64,000 nt of DNA from Octopus sinensis (lineage: Eukaryota): positions 106,454,001 to 106,518,000 of the forward strand of contig NC_042998.1 in NCBI RefSeq assembly GCF_006345805.1. The letters run 5' to 3'. The position numbers were made by a program, and so were the translations under genes. The notes under the pieces were generated by a model. That model was not told the DNA's origin, made no database searches, and saw nothing but the letters and a program-made list of their open reading frames with translations. Positions within the stretch are counted from its first letter, which is position 1. Each line of letters opens with the position of its first letter. Below are positions 1 through 64,000 of the stretch, one piece after another.

Positions 1-60
1 TCATTATAGCAAATATTCTGCTCAATACCACAGATTTGCTTGTTTGTTGCTGCACCTTAA
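1..60 (+). repeat. Fragment of the repeat family seen at 39307-39860
   Basis: aaatattctgctcaataccacagatttgcttg is the near-exact reverse complement of caagcaaatctgtggtattgaggagaatattt near 39721. Confidence 0.7.
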
Positions 61-2365
61 CTACAAAGTTTGAAGGAAATATTAGCCATTTTTCATAGTT
101 TCTAGGGGTAAGCAAATAGAAAATAACAGTTGCTACCCAAGAACAAAATCGTGATACACAGCGTAATCTAATGATTTGCCAGCCCACCAGCTTAAAACAC
201 TAGTTTAATAGTAAAAACCTAATTATTTTACTAAATCCCATCATTTTTTTAAAGTCAATTTAAACATACAAACAGTATATTTTATTACAAGTATGGTGAC
301 TTAAAGGATAGTAGACTTAGCTCAGTTATGGGAATGCCCCAGTTGTTAAGTTATTATGTATATCCATGTTTATTAAATCAAAGATTTTTTATACCTCAGT
401 TGTTTAAGTTCTGATAATTTCTAATAAAGATTATTCACAGCTAAGGTCTAATAAGGTCTAATAAAAGTGAAGCATGTCTGGAGTTGTCACTGATCAGACT
501 CAATGTTCATTGCATGTCCCTATTCAATTTTTGTTTACAGTATTTTTTACCTTGTCTATTTTTACAAGCATTTATCATTATGCTAATGATTGTTTTCTCC
601 TCACCACAACTATAATATTAATTCACTGATTTCTTTTGCTTCACTACATTATTTAACATTTACCTCCACCACTAAACTATTTGTTTTAATGCATAAGTCA
701 TTCCTAACTAGTTTTCTTCGGGCATTCCTTACAGTAAACTACAAAGCTGAAGTTAAGATATTAACTGTTGACCCTTTGTTTGACAGCTCTTTAGCCCAAC
801 CAGTTATAACTGCTCATTTTTTCATTAAATTTACACTATTTTAAAATCTCGGTCTTCAACTCTGAAGCAAATTACACAAATGCTATTAACTTTCATTCAA
901 AATATTATCTATCTAAATTCATTTCCTATCACATTGTGTTAAAAATAGCAATGCATACTATAATTTTTTCATATAACTATGGTTTGCTTTTAGTAAAACT
1001 GTCAGTACAATGTAATCTATGAGTAGAACTTTAGAAATTCAACACTTCAATAATGAAAAAATATCAAAATAAAATTACATATCTTTATAAATTTTGCCAT
1101 AAATGTGATGTTTTTAAAAGTTTTCTGTAAAACACTAAATTAAGAGATAATTAAAATTGGTTAAAACTGGTTCTTTTATTATAAATGGATTAAATTGTTA
1201 AGTGTACGTAAAATTCAATGAAAACTATATCAGATGACTAACAAACTAAACTGGAATAAAATATGTAATCTTTATATATTTCAATATATTTCAGTTCTAT
1301 GAATTTAATTTTTTTTAAATTTAACTTAGCTGTTCTAGACCAAGGTAGAAATAACTATTCTTACCCTTCCAACCTTAACCATTGCTTACCCCAGGAAGTG
1401 CTTCATTTTCCCCTTCTGTTTGTTCTATCTTAATTTAGTGGCCCATGAGAAAATACTGCTTCACTGTAAAATTTATTTCCTTCCTTCACAACTTGCCTAT
1501 AAACTTTACCAGAAATATACATAAAATGAAATATGTGGAAACATACAGATAAATCAAATTATCTGTGAAGCAAAATTGTAAGGGGATTGCTTCTCTATTT
1601 ATTATAGGAAACAATATAGTGTTTGTACATCATTTGCAATCTCCACAGCCAAAGTTTTCAAACAGATAATTGCAGATTCATCAACATTATATATGTTTCA
1701 GGTATTATGAATTGCCTTGTGTCTTCTACATAGATATATTAATTAACTATGTGGCTAATATATTATAAGCAAATCAGGTAAATTATTAATGTTATATGCA
1801 AATAAATTACTTCTATATGTATACTGATTTAGATTACTAGTTCTCTAGATAACTGCAAAATGAAGGTGCATCTTCCCTGAAATAGGGATGTAAGAGAATA
1901 CCAGAAAGAATGATAGGATATTTAAACAATATTTTCAATTTGCAAAGTTTAAGCTTTCAACTGTATTTGCTCAAAATTAGTACATGTTCCAAGTATTAGG
2001 CAATGCTCTGTATAACTATATACTATTTAATAAATAGTTATATACATATATATATATTTCATGGTACTTATATATATATATATTTTATGATTGTTTGTAT
2101 ACATACATTTGTATTCCCATGTGCATATTTATATGTGTGTATAAATGTCTATGATTTCCATTTTATGAGAAAAGCTGCACTTTATAAACAATTCATTAGG
2201 AACTACTTTGTTTAACTCAGCTATAATTAAAACAGGTAGATGTTCAAATTAAGTTTATTCCAGACAAACCTTCAAAACATCAGATTATTATTGGACGTTT
2301 AAACATATTCTTCCATCAAGCATTATACTCAAGAGTTGTTGATTTTGTTGTTTTATTTTTTTTAT

Positions 2366-3045
2366 TCTTTTACTTGTTTCAGTCATTGGGACACCACCTT
2401 TAAGGGCTTTTTCGACTCAGTCAACCCCAGCACTTAATTTTTATCTGATATTTAATTTATAGGGCCCTTTTGCCAGATCACAAGGTCATGAAGTTGCAAA
2501 CAAACTAACACCGGTTGTCAAACAGTGGGAGAGACAAGCACAAAAATATGCACATATATATATGCATATACAAACATACAGACACAAAACACACACACAC
2601 ACACATATATACAACAGGCAACCACACAGTTTCCAAATTGATTCACAAGGCATTGGCCAGTTCAGAGCTATAGTAAAAGATACTTGCTATGGCACCATGC
2701 AGTGGAACTGAACTCAAAGCCATGTGGTTGCTAAAAGAACTTCTTGTGGAGGTGCATGGCTTAGTGGTTAGGGTGTTGGACCCATAATCATAAGATAGTA
2801 GTTTGATTTCCTGGACTGGGCAATATGTTGTGTTCTTGAGCAAAACACTTCATTTCGCATTGCTCTAGTCCACTCAGCTGGCAAAAATATAGTAATCCTG
2901 CAACAGACCAGCGTCCTGTCCAGGTGGAGAATTTAAATGCCAAGGAAACAGGTAAACTGGCTCTTATGAGTTGGCATAACTCAAAAAGGCAACTTTGCTT
3001 GTTTTACTTAAAAGAACTTCTTAACCACACAGCTATGCCTGCAGC
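2366..3045 (-). mobile_element. Degenerate SINE family A copy interrupted by a family B SINE
   Basis: Similar to family A copies at 7094 and 13706; sequence resumes after the insert at 3009. Confidence 0.75.
2746..3008 (+). mobile_element. tRNA-headed SINE family B (OR1/CORE-like), nested insertion
   Basis: A-box-like tggcttagtggttagg and B-box-like gtttgattt; 14-bp TSD taaaagaacttctt at 2732-2745 and 3009-3022. Confidence 0.85.
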
Positions 3046-3879
3046 TGTTGGTGTTTTTATTGTTGATGTTGTCTTGCCTGATCAAGCAGACCTATGAACA
3101 AAGCATTCTAGTCATGACAATCCTTTGTTGTATATATGATTTGTAATTATATATATATGATTACATTACAACCCTTTGAGGTCCATATCAGAATTTTTTT
3201 CTTTTCTGTAAAACTTTATCCACAATAAATTGCTTATAATTCTTCAATATACCAAATATCTTCACAATTATTTTTTTATGCAATTCCTAATAATATTTAC
3301 GTCTAAAAATATAATAGAATTATTCTAAACATCACATAGCTATGAGGGTCCACCCAAATAAAAAAGAAATCAAAGGGGTCCATAGGTAAAATATGGTTCG
3401 CAACCACTGATCTAATGTTACGTGATGTGATGAAGATTTAGCTGCTATTTCTAGTAGATCAAGTGTTCTCATAGAGGCTCCCATTTGTGACATGTATACT
3501 TTCCCTACAAATAGGAGTGAATTAAAATTATAGCACTACTGACAAATAGACTATGATTGGCAGAATAATATCAGTACAAGCTACAATTAAGTAAATAGGT
3601 TAATAAATCTCATTATATTGCTATCAGTGCTAGTGTTATCAACCTTGACAGTGTGTGTACGTGCATGTGCATGTGTACATGTAAGCATGTGTGTGTGTGT
3701 ATGTGTGTGTGATAAGATTTAAACTCATCTTTGTTTTAAGACCACAAATGAAGTAAATCTAGCCCCAAGCCAATGATATTATTGTGTGCCACTTACCTAG
3801 CTTGTCATGGAGAGCGGGGTTTTATTCTGACAGATATTACCAAATGATTAACTGCTAAGATGTTAAATTGCAGCTCTCT

Positions 3880-4285
3880 CTACTCTTTCCTCTTTTACTC
3901 TTTTACTTGTTTCAGTCATTTGACTGCGGCCATGCTGAAGCACCGCCTTTAGTCAAGCAAATCAACCCCAGGACTTATTCTTTGGAAGCCTAGTACTTAT
4001 ACTATCAGTCTCTTTTGCTGAACTGCTAAGTTACAGGGACGAAAACACACCACCATCAGTTGTCAAGCGATGTTGTGGGGACAAACACAGAGACACACAA
4101 ACATATACACACACATACATATATATATATACATATATACGACGGGCTTCTTTCAGTTTCCGTCTACCAAATCCACTGACAAGGCTTTGGAGGCAAAAGT
4201 AGAAGACACTTGTCCAAGGTGCCACACAGTGGCAATGAACCTGGAACCATGTGGTTGGTAAGCAAGCTACTTAGCACATAGCCTA
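3880..4285 (-). mobile_element. SINE family A (tRNA-like head, internal TA/TG microsatellite, gtaaaaga tail)
   Basis: Reverse complement of the 7094-7503 copy. Confidence 0.9.
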
Positions 4286-4591
4286 CTTACCTGGTAAAGT
4301 CTAGAAGACATTGAAGTACAACTCAAAAGCTCTATATTTAATATCTTCAACCCCAGTACTATTCTGTGTCCTTAGCCTAGACATCTGATTTTAGCTGCTT
4401 CAAATGCTCAACTTCAGATCAAAGTAATCAGTCATCTTCAGCATCTTTGATATTCATGCTAATTAGAGGGCTCTGTGAGTGATTGCAGGTGTGTAGCAGT
4501 CTACTTCCTATTAAAATCATAACATTTTAATATAGAATATACAGAATTTAATGGATGGAAACTGTACAGAAGAGCCCATCACACACATGCA

Positions 4592-4628
<37 letters not shown>

Positions 4629-4894
4629 GCACACACACATATGCACGCACACGCATACACACATACAAGCATATACTTGTGTGTGTGTATGTGGTCAAGG
4701 ATGTAGACATCTCCAAGAAAACTAAAAAATGGTGCTCTTCAAGAGAAGTCTTTTTGATATTTGTTCTTCCCTGCTTTATAGGGAAGGTTCACAGGATTGA
4801 TCAGAAAATTGACCAATCAGTTTGAAGCTGTGGCATTGACAGTTTCTCGATTATTCTAGAGATTCATGCCTTTTTACCCAATTTGATTGTTGCC

Positions 4895-5292
4895 AGAGCA
4901 GCTAACTGGCTTCAGTGCTGGTGGCACATAAAAAGCACCATTTGAGCGTGATCATTACCAGCATCACCTTACTGGCACATGAAAAAACATTCAAGCAAGG
5001 TCATTGCCAGTGCCGCTGGACTGGCTTCTGTGCAGGTGGCACGTAAAAACACCATTTGGGCATGTCCGTTGCCAGTACCGCCTGACTGGCTCTCGTGCTG
5101 GTGGCACGTAAAAGCACCTGCTACACTCTCAGAGTGGTTGGCATTAGGAAGGGCATCCAGCTGTAGAAACTCTGCCAGATCAGATTGGAGCCGGATGCAG
5201 CCATCTGGCTCACCAATCCTCAGTCAAATCGTCCAACCCATGCTAGCATGTAAAGCGGATGCTAAACGATGATGATGATGATGATGATGATG
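4895..5292 (+). mobile_element. RTE-type 3' tail element with tandem ~60-bp units and (ATG)n tail
   Basis: Shares gagtggttggcattaggaagggcatccagc...cgatgatga end with the RTE at 55400-55611; repeated gtggcacgtaaaaagcacc units. Confidence 0.85.
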
Positions 5293-5560
5293 AAACAGTT
5301 TGGCACCTAAATCACGGCAGACCACAATAAACCTTTAAGTAAGAGTCCTCACTGTTCTCTTCCTCAAGCTTTAACAATGTGCAGCAGTTTTTGTGTCTGC
5401 ATTTTCTTCTTTCCCAGATTGCTAATGTCTAAGTCAACACACTAAATGTATTCCTACTTACAATTCCAATAACCAGTGAATCTGTGATAATTTGTGTATT
5501 TATATGCACAGTTTTCTATCAATAAAATATGGTTGAACATTCATGAGCTTGCCCTATTTA

Positions 5561-5754
5561 TTTCTTTATTGCTCACAAGGGGCTAAACATAGAGGGGACA
5601 AACAAGGACAGACAAAGGGATTAAGTCGATTACATCGACCCCAGTGCGTAACTGGTACTTATTTAATCGACCCCGAAAAATGAAAGGCAAAGTCAACATC
5701 GGTGGAATTTGAACTCAGAACGTAACAGCTGACGAAATACCGCTAAGCATATTG
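5561..5754 (-). mobile_element. SINE family C (Meta/MESC-like central domain)
   Basis: tcgaccccgaaa.atgaaaggcaaagtc motif shared with other copies; 16-bp TSD gagYttgccctattta at 5545-5560 and 5755-5770. Confidence 0.85.
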
Positions 5755-6024
5755 GAGTTTGCCCTATTTATACTTCATTCAGTCATCCCAATCTTTTGAT
5801 CATTTAATGGAATATAACATCATTCTTTCTCACAACCTATCATGTGCCAATGGTCTTCAGCAAACACAAAAATACCAGAACTAGCAACAATGATCAAGAA
5901 CTTGCGACAATGTTCTTGTTACATTCATCATCAGATGGCCACTCAGCCACGTGGATATACCTGAAATTGGCTGCTTGGATGTACCTGTAACCAACAACTC
6001 TAGAGTTCACAAATGGTGTATGGA

Positions 6025-6025
6025 A

Positions 6026-6074
<49 letters not shown>

Positions 6075-6125
6075 AAAAAAGAAAGAAAAAAGTAAGAAAA
6101 AAGAAAGAAAAAAGAAAAAAAGTAA

Positions 6126-6190
<65 letters not shown>

Positions 6191-6218
6191 AAAAAGTAAG
6201 AAAAAAGAAAGAAGGAAA

Positions 6219-6250
<32 letters not shown>

Positions 6251-6277
6251 GGAGAAAAGAAGGAAAGAAGGAAGGAA
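6025..6277. repeat. (GAAA)n-type purine microsatellite
   Basis: Direct reading. Confidence 0.95.
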
Positions 6278-6373
6278 TATTAAATTTAAAGGCCAGTACA
6301 TGGTATCACTTCCATGGTGTAAGAGAAAAATCTTACCTTGGATAGAGTGTCAGTCTAATATTTGTTATATTCT

Positions 6374-6592
6374 TAAGGCGGCAAGCTGGCAGAACTATTA
6401 GCACACCAGGCAAAATGCTTAGCAGCATTTCATCCATCTATACATCCTGAGTGCAAATTCCATCAAGGTCAACTTTGCCTTTTATCCTTTCAAGGGCAAT
6501 AAAATAAGAACCAGTTGAGCATGGGGTTGATGTAATCAACTTCCACCCCACCCACAAAATTGCTGGTCTTGAGCCAAAATTTGAAACCAATG
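6374..6592 (+). mobile_element. SINE family C
   Basis: ggcggcaagctggcagaa head; 13-bp TSD tttgttatattct at 6361-6373 and 6593-6605. Confidence 0.85.
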
Positions 6593-6719
6593 TTTGTTAT
6601 ATTCTCAGATGATGTTGTACCTTAATCTAACAGCAAGATTAACTAAGGCAATGGCAAATAATAAAGTCTTTGCTTTAAAAGCAAAAATTAAAAACTGTAA
6701 CATAATAGGTGCAGTTGAT

Positions 6720-7060
6720 ATTACTGGTAGTTTATTTCATTGACCCAAAAGGGTGAAAGGCAAAGTTGACCTCAGTAGTATTTGAACTCAGAATGTAAAG
6801 AGCCAGAACAAATACTGCATGGAAATTTATCCGATTCTCTAATAACTCCTGAGTCTTCTTTTTGATAATCCTTTCTACGATAAGTACAAGACCTGAAATT
6901 TTGTGGGAGGGGTCTAGTTTATTACATCAATCCCAGTGCTTAACTGGTACTTGTTTTATCAACCTTGAAAGGATGAAAAGCAACGCTGACCTCAGTTGGA
7001 ATATGAACTCAGAACGCCAAGACACAAAATACTGCTAAGCGTTTCACTGCACATGCTCAT
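6720..7060 (-). mobile_element. Two partial SINE family C copies
   Basis: Two aaagg.tgaaaRgcaa...tgaactcagaa blocks. Confidence 0.75.
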
Positions 7061-7093
7061 CACTTTAATAATAATAATAATAATAATAATAAT

Positions 7094-7503
7094 AGCGCAG
7101 GAGTGGCTGTGTGGTAAGTAGCTTGCTAACCAACCACATGGTTCCGGGTTCAGTCCCACTGCGTGGCACCTTGGGCAAGTGTCTTCTGCTATAGCCCCGG
7201 GCCGACCAATGCCTTGTGAGTGGATTTGGTAGACGGAAACTGAAAGAAGCCTGTCGTATATATGTATATATATGTGTGTGTTTGTATGTCTCTGTTTGTC
7301 CCCCTAGCATTGCTTGACAACCGATGCTGGTGTGTCATGTCCCCGTCACTTAGCGGTTCGGCAAAATGAGACCGATAGAATAAGTACTGGGCTTACAAAG
7401 AATAAGTCCCGGGGTCGAGTTCCTCGACTAAAGGCGGTGCTCCAGCATGGCCACAGTCAAAATGACTGAAACAAGTAAAAGAGTATAAAAGAGTAAAAGA
7501 GTA
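7094..7503 (+). mobile_element. SINE family A, full-length (OR2/CORE-like)
   Basis: gcgcaggagtggctgtgtggtaag head, gggttcagtccc B box, ccttgggcaagtg core, (gtaaaaga)n tail. Confidence 0.9.
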
Positions 7504-7544
7504 ATAATAATAATAATTATTATTATTATTATTATTATTATATT

Positions 7545-7762
7545 TTCAAGTTTCAAATTTTGGCACAAGGCAAGCAATGTTGGGGAAGGAAGTAAGTCAG
7601 TTACATCAACACCAGTTCTTGACTGGTACACATCTTATCTATCCCAAAAGGATGCAAAACAAAATTGGTTTTAGCAGAAGTTGAACTCAGAATATAAAGA
7701 TGAACAAAATGCCATTAAACATTTTGTCTGGTCTGCTAACAATTCTGCCAGTTTGCCAGCTT
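7545..7762 (-). mobile_element. SINE family C, diverged
   Basis: Reverse complement of the 6374-6592 family. Confidence 0.7.
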
Positions 7763-9528
7763 ATCTCAAGCTTTAATAATGATAATACCATTACTTGATT
7801 TAATTCTTGTCCTTGGATACCTCTAATTGTGTTCACTGTGTTTCAGACCCAATCTCCAGTCCATAGATAACATTCTTCCCTTCCTTACGTCAGCCAATGA
7901 GTCTTTGAATAAAAAGTGTCAAGGATGCTACTCTTCATCTGACTCTTTATTCTGATTTGTCCAACTTGGTACACTAAACATCACTAACAACAACAACAAA
8001 TACTAAGTGTTTAACTGACTACTGTTTTATCATTTGTTTTATTTGAATGAAATTAATGGAATTATCAACAACAACAATAAGAACAGGAACAAAAGAAGTG
8101 ATTATGCATTCCTTAGGCAGATAATTTCTTAATAATCAGTTGAAGTCTATGTTGGACACTGGATTCTGCATGACTTGTAAACTATGAAAACTAGCTACAG
8201 GGCTCTTCTGATAAATTTATCAGCAAATTTAGTGAGAAATGACACTTTGCAAAACTCATTCTGAGCAGTTATTTAACACCTTAAAGGCTGTCCCATTTTC
8301 TCAAGTATGTATATTTATCAAAGGTAGTTGTAGTATGAATAAAGTGATTTGGAGCTCAGAATCCATAGCAAATTGAAGATCCCTTTTCCTGGGAATTATA
8401 TCTTCCATTCTATCATAATCATTATGTCTATCTTCATCACCATTGTTGTTATCATTGCCATTGTCATCACCATCATTGTCATTATCACATTATCAACAGC
8501 AGCAGCATAATTTTTGCATCCACTTTTCACCCTAGCATAGGTTAAGTAAGTCATTATGATCCAAGTCAGTTCTCATTCAAAATTACTGACATCTTAGACA
8601 GATTTGAATCTAACATCTTGCTCAAAACATTTCATTTTGACATGGTTTCTATAGTTGGATGCTTCTCCTATCACCAGCCACTTTGATGATGCACTGGGTG
8701 CATTTTATTATGATACCAGTTCCATAGAGATTGTTTTGTCCATGGCCCGAATAAAGGCCCTCTTAACCCAACTTTTATCCTCCTCATTTGTTAACCATGT
8801 GTGTAAGGTGCATTTTATTGTAACACAAACTCTTGAAAGATTGCTTTGTCCTTGGCCAAACTAAATGGTTCTTTCAAACTTACACTTTCTCTGTTCATTT
8901 GTTAATATTTACAGAGTGTGCTGGGTATATTTTAATCAAGACACCAACACTAATAAGATTGATTTGTGACCTATGAGGCTAAAAGGTCATCACTGCACTG
9001 TTTCCATTCATTCAAGGTAAACAAAATTATTGCAAATAACAATTTTCTTTAGTAGTAATTAATGAAAGTAAAATATTACTTTATTATAGAGGAAATGTAT
9101 TCCATCAACACAAAGTGGTTAGAAACTTGACTGCTAAAAATAGCAGCCAAATTTCCATCAAATCACACTCTATCATTTAAAATAAAGAGAAATTGATATT
9201 GGATAATGTCATCCTAAATACACTGTCTTTCAGTTTATTTGTTTTTTTTTTTTTTGAAAAATAATGGAAATAATGAAATCTACATTAATAGAATTTATAT
9301 ATGAAAGATATTTAAATAATGGATATTAATGTGTTAGACCAACCAAAACACTATGGCCTAAGATTCTGGTATAATATCTACACATATATCTGGGCAAATG
9401 TGATGTACATTTGATATAACTGAAGAAGAGGAGCTAATGTGAGAATAAGGATATAAAACATGGTAAGACATCTATTTGATAAGAAATGATTGCCAAAGGA
9501 AAACAGGAGTAAAACTGATCAGTCTTCT

Positions 9529-9574
9529 TGTTGTTGTGTTGTTGTTGTTGTGTTGTTGTTGTTGTTGTTGTTGT

Positions 9575-9605
<31 letters not shown>

Positions 9606-9625
9606 CTTGTTCTTGTTCTTGTTGT
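9529..9625. repeat. (GTT)n/(GCT)n trinucleotide microsatellite
   Basis: Direct reading. Confidence 0.95.
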
Positions 9626-10299
9626 TTATTCACAGGTAAGCCCTCATCAAGAAGATATGATCGAAACATTCCAAACATTCATCCCCAGACATGATTTTAT
9701 TTTTAAAATGGTAGGATATGATATCTAAGAGGCTTAGTTACTATTTCTAGCTGGTTGAACAACCCCATAGAAGTTCCCATGTTTTATACATGTAACAAAA
9801 ACTTCTAATATCCAAAATATGAGTACTAAACCACGACACAAAATGTTCAATAAAATAGCGCTGCCATTGTGTTTCAAGACACATAGATATTAATGCTTGC
9901 TTGCTGTCAATTTCAATTATTCAAAGTCTACAGACAGAATTATTTTCTCCTCCTCTTTCTTTTGTGCATATAATGGACATAACTCCATACATTTTTAGTC
10001 TCTCTTACTAAAAAATTGTCACCACAACTTCACTCAAACAATTCTTCACAGGTATAATGCTGTGCTAGAAATGCCAGCCTTCAACTTGGTAACACCAAAA
10101 TTCATGCCTTTGCTTTGTTTTTATTTCCATTCTGATTCACACTAGGACAGCCCTTTACTAGTTTGCCTGTTACCACTTCTATGCTACAGTTTAATGCAAG
10201 CATATGGGCAGCTTTTTTCAAGATGTGGACCACAGGAGACATGGCTCCTCATCACATAGGCTACAGTACTAAAAAAATTCAAGGTAATTTTCCATTTAA

Positions 10300-10519
10300 C
10301 CCTTTAGCATTCAGGTTATTTTGACAAATGCATTGTTTGTTTATTCACATTGTTTTGAGTTAATCATGTATCGTCTTGTAGCTTTGAGATTTAAAAAGAT
10401 CTGATTGCTTATTTCTAGAATTACATTATAGGGTAGATGGTAGTGGCCAGATCCGGCTAGTTTGAACATAAAACAGTAGAATATTTTGGTTGGATATAAC
10501 CAGTTTAACTGCTAAAGGG
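10300..10519. mobile_element. MITE with TTAA-type target site (piggyBac-like ends)
   Basis: TIRs ccctttagca / tgctaaaggg, flanked by ttaa (10296-10299) and ttta (10520-10523). Confidence 0.7.
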
Positions 10520-11180
10520 TTTAGCATACCATTCAAAAAATCCTATGGGCCACAGTTTGCCCATAACTGGTTTAAAAGTTACAGTTAGTGATGGCATGCT
10601 ATTTAATAAAATATGATAATTTTTCAGTGAGGCAGGCATTTTTTTTCTTTTGTATCTTCATTACTATTCCAACCTAAGGCTGCACAGAACAAAAAATAAT
10701 TTAAATGCTCTTAAAAACATAATAAAAAAGAAATGCGCAGGAAAGCAAAATATATATAAATAAAATACAAATAAAGTAAATGCATAAGTAACTTCATTAT
10801 TAAGCAGCTATATGACTAAATTGGGAATTTTGAGATGATTTTATTGACATAAGATGCAAATGTAAATTGCACTATATTGCAATTGTTGTAGTAAGGCATG
10901 TGTTAGCTAATACTATTCTCTGAATTTAATGCCGAATGTCACTTTGAAAATATTTTTGCTTTCATTCTTTACCTGTTTTGATTTTTTTTTTCTGTCTTTC
11001 ATCATATCCTGCAGAAATAATTTACTTTGATGAAGTTTATACTAAGCAAGCCTCATGGTTTCTAGCAGGCAATCAATCCATCAGTGCAATACATTAAAAC
11101 ATTTTCAAAGGGAAGGAAATATTGCATAATAAATTGCATATGGATGCATGTGTGTGTAAGCATGCATGGATGGACACACA

Positions 11181-11217
<37 letters not shown>

Positions 11218-11241
11218 ACACACACATACACATGAGTATGG

Positions 11242-11274
<33 letters not shown>

Positions 11275-11633
11275 TATGTTGCATGCACACAACTGCATTT
11301 TGTGTTTGTTGTTTTTGCTCTATGTCAGTCCTGCCCTGTTGGTGTAGATTCGTAACTAAAGATGTTCCATCTATGACCTTCCAATCTACATTTATATTTT
11401 TATACCTCCAGAACTAAATTACCAAATGTCTTATTGCGTCTTTTATTTTTTAAGATGATAGAGTATGATATAAAGGAAGTTTGGTTTCTATTTCTAGCAG
11501 AGTGGATGACTCTTGTCGTACAGCAGTAAAAACCTGCAGAAATCATAAGAAAATACATACAAAACAATTAAGATGGCTGTCAGTAAAGGATTGGACAACC
11601 AAGTAGCTTACATCTTATGACCAATTTTACATT

Positions 11634-11802
11634 ATTCTCTTACTCTTTTACTTGTTTCAGTCATTTGACTGTGACCATACTAGAGCACTGCCTTTAGTCA
11701 AAAAAATTTACCTTAGGACTTATTCTTTGTAAGCCTAGTATTTATTCTACCGGTATCTTTTGCTGAACCACTAAGTTATTGGAATGTAAACATACCAGCA
11801 TC
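11634..11802 (-). mobile_element. SINE family A, 3' half
   Basis: tactctttacttgtttcagtcatttgactg end shared with family A. Confidence 0.8.
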
Positions 11803-11884
11803 ATGGGAACTTTTTATTGACTTCTGTGCTAAATATCTCTATAGCCTCCTCCTCCTCCTCCTCCTTTTTATCAAGTGCTTCAAC

Positions 11885-12160
11885 AATATCATCTTGTATC
11901 GTTAAGCATCCACATCTCACTTTTATATTCTGGTCTGTGTCTCTGAGTCCTCCAAGCTCTCAGTCTGAACTCTCTAATCATTAACTTGTGTTGGTATGCA
12001 CATTCTTCACAAGAGAAAAACTTTGCATTCATAAGAATCTGTCTATCCCGTTTTTCTGCTGTGAATGTTTTCAATCTGGCTCGTGTGGCCACCAGACTGA
12101 TAGCTGATCAGGTGACTGGCCGACTGGCTGGCTGGCTGGATGGTTCCCTGAAGTTTATGT
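11885..12160 (-). pseudogene. RTE LINE fragment (end of endonuclease and linker)
   Basis: Translation KRDRQILMNAKFFSCEECAYQHKLMIREFRL...MWML resembles the RTE EEC..QH.L motif that follows the APE domain. Confidence 0.6.
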
Positions 12161-12391
12161 TGCTGATCATTAGGTCATTTACATCACAGAACTCCGCTAG
12201 CCTGGCTCCCCCGCCTACCTAAATATACTGGAGGAATGATATTTCATATCTATATATGTAAGCATCATACATACACCCATCTCACCACACATTCACATGT
12301 GCACAAATGCACATACATATACTTCACACATATACACACATATAAGAAAGTATGAATGACAAGAGGTAGTACACCCAAACATTGTACCTAT

Positions 12392-12781
12392 GGATGGAAG
12401 CACTCCGTCGGTTATGACGACGAGGGTTCTGGTTGATCCGAATCAACGGAACAGCCTGCTCATGAAATTAACGTGTAAGTGACTGAGCACTCCACAGACA
12501 CGTGTACCCTTAACGTAGTTCTTGGGGATATTCAGCGTGACACAGAGAGTGACAAAGCCGGCCCTTTGAAATACAGGTACAGCAGAAACATGAAGTAAGA
12601 GTGAGAGAAAGTTGTGGTGAAAGAGTACAGCAGGGATCACCACCATCCCCTGCCGGAGCCTCGTGGAGCTTTAGGTGTTTTCGCTCAATAAACACTCACA
12701 ACGCCCGGTCTGGGAATCGAAACCACGATGCTATGACCGCGAGTCCGCTGCCCTAACCACTGGGCCATTGCGCCTCCACAT
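12392..12781 (-). mobile_element. tRNA-headed SINE family D (OK-like), full-length
   Basis: Minus strand ggaggcgcaatggcccagtggttagggc...ggtttcgattccc A/B boxes; 11-bp TSD attgtacctat at 12381-12391 and 12782-12792. Confidence 0.9.
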
Positions 12782-12906
12782 ATTGTACCTATACATAGAT
12801 GAAGAAGAAGTAATGAGTTGCCAGGGAATAAATCACATGTCTTTATTAAAGATAGTGGCCAGGAGTGAGGAGGTGGGAGAAGTGGGTAAAAGTGCGCAGA
12901 CACATA

Positions 12907-13129
12907 CAGTAATCCCTCGACTATTGCAGGTGATAAGTTCCAAAAATCCCTGCGATGGGTGAAAATCCATGAAGTAGAAACAGTACTATACTGTATATTC
13001 TTTCTTATTATTTTTATAATTTGTATATATTTATTTTATTATAAATGCAAAACAACACCACAGAGAAATCGAAGTATGCTTAAATAATAAACCATGATAG
13101 GTGAACCATGATATGGCGAGGGGTTACTG
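12907..13129. mobile_element. Tigger/pogo-like MITE
   Basis: TIRs cagtaatccctcg / cgaggggttactg with TA on both sides. Confidence 0.8.
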
Positions 13130-13392
13130 TATACTGTTTTCTCTACATGAAATATCTAATGAAATACAACTATTATTATTGCTTGGACTTTATAATAGTA
13201 ATTTTATGAATTACGTCTATGTATTTATTCTGCAAGATTCCTAATATGAAATAGTGTGTTGCAACAAATATTGTTATATTTAGAGATAGTTGTTTCTTTT
13301 TTTTTTTTTTTTTTGCCAGTAAAAATAAATACACACATTACATATTCATTCTTCACTTCAGCTTTTTTATTATTCTTATGTTAGTGTCCTTT

Positions 13393-13435
13393 GTCTGAAA
13401 TCTTTTGTCACACATCCTGTGACCCCTTCAGGGAC
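13393..13435 (-). ncRNA. Decayed type I hammerhead-like motif
   Basis: Minus: gtcc ctgaagg ggtcacag gat gtgtgac aaaa gatt tc agac; helix II good, core mutated. Confidence 0.4.
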
Positions 13436-13529
13436 TCACTATCCCACATGTCTCCTTCTGTCCTGTTTATTGCATTCTCATGTGTTTATTTGGTAAAAAA
13501 AAAAAAAAACACTATCCCAAAATGCAATA

Positions 13530-13690
13530 CAGTTTGGTGCCAGTGACATTGTTACCCATTTCTACATCTGAGTGAACTGGAGCCATGTGAAATAAAATGC
13601 CGTGCTCAAAAACACAATACACAATCTGGTCCAGGAATCAAACTGACTACTGTGAGCCCAATGCTCAAACCACTGAGCTATGCACCTTCA
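13530..13690 (-). mobile_element. SINE family B-related fragment
   Basis: ctgagtgaactggagc.atgtgaaataaa block shared with 51900-51950. Confidence 0.65.
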
Positions 13691-13705
13691 CTTATTAAGA
13701 CATTA

Positions 13706-14118
13706 TACTCTTTTACTCTTTTACTTGTTTCAATCATTTGACTGCAGCCATGCTGGAGCACCGCCTTTAGTCGAGCAAATCGACCCCGGGACTTATTCTT
13801 TGCGAGCCCAGTACTTAATCTATCGGTCTCTTTTGCCGAACCGCTAGGTAGCGGGGACGTAAACACACCAGCATCGGTTGTCAAGCAATGCTAGACGGAC
13901 AAACACAGATACACAAACACACACACGCATATATATATATATATACATATATACGACGGGCTTCTTTCAGTTTCCATCTACCAAATCCACTCACAAGGCT
14001 TTGGTTGGCCCGAGGCTATAGTAGAAGACACTTGCCCAAGGTGCCACACAGTGGGACTGAACCCGGAACCATGTGGTTGGTAAACAAGCTACTTACCACA
14101 CAGCCACTCCTGCACCTA
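13706..14118 (-). mobile_element. SINE family A, full-length
   Basis: Reverse complement of 7094-7503. Confidence 0.9.
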
Positions 14119-14403
14119 TGATAATGAATTTAGTGCTTTCTTACAAATTGAGGGCCAATCTAATATTACACAATGCTTTATAATGAAGATGAGATTAGTT
14201 ACATCCATATACATGAGTTGGATGAAATAATGGAGACACCTAGCATCATAGCATCATGATTTTGAAATATTTATAAAACCATCAAAAGCTTGTTTATTTT
14301 TATGTTTTTTGATTTGTTATTAGTGTTGCTTAATATGTTTTGCTAAAATTGCTGTTTCTTTTCAGATATCATCAGAAGAAGGTAATTAAAATTCATTAAA
14401 ATG

Positions 14404-14671
14404 ACAGATCTCAATATCATTGAACATTTATGGTGCATTTTAGAAAAACAAGTAAGGAGTTGATATCCTCCACCATCACCACTACAAGAACTAGAGACTG
14501 TTTTAGCTGAAAAAGGGACAAAACTTCCTTTGGAAGCAATTCAAACTTTGTACAAGTCCATATCTTGTAGAATTCAAGCTACAATTATTGCCAAAGGCAG
14601 TCCTACCCCATATTAAAATTAATTTGTTTGAAAGTTGAAGGTGTTTTCATTATTTTGTCCAACTCCTTGTA
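14404..14671 (+). mobile_element. Tc1-type transposon 3' end
   Basis: Translation DLNIIEHLWCILEKQVRS*...LYKSISCRIQATIIAKGSPTPY* matches the Tc1 DD34E C-terminus; TIR-like end ttttgtccaactccttgta. Confidence 0.75.
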
Positions 14672-15046
14672 TATGTAGTCTTTCACAGTGGAAGTGGTTC
14701 CATGAAGGAATGAGGATTGAACTGAAGACTCATTAAACTCACACTCTTAAACTACGAATGATATTAGAGCAAATTTACTTGATACCTCAACAAAACTTTT
14801 GATGTATTGTGAATGACATAACTTATATGCATAAGAGTACACAGTTGACTTAACAATAATTACTAGTATATCAATATTATATGCAGTTGTAAGTGTGGTG
14901 GAATGCATGTGCATGTATGCATGTGTGTGTGTATGTGTGTGTATGTGTGCATGTGTGCATAATTTCTTAAGCTTTCTGCTAAAATAATGAAGATCATCAA
15001 ATATAAATACAAGTAGTAGATATGTGGATATGTGTGTGTATGTGTG

Positions 15047-15271
<225 letters not shown>

Positions 15272-15470
15272 GTATGTGTATTTTTTCAATGTGTACAAAC
15301 AACACAGAAAAAATAAATAAATAGTTGCCAGGGTAGCAAAAATTCACATAGGTACCAAGGATGTGATAGCCTACTTATAAAGGTAGAAATTCCAGGGTTA
15401 ACTGAAATGTTTTTGTATAACATAGATAAATAAATGGAGTTAAACACAGGTGTTCTTCAATTTTTTATGC

Positions 15471-15558
15471 TTCCAACATATGTTTCAAAGAAAACATTAA
15501 TATTATTCCTAAAGGAATAAAATAATGTAAAACAATGCAATCTTCTCATCAGGGGGAA
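15471..15558 (-). ncRNA. Type I hammerhead motif, left arm
   Basis: Minus: cc CTGATGA gaaga...tcttt GAAA catatg TT gg; helix I weakened. Confidence 0.6.
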
Positions 15559-16117
15559 AAAAAACAAACACATCAACAAGACATTTTTAACAGAATGTGA
15601 TGACTGCATATATGATGAAGAGAATGGTAGCAAGTCATTTAAAAAAAAAACGTTAATAGATATAACATCAAAGGTGATTTATAGAAAGAGGAGGGGAAAG
15701 AAAGAAATTAGCAGAAAACTAATAGTGAAGAAATATAGAGCAATAGGTGAATACGTATAAAGCTTAGAGGCGTGGAAATAGATATATTTAGTGGATATGA
15801 AATTTAAGAAAACAGTTAAAGAACAAGCTCTATATATTCGTAGACCTCAAGCTTTAACTGTTTTCTTACATTTCATATCCACTAAATATATCGATTTCAA
15901 TGCCTTTAAGCTTTACACATATTCACCTATTGCTCTATATTTCTACACTATTAATTTTCTGCTACTTTCTTTCTCCTCCTTCTCTTTCTATAAATTGCCT
16001 TTGACATTATATCTATTAATGGTTTTTTTGAAAAATGACTTGCCACCATTCTCTTCCTCATATACGCAGTCATCACATTCTGTTAAAATGTCTTGTTGAT
16101 GTATTTGGTTTCTTCTT

Positions 16118-16202
16118 TTCCTTGATGAGAAGGTTGTGTTGTTTTACATTATTTTATTCCTTCGGGAATAATACAATGTTTTCTTCGAAACATATGTTGG
16201 AA
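16118..16202 (+). ncRNA. Type I hammerhead motif, right arm (C3 to U)
   Basis: ttcc tTGATGA gaag...cttc GAAA catatg TT ggaa. Confidence 0.6.
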
Positions 16203-16272
16203 GTATAAAGAATTGAATAATACCTGCGTTTAACTCCATATATTTATTTATTTATCTACATCCATCCATCTA

Positions 16273-16306
<34 letters not shown>

Positions 16307-16897
16307 TATGCATACATGTGAACAGACATACATAAATACATACACATCTATCTATAAATGTTCTAATATTTACACAACCTTGGTTTTTTATCTCATTTCA
16401 CAAAAAATTCTTAAATACATACACATATATATTCATATATATATAGATACATTGTCATCATCATTCTTTAACATCTATGCATATATATATATATATATAT
16501 ATAATATATATATATATATATGTGTGGTGTGTGTGTGTGTGTGTGTATGAATATATGCATGTGTATGTATGGATGAGATACAATATACAGTATACAGTAT
16601 CATATCATCTACTTGTTTTTGTCACTGAGTGATATATGCACATTCAATGAGCTGCTGCTATTTACATTATACCTACCTTCCTTGCTCTCTGTCTCTGCTT
16701 CATAAAACAATATCTGTGCTGACATTTCAAAAAAGTTTTGATAAAAATATTTTGTCAATATTTCTTGTGATCACATTCTGTTGCTATCATCTATATTTCT
16801 ATACATTACTAGGTTTTCATAAGCTCGCAAATGTCTATTTGACTATTTTCCACTGACTATGGATATGTCCAATTTAAATGTTGAGTATTAGAAGCAT

Positions 16898-17255
16898 ACT
16901 CTTTTACTCTTTTACTTATTTCAGTCATTTGACTGCGGCCATGCTGGAGCACCGCCTTTAATCGAGCAACTCGACCCCGGGACTTATTCTTTTGTAAGCC
17001 CAGTACTTATTCTATCAGTCTCTTTTGCCGAACCGCTAAGTAACAGGGGACATAAACACACCAGCATCGGTTGTCAAGCAATGCTAGAGGGACAAACACA
17101 GACACACAAACACACACACGCATATATATATATACATATATACAACAGGCTTCTTTCAGTTTCTGTCTACCAAATCCACTCACAAGGCTTTGGTCGGCCC
17201 GAGGCTATAGTAGAAGACACTTGCCCAAGGTGCCACGCAGTGGGACTGAACCCGG
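16898..17255 (-). mobile_element. SINE family A, 5'-truncated
   Basis: High similarity to 13706-14118. Confidence 0.9.
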
Positions 17256-17394
17256 AGTTGAATGTTTCTCAATATGCCTTTTCTTTATTAGACCTTATTA
17301 TTTTTCCACAGCTTTATCTAATGTATTCTTCATTTTTTTCAAGACAGTAGGTATTTCTAGTAAAGTGCTAGTCTAGTAACAGACAAGACTAGAT

Positions 17395-17590
17395 GTGGGC
17401 ACGGTTGTGGGGTTAAGCAGTTCAGTAACCAGCCACATGGTTTTAGGTTCAATTCTACTGCATGGCACCTTAGACAAGTGTATGATAATCCAAAGCTGAC
17501 CACAGCCTTGTAAGGGAATTTGGCAGATGGAAACTGGAAGAAGCTCATTATATACATGTGTGTATGTGTGTATATATATATATATATAGG
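17395..17590 (+). mobile_element. SINE family A, diverged 5' half
   Basis: ccacatggttttaggttcaatt...ggcaccttagacaagtg. Confidence 0.7.
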
Positions 17591-18608
17591 TAAGCCTTCT
17601 TTTTTCTGTCGAGGGCTTATATGCCCCTTTACACTATTTTCCTTAGTCATAGTACGGTGATCACCATAAGCTTTAAGCTTATATAAAAATACTATGTGTG
17701 TGTGTGTGTGTGTGTGTGTGTTTGTGTTTGCAAGGATGTGTGTATAGATGCATGTGTGTTCTTGTAAATGAGCACCATTTTCATTCAATTAGTATCCCCT
17801 GTTTCCAACTTTCCCCATGCCTAGGACATACCTAACCATGGGGAAATATTACCTTACTTGGAAGCAGATGAGGTATAGTGATAGGAAGGGCATCTAGCCA
17901 TAGAAAATCTGTCTTAACAAATAATTTTCTCTAACCCAAGCAAGTATGAAAAAGTGGACAATCGACCAATGATGATGTGCTTTGAGGAAGATTCATTTTC
18001 CTTATTTCTCACAAGTTGAGCAAGTAGTTCTGTTGTTTTATATTTTTTCTGTTTTCCCTTTAATATTTCTTCCCTTGTTCTTGGTATTAGCATTTTACAA
18101 GAATTATTCTAGGTATTAATATACTCATAAATACCTGGATTAATCTAAAACATTGCCTTTGTTTCAGAACAAAATCTAATTCAATAAATATTTACAAAAT
18201 AATAGCAATCTCAAGAAACTGAAATGGTGTGATTGTGAATTTTCCTTAGTCAAGGAATTGTTTTTAAATGCATTTATTATGTAAACTAGCTGACTACTTG
18301 CTGTCAATAATGATGATTAACTGTAGTATTTTATGTATAAATAAGGTACAAAATAAGGTCATAATAAACACACATACAAACATTCACATACTTCACTTGT
18401 TCACGCACTCACATGCACACATATACTTACACAGAGTTCAAACACTGATTATTTTTCACCCATCCCTTCCTTATTCATCTATCACGCCTTCTTTTCTCTC
18501 ATTGCCATTACTCCTTCTCTGTCAGGGCTATTACTCTCACTACTTCTCCTTCACTGAATTATTATTTTCTCTCCCCCTCCACGTCTGGCATGATTCTGGA
18601 CAAATGTG

Positions 18609-18644
<36 letters not shown>

Positions 18645-18821
18645 ACACACACACATGTAAATATTAAAAAAAACACTACGCTCATTATTATATTAGGAGA
18701 TAAAAGAGGAGTTGGAGGGAGAGGAAAGCAAATAAAATATAGAGATACAGTATAATAGATATCACTCGATCAACTATTCTTCTCACAGAGTGGCAGTAAA
18801 GGGATTTGTTAGACTGCAATG

Positions 18822-20072
18822 TCCAAGGGTGGGCTGAAAAGTTCATTGGCTGACTATGAAGGAGTGATGCTAGAGCCATGAAATTATGCATACATTAATT
18901 TCAACTCTCCTTATTAATAACTGCATTGTTCCTTTCCAGGTAAACTCACATCTGACAGTTCAAAGAAGACTTCAAATGCAAATAGTAGCAACTTCTCTTG
19001 AATATGAACAAAAGTTGGAATTGTTGTGTTATCAAGAACCTGTGGGAAAAGGATTTAGCCCCCAGCAATATTCATGCTGACATGTTTACTGCATTAGAGG
19101 ATGATGCTCCAGCTTTATCAACAGTGCAGAAGTGGGCAGCTTAATTTAGGAGGGGAAGGGAGAGTCTTGGCGATGACCCAAGGTTTGAATGTCCTGCAAC
19201 TGCCACCACCAATGAAAACATTGTCTTCACCATGTGGTGATAGATCACAGGTGACCAAATGCACTATTTGCATATCCCATGAGAGAGTTGAGAATACTTT
19301 GTACAAAGAACTTGAAGGTTTCTCATTGGTGAGTGTCACATCTTCAGACACCTGATCAAAAGCGCACCTGGCTAACCACGTCATAGGATAATCTGACGTT
19401 GTTTGAAGCAGATCCAGCTGGTTTCCTTGAATGTTTCCTAAACCAAGATGAGTGTTGTCTTCATCACTTTGAGCCAGATACAAAGACACAATCCACCCCT
19501 CACCTACACTAAAGAAGGCCATGGTCGTTTCATCTACAGTGAAGATGATGGCCTCAGTTTTTTAGAATGCAAAAGGCATTGTGTTTATTTACTATCTTCA
19601 AAGGGCTAAAACATCAATGGAGAGTACAATGACAACTTGCTGAGGCAGTTATGAAAGGCTATCAAGATCAAACACCCAGGAAAACTGACAAAAGGGGTCT
19701 TGTTTCATCAGGATAATGTTCTAACACAAAAGTCCTTATTTTCAATGGCTACAGTGTGTGACTGTGGCTTTGAACTGGTTGATCATCTTCTCTATTCTCC
19801 TGATTTGGCTCTATCTGACTATAATCTGTTATCCAACATGAAAAAGCACATGGCTAGGAACCAGTATTGCAGTGTTGATGATGTCATATCTGGAGTTGAT
19901 GACTTAATTTTACCAGCAGGATGAAAGCTTCTTCACCAATGGGGTTCTAGAACTGCAACACGATAGAAGTGCATGGACCACAAGGAGGACTATGTTGAAA
20001 AATTAACCTCATTTGATCACATTCCAGGAGAGTATCTTGGTCAGCGTGTGAATTTTTATGCTGATCCTCATA
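18822..20072 (+). mobile_element. Degenerate mariner element, near full length
   Basis: Imperfect TIRs aagggtgggctgaaaagttca / tgaatttttatgctgatcctcata; fragments NQDE..HHFEP, FHQDN and YSPDLALSDY; many stops and frameshifts. Confidence 0.85.
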
Positions 20073-20971
20073 AACACATCTTTTCTTGGCCCCTTCACTA
20101 GCCAACTCAGAGAGAGGAGGGAGAGAGGGAGAGAGGGAGAGGGGGCAAGAGGAAGAGAGTGCAAGAGGGAGAGAGAGGAGAAATTACTTGGCTGTTACTT
20201 AATTGTGGCAAGTATAAACATTTAAGAAATTTTATAAAAATCATTTTCAAGATAGCTGAAGTAGACTGTAAGATACTTATGCAATGACAGCAATTGTGTC
20301 ATTAATTGTTGTTTTCTGTTATTCTGAATGCTGTTATTTTCGAACTTTCCTATAATGTAGATTCTTATATAGAAGACACCAATTTTTCTTATTGTATTGT
20401 TAATGAGCCAAATTTCTTAAATAATGATAGTTGCAAGAATTGATTGGTAGTGGCTGACGATGGCCATCATTTGCATGAATTGAGTTGATAATAAAAGCAA
20501 AAAATGTCTTTAATATGGTATTGTCAGATAAAACAGAGGCTATTACTACAGTCATGGTCTTTTATCAAGAAGATAGAATAAAGGGCCTCATCTGAAGCAT
20601 CTGTCATTAATTCATGTTAAAGCACAACAGCATACATGTCAACAGAGTCAATGAAGGAGTTACCAAATGGTTGATCAACTTGCTAGAATTAACACTTAGG
20701 GCTGACTTGTTCAAGTAAACCCATCGAAGCAGTGCTCCAGCATGACCACAGTCCAGTGAGTGCAATTCTTGGGATACCCCTTCATTCTCATCTGATGATC
20801 ACAGCCTTTTAAAATGATCTAATGTTTCTCATTCTTCATTAAAAGTTATGCAAGAAACAACTGTAATGAGCTGACACATATCTACCATGTGTTTTTATTC
20901 ATTATATATATATATATCACCTGCCTTCGTCTTTTGTTTATTTTCATAAAGCTTCCCATTATATATATATA

Positions 20972-21707
20972 TATATCAAATGTGAGGATAAAATTCTTTT
21001 CGAAAAAAATATTTTCTCGAAAAAAATTTCATCAATGGCCAGCATATTAAAAAATACCTTTAACGGTTAAATTTATAAACAATTCATAAATTTCTGTCGA
21101 CCTTTTTTCGAGTAGCGTGCATATTGTGGAAAAATTATATGGTTAATGGACAATATGTCCAATTTTTCGGCATACTTGGCATTAGAAATTTTTTCCTTTG
21201 CCCTCATTTATGAATTGTTTATAAATTTAACCGTTAAAGGTATTTTTTAATATACTGGCCATTGGTAAAATTTTTTTGGAGAAGATATTTTTTATGGGAA
21301 AAGAATTTTATCCTCACATTTGATATAAATTTAAGCGTTCACTTCTGAACTAACTAACTCACTCTGTGAGAGACTCAGTTCAAATCGCACATGCCTCGAA
21401 TGGGCTGGAGTATTTCTATTTTGGATGTATTTGGGGTACTTAGTTGTGCCCATGACTTAGTATTTGCTTCTTCCATGGGTATGAGTAAGTATCTCATTTA
21501 GTTCTTTTGCCACATGTATCACTGACGAAGAGAGGGTTCTTAGTAGCTAACTCTGAAATCGGTCCGATATGGTAATAATGGAATTTTTTAGAAATTTCTG
21601 TCGACCTTTTTTTGAGTATTGTGAAAAAATTATATGGTTAATGGTCAATATGTCCAATTTTTTGGCATATTTGGCATTAGAAATTTTTTACTTTGCCCTC
21701 ATTTATG

Positions 21708-21711
<4 letters not shown>
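20972..21711 (+). mobile_element. Penelope-like pLTR remnant with inverted and direct repeats
   Basis: Inverted arms 20972-21091 / 21206-21327; direct repeats 21088-21216 / 21592-21711; internal hammerhead; (TA)n on both sides. Confidence 0.8.
21517..21574 (+). ncRNA. Type I hammerhead ribozyme motif, intact core
   Basis: tatca CTGACGA agag...ctct GAAA tcggtccga TA tggta; all three helices pair. Confidence 0.85.
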
Positions 21712-21741
<30 letters not shown>

Positions 21742-21743
21742 AT

Positions 21744-22970
21744 TACAAGGTGTGATGGATAAATTGTTGCCATTTTATATTTTTAACTTCACACACGTAC
21801 ATTGTTTTTGATATTGCTGACTATACAGTATAGCAGGGTCAGATGTGTACTAGCTGTGAGAAAAACAGTACCATGATGCAATTCACTCTGCCAGAAATTT
21901 AGAAACAATATGCTGTACTGCTTGGCATTCACACCAGAAGCTCCACTACAAACATTTCAGAGTATCTGGGTGTCAAGGACTGTGCAGAGGATTCAGAAAG
22001 AATTGGATGAGTTTAATGGTGATTACGAAGGTACAGCAGCTCAGAAAATTCATTCTGATAAGAATTTGTTGATGAGATCCAGGCCATGATTGACATCGAT
22101 TCCTCCAAGTCAACCGGGTCTATCGCCAGGGACATGGGAGAGTCTGAGTTTCTTATCAGGTAGGTAGTGCATGAAGACATTTGGCACTCCTCATACATAG
22201 ATGAAAAAGGGATAATTTTTATCCCAAGTCATCAAGGACAAGAGGAAATACTGAACTACAAAGCTTTTGAACAAACTCAAGCATCTGCTTCATCCAGACA
22301 TGCTTTGGTTTCTGCTAGGAAAAATTTCTACCAAGATCAGATGGTGAACACACAGAACAATTGTTGGTTTGCTCTGTCCCCAAAACATGAACCAAGAGTG
22401 ATAAAAGTCAAACATCCAGTCAACATCATGGTGTTTGGAGAGATCACTAGTGATAGCAACATTATGCCTCCATTCGTCTTCCTACATGGCCTCAGACTCA
22501 ACACAGAGGCCTACATCAAGTGCCTGGAGTAGGTAGTGCTGTCCTGGATAAAGAGGACCGCTGCAGGAAAACCCCTATGTCTGAAAACAGGACTCTGCAC
22601 CATGCCACACAAGCAGGAGAACTCAGTCATGGCTGTCAGACAATTTCTGTAATCACGTCACTCCTAACATCTGGCCACATAACTCCCTAGACTGCTACCC
22701 CCTTGATTATTATGTGTGGGACACAGTTGAGTAAGAGACAAGCGAAACTCCTTATAACACCAAAGATAAACTGAAGGCAAGGATTATGGCAGCATTGACT
22801 AACTTATACAAAGAGCTGTCCAGAAGATTTACCGGAGATTCCAAAGTCATCTGGAGGCTGTGGTTGAAGCCAATGGCAATTTTGTTGAAAAGAAGATATT
22901 TTTAGGTAATTTTGATAAATATATCTGTTAAAATGAGATGTCAGTGTCTTTTTATTTTTGCCCAAGTTAA
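21744..22970 (+). mobile_element. DD37D (maT-like) Tc1/mariner transposon, degenerate
   Basis: QD-SAPCHTSRRTQSWLSDNFCNHVTPNIWPHNSLDCYPL-DYYVW has 37 residues between the Asp residues; left end tacaaggtgtgatggataaattg. Confidence 0.85.
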
Positions 22971-22984
22971 AACTACTACTCACC

Positions 22985-23164
22985 TTGCCTGTGCTTGTGC
23001 CATATAAAAAGCACTAAGTCCACTCTGCTGAATGGTTGGTGTTAGGAAGGGCATCCAGCTGTAAAACTCCTGCCAAAACAGTCACAGAAGTTTGGTGCAG
23101 GCTTCTGCTTGGCCAGCTCTTATGGTACCATCCCACCCATGCAAGCATAGAACACAGACATTAA

Positions 23165-23200
<36 letters not shown>
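22985..23200 (+). mobile_element. RTE-type 3' tail fragment with (ATG)n
   Basis: ttaggaagggcatccagctgta block and atg tail. Confidence 0.75.
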
Positions 23201-23293
23201 GGGATGATATATATATATATATATATAACATGTGAATCGTTGGCGATTTTTTTCCTCTGTCTTCCTTTTCACTTGGACTTTCCTCTGTCTCCT

Positions 23294-23328
23294 GTTTCTG
23301 AAGAAAAGCTTTGCTCAAAACGTAAAGC
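23294..23328 (+). ncRNA. Decayed minimal hammerhead motif
   Basis: gttt CTGAAGA aaagc ttt gctc aAAA cg TA aagc; GAAA changed to AAAA; in a short element between (TA)n tracts. Confidence 0.55.
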
Positions 23329-23624
23329 CACCTTCCCTTCGTTCCCTAAGCATCTGCTAATACACTGCATGTACCATGTCCTCACAGTGTTGCTTTTTAT
23401 CTTGTGTTTGTTCTCCATTTTGGGGGGGGGGCGATTTACTATATATATATATATATATGTGTCTCTGTGTGTGTGTCCACCACCACCACCACCACCACTA
23501 CTAGTGTTGGTTTGTTTACGTTCCCATAACTTAAAAGTTGGTGAAATAAATATATTCATCTCATACCCGCTGACTTCCTTTATATTTTATATTTGTCTGT
23601 CTGTATGTGTGTATGAATGTATGC

Positions 23625-23657
<33 letters not shown>

Positions 23658-24362
23658 TGTATGTATGTATGTATATGTGTTTGAGTGTGTGCATGTGTTT
23701 CCATGTCTTAACATTGTGTGATAGTTGTAAATGAGTGCCACTGTCATACAGGCAGTGTCATTAATTTCCTATATTCTGTGAGAACATACCTGGCAATGGG
23801 GGAATATTACCTTGTTTAAAGACAGGTGAGGGTGGATGACAGAAAGGGCATCCAGCTGTGGAAAATCTGTCTCGAATAAACCGTGCCAACTGAAGCAAGC
23901 ATGGAAAAGAGGATATTAAAACAACAACAACAACAGCAACAACAACAAGGGTGATGACGATGGAGTGAAACTGTTAACTGAATCAAAAAACAAAAAGAAT
24001 CAATACTAAAACAATAAACACAATAGTGAGTGACATGGTAGTCAACTGCCTCAACATCAGAGTTACATTAGTAGAATCAGAATGGTAAGGAATATATGAT
24101 ATAAGCTTTTACTACTAAAAATATGCTTTTTCCATTGGTATCTTTAGGGAAATCTACACAATGACTCTACTTGAATTGTTCTGGCAGCTACTAATATCAG
24201 CAACGATATCAGCATCAACATCATAAACAATAAGGCCAGTATATGAAGAAACAGTAACTTAAAAATGGTTTTTGGTTTTTTTTTTCTGGTATATTTCTAT
24301 ATATATATATATTTTATGTATAATGTTAATGTCTTGCTGTCATATCATGTGTGTGTGTGTAC

Positions 24363-24397
<35 letters not shown>

Positions 24398-24885
24398 TAT
24401 ATACATACATATATATATAAATATATATACATGCATGTATGTATGTATATATACATGCATACATTCATGCATACATGCATATATATGTATATATATATAT
24501 ATACACACAAATATATTGATACACACACATAATATTTTGTGTGGTGTGTGTGTATGCATAGATTTGTATCTGCACTTATCTGTGTACAATATCTGTGTGT
24601 ATATATATACACACACACATTTACATACACATAACGCAAATATAAGTATACTCACTCATGGACCTGTACACTCACCAAAGAAAAAATATATATACCTGAA
24701 AACATCTTAAACAAATATAATACAAGCATAAAAACATAACCACATTTATGGACATACACGTAAAAACATAAAAGTACACTTAAATAAATATAAATGCAAA
24801 CTTAAACAAACACATATATACACACAATGATAAGGTTTAAGCAAGCTTTAACCTAAAACCAAATTCAATAATTAGTATTATTGCA

Positions 24886-25242
24886 ATTTTTATCTCCCCC
24901 TTAGCAAAAGTGGAGGTATTGTTTTTCAGTCGTGTTTGTTTGTGTGTCCATGGACAAGATATTTCAAGAACCACTGGATGGATTAGGATAAAACTCTCAG
25001 GGATGTTTGGCCTCATGACTGGCACAAACTGATTAGATTTTGGGATCGATCTAGAACCGGGCAAGAATTCTGGATTGTTTTTCCTGTTTTTTTTTACTTA
25101 ATCTTTGAGAGCAGTCGGGTTCAGTTTTAGTATTCTCATTTGTGAGAGCAGTCGAGTTTATTTCAGATATTCTCATTTTAAAAAGCCATCTCTGGCTAAT
25201 CGTTAAGAGAACGTTGGTGTGTGCACTCTCTGAGTGCTCTTG
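24886..25242 (+). mobile_element. Helentron-associated (HINE-like) non-autonomous element
   Basis: ttttatctcc...ggaggtattgttttt start, gtttgtttgtgtgt repeat, 3' hairpin gcactc tct gagtgc. Confidence 0.6.
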
Positions 25243-25249
25243 CGCTAAA

Positions 25250-25455
25250 TTTCAAACTTTGGCATAAAGCCAGCAATATCATTGGAGGGGTTAATTTGAT
25301 TACATCAACCCCAATGCTCAACTGGTACTTATTCTGAAAGGATGAAAGGCAACGTCAACCATAGCAGAATTTGAACTTAGAACATAAAGATGGAAAAAAT
25401 GCTGCTAAGCATTTTGCCTGGCATGTTAATGATTCTGCCAGCTTGCCACCCTAGT
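25250..25455 (-). mobile_element. SINE family C
   Basis: gaaaggatgaaaggcaac...gattctgccagcttgcc. Confidence 0.75.
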
Positions 25456-25491
25456 AATTAGTTTAAGGTTATAGTTCTAAGTAATATTATT

Positions 25492-25735
25492 ATCATCATC
25501 ATCGTTTAACATCCGTTTTCCATGCTAGCATGGGTTGGACGGTTCAACTGGGGTCTGGGAAGCCAGAATGCTACACCAGGCCCAGTCTGATCTGGCAGTG
25601 TTTCTACAGCTGGATGCCCTTCCTAACGCCAACCACTCCGAGAGTGTAGTGGGTGCTTTTTATGTGCCACCTGCACAGGTGCCAGACGAGGCTGGCAAAC
25701 GGCCACAATCGGATGGTGCTTTTTATGTACGATTG
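25492..25735 (-). mobile_element. RTE-type 3' tail element
   Basis: Reverse complement of 55420-55611. Confidence 0.85.
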
Positions 25736-26031
25736 TGGCCATTGCCAGCCTCGTTACAAACCTAAACTCTGGTTTGATGCCTTTTGTCTAGCCCTACTGG
25801 ATACAGGAGTGAAGTGTGGAATGAACTATTGAGCCTTAACATTTGATTATGTGTTAAGTTTTCCAGTGCACACACATACACACACACAAATACACGCACA
25901 TACACATGCACACGCACACACACACACGCACACATGCACACACACACACACACACGTTTATAAGTTTCTATAGCTGGATGCCCTTCCTGTGGCTGGTATT
26001 CTTGTTAGCTGGCAGATCCATTAGCATATTA

Positions 26032-26468
26032 TAGGTGCAGGCATACCTGTGTGGTAAGAAGCTTGCTTCTCAACCATATGGTTCTGGGTTCAGTTCCATT
26101 GCATGGAACCTTCGGCAAGTGTTTTCTACTACAGCCTTGGGGCAGCCAAAACCTTGTGAGTGGATTTGGTAGACAGAAACTGAAAGAAGCCTGTCGAAGC
26201 CCGTCGTATATATATATATATATATGTATGTGTATGTGTGTGTTTGTGTGTATGTAATTGTGTTTGTGTGTTTGTCCCCCCAACATCGCTTGACAACCGA
26301 TGCTTGTGTGTTTACATCCCCATAACTTAGCAGTTCAGCAAAAGAGATCGATAGTAGAAGTACTAGGCTTACAAAGAATAAGCCCTGGGGTCGATTTGCT
26401 CAACTAAAGGCAGTGCTCCAGCATGCCCACAGTCAAATGATTGAAGCAAGTAAAAGAATAAAAGAATA
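26032..26468 (+). mobile_element. SINE family A, full-length
   Basis: Collinear with 7094-7503. Confidence 0.9.
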
Positions 26469-26784
26469 ACAGAACATGCGACAAAATGCTTAGTGGCATG
26501 TCTTCCAGCATTACTTTCTGAGTTCAAATGCTGCCAAGGTCAACTTTGTCTTCATCCTTTTGGATTCCATCAAAAAAGCAGTTGAGCTCTAGGATTTCCC
26601 TCAAAACTTCAAGCTTTGCACCTATAGAAGAAAGGATCATTTTTATCACTGTTATTGCCACTGTCAGATGTCTCCTTCCTTTCTCAAGATGTTAGTGCTT
26701 GATTGGAGGATGATTTGGCTTGTTATTTCTACCAGATTGGACAACCACATAGAGGTTCTCTCATTTTTTTTTAGCTGCTAATGG

Positions 26785-27700
26785 AAGTAGTGGTGATGGT
26801 GGTGGTGAGAGTGATGGCATTGGTGATGGTATTAATGGTAGTGGTGATGGTATTAATTTGATGATATCAATGGTAGTGATGATGATGATGACAGAGAATA
26901 ACACATAGGTGTTGGTGGTAGTGGTGATGGTAATTGTGGTGGTGCCACTTGAAAGTAACACATACAGTGGTAATGGTAGTGAAATGATGGTAGTAGGGGA
27001 AGAGGTTGTCATTGTGGGTGGTGCTGGTGCTGGTGCTGGTGCTGGTGGTGTAGAATAGCATAGATGCTGGTAGTTGCAATGGTTGTGATAGGTTGGTAGA
27101 GTTTGACATACAGGTGATGGTAGTAATAATGGGTGATGGTGATGGTGATGGTGGTAGTGGTGATGCTGTCAAAAGTAGTGTTGGAGATGGTGATGGTGAT
27201 GGTGATAATGATAATGGTGGTGCTGACAGAGAAAAACCCACAGGTGGTGGTGATGGTGGTAGTTGTGGTGGTGATGGTGATAGTGATGGTGAAGGTAGTA
27301 ATGGTGCGGATGGCAATGATGGTAATGGTGGTGCTGGCAGACAGGAATACACTAGTGGTGATGATGGTAGTCATGGTGGTGATGGTGTTGGTGGAAGAGT
27401 TGATGCTGGCAGAGAATAACACTGATGATGATGATAATGATCATGGTGATTATGAGGATAATGATGGCGATGATAATGATGGCTGATTTACTGGTCTATT
27501 ATTGTTGTTACTGCTGCTGCAGAGAGAGGTGTTCGAGTTGATAGCAATGATGATGATGATGATGATGATAACAACGACAATGATGAGGACAATGATGATG
27601 ATAAGGATGATGATAGTAGTGATGGTCGTGGTGGTGGTGGTGATGGTCGTGGTGGTGGTGGTGATGGTCGTAGTGGTGGTGACGACGACGACAGTGATAT
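26785..27700. repeat. Degenerate (GGT/GAT)n low-complexity tract
   Basis: Direct reading; gives poly-G/D/V/M or poly-T/H/P in different frames. Confidence 0.9.
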
Positions 27701-28309
27701 TGAATAAGATAACTTGTTAAACTGTCCTCATCTCTTGTACAATATTGATTACTATCACTGCTATGATCACTGCAAAGACGGACTTCCTTCCTGCACTTCA
27801 TTCACCATCCACCCATCACCTACCATCCACCAATAAACATTGAGATGAAACCTTGACACTGCAATGATTGATGTACACAAAATTCACTTGCTTAAACAGT
27901 AATAAGCTTTCGACTCCTTTTTGAGATGATATTTGCAACTGCCCCTTTCACTCACTTTCTCTCTCACTGGCTCTCTTTGTTTTTGTTTTTGTTTTCTATT
28001 TATCTTCCTTTTTCTTTTCATCCTTAATTTTACTGGTAATGGAAGTCACTAGTTTCTCTTTCTAAACCATTTACTTGCAACCTGTGGCATGTTACTATGA
28101 GAAGAGTGTGCAACAAAACCAGATATGTGAAGAATCCCATGCGCACAAGCAGAGCAGGAGACAGCTGAGTGAAGAAATCTATCATAGCAAATATTTGTTT
28201 GATTGGAGCCAGCCAGATTAAGATTCTTTCTACAATTAGTCAATGGTATGCTTCTTTCATATGACAATTAGTAGTGAATCTTTAGTGTGAATTTGTAATT
28301 AATCTCATA

Positions 28310-28680
28310 TTCAGTTCCTGCCAAAGTCAACTTTGCCTTTCTACCTTCCTGGGTTGATAAAATAAGTATCAGTGAAGTACTGGAGTCAATGTAATCAACA
28401 AATCCTCACCTACAAAATTGCTGGCCTTGTGCTAAAATTTGAAACAGTTATTATAAATATTGTCATTAGGCAGTGAGCAGCAGAATCATTAGCATGCTGG
28501 AAAAATGCTTAGCGACATTTTATCTGTCTTTATGTTCTGAGTTCAAATTCCACCAAAGTCAACTTTGCTTTTCACCTTTTGAAAGTTGAAAATAAGTACC
28601 TGTCAACTACTGGGGGACAATACAACCAACTTACACCCCCACCTCAAATTGCTGGCCTTGTACCAAAATTTGAAACCATT
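28310..28680 (+). mobile_element. Two adjacent SINE family C copies
   Basis: aaagtcaactttgc...aaataagtaYc...aaattgctggccttgt twice. Confidence 0.75.
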
Positions 28681-29056
28681 ATTAGTATTGTTATTGATGT
28701 GGATGCAGCAGCACATCATCAGATCATATTTTAGCAGTATGCAAGTAATCCTTCACAGAACATTCCTGGGGGGGGGGGCATAACCAAGTCATGAACATTC
28801 TTGCTAATGCACTAAAACAACAACAAAACCACAGCATCAATGCTATGAGAGTCAACAGTAAGTTACACCCTACTATTTCTCACAAGGATTGTAAGAAATG
28901 CAGGAATGTCAACAGAGGAAATCCAAGATCCAGATTTCTGAAGGTGTTCTGAATAAATTTATAGCACAGAGAAATTTAGAATTTTATTTTCCCAAGCCAT
29001 ATTGCAATAAAATAGCAAAGTCATGACTGATAAAACAACTTGACCATGAAGATAAC

Positions 29057-29260
29057 TTTTTCTATTCTAGGCACAAGGCTCTAAATCTTGGGAGAGGAGG
29101 AATCTATTAAGATCGACCTCAGTATGCAACTGGTACTTAATTTATCGACCCCGAAAGGATGAAAGGCAAAGTTGGCCTTGGCAAAATTTGAACTCAGAAC
29201 GTAAAACACTGCTAAGCATTTCACCTGGTGTGTTAACATTTCTGCCAGCTCACTGTCTTT
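29057..29260 (-). mobile_element. SINE family C
   Basis: 16-bp TSD tgaYcatgaagataac at 29041-29056 and 29261-29276. Confidence 0.85.
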
Positions 29261-30454
29261 TGATCATGAAGATAACAATGCCTTAAAAAGTCATTGTGGA
29301 GTGAACCATGTTTAATTTCAACATCTTCCAGACTTTCAAAATGATGGCCATCCATCAGTGGCTTTTGGTTGTTAGAGAGAAGGTGTTTACAGGTTGACGA
29401 GAGCTTCTATAAGTTACCATATTATCTATTGAATTTTTTTTTTTATATTTAACAACTTATACATCCAACATAGTAGCATCTATATGGCCATTTGATCTGC
29501 AAGAAATAACAGCTAAACAGCCCTTAAGTCACACATTATATCGTTGAAGAAAAACTCTTCAGACAATCTACTCATAAATACAATAAAAGCTAAGTTAAAC
29601 AACGACAACACAAGTGTGTTAAGTTATTAATAGCTACTTCAGTTTATGCTGTGTTAATCTGGATTTTTCTATCTGGATCTCCCATTCCTCAAGAAATAAA
29701 CTATGGACACTTGGTCAACAGTTGTAGGAAGAAATGCCAGATTACTTCACATAAAATCAACAGAAATATTCTTGAAATCTCCTGCCTTCTTTCCAATAGG
29801 AACAGCACTGGAAGACAAATAGCAAAGGCCCAATTTATATTGCAACAAATTATATAACTTTTAATATGTATACATATATGAGTGTATATACAAGGTCAGG
29901 ATTTTGGTCAATGAAAAATTAAGTATAGAGGGGGAGAAGTTAAAAGGTGTAAGAGTATCAGGAGGAAAGGGGTGGTATGTGGCAGTATAGAAAGAATGGA
30001 GATCCTCAGAATAATATAACCTGTAGATAGATCAGAAAATATGGAGATTGGTGTGCAGGGTGGAAGAATGGAGAGGGAGAGATGTGTAGTGACAATGTAT
30101 TGTTCACTGTTTCCTATATATTAAAGCTAAATATTAAAGCAAGAATTTTATCTAAGCAACTGACAAACAGGTGCACAGCATTGACAAACCCTAACTAGGG
30201 TGAAATATATGTTATTCTCATGAGTCACAACTGCTACATTGTTCATTTCGATCTAAGATATATCATGTTTTTAACACAAGATATTTTTGAAGAAATTTTC
30301 TCTCAGACAAAAACCACAGCATTGTGCCATTCAGTGGAGTATATACATTTATTATGATGCACCTCTGGTGATTTCAGTTTACTGTTGTTTCAATTACATT
30401 CACTAAGACACATACATACATGCTTGGGTGTCATTCTGAGGCCAGTGCAATGTG

Positions 30455-31058
30455 AGGACATGTACCAAGAGTGATAAAAATCACACATACAGTCAACATC
30501 ATGATGTTGGAGCGATCACTAGTGATGGTGACATCATGCCTTCATTCATCTTCCCACATGGTTTCAGACTCAACACGGAAGCCCACATCAAGTGCCTGGA
30601 GGAGGTAGTGCTGCCCATGGTCAAGAGGGTGGTTTCTAGAAGATCCTATGTCTAGAAACAGGACTCTGCACCATGCCACACAAGCAGGAGAACCCAGATA
30701 CAGCTGTCAAACAATTTCTGTGACCACATCACCCCTAACATATGGCCACCTAACTCTCCTTGATTATCATGTGTGGGGCGCAGACCAACAAAACTCTTTG
30801 TAACACCAAAGACAAGCTGAAGGCAAGGATTATCACAGCATTTACCAACTGAAACAAGAAGACCGTCCAGAAGAGTTGCAGATTCCAAAGTCGTCTGGAG
30901 GCCGTGATTGAAGCTAATGGTAAGTTTATTGAATAAATTTACACTTTAGTATTTCAAGATATTTTTATGTAACTTTGGTAAATATATCTGTTAAAATGAG
31001 ATGTCAGTGTTATTTTCATTTTTGCATAATTTAGATGACAATTTATTCACCACACTGT
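30455..31058 (+). mobile_element. 3' half of a second DD37D element copy
   Basis: Collinear with 22385-22960; right end gacaatttattcaccacactgt is complementary to the left end at 21744. Confidence 0.85.
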
Positions 31059-31067
31059 GCATATATC

Positions 31068-31396
31068 TACAGGGTGGACCAAAATGATCTGATACATTTG
31101 GAGGCTTAATAAAAGAACAAAATAAGAAATAATGAAAAGAAAAATCTTATTTTCTGAATGTACATATAATGCCATTTTATTTCATTAAGTTTTAAAAATT
31201 AAATCAGCTAAATGCTTCCCATCATTGTCAACACACTGTTGGAAACATTCATGAAAGTTATCAATAACTCTATGGATCATTTCTCCTTGAATGGTTGCTA
31301 TTTCTACACAAATTGCATGTTTTAATTCATCAATAGATCAAGTGCGATGACTGAATACTTTTGATTTTAAATATCCCCACAAGAAGAAATCACATT
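31068..31396 (-). mobile_element. Tc1/mariner-superfamily transposon 3' end (different family)
   Basis: Minus CDFFLWGYLKSKVF...IDELKHAI...FQQCVDNDGKHL; end tacagggtggaccaaaa. Confidence 0.75.
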
Positions 31397-31416
31397 TCAC
31401 CATTCCAGAAGAATAT

Positions 31417-31454
<38 letters not shown>

Positions 31455-31460
<6 letters not shown>

Positions 31461-32032
31461 TCAATATAGGGTGGCAAAAAAATTTTGTAGAATTTTTTGC
31501 CACCAGCGGCCTAGTGGGAAAAAATTAAATAGTCATAGACCATTTTAAAGTTCAACATCAACAATCAAGGAACGGCCATAATAGGCCATTCACCCACTAG
31601 AAATAACAGCCAAAGCTTCAACCGCAAATAAAAATTGATTAATTATGAATTTTCTGGTTAATTCCGTAATGGAATCGACGGCTTATATTTATTTGCTGCC
31701 GATAAATTTGGCGCGAGTGCGATGATTTGAAAATTTTAGGTCAGATATTACCTTGGCAGGGTCGGAAATGCCTCGTGAAAATATCTGTTCCGACTTGTGG
31801 CTATTTCTTACTGAAGAATCTGAGGGCCTATGGAAGATTGGCCTGATTTAATTTAATCAGGTTAGTTTACCATTAAACAGCAGATGAAACGGTGCATCGT
31901 ATAAGAAATTACAGGGTAAATGTTTTTTAAATTTTCTCCTGTTTACGGAATTGATTTTTATTTGCGGTTGAAGCTTTGGCTGTTATTTCTAGTGGGTGAA
32001 TGGCCTATTATGGCCGTTCCTTGATTGTTGAT
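31455..32032 (+). mobile_element. Penelope-like pLTR remnant with 79-bp inverted repeat
   Basis: Arms 31557-31635 / 31954-32032 appear to be perfect reverse complements; internal hammerhead; (TA)n on both sides. Confidence 0.8.
31803..31909 (+). ncRNA. Type I hammerhead ribozyme motif, intact core
   Basis: atttctta CTGAAGA atctg...cagat GAAA cggtgcatcg TA taagaaat; 8-bp perfect helix I, near-palindromic helix III. Confidence 0.9.
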
Positions 32033-32216
32033 ATATATATATATATATATATAGCAGTAGTGCTCCAGCATGGTTGCAGTCAAAATGACTGAAACAAGTA
32101 AAAGAATAAAAGAATATGTGTATATATGTATGTGTGTGTGTGTGTGTGTGTGTATTGACTCGAAAAGATGACAACTCACATAGATATCTGTGCATGTGTA
32201 TATGTGTGTGTGTATG

Positions 32217-32265
<49 letters not shown>

Positions 32266-32426
32266 TATATATACATACATACATACATACTACATACATA
32301 CATACATACATACATACATACATACATACATACATTATGGCTGCCCCCTCGTTATCGAGTATGGCCATTGCACGAAGCTTAACTGTTATTGGTATGCATA
32401 CATACATACATACATACATACATACA

Positions 32427-32460
<34 letters not shown>

Positions 32461-32494
32461 CATATATGCATATACATATATATATAAATATATA

Positions 32495-34082
32495 GTAACC
32501 TCTGTCAAAAGGACTGAATTTCACACCTATACCAGCAGTCAACCACAAAGAACTAAAGGAGGATATCCAAAAATTCTGTTGTAAGTTACAACTTGTAGAA
32601 TTCTTCATTAATAAAAGTAATGAGATTGATGAATCCCTAGTAAAGAATAAATCAAATTTCACCCTACCAAAAGGAAGTGTAGGCGAAGATACTCCCTTGA
32701 CAGTAGTGTTAAACAAACTGACACTAGATGGTGTTAGAGTGTGAGATTCTGGCATGAGCCCTTAGGATTTTCTCTTTCTGCATTGGGACATGAAACTATG
32801 AAGACGTAACCTAACTGGCTCTCTCTCACACCACACACCAGTAGCCTCCACACATCAAATCATTTGCATAATATCCTTCAGCTTGTGTATATAAATGTGG
32901 CCGCATTAAAGGTATACAAAGTCACAGCTTTGTTTCATGTATTCTTTATACCGGGTTTTCTGTCAAATGATATTACAGCCTTCTGAGCAGAGTCACATTA
33001 GATGGAATACAACCTATCCATCTATAAAAGAAATAACTATCTTGACCAATACATTGATATCCTGTCTAAATTTCCCCTTAGACACAATACTAATGTTAGG
33101 CCAAACATTAATAAATCGGAGATGTCTGCACTTAACCATATGCAAAACGATCAAACAATAATAATTAAACAAGCAGATAAAGGAGATGCAATTGTTATAA
33201 TGGATGCTGAATATTACAAGGATTTGGTTGAGGACCAACTGAAGGATACAACCTTCTATTGTGAAATACCTTCAAATGTAGACCACCACATCATGAAGAA
33301 GATCAACAACCTGGTTTCAAAACACTACAACTCACTTACCGATAATGAGACTACATCACCAATTTTAAGCCAAAACCCAGTAACTTCTACAGTTTACTGA
33401 AAATGCATAAGTAAAAAGATATTCAACATGCAGTAAAAGAACAAGAAAGTGAGTACATAAAATTATTATATCCAAAAGACTTGAAACTTATACCCCTTAT
33501 AGTTGGTCCAGCATGCTTTACCCACTGTCTAAGAAATTTTATTGACATTGTTTTGAAACCACTATGTACCTACATACCTCGTTTCATCCAGGATGACATT
33601 GACTTCCTGTCCTATCTTCCCATAACAACACAAACAAATTCACTTTTACTTAGTATTGATGTAGTAAGCCTTTACACCAATATTCCACATGATTTAGAAA
33701 TAAAAGCGATAAGATACTGGGTAGAAAAACATACAGAAGGAATTCCTAACAGGTTCACAGTGCGATTTATATTAGACACAGTCAGACTTATTCTGGAAAA
33801 CAACACATTCTTCTCCAGGGGAAAGAATTACACCCAAATTAAAGGTACAGGGAAGGGAACGAAGTTTGCTCCCATTTATGTGAACTCTGTAATGAGATAC
33901 TTAGAACAACTCTGCCAAGAAGTAAAGGAAAGCTATAACACTGAATTTAGAAAGTATATTGAAAAGGCATAGAAGAGATACCTTGATGACTGCTTCATAA
34001 TCTGGACAGAATCTCTAATTACTCTGGAAGAATTCAATATTCTCTTGAACAACCTACACTCATCTCTTCAATTTACAATGGT
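32495..34082 (+). pseudogene. Penelope-like element reverse transcriptase, degenerate
   Basis: [49 protein letters not shown] and RYLDDCFIIW motifs; stops and frameshifts; unrelated insert ~32672-33027. Confidence 0.9.
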
Positions 34083-34106
34083 GATGATGATAATTTCATT
34101 ATATTA

Positions 34107-34440
34107 TAGGTGCAGGAGTGGCTATGTGGTAAGTAACTTGCTTACCAACCACATGGCTACAGGTTCAGTCCCACTGTGTGGCCCCTTGGGGAAGTGTCTA
34201 CTACTATAGCCTCTACTGTAGTGAGTGTGTGTCTCCCACCCCCACCCACCATCACTTGACAACCAATGGTGGTGCGTTTACATCAATGTAACTTAGCAGT
34301 TCAGCAAAAGTGACCAATAGAATAAGTACTAGGCTTACAAAGAATAAGTCCTAGGGTCGATTTGTTTGATTAAAGGTGGTGCTCCAGCATGGCCACAGTC
34401 AAATGACAGAAACAAATAAAAGAATAAAAGAATAAAGAAT
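34107..34440 (+). mobile_element. SINE family A with internal deletion
   Basis: Head and tail match family A; middle shortened. Confidence 0.85.
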
Positions 34441-34608
34441 ATTATATTATATTATATTATAAAAAAGATTGAAAATAAAACATGGAAATCAGACAAAATT
34501 GGAATTCCTTTGATTACAATATTCTTCTATACACAATCATACACACCCATGTGTATATATATCTATATACCTATATAAATATATATGTTTGTTTGTGTGT
34601 GTGTGTGC

Positions 34609-34650
<42 letters not shown>

Positions 34651-34835
34651 ACCACCATCACTGCTTGACAACCAACGTTGGTTTGTTTACATTTCCATAA
34701 CTTAAAAGTTTGGCAAAAGAGGCCAATAGAATAAGTACCAGACTTTAAAAAGGTACTGCGGTCGATTCATAAGACTAAATTTCTTGAAAGTGGTGCCCCA
34801 GCTTGGTCACAGTCTAATTACTGAAACAAGTAAAG

Positions 34836-34912
<77 letters not shown>

Positions 34913-35479
34913 CATATATATATATATGTATGTATGTATATATATATATAAATGTATATGTATGTATGTATATATATATATAAATGTATATGTATGTATG
35001 TATATATGTATGTATATATGTATGTATATATGCATGTATATATGTATGTATGTAAGTATGTATGTATATGTGTGTGTATGTATATTATGCATCAATGGCT
35101 CTTATTTATCTAGGCATAACAAACACCATAGCTTTGTAAATATCAAAGTTCAAGTGAGGCAGATAGACAGTTATACTTCAGAAAGAAAAGAATACACACT
35201 CTCTATTGTAATCAGTAATATGACAGCCTCATGAACCAATATGTATGCGTGTATGTTTGTGTGTGTTGGTGGGCTACATGCACATGTGTGTGTGTGCTAG
35301 TGTGTGTGTGCTAGTGTGTGTGAGCATGTGTATTCCAAAGTAGAAAAATGGAAATGTGGGTTAGTGAATGCGTCAGCTTCGAAATATACATATATGTACT
35401 TATATATGTGTGTGTGTGTGTATGTGTGTGAGTATACATATATACACACACAAACATATATATATATATATATATATAC

Positions 35480-35513
<34 letters not shown>

Positions 35514-35604
35514 ACATACATATACATATACATACGTATACATATACATACATATATATATATATATACATACATATATATATACATACATATATATATA
35601 TATA

Positions 35605-35932
35605 TCTGCACCCCCCCACCACCATTATAGGTGTCTACTCTTTGAACCCCCCTCTTCAATACGCTATTTCACCATGCATTACCCCTCTCTCGATATCCTA
35701 CGTTCTACTTGCCTAGAACCTGTCCTCTGAACCACCCTTCCCACTGGTGCTCCCCTATATTTCTGCACCCCCCCACCACCATTATAGGTGTCTACTCTTT
35801 GAAGCCCCCTCTTCAATACGCTATTTCACCATGCATTACCCCTCTCTCGATATCCTACGTTCTACTTGCCTAGTACCTGTCCTCTGAACCACCCCTCCCA
35901 CTGGTGCTCCTCTATATTTCTGCACCCCCCCC
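35605..35932 (+). repeat. 157-bp tandem repeat (two copies plus a partial)
   Basis: tctgcaccccccc recurs at 35605, 35762 and 35919 with near-identical intervening sequence. Confidence 0.9.
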
Positions 35933-36167
35933 ATAAAAAGCACCATCCGAACGTGGCCGATGCCAGACCCCTCTGGCACCTGTGCAGGCGGCACGTAAAA
36001 AACACCCACTACACTCGCGGAGTGGTTGGCGTTAGGAAGGGCATCCAGCTGTAGAAACACTGCCAGACTAGACTGGAGCCTGGGGCAGTCCCGAGCTCCC
36101 CAGACCCCGGTCGAAACCGTCCAACCCGTGCTAGCGCGGAAAACGGACGTTAAATGATGATGATGAT
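35933..36167 (+). mobile_element. RTE 3' tail
   Basis: Close match to 55400-55611. Confidence 0.9.
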
Positions 36168-36221
36168 ATACACATACATATATACACATATATATATATA
36201 TATAATTATATATATGCATAT

Positions 36222-36615
36222 AAGCACTGGAGTGATTGTGTGGTAAGAAGCTTGCTTCCCAAGCACGTGGTTCCAAGTTCAGTCTCACTGTGTGACATCT
36301 TGAGCAAGTGCCTTCTACTATAGCTTCAGGCTGACCAAAGCCTTGTGGGTAGATTTGATAAACAGAAATTGAAAGAAGCCCATCATATATATATATATTT
36401 GTATTTGTGTGTGTGTGTTTGTCCACCCACCATTGCTTGTCAACTGATGCAGGAGTGTTTTTATGTCCCTGTAACTTAGTGGTTCGGCAAAAGAGACCGA
36501 TAGAATAAGTACTAGGCTTACAAAAAATAAGTTCTGGGATCGATTTGCTCAACTAAAAGCGCTGCTCCAGCAAGGCTACAGTCAAATGACTGAAACAATT
36601 AAAGAATAAAAGAAT
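36222..36615 (+). mobile_element. SINE family A
   Basis: Collinear with 7094-7503. Confidence 0.85.
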
Positions 36616-36769
36616 GTATAAATATACATGCATATATTCATGTGTATATAATATGTGTGTGTGTGTGTGCGTATGTTTAAATACATAGAGAGAGATATAT
36701 GTGTGTGTGTGTGTGTGTGTGTATGTGTGTGTGTATGTGTGTATACACACACACACACACACACACACA

Positions 36770-36817
<48 letters not shown>

Positions 36818-37342
36818 TATCTGGGCTAGACGCACCTGTCTTTAACACATTTATCTCTCTTTTAATTCTTTTATCCATATCAGTGTTCAAGTTTCAAATG
36901 TCTTCTTATCTCAGTGAAATATCTTTCGACTTTTACACCAGTTCAGCAAAATGATTATCTGACACACAAAAAACATCAATATTACACTCATATGAACTTA
37001 AAACAGGGAAAAAAGAATTATTACCATGTATACACACACACACACATACACACACACACATACACGCACAAACACACACACAAACACATACACAAACACA
37101 CACACATACATGTATATATGTATACAGTCAACAAATGAGTATTAAATATAATAGTTTGGATGTGAAATACAAAATATGTATATATATGTATATATGCAAA
37201 ATGAGAGAAAGCAAAAGGATGAGACTTTCAGACGATGAATATATGCAAGTATGAATATAGAGATATTTATATTAATAGTTCTAATTTATACAGAGTACAA
37301 GCAACTGAGAAAATTAAAGGGGTGAAAAAAAGGAGTTATAAA

Positions 37343-37408
37343 TCCAACAGCTGTTTCTGGGGGTTTGGTGATCCATGAAATTAAAATCTATTTTACCCTC
37401 ATGATGGA
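37343..37408 (-). ncRNA. Decayed type I hammerhead-like motif
   Basis: Minus: tcc atcatga ggg...ccccca GAAA cagctg TT gga; palindromic helix III kept, CUGA lost. Confidence 0.45.
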
Positions 37409-37809
37409 GGCTTGTCTTATCTAATGTTATACAACTGCATATAGTGATGAACTACATCTACCAACATTATGATGCCCATGTATACTACAGACTATACATA
37501 ACCACCCCAGGAATATGGACTGTCATCTTAAGAGACATATGATTTGTGGGAATGCACATAGCGATGCATTAAAATATTTCTAAATTCCATCCAAGGATTA
37601 TTGTTATTATTAATATATTTATTCTACATTATATCAGTGCAGCTTCGTGTAACCCCCAAAACTGGTTCACCAGTCAGCATCATTTGACTGTGGCCAACAT
37701 AACAGAATAGGAGCTTCATTTGCATATTCAAACATATTTAAGATACATACAAATCAAAAATCAATATCAAAAGCAAATCAAGATTAAAATCAAAATGGAA
37801 ATTGTAATT

Positions 37810-38240
37810 GTGACCGATGCCAGTGCTACCTGACTGGCACCCATTCTGGTAGCACGTAATAAGTACCATTCAAACATGGACTGATGCCAGTTCTGCCTGA
37901 CTGACTCCCTGTGCTGGTGGCAGGTAAAAAGCACCATCCAAATGTGGTTGATGCCAGTCCCCCTACCCCGACTGGCACCTGTGCCGGTGGCATGTAAAAA
38001 ATACTATCCGAACGTGGTCGATGCCAGTGCTACCTGACTGGCTCCCATGCTGGTGGCACATAAAAAGCACCTACTACACTCTTGGAGTGGTTGGCATTAG
38101 GAAGGGCATCCAGCTGTAGAAACCTTGCCCAATCAGATTGGAACATGGCGCAGCCTACTTACTTGCAGTCCCCAGTCAAACCGTCAAACCCATGCCTGCA
38201 TAGAAAACGGACATTAAACGATGATGATGATGATGATGAT
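37810..38240 (+). mobile_element. RTE-type 3' tail element with four tandem units
   Basis: gatgccagt...actggc...ggtggcaYgtaaaaa units, then conserved tail and (ATG)n. Confidence 0.85.
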
Positions 38241-38640
38241 GGTGATACACATATATATTTATGTATATGTGTGTGTGTGTGTGTGTGCATGTGTGTATGT
38301 ATGTATTTATGTACGTATATATTTATATTGTCAACTAGTATATTCCTGGTTATGGCATATAAGATTCTGACCAGTTATAAGCCATAACTAAAAGCATGCT
38401 CCTCATCAATATAACCATTCTCTTTTCCTTTTAGACTGTGCTTTGTTTTTCTGAGTAATGGACAACTAACTGACAATGTATATAAACACACACAAAATTG
38501 CACGTGTGTGTGTGTGGTGTGTGTGTGTGTGCATAAAGATAGAATAACAAAGAGAAAGATAGTTTGAAAGAGAAATTCTACTTCCAATATAAGTTATCTC
38601 CATTTTGATAAAACACGCTAGTTTAAGTAAGGTAACATAT

Positions 38641-38659
38641 ATGTGTGTGTGTGTGTGTG

Positions 38660-38691
<32 letters not shown>

Positions 38692-38710
38692 CGCGCGCGT
38701 GTGTGTGTGT

Positions 38711-38743
<33 letters not shown>

Positions 38744-38750
38744 TGTGTGT
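38641..38750. repeat. (GT)n tract with two (GC)n runs
   Basis: Direct reading. Confidence 0.95.
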
Positions 38751-39020
38751 TATTTTCACTTTCGATTCTTATCCTTGTGTGTAATCTTTTGTAGATATTT
38801 ATTTCATTCAGCCCATTTAGTTTCTAGCCACACTGGATTACAGTAACAAATTATTCAAGTACAAGAACCGGTGTGAGAATAAATTCGGTGTGGTTATGTC
38901 GAACACAAAGAACAAATTTGAAACAAAAGCTTTAGAAAAATACTTTTAATATCAACTAACCATCAATTTCTATTAACAATGCACTGCTGTAACAATGACA
39001 ATGAAAAATGTTTATAATTG

Positions 39021-39030
39021 ATTTATTATT

Positions 39031-39122
<92 letters not shown>

Positions 39123-39157
39123 TATTATTATTATTATTATTATTATCATTATTATTA

Positions 39158-39215
<58 letters not shown>

Positions 39216-39254
39216 CATTATTATTATTATTATCATTATTAATATTATTATTAA

Positions 39255-39290
<36 letters not shown>

Positions 39291-39306
39291 CATTATTATT
39301 ATTATT
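39021..39306. repeat. (TTA)n/(TCA)n microsatellite
   Basis: Direct reading. Confidence 0.95.
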
Positions 39307-39860
39307 GAGAAACAGAGAGAGCAGTGCATACCATCAAAGTAACACTGGGGTAAAATATACGAAGCCCAGTATACATGACTACCCATCTGATAAGTGTACA
39401 CCAGGCACATGCATCACAACCATATGTGCGTGACATGGCGATTTAATATCAAGATAAACAGTGCATGACCTTGCAGGTGGGGCCCAGTTAGAATTTTATT
39501 CTGGTCGAGTAACCCACCCGCTCAAAAGGTCCCTGAATAAGGATTGTTTAAGGATGTTGAACGAAACACCCATGTTTCCAAAGGTGAATTAGCCAAACCT
39601 CCAAGAATTCCTGTCAACACATGGCTATGATGCTCTCCTACTACTTCTGCTTGTGATCAGAGATGTACATATCGACAGCCACTAAGGGACATGCTCAACT
39701 GGTTATGGTCAAACAACTGACAAGCAAATCTGTGGTATTGAGGAGAATATTTGCTGTAGCCCATCTTTTATACTGAGACAAAACAATGTACATGATAACA
39801 TTTCCAATCAGTTAAGATCAGAAGCCATGAGAGCCACTGCCTGGTACTGCATTAGGGCAT
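39307..39860 (-). mobile_element. ~550-bp non-coding interspersed repeat ending in (AAT)n
   Basis: Second partial copy at 1-60; abuts a long (AAT)n tract on the minus strand; orientation inferred. Confidence 0.6.
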
Positions 39861-39879
39861 TGTTGTTGTTGTTGTTAAT

Positions 39880-40090
39880 ATAAGGGCGAGAAGCTGGCGG
39901 AATCATTAGTACGCTGGGCAAAATGCTTAGCAGCATTTTGTCTGTCTTTATGTTCTGAGTTCAAATTCCGCTGAGGTCGACTTTGCCTTTCATTCTTTTG
40001 GGGTTGATAAATTAAGTACCAGTGAAACACTGGAGGTTGATGTAATCAGCTAGTACCCTCCCCAAAAATTTCAGACCTTGTGTCTTTAGT
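39880..40090 (+). mobile_element. SINE family C
   Basis: aagctggcggaatcattag...gaggtcgactttgcctttcat. Confidence 0.85.
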
Positions 40091-40122
40091 AATTATTATT
40101 ATTAATATTATTATTATTATTA

Positions 40123-40179
<57 letters not shown>

Positions 40180-40815
40180 TTGGTTTGTCTCAGGTTCGGT
40201 CTTATTCTTGGTAGAGACTATGTGGATAGCAGGTTACTTCTTTTAACCTTAGGTATCCATAAGTTTTCAGCAGTCTTTCAAGTGCTTAGGACCATCCTTA
40301 TAATCTTTATTGTCCCTAAGAGACAAACTTTCTGTAGGAACTCTACCAAGCATTCTAATCCAATCTCCTTCAGCCATTTGTCTATATTTTTGCTTACTGT
40401 TCCCAATGCACTATTTATTATAGGCACAAACTTTACTGTTTGCATGCTCCAAATTCTTCCTATTTTAAGTTTTAGGGTATTGCATTTTTTTTTCTTCTTT
40501 CTTTACAATCCTGGAATCAAATGTGCATGATGGGTTGATAATTAAGCAACTATGTTTTTCCTTATCTATGATTGTAATATCTAGTCTATTGTTTTCTAAT
40601 TTCTTGTCCATTTGAATTGGAAAGTTCTACAAAATCTTACATTTCTCTGACTCTAGTACTCTTTCAACTTCCAGCTTCAAATCCCCATTTCTAGCACAGT
40701 TTCCAGTGTAAAACTTTTAAAACCTGGTCATGATTCCATTTCTCATATTCTTCCTGTGCCAACTTGGTACATTCTTCCACAATGTGTGCCACTGTCTTAT
40801 TCCAAGTTCCACAGG
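40180..40815 (-). mobile_element. R4/Dong-clade LINE 3' end
   Basis: Minus VPIINSALGTVSKNIDKWLKEIG...LQKVCLLGTIKIIRMVL*, ERVLESENV, ENNRLDITIIDK; (TAA)n tail at 40091-40179. Confidence 0.75.
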
Positions 40816-41057
40816 CTCTACATTTTTCTGACACATTCTCTCCATATTATTATTATTGTTGTGTCTGGGAAGAGTCATTTTCTTTTGTGCCTTATAGTGT
40901 AGCACACTCACCGGTAAAATTTCCACTTTTTTCTTATTTCTATTTTCCTAAAATTTACGTTGCGTCTTGCAACCTTTTCAATAATCTTGACTCTTATTAT
41001 TGTTGCTATTGTTATTATTATTATCATCATCATCATCATCATCATCATCATTATTAT

Positions 41058-41908
41058 ATGTTTGACTTTTGCTTTGTATTTGTAAAAGTTGACTCCAAGT
41101 CTCACACAGAAACCTCGAGACAACAAGTTAGAAGTTCGAGTGGGTGTTATGACTAGGGTGTCATATATTTGGTTTTGCACAAAGTATTGTTCTAGAGAAT
41201 GTTTAAGAAAACATAAGAAAGTTATAAGTTTGTTTTAAAATTTGAGATTACATAGATAGTATTTTATGTAGGATATGGGCAGTTCCCATGAGCACTATTT
41301 TTTAAATTTCTTCCATTTTGGGATTTCCTGGTATCTGAGCTAGGTAGCAATCAGCCCCTTTTGCTATCATTCCCAATGCGCCTATGACAACAGGTATTGT
41401 TCTAGTCTTGAGGTTCTACATTTTGCCAGTTTCTATTTCAAAGTCTTTATACTTACTCAGTTTTTGGTAGGTCTTGCCAGATACATTTATGTTAATTGGG
41501 ACAGGAAGAGTTATGATTTTTGTCTGAAATCGATGAGTACATATGATTTTTGTCTGAAATCCTTCAGTATTACATCTGGCCTAATTGCATCTGTCTTTCT
41601 GCCAGTTTGAACAGTAAAGTTCCAGAGGAGTGAGATGTGATCATTTTCAAGCATTGAGATGGTTTGTGTTCCCACCAGTTTTTATCATGGGGCATGTCCA
41701 GGTTTTTGCAAATTACCCAATGAATATACTGCTCTGCTCTATCATGTCTGTTGAGATACATTGTAGGCACAAGAAGACTGCACATAGAAACAACATGATC
41801 AATGGTTTCATTTTGTTGGGCTACTGCTGTTCTTTAATATGTTGACCTGGTAGGTAGGCATTGATCTTGGACTGCTATGATAAACCCTTCTGTCTCTGAT
41901 TTTAAGCC
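41058..41908 (-). mobile_element. Second R4/Dong-clade LINE 3' fragment
   Basis: GLKSETEGFIIAVQDQCL, ETIDHVVSMC, YLNRHD, IHWVIC, WWEHKP and RPDVI (RLE domain); TAA/TGA repeats on both sides. Confidence 0.85.
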
Positions 41909-41917
41909 ATTATTATT

Positions 41918-41988
<71 letters not shown>

Positions 41989-43724
41989 TACTATTATTAT
42001 TATTATCATCATCATTATTATTATTATTATCATTATTATTATTATTGTAAATAAAGAATAAATTTGAAAACATTTTTACGGCTTGAGATTCAAAATCTGA
42101 ATCAATATTTGGCAACCATTTCTACAATCTAGAATAAGTTTGTGGATTTCTGTATAATTCATTATAGGATGAAGTGAACTCAACGATTTTCTAATTTTGT
42201 TATTCAATTATCAAAAGTTATTAGACATCAAATGTGAATCTTCTGATTATAAAGGCTCCACATGTTGATTCATTATGATCCAACATAATGGGTAGTAAAA
42301 AAGCAAAGAAGTTTTAGAATGACTTTCACAAAAGAAATGAAGATAAGTAGTTTCGTGGTGACATGGCTTGTAGCAAGCAAGTAATCTGTAGTGGAATCCT
42401 TCTCAACTCAGTAGCATTGAAAATATAAAATTTTCGCAGGTATTCAGTGTTGAATAAGTAGTGTACTATATGAGATCTCAAGTAGACTTTGATCAAAGTA
42501 ATGCTTTAAGTGTTTGTGTTTCTACATGCTTGAACAACTGAAAATGTGATTAAACCCAAGTCTGTAGGTATTGCACTCCTGACATTATCACTATAAATAG
42601 CTGGTAAATCTTGTAACAGCATATTTTTAATATTTCTGGTGATATGGATTTCATTTTGATTCTTAAAGAAACTCTATAAAAAGGTAAAGCTTTAAAATAT
42701 CGAATAATACACAAGGGACTAACATCCTACAATTCTAGTATTTGTCAGTGTTTAAAAGGTTCATCAGTCATAATAAAGTAAGCTTGGTCAGTGTATGAAG
42801 AAAATAGTGTATAGAAATTTAATACAGTATTATATAATAGAAACTCTGTAGTACTAAGAAATGCACAGTAATTATGAAGACATTTCACCTATACTTAAAC
42901 AGCTCCAATTCATCAAGTGCACTGACACAGAAGACATAGAATGCAATATCTACTGTTTATTGTAAAGGATACCTACTACTTGAAGATACGTTGAAGCAGT
43001 TGTTGTGTTCACTCAAGTAAAAACATCATCACTAAAGGATACAATGACAACTTGATATTTAAAGGGAAAATTTACTTTGCTTTAAATTTTGTTGAATAGT
43101 TCCTCTTTCTAAGGACATAATATAAGGCTATTATTGTATATGCATGTTGTCTTTTATTTATATTATTTTGTTTATTTTTTTATATATTTTGTTAGATCAG
43201 CTGTTTTTAGTGCTACTGTGAGTTGAATGTTTATTTAAATGTTGGAATCTTTTAAAGTGATACAAAGTAATTCATACAAAATGTTTGATTATCTTTTCTT
43301 CTTCTACCCCTCAATTGCAAACAGGGAGACATATTTTGCATTAGACTGTATAATTTAAGAGTAGAAGTAACAGTAACAGAAAGAAATTGCAATAAATAAA
43401 TAGATAGAACACTAAGTGGACATACATCATAACTGTCTCTTTTGTTTTATGTCCATTTTCCCATGTCCTCTTGGAGTAGATGAATATATTATTGAGAAAT
43501 TGTTTTACAGCTAGATGCCCTTCCTGTCATTAAGACATACAATAATACAAGTTCCTGATTTTTTGAGTCAAACACAGGACAATCTCTCACTACAGTCAAA
43601 GTCTTTGTTTTAACCAATGAGTTAAATATAACTTGACTTTTAAGCTAGAATAATATTTTTTGTTGCTTCCCTATTATATTTCCATCATTGTTAGTTGTTT
43701 TGTTTTTTATTTGTCATCATGCTA

Positions 43725-44145
43725 AATCATCATCATCATCATCATTTTAACTTCTACTTTTCCATGCTTGCAGGAATTGAATGGAGTTTATAGAGACAGA
43801 TTTTCTACAAGTCACCAACCCTAACCATTTTCCAAACAAGGTATTATTTCCCCATGGCCAGACATGTTTTCACAGAATATTGGAAATGAATGACATTCAT
43901 TTACAATAATCACACAATGTCAAAACAAGGAGGCACAAACATACATACTCACACCCACACATGTACACACACACACATAATGGGTTCCTTTCAGTTTCCA
44001 TCAACCAAATCCAGTCACAAGCTTTTGGTCAGCCCAGGGCTATAGTAGGGGACACTTGCTCAAGGTGCCACTTGGTCAAACTGAACCTGAAACTACAGGG
44101 TTGATTAGCAAACTTCTTAATCACACAGCCATTCTTGTGCCTTTA
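43725..44145 (-). mobile_element. Composite SINE: family A head joined to an RTE-type (ATG)n tail
   Basis: 43980-44140 matches the family A 5' half; 43725-43930 matches the tail family at 17820-17976 and 23690-23960. Confidence 0.6.
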
Positions 44146-45624
44146 CAGACGCCAATAATACAAATATTCTGGACATTAATCTTTTGTTAAGCTGAACTCT
44201 ACAAAAGAAAAAATAACACAAGTGCAACAGCAATAACAACAATATCAATAAACTAGAAAGCCTCTTTGTGGTCATTATTAGAAATAGCATCCACATTTAC
44301 CTCAAATCATCTCATACCATCTTAAAAATGATTATCTGAGAGACTACATTGGATAATATAATCTTAGATATATGATTCCTCAAAGGAAGAAAAGACAGCA
44401 TGACTATAACTGAAATGCTTTGGATAATAGTTCTACTCAATTAGAGCTGACCACGGTCTAACAACAACAAGTGTGACAAAAAATGCAAAGACTATTTAAT
44501 GCACAACATTGTCAACTGGATTTCACATTTACTTTTAGAAGAGAATAGTGATTCTGACTTCCTGTCAGAACCAAATTCCCACAATAGTATCCAATAGTCA
44601 CTTGTCAGTTTATTGGTTAACACTGGGAAGGATATCCAGCAAACGCTTGCTCCTAGTTTATAATAAACAATTCAGTTTCAGAATGATCTACTCCACCCTG
44701 TACCAGTATGAAATATTAAATTTGTATTCCCATGAAACATAAATTAGTCTTGAAAATAGTAGGGCTATCATAAAACTTGAAAAGATGTATTTATAAAATG
44801 ACATTGTACCCAAGGATTGTGAAAATTTTCTTTGAGTAAGATGGAGGTAAGAATGGTCTGTAGGCTTTGACCATTCTGGAACCACTTTCTAGCTTTTATT
44901 GGTTGCACTTTTAGATTTGACAAAAATAAAGATTTAAAACATTGAAACAAGGCTAAAAACATTTTGGGTGGGAAAAGTTGGTAAAATTTATTCCAGTACT
45001 TATTTTTAGTGAATAAAAAGTTAAGTTATTTTCAACAAGAAACGATCTATGTATGCAAAAATAGATACACTAAATACAACAAGGTATGTTATCCAGTTCC
45101 ATTTCTATCATTCACATCCCATGAAAATAGGAAACTGATAAACTGATAATGTAAATACAAGTAACATTTTCAGAAGTAGATACTGAAATATTGTCCTATA
45201 TATGAGACAATTGATCTGTTGGCTAACCATTGGCTATCTCCCAGTTATAAATGTACTCGATTAGAACACACAGTAGCTAAGGTGGTGGCAATAGAGGATT
45301 GCTATCATTTAACAATGAGGATTCAATTGTTTGATAAGCTGAATTATTTACCAGCTCCTGAATTAATGTATAACTTACTTATATAAGTGTTAGGTTAGGG
45401 TTTTTGTACTTTTCTGAATTACTGGTACAATAGGCTTCAATAGGCTTCCATCTACTCCATTTTACTTATAAGATAATGGTCAACTCCAGGTTATAAAAAA
45501 ACAAAAATATTTACCTATGATGGCTTGTAGTTGGATTTGAACATGAGACCTGATAGTTGCAAAGCAAACTTGTGAGCTAAAATGTGGGTTCAGTATGGTT
45601 GAATGGTTGTAATGTAGAATATAT

Positions 45625-45842
45625 TGGTTTCAAATTTTGGCACTAGGCCAGCAATTTCAGGGAGGGCAGGATAGTCGATTACATCAACCACAGTGCTCAA
45701 CTGGTACTTATTTCATCAACCCCAAAAGGATGAAAGGTAAAAATCAAACTTAGCCTAATTTGAACACAGAACATAAAAACAGGTGAGATGCCACTAAGCA
45801 TTTCGCCCAGAGTGCTAATGATTCTACTAGCTCACTGCCTTA
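45625..45842 (-). mobile_element. SINE family C
   Basis: Reverse complement of the 6374-6592 family. Confidence 0.8.
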
Positions 45843-48464
45843 ATTTAGAAGAAAATATAGGTACACTATAAGGATATAGAGAATGTCAATCTTAACCTGT
45901 ATAAGGCTTGATAATATCAGAACTAAGTTTTGTAGAATGGTGTGGATAGATACATGTTTTTGTCCATGATGTTTACTTAGAAAAAGATTCGAAGAAATCT
46001 ATAGGTGAACACTGGGTTAAATAAAATGGTTAGTTAAGAAGTTAAGATAGTAATCTATTTACCCTTTAATAAAAAGAGAAATGCTGAACTAATAAAAATA
46101 TATATCATAGAAGATAGTAAATGAACTAGTTTTTGAAACTAAGATCAAGACCTTGGAGTCTTTACATCAATGTTTTTATTGATCTCAAGATATGAATGAC
46201 TTTCAGTCTGTGTCTGAACTTCCATTAACTATTGACCTCAATAGCAAGTTGTGGTGACTATACAATATTTTTCTGAATGCTGTTTTGAAATCATTATTCT
46301 CTGATGCGATATGAATGAAGTTTTGATTATTTGTTTGTTGATATTTGTTTTTGTTTTTTTGTTGTTGTTACTTTTCTTTTAGTTTTCTTTGCTTTCCTTT
46401 TACATATATTTTTCAATGTCAACATCAATTGGATGGTTTTTACACAGGCCAAAATTGATATAAGTTATTAGAGAAATTTCTTTTATCCCTGCATTCCTTT
46501 TCCTTTTTCTAATACTAACCACCAAATGAAAGCTAGAATGGAACTTATTTTTTGTTTGGTTCACTAAGTCAATTAGTGTTACACTTTGTGAATAGTTATC
46601 GTATAATACCTTTGAAGGAAGGATTTCAGCCGAAGATCTCAATAAGAAGTAGTAAAATAATAAATATTGCCAAAGTAACTAACACCTTTTAACTAGGAAG
46701 TTGCAAAGTTACCACTATTAATCAAGTTGCTAATTAACAACTAGTTAACTAACTGAACTCATTAAAGAATAAATAAATTGATGAAGATGAAACCCCATTG
46801 CAGTCTCTAAACTGCAGATTGAATCATATATAGCTGTTAAATGAAACTACTAATATCTGGTCTCAAAAGAAGACCAGGCCAGCCATAAAGGTGCAATGAG
46901 TTTCTATGAATCCAATAAACTTGAGGTTAATGTCTATTAATGTCTGAAAATTTTGACATTTTCTCTTCCTTAAATTTATAGGCTGAAGAATGAGAAATTC
47001 AATTAATGGTGCAGCATTTTATTTTAACTCTGAACTAATTTGCTTGTCTTCACCATCTTTCCTAATGATTATCTTCAAATCAGTTTAATTGGATTGTCAG
47101 AGAAAAGGAAGTGTAAGTTAAAAGAAAGTTTAGAATTCTGGTGAATTTTGTCAAATTCAAACTTACAACTGATCAATAAGTGTACTTCTACTATTATCCT
47201 TTAGGAACTTATTCAAGAAATATATAAGGAGCTTATTTCAGGACTATATAATTCTGAAGCTAAAGTAGTTTCAACTTTCAGCCTTAAACGTCAAATCTCC
47301 AGCTGGAAAAACAAATAATAACTAGAATAAACTAATGATTGTTCTTGTGGTGAGAGAGGTAATGATGTTATGAAGATTATGAGTTTTATTATTTTGTATG
47401 CCAAGGGGAAAAATACTGATGTTTCGATATTGACCTTTCATCTGAAAGATAGAAATATGTTTTTGGACTAAGTCTCTGTGTGTTTGTCAGTCTATCTTTC
47501 TATCAATCTATCTATCTATTAATCTATCTATTTATTTATCTATCTATCCAACCGTCTGTCTGTCTATTTATCTGTTTATTTATCTATCTATCTGTCTGTC
47601 TGTTTGTCACTAACTACCTATCTATCTATTTCAATTTTGAAACATCAAGATTCTCTTTTCCTTAAGGCATACAAACTTATTTGAATTCTTGAACTTTACA
47701 AGAAAAATAGGATTGCTATTTATTGTTATGACCTTCTTGAACCAATAGAATAGAAGAAGCCTAAGTAATAAAGGATAAGATTAGAATTATTTGATAACAT
47801 AATTCTGAAGCTTAGTCACACTACTGACATATTTATATTTCAATTTATTCATAAACAGTAACTCTGCCAGGGGAAATGAAAATAATCAAAAATGGTCTAA
47901 ATTAGTATTTTTAAGGGAAAAAAAGACTCAGAAGAAAGATGTAAACATCTTGGCTATCTTTGCAATGCACTACATAGTGAACAATATGAATTTGTAAACC
48001 ATGAATCTAGTCCAGGTATAGGAACCATTTTCGAGAAACAAGCCTCCTGAGACCTGGCTCAACATCAAGTGAGCCACACAACTAAAAATACTTCAAGGTA
48101 ATATTTTGTTAGTGTGCCATTCAGAAAGTTCCATGGGCTTCAGATTGCTCATGACAGGTCTAGTCTGCAAGAATTGTACTATTTAAATCTATTGCGATAT
48201 ATTTTTTCGCTGACTTCGTTAAAACAATTTGGTCTCTTAAGAGTTTGTTATTTTGTTTATCACTGTGAAATTGTTTCTCTTTTTTTTATTAGACGATTGT
48301 GGAGGGGTGTGTATGTGTGCTTGTGGGTGTGTGTGTGCTTGTAGATGCGTGGGGGTTTGTAGGTGTGTGTGCTTGTGGTAGGTGTCTGTGTGTGCTTTTT
48401 CCAGTGTGTGTGTGTGTGTTTTTTGGCTACCTGTGCCAAACTGAACCCATAAGATCAAGTGTAG

Positions 48465-49406
48465 ACCGAAGTGAAGCATGTGGGATGCAGAGTGCCATCA
48501 GGCACTCGTGCTTCTCTCCCAGTCGGGCAACACCGGTGGCAGGGGTACAACCTCATTCTTTTATAGAGGGTTAGTAGAGTTTAAGTGTAATGACGTCCTG
48601 GGAGAAACCCTAGGCTTTGATGAAGATCAACTGGCCAACCTGTTCCAAAGAGCATTTGGGCCAGGGTCTATGGATAATTACCAGATGTCCCTGGCCTGGC
48701 AATGTTACAGAGGAGCTTTACCAGTTCAAGATAAGCTCTTTAGAGATGGGTGTGCACCTTCGCCAGTTTGTGCAAGATGTGAGAGGGACAGTGAAACTGT
48801 CCTGCAGGCGATTGTGCAATGCCCCAAGGTGACTGAGCTCTGAGCTTATGTCAAACACCAGCTGTTGCATTCAAGAAGAGTACAACTGTCAAGCGAATCT
48901 GTAATTAAGATCATTCCGCCGACCTCCCTGAATAAGGAGGAGCAAGCCTGTTATCTCTCAATGGTTGCTGTTGTGAAAGAGGTAGTATGGAAGATGAGAG
49001 TGAAAGTAATTGCAACAGGCATGTTCATCTCCAGTCTTGAGCTAATCAACTTTTTCTTTTTCCACATGAAATGGAGTATAAGGCTGGGGAAGAAATGCCT
49101 GTTGCAAAGTGTGTTTCGTAAAAGATGGAAGTCTATAACAAGTATGTTGCAAGTGAAAGAACCTGTTTAAACGAGAATATAAAAAGGAGAAAGCAAAGTC
49201 TTCAGTGTGAGTATGTGGTTTGTGGGGTCGACTGCATCCTCCGCTTCATTTTTTGTAAATCACTCATTCTCATTTAATTGTATATATTTTAATTGTTTGC
49301 TTATTCATACTCGATACCCTGACCCCAATGTTTGTTTTGTCTGTCCTCATATTGTCTCCTCTTTTTCTCAACCTCATGGTTAATAAAGAAATTGACTGGT
49401 CTAGTC
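48465..49406 (+). mobile_element. Tx1/L1-group LINE 3' fragment
   Basis: SLAWQCYRGALPV..CARC...ETVLQAIVQC (zf-RVT-like), KEVVWKMR, FRKRW; T-rich UTR and aataaa at 49382. Confidence 0.8.
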
Positions 49407-49559
49407 TATTATCTATTCTGATGCTACACTACTTTAAGAAATAATATCCCTGAAATTGGTTTTTGCTACTAAATTATGTATAACTGATATAAACTAAATG
49501 GTACAAAACTAATGTAATTCTGATTATTTATTTTTTTATTTGATTGGCCTGGAGCAAAG

Positions 49560-50080
49560 GGCTCTGCCCATTTTCTTTAAATGCCATCCGTATTGTTTAC
49601 ATGTCTCTTGGATGGCCATTATATGTCATCCAATAAAGATCCAGAAAAGACCAATGCAGTGATGGAATTCAAAAAAAGGTGATGCTCCAGGAAAGAAGGA
49701 TTGGCCATGAAGCTTTGTACTGAGCTTGGGGTGTAACTGATAAGATGAGGGGGGGGATACCTGTCAATTCTGAAGAGTAGAGTCCAAAATAGTGAAAGTA
49801 AAGAAGAGTAATTGAAGAAACAGCATGTCAGTGGACCAAGGCTGAATCATGTTAATATGCAACTTCATGTCAATGAGTAAAGTGGATGCAGCCTAGAATA
49901 ACCCAAATGTTGCAGCAGTACTCCATTGCATATCTTATGTGAGCTATGTAGAGAGTCAGTAGTTGTTAGTGTATGAAGTATTTTCTGCCTTCGAAAAAGA
50001 AAACAACAAAACTTTGTAATGCAGTTTTGGTTATAACTGAGGATGCATGTTCACCAGGAGAGATCTTCTATGATGGTGTG
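49560..50080 (-). mobile_element. CR1/Jockey-group LINE RT C-terminal fragment
   Basis: Minus RKYF..QLLTLYIAHIRYAMEYCCNIW. Confidence 0.6.
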
Positions 50081-50861
50081 GCTTAGCTCTTGTAGCAACC
50101 TTTGGAATTCTAGCTATCTGCTGTTCATGATAAATTCTTTACCCCAACAAATTCCATTTGACCTATGCAAGCGTAGAAAAGTGAGTATTATCATAATGAT
50201 GATGATGGTGATGTTTTAATAAACTAATTTTTTGGTTTGAGTTAAGTGTATGTGATATATATAATAGAGTTGAGTCTCATGTAGTTAAATCTTATTAAAT
50301 GTGCTGTAAGGGTAAATGTTACCTTTATACTTATTTAGACATAACTACTTCATATTAATTTACATATGATAAATCTAAACAGAAAAATTTACATACAGAA
50401 ACATAAATATGTGCAAGTGTGTGTATGTGCATGCATGTGTGTGTATGTTAGTGTATTTGTGTGAGTGTATGTGTGTATATAAGCGTATATGCAATAAGAT
50501 AAAATGTAATAAAATGATGAGTCACCTATAACAAGACAAATATGCAACTGCCTTTCTTCGTATGTGAATATAAATTTACGTTAAATGCTGTGAGACAAAA
50601 TGATATATTTCAGTGCAGTTATTTTAATTAAAAATTTGACCTAGGGTCCAGCTGTTTAGATTGTAAATTGTGTAGGTTCTTGCATTTACAGGGATATAAT
50701 ATTTACAGGGATATAATAGATAGCATTTGGATTATGACTTCATTTAAAAAGTATATTTACCTGGATATTAATAATGTAATTTAAAATAACTTCTTAGTGA
50801 GCTTCACCATTAGAATATGTAACTAAAAGGAGCTATGAATGTGTGTGTGCATATGTGTATG

Positions 50862-50901
<40 letters not shown>

Positions 50902-50956
50902 AGGTGAATGAATTATCCTGTTTACCGAATTTTATATATATATATATTATATTATA

Positions 50957-50988
<32 letters not shown>

Positions 50989-51679
50989 GATATATATATT
51001 ATATATATATATTATATATTATATATATATATATCATATATATATATATATACACATACATACATATATACATATAAATGTGTGTGTACATTTATACATA
51101 TGTGTATGTATAGATATAGGAAAGTAGATAAACACATATGTGTATGTATAGATATAGATAAGGTATGTATAGATATAGATTAGGCTTGAGACACAAAATA
51201 CAGATTATAAAATAAAGAAAAATATTTTGTAAGTTCCATTTCAACAGCTGTTTCAAGATACCCATAACTTATTTAATAACCTTATTCATAAGTTGTATGT
51301 GCCTGACGTCATAGGTGTGTGGCCAACAAAAGTTCAGCTGAAATTGTTAGTCCTTACTTTTCAAGGACAGAATCACAAATGCAAGCAAATTATAGACAGA
51401 TAGAGATAGATGTATCTTTTATTTTTCATCTTTTACTTGCTTCAGTCATTTGACTGTGGCCATGCTGGGGCACTGCCTTGAAGGACTTTTTAGTTGAATA
51501 AATCGACTTCTGACCTTTTTTTAAAGCCTGGTACTTATTTTTATTGATTTCTTTTGCCAAACCACTCAGTTACAGGGATGTAAACATACCAACACTGGTT
51601 ATCAAGCAGTGGGGAGGGGGAACAAACTCACACACACACACACACATTTATGTATATATATATATATATATATATATAA

Positions 51680-52030
51680 CTCTACTCCATTGAGTGCACC
51701 TATGAGGTTCCCCTCCAGGGTACAAGTCTAGGTGGAAAATCGCCTCACCGGTGAACACATAACCTAGGGTTGTTTTTATGGAAGACCAGCAGTCGCCCAT
51801 GCATACCAGCCTCCCCTCTCCATGCCACTGACATTATCCAAGGGAAAAGCAAAGGCCAATACAGCTTGGCACCAGTAACGTCGCAACTCATTTCTACAGC
51901 TGAGTGAACTGGAGCAACATGAAATAAAGTGTCTTGCACAGGAACACCACACGCAGCCCGGTCTGGAAATTGAACTCACAACCTCATGATCGTAAGCTCA
52001 ACTCTCTAACCACTGAGCCAATTGCTTTCA
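51680..52030 (-). mobile_element. SINE family B-related (copy 1 of the duplication)
   Basis: Minus tggctcagtggttagag...gagttcaattt head. Confidence 0.8.
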
Positions 52031-52035
52031 TATAT

Positions 52036-52094
<59 letters not shown>

Positions 52095-52804
52095 TATATA
52101 TATATATATATATATATATGATATATATATTATATATATATATTATATATTATATATATATATATCATATATATATATATATACACATACATACATATAT
52201 ACATATAAATGTGTGTGTACATTTATACATATGTGTATGTATAGATATAGGAAAGTAGATAAACACATATGTGTATGTATAGATATAGATAAGGTAGATA
52301 AACACACTTAGGCTTGAGACACAAAATACAGATTATAAAATAAAGAAAAATATTTTGTAAGTTCCATTTCAACAGCTGTTTCAAGATACCCATAACTTAT
52401 TTAATAACCTTATTCATAAGTTGTATGTGCCTGACGTCATAGGTGTGTGGCCAACAAAAGTTCAGCTGAAATTGTTAGTCCTTACTTTTCAAGGACAGAA
52501 TCACAAATGCAAGCAAATTATAGACAGATAGAGATAGATGTATCTTTTATTTTTCATCTTTTACTTGCTTCAGTCATTTGACTGTGGCCATGCTGGGGCA
52601 CTGCCTTGAAGGACTTTTTAGTTGAATAAATCGACTTCTGACCTTTTTTTAAAGCCTGGTACTTATTTTTATTGATTTCTTTTGCCAAACCACTCAGTTA
52701 CAGGGATGTAAACATACCAACACTGGTTATCAAGCAGTGGGGAGGGGGAACAAACTCACACACACACACACACATTTATGTATATATATATATATATATA
52801 TAAC

Positions 52805-53150
52805 TCTACTCCATTGGCTGCACCTATGAGGTTCCCCTCCAGGGTACAAGTCTAGGTGGAAAATCGCCTCACCGGTGAACACATAACCTAGGGTTGTTTT
52901 TATGGAAGACCAGCAGTCGCCCATGCATACCAGCCTCCCCTCTCCATGCCACTGACATTATCCAAGGGAAAAGCAAAGGCCAATACAGCTTGGCACCAGT
53001 AACGTCGCAACTCATTTCTACAGCTGAGTGAACTGGAGCAACATGAAATAAAGTGTCTTGCACAGGAACACCACACGCAGCCCGGTCTGGAATTGAACTC
53101 ACAACCTCATGATCGTAAGCTCAACTCTCTAACCACTGAGCCAATTGCTT
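52805..53150 (-). mobile_element. SINE family B-related (copy 2 of the duplication)
   Basis: Near-identical to 51680-52030. Confidence 0.8.
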
Positions 53151-53158
53151 TCATATAT

Positions 53159-53205
<47 letters not shown>

Positions 53206-53209
53206 TATA

Positions 53210-55378
53210 TGGTGGTGGAATAGTGCAGTAGATAAAGCCATCTGTGAAAAGAGACGGGCCTGGAAGGATGGGGGCAGCAGGGAACTGTACCAGATAGCCA
53301 AAAGGGAGGCTGGGTGGCAGGTATACATTGCCAAAGATGTAGCAGAAAAGAAGAAGTTTGCCAATGTCCAGCGTCGTGAGGATCAAAGAGCTGAAGTATT
53401 TCGGATTGCCAGACAGTGTGTCAGAGAAAATAGCGATGTTATAGGAGAGAAATGTGTCCGCATGGATGATGGGGCACTTGCTTTTACTACTAGTGAAAAG
53501 AAAGAGGCTTGGAGAAGCCATTATGAAAGACTACTGAATGAGGAGAATGAATGGGAGGAGGAGAGCCTGCCAAATGTTGACCCAGTAGAGGGACCAGCTA
53601 CCCGAATAGACAGCTCCCTTGTAGATAAGGCAATTAAGGATATGAAACCAGGCAAAGCCCCTGGCCTATCAGGAATCACTGCTGAGATGCTTAAAACAGC
53701 TGGCTATGTGGGCTATGCCATAGTCACCCGCATTGTAAACCAGGTAGTTCACAATGGAGTCATACCCAATGACTGGTGCAGCAGCACCATAGTCAACTGC
53801 TACAAGGGTAAGGGTGATGCTCTAGATAGAAATAACTACAGAGGTATCAAACTGTTGGACCAGGTGATGAAGGTCTCAGAGAAGGTCATAACCAATCTCA
53901 TTAGGGAGAGAATTTGTTTAGATAAAATGCAGTTCGGTTTTGTACCAGGTAGAAGCACCACTGATGCTATATTCCTGGTCCGACAACTGCAGGAGAAGTA
54001 CCTAGCTAAAGATAAACCCCTCTACATAGCTTTTGTAGACTTGGAGAAAGCCTTTGACAGGGTTCCCCGTTCCCTTATCTGGTGGTCGATGCGGAAACTG
54101 GAGATTGAAGAATGGCTAATAAGGGCTGTACAGGCTCTATACAGAGAGGCTGTCAGCAAGGTTAGGATTGGCAACGAATATAGTGAAGAATTCCGGGTAG
54201 AAGTAGGTGTGCACCAGGGCTCAGCCCTCAGTCCCCTTTTATTCATCATAGTCCTTCAGGCAATAACAGAGTAATTCAAAACGGGATGCCCCTGGGAGCT
54301 CCTCTATGCCGATGACCTAGCTCTCATAGCAGAATCACTACCGGAACTAGAAGAGAAATTTCGGGTGTGGAAGCAAGGGTTGGAATCAAAGGGCCTTAGA
54401 ATAAATGTAGCAAAGACCAAAGTATTAGTAAGCAGCAAGAGGTACTCAGCACACATCCCCTCGGGTAGGTGGCCCTGCTCAACCTGTAGGAAAGGTACAG
54501 GTAGAAACTCCATAAGATGCACCCAATGTAAGTTATGGACACATAAGAGGTGCAGCAACATTAAAGGGAAATTAACAGATAAGATAGCTTTCATGTGCGG
54601 CAGATGCACAGGGACAATAGACACAACAGACACTCAGAAAACAGATTCCATCACACTCCAGGGAGAGAAACTAGAAGTAGTTGATAGTTTCCGCTACCTG
54701 GGAGACCAAGTTAGTAGCGGAGGTGGATGCACAGAGAGTATCACCACTAGAATACGAATAGCCTGGGCAAAGTTCAGAAAGCTCCTACCCCTACTGGCAA
54801 CAAAAGGTCTCTCCCTCAGAGCAAAAGGTAGATTGTATGATGCATGTGTGCGAACTGCCATGCTTCACGGTAATGAAACATGGGCTGTGACTGCAGAAGA
54901 CATGCGTAGACTTGAAAGAAATGAAGCTAGCATGATCCGCTGGATGTGTAGTGTCAGTGTGCACGCAAAACAGAGTGTAAGTATCCTGAGAGAAATGCTG
55001 GATATAAGAAGCATCAGATGTGGTGTGCAAGAGCGACGCTTGCGATGGTATGGTCATGTGCTGCGGATGGATGAAGAGAGATGTGTGAAGAAGTGCCACT
55101 CCCAAACAGTTGAAGGTATCAGGGGGAGAGGTAGACCCAGGAAGACATGGGATGAGGTGGTCAAGCATGACCTCAGAGCATTGGGCCTCACTGAGGCAAT
55201 GGCGAAGGACCGAGATCTCTGGAGATATGCTGTGACTACAAAGACCCGGGCTGCTTTCTGCAGCAATTCCACATACCCCCTACCCATTCTAAGTACCCCG
55301 GATCCCCAAAGTACCCTGGATCCCCAAAGTACCCCGATCCCCAAAGTACCCCGGACCTCGTTGCCCCCGTGCCGCTAA
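53210..55378 (+). pseudogene. RTE reverse transcriptase ORF with one premature stop (TAA 54272-54274) and internal PHD finger
   Basis: ORFs 53462-54274 and 54365-55378 share a frame; FKTGCPWELLYADD follows the stop in frame; no endonuclease domain. Confidence 0.93.
55291..55357 (+). repeat. 17-18-bp minisatellite (aagtaccccggatcccca) at the RTE ORF/UTR junction
   Basis: Nearly four copies, starting 55291, 55309, 55327 and 55344. Confidence 0.9.
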
Positions 55379-55837
55379 CACGTTAAAATGCTCGAACCGA
55401 TCGTGACGATGCCGGACCCTCCGGCCCCTGTGCAGGTGGCACGTAAAAAGCACCCAATCCACTCACGGAGTGGTTGGCGTTAGGAAGGGCATCCAGCCGT
55501 AGAAACTCTGCCAGATTCAGACTGGAGCCTGGAGCGGCCCCTGGCTTCCCAGACCCGGTCGAACCGTCCAACCCGTGCTAGCGCGGAAAGCGGACGTTAA
55601 ACGATGATGATATATATATATATATAAATATTTGAGTAGTTGAATGAATTATCTTATTAAGGATAATTCGAAAGATAACCAATACCTGGGTAGCAAATTC
55701 ACATCAGAAAGAACACGGTTGAAGCTACGTCCCTAGGGCATAGACTACGTGTCTTCGTGCGGAAATTTGTATGTTTATTTTTAAATTATAAGTATATGAA
55801 AGAATGGAGTTGAACGACTAGTTAACAAATATCCTTT

Positions 55838-55920
55838 ATTCTCGACATGTTTCGAAGACTGCATATTCTTAATTCCGAAGGAATAAGGAGTACATTATGC
55901 AGATTTCTCATCAGGAAAAT
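55838..55920 (-). ncRNA. Type I hammerhead ribozyme motif, intact core (left arm)
   Basis: Minus: attttc CTGATGA gaaa...cttc GAAA catg TC gagaat. Confidence 0.8.
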
Positions 55921-56013
55921 CAAGGAACTTATGTCGACATCAAAATGCATAAAAAACTGAGAGCAGTCAGCTAAAAGTTTTTTGTGCATTTTGATGTCGA
56001 CATAAGTTCCTTG

Positions 56014-56098
56014 ATTTTCCTGATGAGAAATCTGCATAATGTACTCCTTATTCCTTTGGAATTAGGAATATGCAGCCTTCGAAACATATGTCGAGAAT
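56014..56098 (+). ncRNA. Type I hammerhead ribozyme motif, intact core (right arm)
   Basis: attttc CTGATGA gaaa tctgcata...tatgcagc cttc GAAA catatg TC gagaat; GUC triplet. Confidence 0.88.
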
Positions 56099-56150
56099 AA
56101 AGGATATTTGTTAACTAGTCGTTCAACTCCATTCTTTCATATACTTATAA

Positions 56151-56220
<70 letters not shown>

Positions 56221-56458
56221 CATACATATATATATATAGGTTATGAGAGGTAATGGTGTCAGTAAGACCCAAAGGTGTCAGGTAATGCTGAGTAAGTGCT
56301 ATGCATAGACCATAGTTAAGCTCCAGGTTCAGTGATTAGGTGAATAAGGAGTCCAATGTAGGTCATATATCAGCATGTGTATATATAAAAAAATTTTTTT
56401 CTGAATGAGATAAAAAAAACCAAGACTGTGAAAATTTTAGAACATTTATAAATAAAAG

Positions 56459-56506
56459 GTCTTACAGCTGTTTCCAGAATATTTATTATATCCCTTCATT
56501 GAAGAC
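56459..56506 (-). ncRNA. Decayed type I hammerhead motif
   Basis: Minus: gtct tcaATGA agggatat...tattctg GAAA cagctg TA agac. Confidence 0.55.
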
Positions 56507-57477
56507 AACGTGAGAAAAGGGTTAAGCAATAGTTAATTTATATAAAATACGAAATAGAGAGTGAAGTAGAGGAATGAAAATATATGTGAGATATGAAGGG
56601 ATATTGCATTTGTAGATCCATCATTTAGGCAGAATGGTATGCATATAAGATTCCAATAACTTGTGAGTAAAATCTAATAGTATATAAAATTGGTTATTCC
56701 AAGTATAGGGTTTGTACACAGTGCTATTGAATCAAGGGTCTTATTTAAAGTGACCTAAAAGTAGGGAATGTATTTGTAAGGTCAAATCGAAAACAGGAAG
56801 AGAGGAATAAAGAAAAGAGAAAAAAAAGAGGAAGAAAGGAATAAAGAAAAGAAAAACAAGGAGAGAGATAATAAGGGAAAGTTTACCAGTTAGTGGTCAG
56901 TCAAGATAATTTGAAAGTAGGAATGGGGAGAAGAGGGTGATAGAGAGAGAAAGATATTAGAGTGTAAAAAGATAGAAGGAATGGGGGTGATAGAGAGAGA
57001 GAAAGGTATAAAAAGTAAAGGAGTGTTATTATGTAGTGATAGAGTCTAAGTGATGGGGCAGAGAGAAGGGTAGTAGTATGGAATGAAGAATTTAGATTAG
57101 GTGGTTGGACAGGTCATTGCTTAGTAGTAGAAGAAAATATATATGTGAAGATGTATACATATGTATATATTATAGACATGTATATATATATATATATATA
57201 TTTATACAGATGTTTATACATATCGATATCTACATATACAACTCGTACATATGTGTATATGTACACATGCACACCCATATATATGTGTATCTGTATTATC
57301 GCCCCTGTATATGCAGGTATACATACCTTGCATACATATACACATACATTCATACATACGCTCATGCATACATACACACACACATACATATAAACACACA
57401 TATGCATGCATGCATATACACACAAATATAATTAAATGGTTGTGATATTCGAGTATGAGTGAGGAATTAGATATATA

Positions 57478-57546
57478 CCGTCCAACCCGTGCTAGCGCGG
57501 AAAACGGACGTTAAACGATGATGATGATGATGATGATGATGATGAT
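57478..57546 (+). mobile_element. Severely 5'-truncated RTE 3' end
   Basis: ccgtccaacccgtgctagcgcggaaaacggacgttaaac(gat)n. Confidence 0.9.
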
Positions 57547-57589
57547 ACTGTATGGTCGTTTAGGCATTTGAATTTGTGGTAGAATTTGA

Positions 57590-57960
57590 ATGTGAAAAAA
57601 GCGGTGATTGCATGTGCTTAGTGCCTCGTAATGTTTATTTTGCAGTGTTGGAGAGTTGTGCTTTAATATGTAAAGTGCCTCCTTCAGGCAAAATTTGCAG
57701 GTTGAGCGTTGACCTCGGTAGGGAAGCCCTGAGTCCAGTATGGACCATGATAGAGTATAGGGTATATTTGTATTTTTGAGATGATGTATGTGGTTGGTGA
57801 CTGTGGTAGATTTACTATGTTTATCATATCTAAAAGAATGGAGGTGAGCAGCATATATTTGCTTAAAACTTTTGGTTAATCCTATGTATATGGCAGTAAA
57901 GTTGTGTAATAGATTAAGGACAGTGCATTTGTAAATTAAACAAGTTGTAAATAAACAAGT
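57590..57960 (-). pseudogene. GIY-YIG endonuclease of a Penelope-like element (Naiad/Chlamys-like)
   Basis: LIYKCTV...IYIGLT..FKQIY..HLHSF...CKFCLKEALYI...LQNK..E..STCNH. Confidence 0.8.
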
Positions 57961-58285
57961 TGGAACTAGTGTTTTGTTTTGAGACACTCTACCAGTACAC
58001 GAAGTTTCAAATTATTTAGTTAACTAGAAAGATCTGACGTCCAGGCAACGAAAATGAAAAGATCCCAAGTTGGAACTAGTGTTTTGTTTTGAGACACTCT
58101 ACCAGTACACGAAGTTTCAAATTATTTAGTTAACTAGAAAGATCTGACGTCCAGGCAACGAAAATGAAAAGATCCCAAGTTGGAACTAGTGTTTTGTTTT
58201 GAGACAATCTACCAGTACACGAAGTTTCAAATTATTTAGTTAACTAGAAAGATCTGACGTCCAGGCGACAAAAATGAAAAGATCC
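57956..58285. repeat. 110-bp tandem repeat, three copies
   Basis: caagttggaactag at 57956, 58066 and 58176. Confidence 0.97.
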
Positions 58286-58481
58286 GTAAATTACATCATA
58301 TCTTCTGCAATGGGTTTGTAATGGGCAGATGGTTCCAGGATGGCAATTATAATTAGGTCAATTTTGGGGAACAGAGGAGGTAATATCATCAGAGGAGAGA
58401 TTAGAGAAGGGGGTAGAAGATTCTATATTGTTAGTATTATTAACGTTATCATTACCATCATTGCTATTATTACTACTGTTG

Positions 58482-58513
<32 letters not shown>

Positions 58514-58516
<3 letters not shown>

Positions 58517-59586
58517 AATACAAAAAATGGGACAAGAATGCAACAGGTGACAACAAAACATCCAGACAGTTAGATTATACAAAAAGGGACAAGAAAAATC
58601 AAATATGGGTCATTCAGAGTTTTCTTTCCTCAGTTGAGTTCCAGGTCATCTTTGCAGTTTTTGCTGGTTATACTTGAGACTGCTCCAATCTGGCCAGCCC
58701 CAAGGAAAATCTAAGCTATGAGCACTAGATTCCTTGGAAGAAAGCAGCAAATGTATATGAAAACAAGGATGGAAAAAAACGGAGAAATGGTACACATATA
58801 CAAATGCAATCAACAGAACAGTAACAACAGTGCCTTTCGACTAAGGATGAATTAAATTAAGCTGGAATGTGTGGAAGTGAAGCCTTACAGCAGGGACATA
58901 AGAGATGACAGGCATGGGAAGGAATATAGATGTTGCACAGATGGTAGTCGAACCAAGAAAGAAAGGTCAGGCTTGGCAGAACACTGGTCCCGTGGAAGGA
59001 AAGGAGAGGGGTAGAGGCAGAGGAATAGAAGAATTAGGGAGGGATGAGAAAGAAAGAGAAAAGAAAAGAGACAGAGTGAAGTGAAAGAGGAGGGAAGGTG
59101 AGAATGAAAGGAAGGCCAAGAAATGTGAGAGGAGGAGTGAAAGAAAGAAGAGTGAAAAGAACGAAGTAAGTGTGAAGGGGCTGAAAGAAAGAAAGAAAGA
59201 ATAAGAGAGTCGTGCAAAATTAAGATATGTATATATATATATATATATATATATGTACTTACATATAAGATACCAAAGTGTACATATACCACTATATGTA
59301 TATAAGAAAGAATGCAAAAAATGAGACAAGAATACAACAGTTGACAACAAAACATCCAAACAGTTAGATGATACACAAAGGGACAAGATAAAACAAGGAC
59401 AGGTCATTCGGAGTTTTCTTTCTCAGTCAAGTTCCAGATCATCTTTGCAGTTTCAGCTGGTTATACTTGAGATTGCTCCAATCTGACCAGCCCCATGGAA
59501 AATCTAAGCTAAGAATACTAGATTCCTTGGAGGAAAGCAGCAAATGTATATGAAAACAAGGATGGAAAAAAATGGAGAAATGGTAC
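58514..59586 (-). mobile_element. Partial-tandem non-coding repeat (direct repeats 58514-58794 and 59308-59586), probably a PLE-type terminus
   Basis: Two diverged ~280-bp copies, each abutting TA-rich microsatellite and holding a multi-helix motif. Confidence 0.65.
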
Positions 59587-59587
59587 A

Positions 59588-59740
59588 ATGGGTTTCTTTC
59601 AGTTTCTGTCAACCAATCCACTCACAAGGTTTGGGCCAACCCAAGTCCATAGTAGAAGACACTTGCCCAAAGTGCCATGCAGTGGAACCATGTGGTTGGG
59701 AAGTAAGCTTTTTACCACTCAGCTATGCCTGCACCTATAA
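59588..59740 (-). mobile_element. SINE family A, 5' half
   Basis: tagtagaagacacttgccca...ccatgtggttggg. Confidence 0.8.
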
Positions 59741-59989
59741 TGTACATAGATTTACATATACACACCCATATATGTATAAACAAATATACAGATATACATG
59801 CAAATATACAGTTACATGTACTTCATACAAATATATACGTAAACATATTTATGTAAGTATATATGTATATACATATAGACACATATACACATGGATAAAT
59901 CCTGTGGAGAAACTTCTATAGTTCATTCACTGGGAGTCTAGGTGTTATTAGAATATGTAAAGTGTACTTTAAAATATATAATACTGGAT

Positions 59990-60720
59990 TCATGTAAACC
60001 AAATAGTTGTTAAAAAAAGAGGATGTTTGAGCACAATATCAGCTGATTTAATGGAAATTATAGTTTCTGCAAAATTAATTGAATAATGGAGGATAGATTT
60101 AATTATATTTACTCACATACATCAAACTGGAATAAGTCATTCTTTTTTTTTATTTTGGATAGTATTCATTACAGAGATTGAATTTTTCCATAGGTGTAGA
60201 GATGGTAGGCACTAAAGCTGAAGAATAAAAGAATCAATTGATAATTCAAGAGTCTGTTTTTAAAGGATTTATATGTCCAGTAAGGTTTAATTTGTAGGTT
60301 CTTAAAGAGATGTAAGGTTCCTGTGAAATTATAATATTAGTTCAATTTTCGATATCAGAGTAGGTAACAATATTTTTTGCTAATATATTGACTTCATCTA
60401 AGGCAGACATTTTGTATGTGCTTGAAATAGTACTCTATATAAGTTGGCAATATATTTGTTTGTCAATGCCATAGACATTTTCCATTTTCATCAGATTTTG
60501 CTAAAATGTTATTTAATTCTTTATCTTGTTGATTTTACTGCATAAGTCTTTTTGGAAGTTGTTCATTTTACTATATTGGTAGTAAATAACTACTTTTGGA
60601 AGTTATTATTAAACTTACTCTTTTCTTTTTATCATGAAGGATAAATCATTTTCAAATTGTTGAAAATTAATGTTGTCTTGGAGGAATTTAGTAGTTTTTA
60701 GTTTACGACTGCTTATTTTA
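59990..60720 (-). pseudogene. Highly degenerate PLE reverse transcriptase N-terminal region (Naiad-like)
   Basis: Pieces across frames: FENDLSFMI, NNFQKDL, NVYGID, ISSTYK, PYISL, INPLKTD, FQFDV. Confidence 0.55.
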
Positions 60721-61819
60721 TTTTTGTTTTTGTCTTTTTTTTGTTTTTGTTGTTGTGCTGTCAGCAAAGGGTTGTTTTTTCTCAAAAAAGTGTTTTTTCT
60801 ATTTATTTTTAATAAAGTTTTGTGTGTGTGCGTGTGTGTGTGTGTGTCTGTGCATGTGTGAGTGTGTGTGTGTCTGTGCGTGTGCATGCATGTGTTAAGC
60901 GCCTAGAATCGGTTTCCCAGGGTGAGGCTGGAATATTTTTCATCATAAACAGGAATATGCTTTGGCTACAGCTTCATTGGTAACAGTCTATATCTAAAAG
61001 TACTTGACTGGAAATAGGAACATATATTTATGTTAGAAATGTCAATTTATAAAGTTATAAACAACCATCAAACTTTTATTGATAAAAGAACTCAATACTG
61101 ATAACAGAGTTGAATTTAACATGCTTATAGAGTTGACTGCAACTTCAAGTTTCACCTAGCTTATTCAGCCAGTGCGCAAAATGCAAAATTATTTCCTTAT
61201 ACTGATGACATTCGTCTTGTAAATATTTTAACAACAAAGAAATGACTAAAATCACTTACTACAAAACACAATTCAATTGATTTTTGTTAAACACAACAAT
61301 ATGTTATATGTGTACATTCTCACAAATTCACGAAACTTTATCTTGATCAATGAAAATTAAGATCAATTATTTTTTGCTTCTGAATTTTGTCATGTTTTTA
61401 ACCTGTGCTCACAAACCATGAGCCACCCACTTGATTATTGTATCATGATATCAACAAGACTGGGAAAGGTATATACTACATTGTTCCCTTGGCTTTGACA
61501 CACACATGCACATGTGCACACACACACACATATGCACACACACATATTACAATTTTACTTAGGCATAGCAAAATGAATAACCAGTTGTTAGAATTCATAT
61601 GCTTTAGAACAAAGTAATTGATGAGTACAGAGCATAATATTAATTATTGACTGACAAGGGAATGAGAATTATGTAATCAACATCATTAGCTTAGAGGTGT
61701 ATATATGTATATGCATATAAATATATAAACTTACTTGGAAATAGATGTGTGGCATTCAATTAAATAATAATACAAATAATATATGTATGTATATATATAT
61801 ATTTATATATATATGCATA

Positions 61820-61960
61820 TATGGGTACAGGATGTCACCAACTGTGTAAACAACATGAAGCACGAGAACAAATGAGTTAAATATGCAAACAATAAGAGAA
61901 AAACATGGATAACAGGACAAGAAACATGGAGAACAACCCTTCATCAGTTGTCGGTTATCG
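61820..61960 (-). mobile_element. Short terminus with CTGATGA, truncated by the adjacent RTE-tail element
   Basis: Minus gacaaCTGATGAaggg, then T-rich ttcttgtcc tract ending at TA repeats; same layout as the 58514 element. Confidence 0.45.
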
Positions 61961-61999
61961 AGGCAAGTGAAATCAATCAAAAGCAAAATCAAAATCAAA

Positions 62000-62411
62000 T
62001 TCGATGACTGGCGTCCATGCTAGCAAGGTGCAAAGAGTACCATACGAGCATGATCATTGACAGAGTGGGTAACTGGCTTCTGTGCCAGTGGCACGTAAAA
62101 GGGCACCATTTGAGCGTGATCATTACCAACGTCGCCTTACTGGCACCTGTGCTGGTGGCATGTGTAAAAGGATTCGAGCGAGGTCATTGCCAGTTCCGCC
62201 TGACTGGCCCCTCTGCTGGTAGCACGTAAAAAGCACCCACTACACTCTCGGAGTGGTTGGCATTAGGAAGGGCATCCAGCTGAAGAAACTCTGCCAAATC
62301 AAGATTGGAGCCTGGTGCAGCCATCTGGTTCGCCAGCCCTCAGTCAAAATCGTCCAACCCATGCTAGCATGGAAAGTGGACGTTAAACGATGATGATGAT
62401 GATGATGATGA

Positions 62412-62416
<5 letters not shown>
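62000..62416 (+). mobile_element. RTE-type 3' tail element with tandem units
   Basis: Closely similar to 4895-5292. Confidence 0.88.
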
Positions 62417-62476
<60 letters not shown>

Positions 62477-62498
62477 GCATATTATGTATATATATATA

Positions 62499-62758
62499 TC
62501 AGGAAGAAAAACTAGAAGTAGTTGATAGCTTCCATTACCTAAGGGACCAAGTCAGTAGCAGGGGTGGATGCTCTGAAATTGTAGCTGCTAGAATGAGAAT
62601 AGCCTGGGCGAAGTTCAGAGAGCTCCTACCTCCACTGGTAACAAAGGCCCTCTCACTCAGAGTAAAAGGTAGACTGTATGATGCATGTGTGTGAACAGGC
62701 ATGCTACATGGCAGTGAAACATGGGCCATGACTGCTGAGGATACGTGTAAGCTTGCAA
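62499..62758 (+). pseudogene. Internal RTE RT fragment
   Basis: Collinear with 54658-54915 (EKLEVVDSF.YL...RIAWAKFR.LL). Confidence 0.9.
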
Positions 62759-62859
62759 TGCTTACACATATTATAATCTATATTATAATCTATTATAGAG
62801 ACAACAGTTCATAAAACAATTAACTGAATAATAAATATTTTAAATTGTATATGATATAT

Positions 62860-62913
<54 letters not shown>

Positions 62914-62941
62914 TATACACATACACACACACACACATATT

Positions 62942-63210
62942 CAGTATAAGTAGGAAGATATATTATAGAGTAGAAAAATCTGTCAGCAACCAGCCATAAG
63001 ACTCAAACTCACATCCCTTCACTTTCCAGTCAAAGCGCTTTACCATTTAAGCTAAACTGCATTACTGACAAATTCTTCTGCAATTTAGAATTTATGAATT
63101 CATCTAGGAACACTAGATGGAATAGAAATTGAAGGGATGTGAGTTCGAGTCTCATGGCTAGTTACTGACAGATTTTTCTGCTCTGTAAAGATTTTATCCT
63201 ATATATGCTG
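62942..63210. repeat. Inverted repeat containing a tRNA-like sequence
   Basis: Arms ~62942-63026 / 63125-63210; minus strand 62990-63060 has D arm gctt-aaatggta-aagc and a T arm; right arm has gtgag ttcgagt ctcat. Confidence 0.7.
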
Positions 63211-63219
63211 TAATATATA

Positions 63220-64000
63220 CGAGGGGCGTTCAATAAATAATGCCTCTGGCCCACTTGCAGTTTTTTGATCTAGCTGAAATTTTGCATGTGCAATTATTTA
63301 TATCTCTATAGATTAAGTAGCAAATTATAGCTCTGAACTAATTGTGGTTTCTGATTTACAGGTGTTTGAACTGAGTCAAGTGTGAAATGGAGCCTGTTGA
63401 GTGTCGAACAGTGATCTGGTTTTTGTATTTGAAAGGACTCACACCACGAGAGACTTTTACTGAAATGAAAGTAATTTATGGTGATGATGGCCCATCATAT
63501 GACCTTGTAAAATGCTGGCATCGTGAAATCAAACATGGTCGGAACTCTGTGGAAACAGCTCCCAGATCTGGTCGCCCCACTTCTGCCATTGATGAGGTAT
63601 CTGTCCGTCAAGTTGAGGCTGCCATTTTGGAAGATCGACACATAACTATTCGCCAAATATTCCATTAGGTCAAGATTAGTACCAGGTCTGTGGAAACTAT
63701 CATTCATGACTATTTGCATATGCAAAAGGTGTCTGCCAGATGGATTCCCAGGTTGCTCACACCTTTCCAGAAGCAAGAACACGTCAAGTGCTCGAGGATG
63801 AATTTGGAGATGTGCCAAGAAGACGAGTCAAACTTTTTCAAAAGACTGATAACACAGGATGAAACCTGGGTCCATCACTATGATCCAGAGACCAAAGCCC
63901 AGTCAATGCAGTGGAAGCACCGTGACTCACCTCCTCCAAAGAAGGCAAGTGTGCAGCCCTCCACTGGCAAGATCATGCTCACAATCTTCTGGGACCAGGA
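63220..64000 (+). mobile_element. Mariner transposon, 5' part (continues past the window)
   Basis: TA + TIR cgaggggcgttcaataa; frame from ATG 63387 with RSGRP, SARWIPRLL, ITQDETWVHHYDPETK; one in-frame TAG at 63666-63668. Confidence 0.93.

What the first reader, a model, noticed from the sequence alone, without database searches (positions are those of the whole stretch)
58627..59492. Candidate scrambled, pseudoknotted hammerhead-like ribozyme in a repeated element
Two decayed minus-strand copies (58627-58699, 59420-59492) give the reconstructed consensus GGCUGG CCAGAUU gga GCAG-UC UCGAGU auaa CCAGC(C) GAAA CUGC aaagau GAUCUGG a ACUCGA CUGAGGA; the CpG positions are my inference from the two copies. 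All hammerhead parts are present: helix III (GCAG/CUGC) next to GAAA and a GUC triplet, helix I (UCGAGU/ACUCGA) leading into CUGANGA, and a helix II equivalent (GGCUGG/CCAGC) ending at GAAA, plus an extra helix (CCAGAUU/GAUCUGG). The order fits none of types I-III: the substrate strand lies inside loop II and CUGANGA is last, unlinked to helix II. A hairpin (ccaaggaa..uuccuugg) precedes it. A different element at 61820-61960 has gacaa-CUGAUGA in the same relative position. I do not recognise this topology as described. Neither copy is intact: copy 1 lacks GAAA and copy 2 has CUGAGAA.
Basis: partly seen in the sequence, partly recalled or inferred. Interest (0 to 1): 0.85.

Follow-up and report, generated by a model that had tools for sequence, protein, structure and literature searches.

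The report
Core-opened scrambled hammerhead of Penelope-like retroelements
Two broken copies in this window belong to a large family of jumping-DNA repeats whose tail is predicted to fold into a likely self-cutting hammerhead RNA with a wiring I could not find described; the same or a sister wiring is predicted in many Naiad retroelements that were reported to lack hammerheads, but cutting is untested.

Summary
Observation confirmed and extended. The motif belongs to a dispersed, often tandem, protein-free repeat (793-bp period), and both window copies are broken. Six G000 families with different helix sequences keep the same order: helix II 5' strand, linking helix, cleavage site, GAAA, CUGANGA last. 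Non-circular hammerhead permutations are known (Eckert 2023: SGC, CSG, GCS, none from animals). This is that ring opened inside the CUGANGA-stem II block, which that paper assumed cannot be interrupted. Reading the published Naiad consensus file by eye, 10 of 54 carry this form (comb jelly, cnidarians, acanthocephalan, octopuses, one unnamed). Seven more carry intact type CSG (six named nematode elements, one probably nematode). Naiads were reported to lack canonical hammerheads. Self-cleavage is predicted (~0.85), not shown; there is no RNA evidence, and the parent of the window family was not found. Earlier scan notes on other DNA describe a core-opened phage hammerhead and rearranged hammerheads in Penelope-like elements.

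The parts
58510..59292 (-). Full unit of family A: protein-free Penelope-like repeat (leader, TA tract, pyrimidine-rich middle, ribozyme, T-rich tail ending at a TA microsatellite); 793-bp period
   Evidence: the same partial-plus-full tandem occurs in L009/L010
59293..59587 (-). 5'-truncated upstream copy of the unit's 3' end (pseudo-LTR-like partial tandem)
58611..58753 (-). Ribozyme domain, copy 1; predicted dead (G12 to A, C11.1 to A, mismatches in helix I and the linking helix)
59405..59546 (-). Ribozyme domain, copy 2; predicted dead (one base deleted from CUGANGA, 16.2/15.2 mismatch); predicted cut site 59471/59470
58738..58743 (-). Helix IV 5' strand, pairing with the tail 58626-58621 directly after A9; an outer extension pairs 58753-58748 with 58616-58611
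58700..58737 (-). Hairpin V, ending immediately before G10.1
58694..58699 (-). Helix II 5' strand (G10.1 = 58699), pairing with 58667-58662
58687..58693 (-). 5' strand of the helix linking stems I and II, pairing with 58647-58641
   Evidence: 5 of 7 pairs changed on both sides between subfamilies
58672..58683 (-). Block S: helix III 3' strand, GUC triplet (predicted cut between 58678 and 58677), helix I 3' strand
58654..58667 (-). Block G: helix II 3' strand, GAAA (decayed in this copy), helix III 5' strand
58627..58639 (-). Helix I 5' strand plus CUGANGA (58633-58627)
59181..59262 (-). Intron-like leader (GTAAGT donor, TA tract, pyrimidine tract, CAG acceptor); splicing inferred, not shown
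   Evidence: sequence; same arrangement in family E
61822..61960 (-). 5'-truncated copy of family B: keeps the helix I 5' strand (61953-61948), CUGAUGA (61947-61941) and the helix IV tail

Best explanation
The repeat carries all hammerhead core motifs in the non-circular order S-G-C and is predicted to fold into a likely self-cleaving hammerhead whose chain enters and leaves between A9 and G10.1 through an extra helix IV, with hairpin V predicted to stack on it in most families. Shown: motif order, six helices with different sequences in different families, an invariant core, and residence in the 3' repeat of Penelope-like elements, including autonomous Naiads. Inferred: helix IV and hairpin V stack end to end, so the 3' neighbour of A9 and the 5' neighbour of G10.1 leave from one point and the A9.G12 pair can still stack on G10.1-C11.1. 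Joining A9 to G10.1 and opening the ring elsewhere gives type CSG, the form nematode Naiads carry. Inferred role: as proposed for canonical Penelope-like hammerheads, each tandem repeat would cut at NUH and release unit-length RNA with 5'-OH and cyclic-phosphate ends. Several helices would hold those ends together, favouring circularisation and more-than-unit reverse transcription, which would give the partial tandems seen. Family A is a likely non-autonomous, retrozyme-like passenger, and the two window copies are likely dead.
For: Families A, A2, B, C, D and E have different sequences but paired columns in I, II and III (for A-D; for E, where 17 of 20 loci pass the strict descriptor). All three core motifs are kept in 15 of 34 A, 9 of 13 A2 and 23 of 24 D copies. 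A sequence-only alignment of 71 A/A2/D copies has 93.1% of cells paired against 19-39% when partners are slid, and 236 two-sided cells against a shuffled mean of 95. In four public runs of four coded organisms the majority letters at 16.2 and 15.2 are A and U rather than G and C. The IV+V arrangement is matched by 0-7 of 400 flank shuffles in 9 of 9 hairpin-bearing copies tested; D's direct helix IV by 5 of 500. Across families N7 takes all four bases, H17 is A, C or U and never G, and G10.1-C11.1 is the commonest pair in each. Family C matches the published Naiad_Ovul tail (647 pattern hits) and lies downstream of an RT piece in L076. By-eye reading of Craig 2021 File S5: split form in 10 of 54 consensi, type CSG in 7 of 54. 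SGC and CSG ribozymes cleave in vitro and need the linking helix (PMC10085705). Penelope-like minimal hammerheads tolerate an unpaired base at the 5' end of stem II (PMC4209133).
Against: No cleavage or expression data. Eckert et al. state that known alignments allow at most 1-2 inserted bases between CUGANGA and its stems, so activity with a helix at this point is unproven. Covariation reflects about three subfamilies, not 71 events: the number of pairs changed on both sides (12) did not exceed the shuffles (mean 11.3; 207 of 500). Helix II barely covaries inside that alignment, and some A-to-A2 changes are of CpG-decay type. Cross-family comparisons are anchored on structure, not on sequence homology. 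In family B the tail could instead form a 2-5-pair helix II of the ordinary SGC type. Naiad_Bfor has only 2 pairs in helix I, and Naiad_Esco has a mismatched helix II. In 36 of 54 Naiad consensi I saw no such fold; line wraps can hide motifs and the reading was by eye. Unconstrained folds of the D, B and C copies tested did not beat shuffles (the program cannot fold pseudoknots). No autonomous parent of A, A2, B, D or E was found.
Confidence: 0.8

Rival explanations
1. The fold is real but not catalytic: a hammerhead-derived scaffold kept as a binding or priming signal for the element's reverse transcriptase.
For: Helix IV interrupts a block assumed to be uninterruptible; no activity data; weak helix I in Naiad_Bfor.
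Against: Every catalytic base, A15.1-U16.1, G10.1-C11.1 and the not-G rule at position 17 are kept while all helices turn over. The sister CSG wiring, which cleaves in vitro, occupies the same place in nematode Naiads.
Confidence: 0.12
2. It is an ordinary type-SGC hammerhead in which helix II is made by the tail after CUGANGA, and the 5' pairing is incidental or an alternative off-state.
For: The block order is S-G-C, and family B's tail can give 2-5 contiguous pairs with the strand before GAAA.
Against: In A, A2 and D the tail gives only 1-2 pairs, against mostly 5-6 for the 5' strand. The linking helix follows the 5' strand directly, and the tail is used by helix IV in all families.
Confidence: 0.03
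3. The genomic form is a precursor: splicing or circularisation joins A9 of one unit to G10.1 of the next and yields a normal type-CSG ribozyme.
For: Units are tandem, have intron-like leaders, and CSG is the sister form.
Against: No family has GU after A9, and only E has AG before G10.1. The conserved helix IV/V would be superfluous.
Confidence: 0.02
4. Chance complementarity in a decayed repeat.
For: The two window copies are broken, and only 15 of 34 family A copies keep all three motifs.
Against: Shuffled controls, six families in G000, and published consensi from several phyla.
Confidence: 0.01

Closest known systems
Non-circularly permuted hammerheads, types SGC, CSG and GCS (Eckert et al. 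2023, PMC10085705; main text parts 1-6 of 8 read, supplement passages seen)
   Same: Same cyclic block order, same doubly pseudoknotted core, same helix linking the far ends of stems I and II, and similar short S-to-G linker.
   Different: Here the ring is opened inside block C, between A9 and G10.1, through helix IV (plus hairpin V). The paper assumed this block is never interrupted, its CSG pattern requires stem II straight after CUGAUGA, and it found no such RNAs in named genomes except one weak bacterial GCS.
Naiad Penelope-like elements, 'HHR_core' and 'HHR_half_core' notes (Craig et al. 2021, PMC8557442; passages, File S1 sheet, passages of File S5)
   Same: Same place (3' UTR / pseudo-LTR), (TA)n flanks, partial tandem and inverted copies. 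Family C of G000 matches Naiad_Ovul.
   Different: The paper reports no canonical hammerhead and no fold for these core words. Families A, A2, B, D and E have no ORF and are not shown to be Naiad-derived; short A and B motifs were not found in its supplement.
Type I hammerheads of canonical Penelope-like elements and animal non-LTR retrozymes (PMC4209133 passages; bioRxiv 10.64898/2026.07.22.740005 passages)
   Same: Protein-free tandem repeats with one hammerhead per unit; proposed cleavage, circularisation and more-than-unit reverse transcription.
   Different: Those are type I, often minimal and dimer-dependent. This one has full helix III and a linking helix and is predicted to work as a monomer; type I descriptors would miss it.
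Pseudoknot-containing (PK) hammerhead (Zhan et al. 2024, PMC11300833; passages)
   Same: A hammerhead core with a pseudoknot and a helix called IV.
   Different: There the pseudoknot replaces helix II and helix IV is its stem, with pistol-like connectivity; here helix II is kept and helix IV carries the chain ends.

Membership tests
Hammerhead ribozyme class | CUGANGA, GAAA and NUH core bases | tested here: met
   Family majority; all three in 15/34 A, 9/13 A2, 23/24 D; not met in the two window copies
Hammerhead ribozyme class | Helices I, II, III abutting the core, with A15.1-U16.1 and R10.1-Y11.1 | tested here: met
Hammerhead ribozyme class | Tertiary link between stems I and II | tested here: met
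   5-9-bp linking helix; 5 of 7 pairs changed on both sides
Hammerhead ribozyme class | Site-specific self-cleavage 3' of H17 | not testable with these tools
   Only contigs were available
Hammerhead types I-III (Rfam) | Circular block order C-G-S; Rfam match | tested here: not met
   Order is S-G-C; no ribozyme family among the 150 shown of 199 matches at E<=5
Types SGC/CSG/GCS | Cyclic order S-G-C with doubly pseudoknotted core and linking helix | tested here: met
   searches compared
Types SGC/CSG/GCS | CUGANGA followed within 1-2 bases by the stem II strand (intact block C) | tested here: not met
   Tail gives 1-2 pairs in A, A2, D; ambiguous only in B
Penelope-like elements | Partial tandem and inverted copies, 5' truncation, (TA)n flanks | tested here: met
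Naiad clade | ORF with N-terminal GIY-YIG, CxC linker and C-terminal RT | tested here: not met
   Family A units have no ORF and no parent was found. For family C the RT ends directly before the 3' UTR; its N-terminal nuclease was not examined
Non-LTR retrozymes | Protein-free tandem units, each with a hammerhead | tested here: met
   A 793 bp, D about 672 bp, E about 767 bp
Non-LTR retrozymes | The hammerhead is type I | tested here: not met
   see order above
Non-LTR retrozymes | Accumulate as circular RNA | not testable with these tools
   Contigs cannot show ends, strand or circles

The most novel reading that the evidence does not exclude
A seventh natural hammerhead wiring, the non-circular ring opened inside the catalytic core through a helix IV/V junction, is an ancient self-cleaving module of Naiad retroelements from comb jellies to octopuses. 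Nematode Naiads switched to its circular permutation, type CSG. Thousands of protein-free, partly very young repeats in this genome use it to make circular RNAs, so the rarest hammerhead topology is common in animal genomes.
Probability: 0.6. Interest if true: 0.88.

Novelty: new variant of a known kind. Interest (0 to 1): 0.8.

Why it matters
It would extend the six-permutation scheme of hammerhead layouts by showing that the catalytic strand can be disconnected from stem II. It would move non-circular permutations from a few metatranscriptome and soil contigs into animal genomes at thousands of copies. It would also answer, for at least about a third of published Naiad families, the open point of how they proliferate 'without' hammerheads. 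Young intact copies make all of this testable with one transcription gel, and an entry point inside the core is a new handle for ribozyme switches.

Tried and rejected
Rfam scan of the window: no ribozyme family among the 150 matches shown of 199. Exact short motifs of families A and B in the Craig supplement: 0 hits for four motifs and one unrelated hit for the fifth. Search for an autonomous parent: 40 stretches around weak Naiad-like RT hits and 20 around C-terminal-nuclease elements. The nearby A, A2, B and E copies were separate insertions or, in L187, a junction to a truncated ORF; no continuous parent was found. Pfam found nothing on two RT fragments. RNA: no RNA holder listed; laid contigs cannot show ends. 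The Hammann 2012 review was not held. Spider, horseshoe-crab and ostracod (Dst1-4) CUGANGA places, Naiad-2_Skow, Mley, Ppac, Movir-1 and Chem-1/2/4 ends could not be parsed into either form by eye. The simple direct-helix score for D was not significant (57 of 400); a duplex energy test allowing bulges was (5 of 500). Plus-strand, HDV-like and spliced-precursor readings were considered by eye and dropped. Literature searches; none listed a paper on this wiring or on permuted hammerheads in Naiads. The library lacks most subscription papers, and the 2026 preprint's supplement was not seen.

Full report
Observation. The two minus-strand copies are at the stated coordinates, 793 bp apart and 89% identical over 296 nt. 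A search of G000 (2.7 Gb) gave 4748 first-look candidates, 40 scored. Copy 1 has lost G12 and C11.1; copy 2 has a one-base deletion in CUGANGA. Rfam shows no ribozyme family among the 150 of 199 matches displayed.

Anatomy. From 5' to 3' the order is: helix IV 5' strand, hairpin V, helix II 5' strand, linking-helix 5' strand, helix III 3' strand with NUH and helix I 3' strand (block S), helix II 3' strand with GAAA and helix III 5' strand (block G), linking-helix 3' strand, helix I 5' strand, CUGANGA, helix IV 3' strand. It begins at the base after A9 and ends next to the first base of hairpin V, whose last base precedes G10.1. An unconstrained fold of copy L015 recovers IV, V, the linking helix and III (z -2.9). 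Folding only the flanks recovers IV and V in 6 of 7 copies, and IV alone in the seventh, family D. The IV+V score was matched by 0-7 of 400 flank shuffles in 9 of 9 hairpin-bearing copies.

Other families in G000. The element at 61820-61960 is the truncated end of family B (2313 candidates), whose fuller copies show all six helices with other sequences. Family C was reached with a 20-mer from the published Naiad_Ovul tail (647 matches, reversed control 0) and sits downstream of an RT piece in L076. A descriptor then found family D (1520 candidates, best 40 at 98-100% identity, about 672-bp tandem units, helix IV without hairpin V). It also found family E (3698 candidates, best 40 at 95-100%, about 767-bp units, 17 of 20 loci passing). 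Contigs of four runs from four coded organisms (328, 2376, 17 and 16 laid) showed A16.2 and U15.2 as majority letters, which led to subfamily A2 (1130 matches). Candidate counts are first-look figures, not copy numbers. The descriptor gave 2 hits (best core score 16) in 1.2 Mb of shuffled DNA, against 20-29.5 for 22 family hits of 24.

Covariation. In a sequence-only alignment of 34 A, 13 A2 and 24 D copies, 93.1% of cells pair, against 19-39% when partners are slid; 5 of 7 linking-helix pairs and 4 of 6 helix I pairs change on both sides. Against this: the rows represent about three subfamilies, the count of doubly changed pairs did not exceed the shuffles (207 of 500), helix II hardly varies in this set, and some A-to-A2 changes are CpG-type. 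Support for helix II comes from the cross-family tally, which is anchored on structure and uses only copies passing the descriptor, and from the published consensi. In A, A2 and D the tail after A9 can give only 1-2 pairs with the strand before GAAA; in B it can give 2-5, so B alone could also fold as ordinary SGC.

What is known. Eckert et al. 2023 (PMC10085705; main text parts 1-6 of 8; supplement passages) defined blocks C, G and S, assumed each cannot be interrupted, and validated types SGC (583 sequences), CSG (two unique soil-DNA sequences) and one weak GCS. SGC needs a helix linking stems I and II. The present fold has the same cyclic order and linking helix but is opened between A9 and G10.1. 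Craig et al. 2021 (PMC8557442; passages; supplement) report that Naiads lack canonical hammerheads while noting isolated core words. I searched their File S5 for the four CUGANGA spellings and for record ends and parsed the passages by eye. The split form is in 10 of 54: Bfor (helix I only 2 bp), Chem-3, Amil, Aacu (two mismatches), Anas, Movir-2, Plae, the record before Ppla (name not seen), Obim and Ovul. Esco fits partly. Intact type CSG is in 7 of 54: Parc, Nbra-1, -2, -3, Hcon, Hpol, and one in part 16, probably Asuum. In the other 36 I saw neither; line wraps hid at least one hit (Hpol), so these are lower bounds and no program checked them. Passages of Perreault 2011 describe only 1-2-base core insertions. 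The PK hammerhead's helix IV is a different element. Cervera 2014 notes an unpaired base at the 5' end of stem II in Penelope-like hammerheads and proposes cleavage, circularisation and more-than-unit reverse transcription. Passages of a 2026 retrozyme preprint show it searched type I only. Passages of three further papers added nothing on this wiring. Ten searches listed no description of it; the library is incomplete.

Mechanism. Shown: order, helices, core conservation and location in the 3' repeat. Inferred (about 0.85): IV and V stack coaxially and splint the gap, so the standard hammerhead core forms and cuts after H17. That A9-G10.1 is an exposed, insertion-tolerant linkage rests and on recalled knowledge of the core structure. 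Inferred (about 0.65): cleavage in successive tandem repeats gives unit-length RNA whose two ends rebuild the ribozyme through several helices, favouring circularisation and partial-tandem insertion. Family A is best read as a non-autonomous passenger (about 0.85). Its leader has an intron-like donor and acceptor, a Penelope-like trait. Which enzyme moves it is open: Naiads share the ribozyme, but the cited paper calls cephalopod Naiads long inactive, whereas D and E are young, and in L187 an E unit is joined to a young C-terminal-nuclease element. No parent was found. The match of family C to an octopus consensus suggests an octopod genome.

Earlier scan notes (unchecked AI notes, not used as support) describe a phage hammerhead entered through a helix in the core, a type-CSG hammerhead, rearranged hammerheads in Penelope-like elements of other genomes, and twister folds in clam Naiads. 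No look-alike of this sequence was on record, and none for this genome.

Verdict. A real, strongly conserved RNA fold and a new variant of the hammerhead class. It works like a non-circularly permuted hammerhead but fails one defining feature of types SGC/CSG/GCS (intact block C). Cleavage is predicted, not shown. Interest 0.8.

Noticed in passing
Craig 2021 File S5, nematode Naiads: Six named nematode Naiad consensi, and a seventh record that is probably Asuum, end in a complete type-CSG hammerhead with an 8-16-bp linking helix. CSG was published from two unique soil-DNA sequences only; those could be nematode elements (untested idea).
   Followed up: partly
L187:1490-1890 (G000:C2 near 92.69 Mb): A perfect family E unit runs through its next-unit leader straight into a 5'-truncated young RT plus C-terminal GIY-YIG element; a possible template switch that hints at the mobilising enzyme (one case).
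   Followed up: partly
L185, L186, L189, L191, L192, L194, L197 3' UTRs: Young C-terminal-nuclease Penelope-like elements carry a type-I-like motif with GAAAC and short stems but a degenerate CUGANGA.
   Followed up: no
L215 minus strand near oriented position 2482: A further A-type subfamily with compensatory changes in hairpin V and a longer helix IV with 2-base linkers.
   Followed up: partly
Craig 2021 File S5, Naiad-1 to -4_Dst: Ostracod Naiads share a conserved C-run plus CUGACGA in a long structured 3' UTR that I could not parse into either form; possibly another variant.
   Followed up: no
window 21522 and 23298 (+): Ordinary, partly decayed type-I-like hammerhead motifs in other repeats.
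   Followed up: no
window 59900-60800 (-): Decayed reading frame resembling the N-terminal part of a Penelope-like RT (resemblance recalled); not continuous with family A.
   Followed up: no
window 57580-58285 (-): A GIY-YIG-like C-terminal fragment (resemblance recalled) preceded by three near-identical 110-bp tandem copies at 57956-58285.
   Followed up: no
window 55765-56171: A long inverted repeat (112-nt arms, 96% complementary) with a CUGAUGA on each strand.
   Followed up: no
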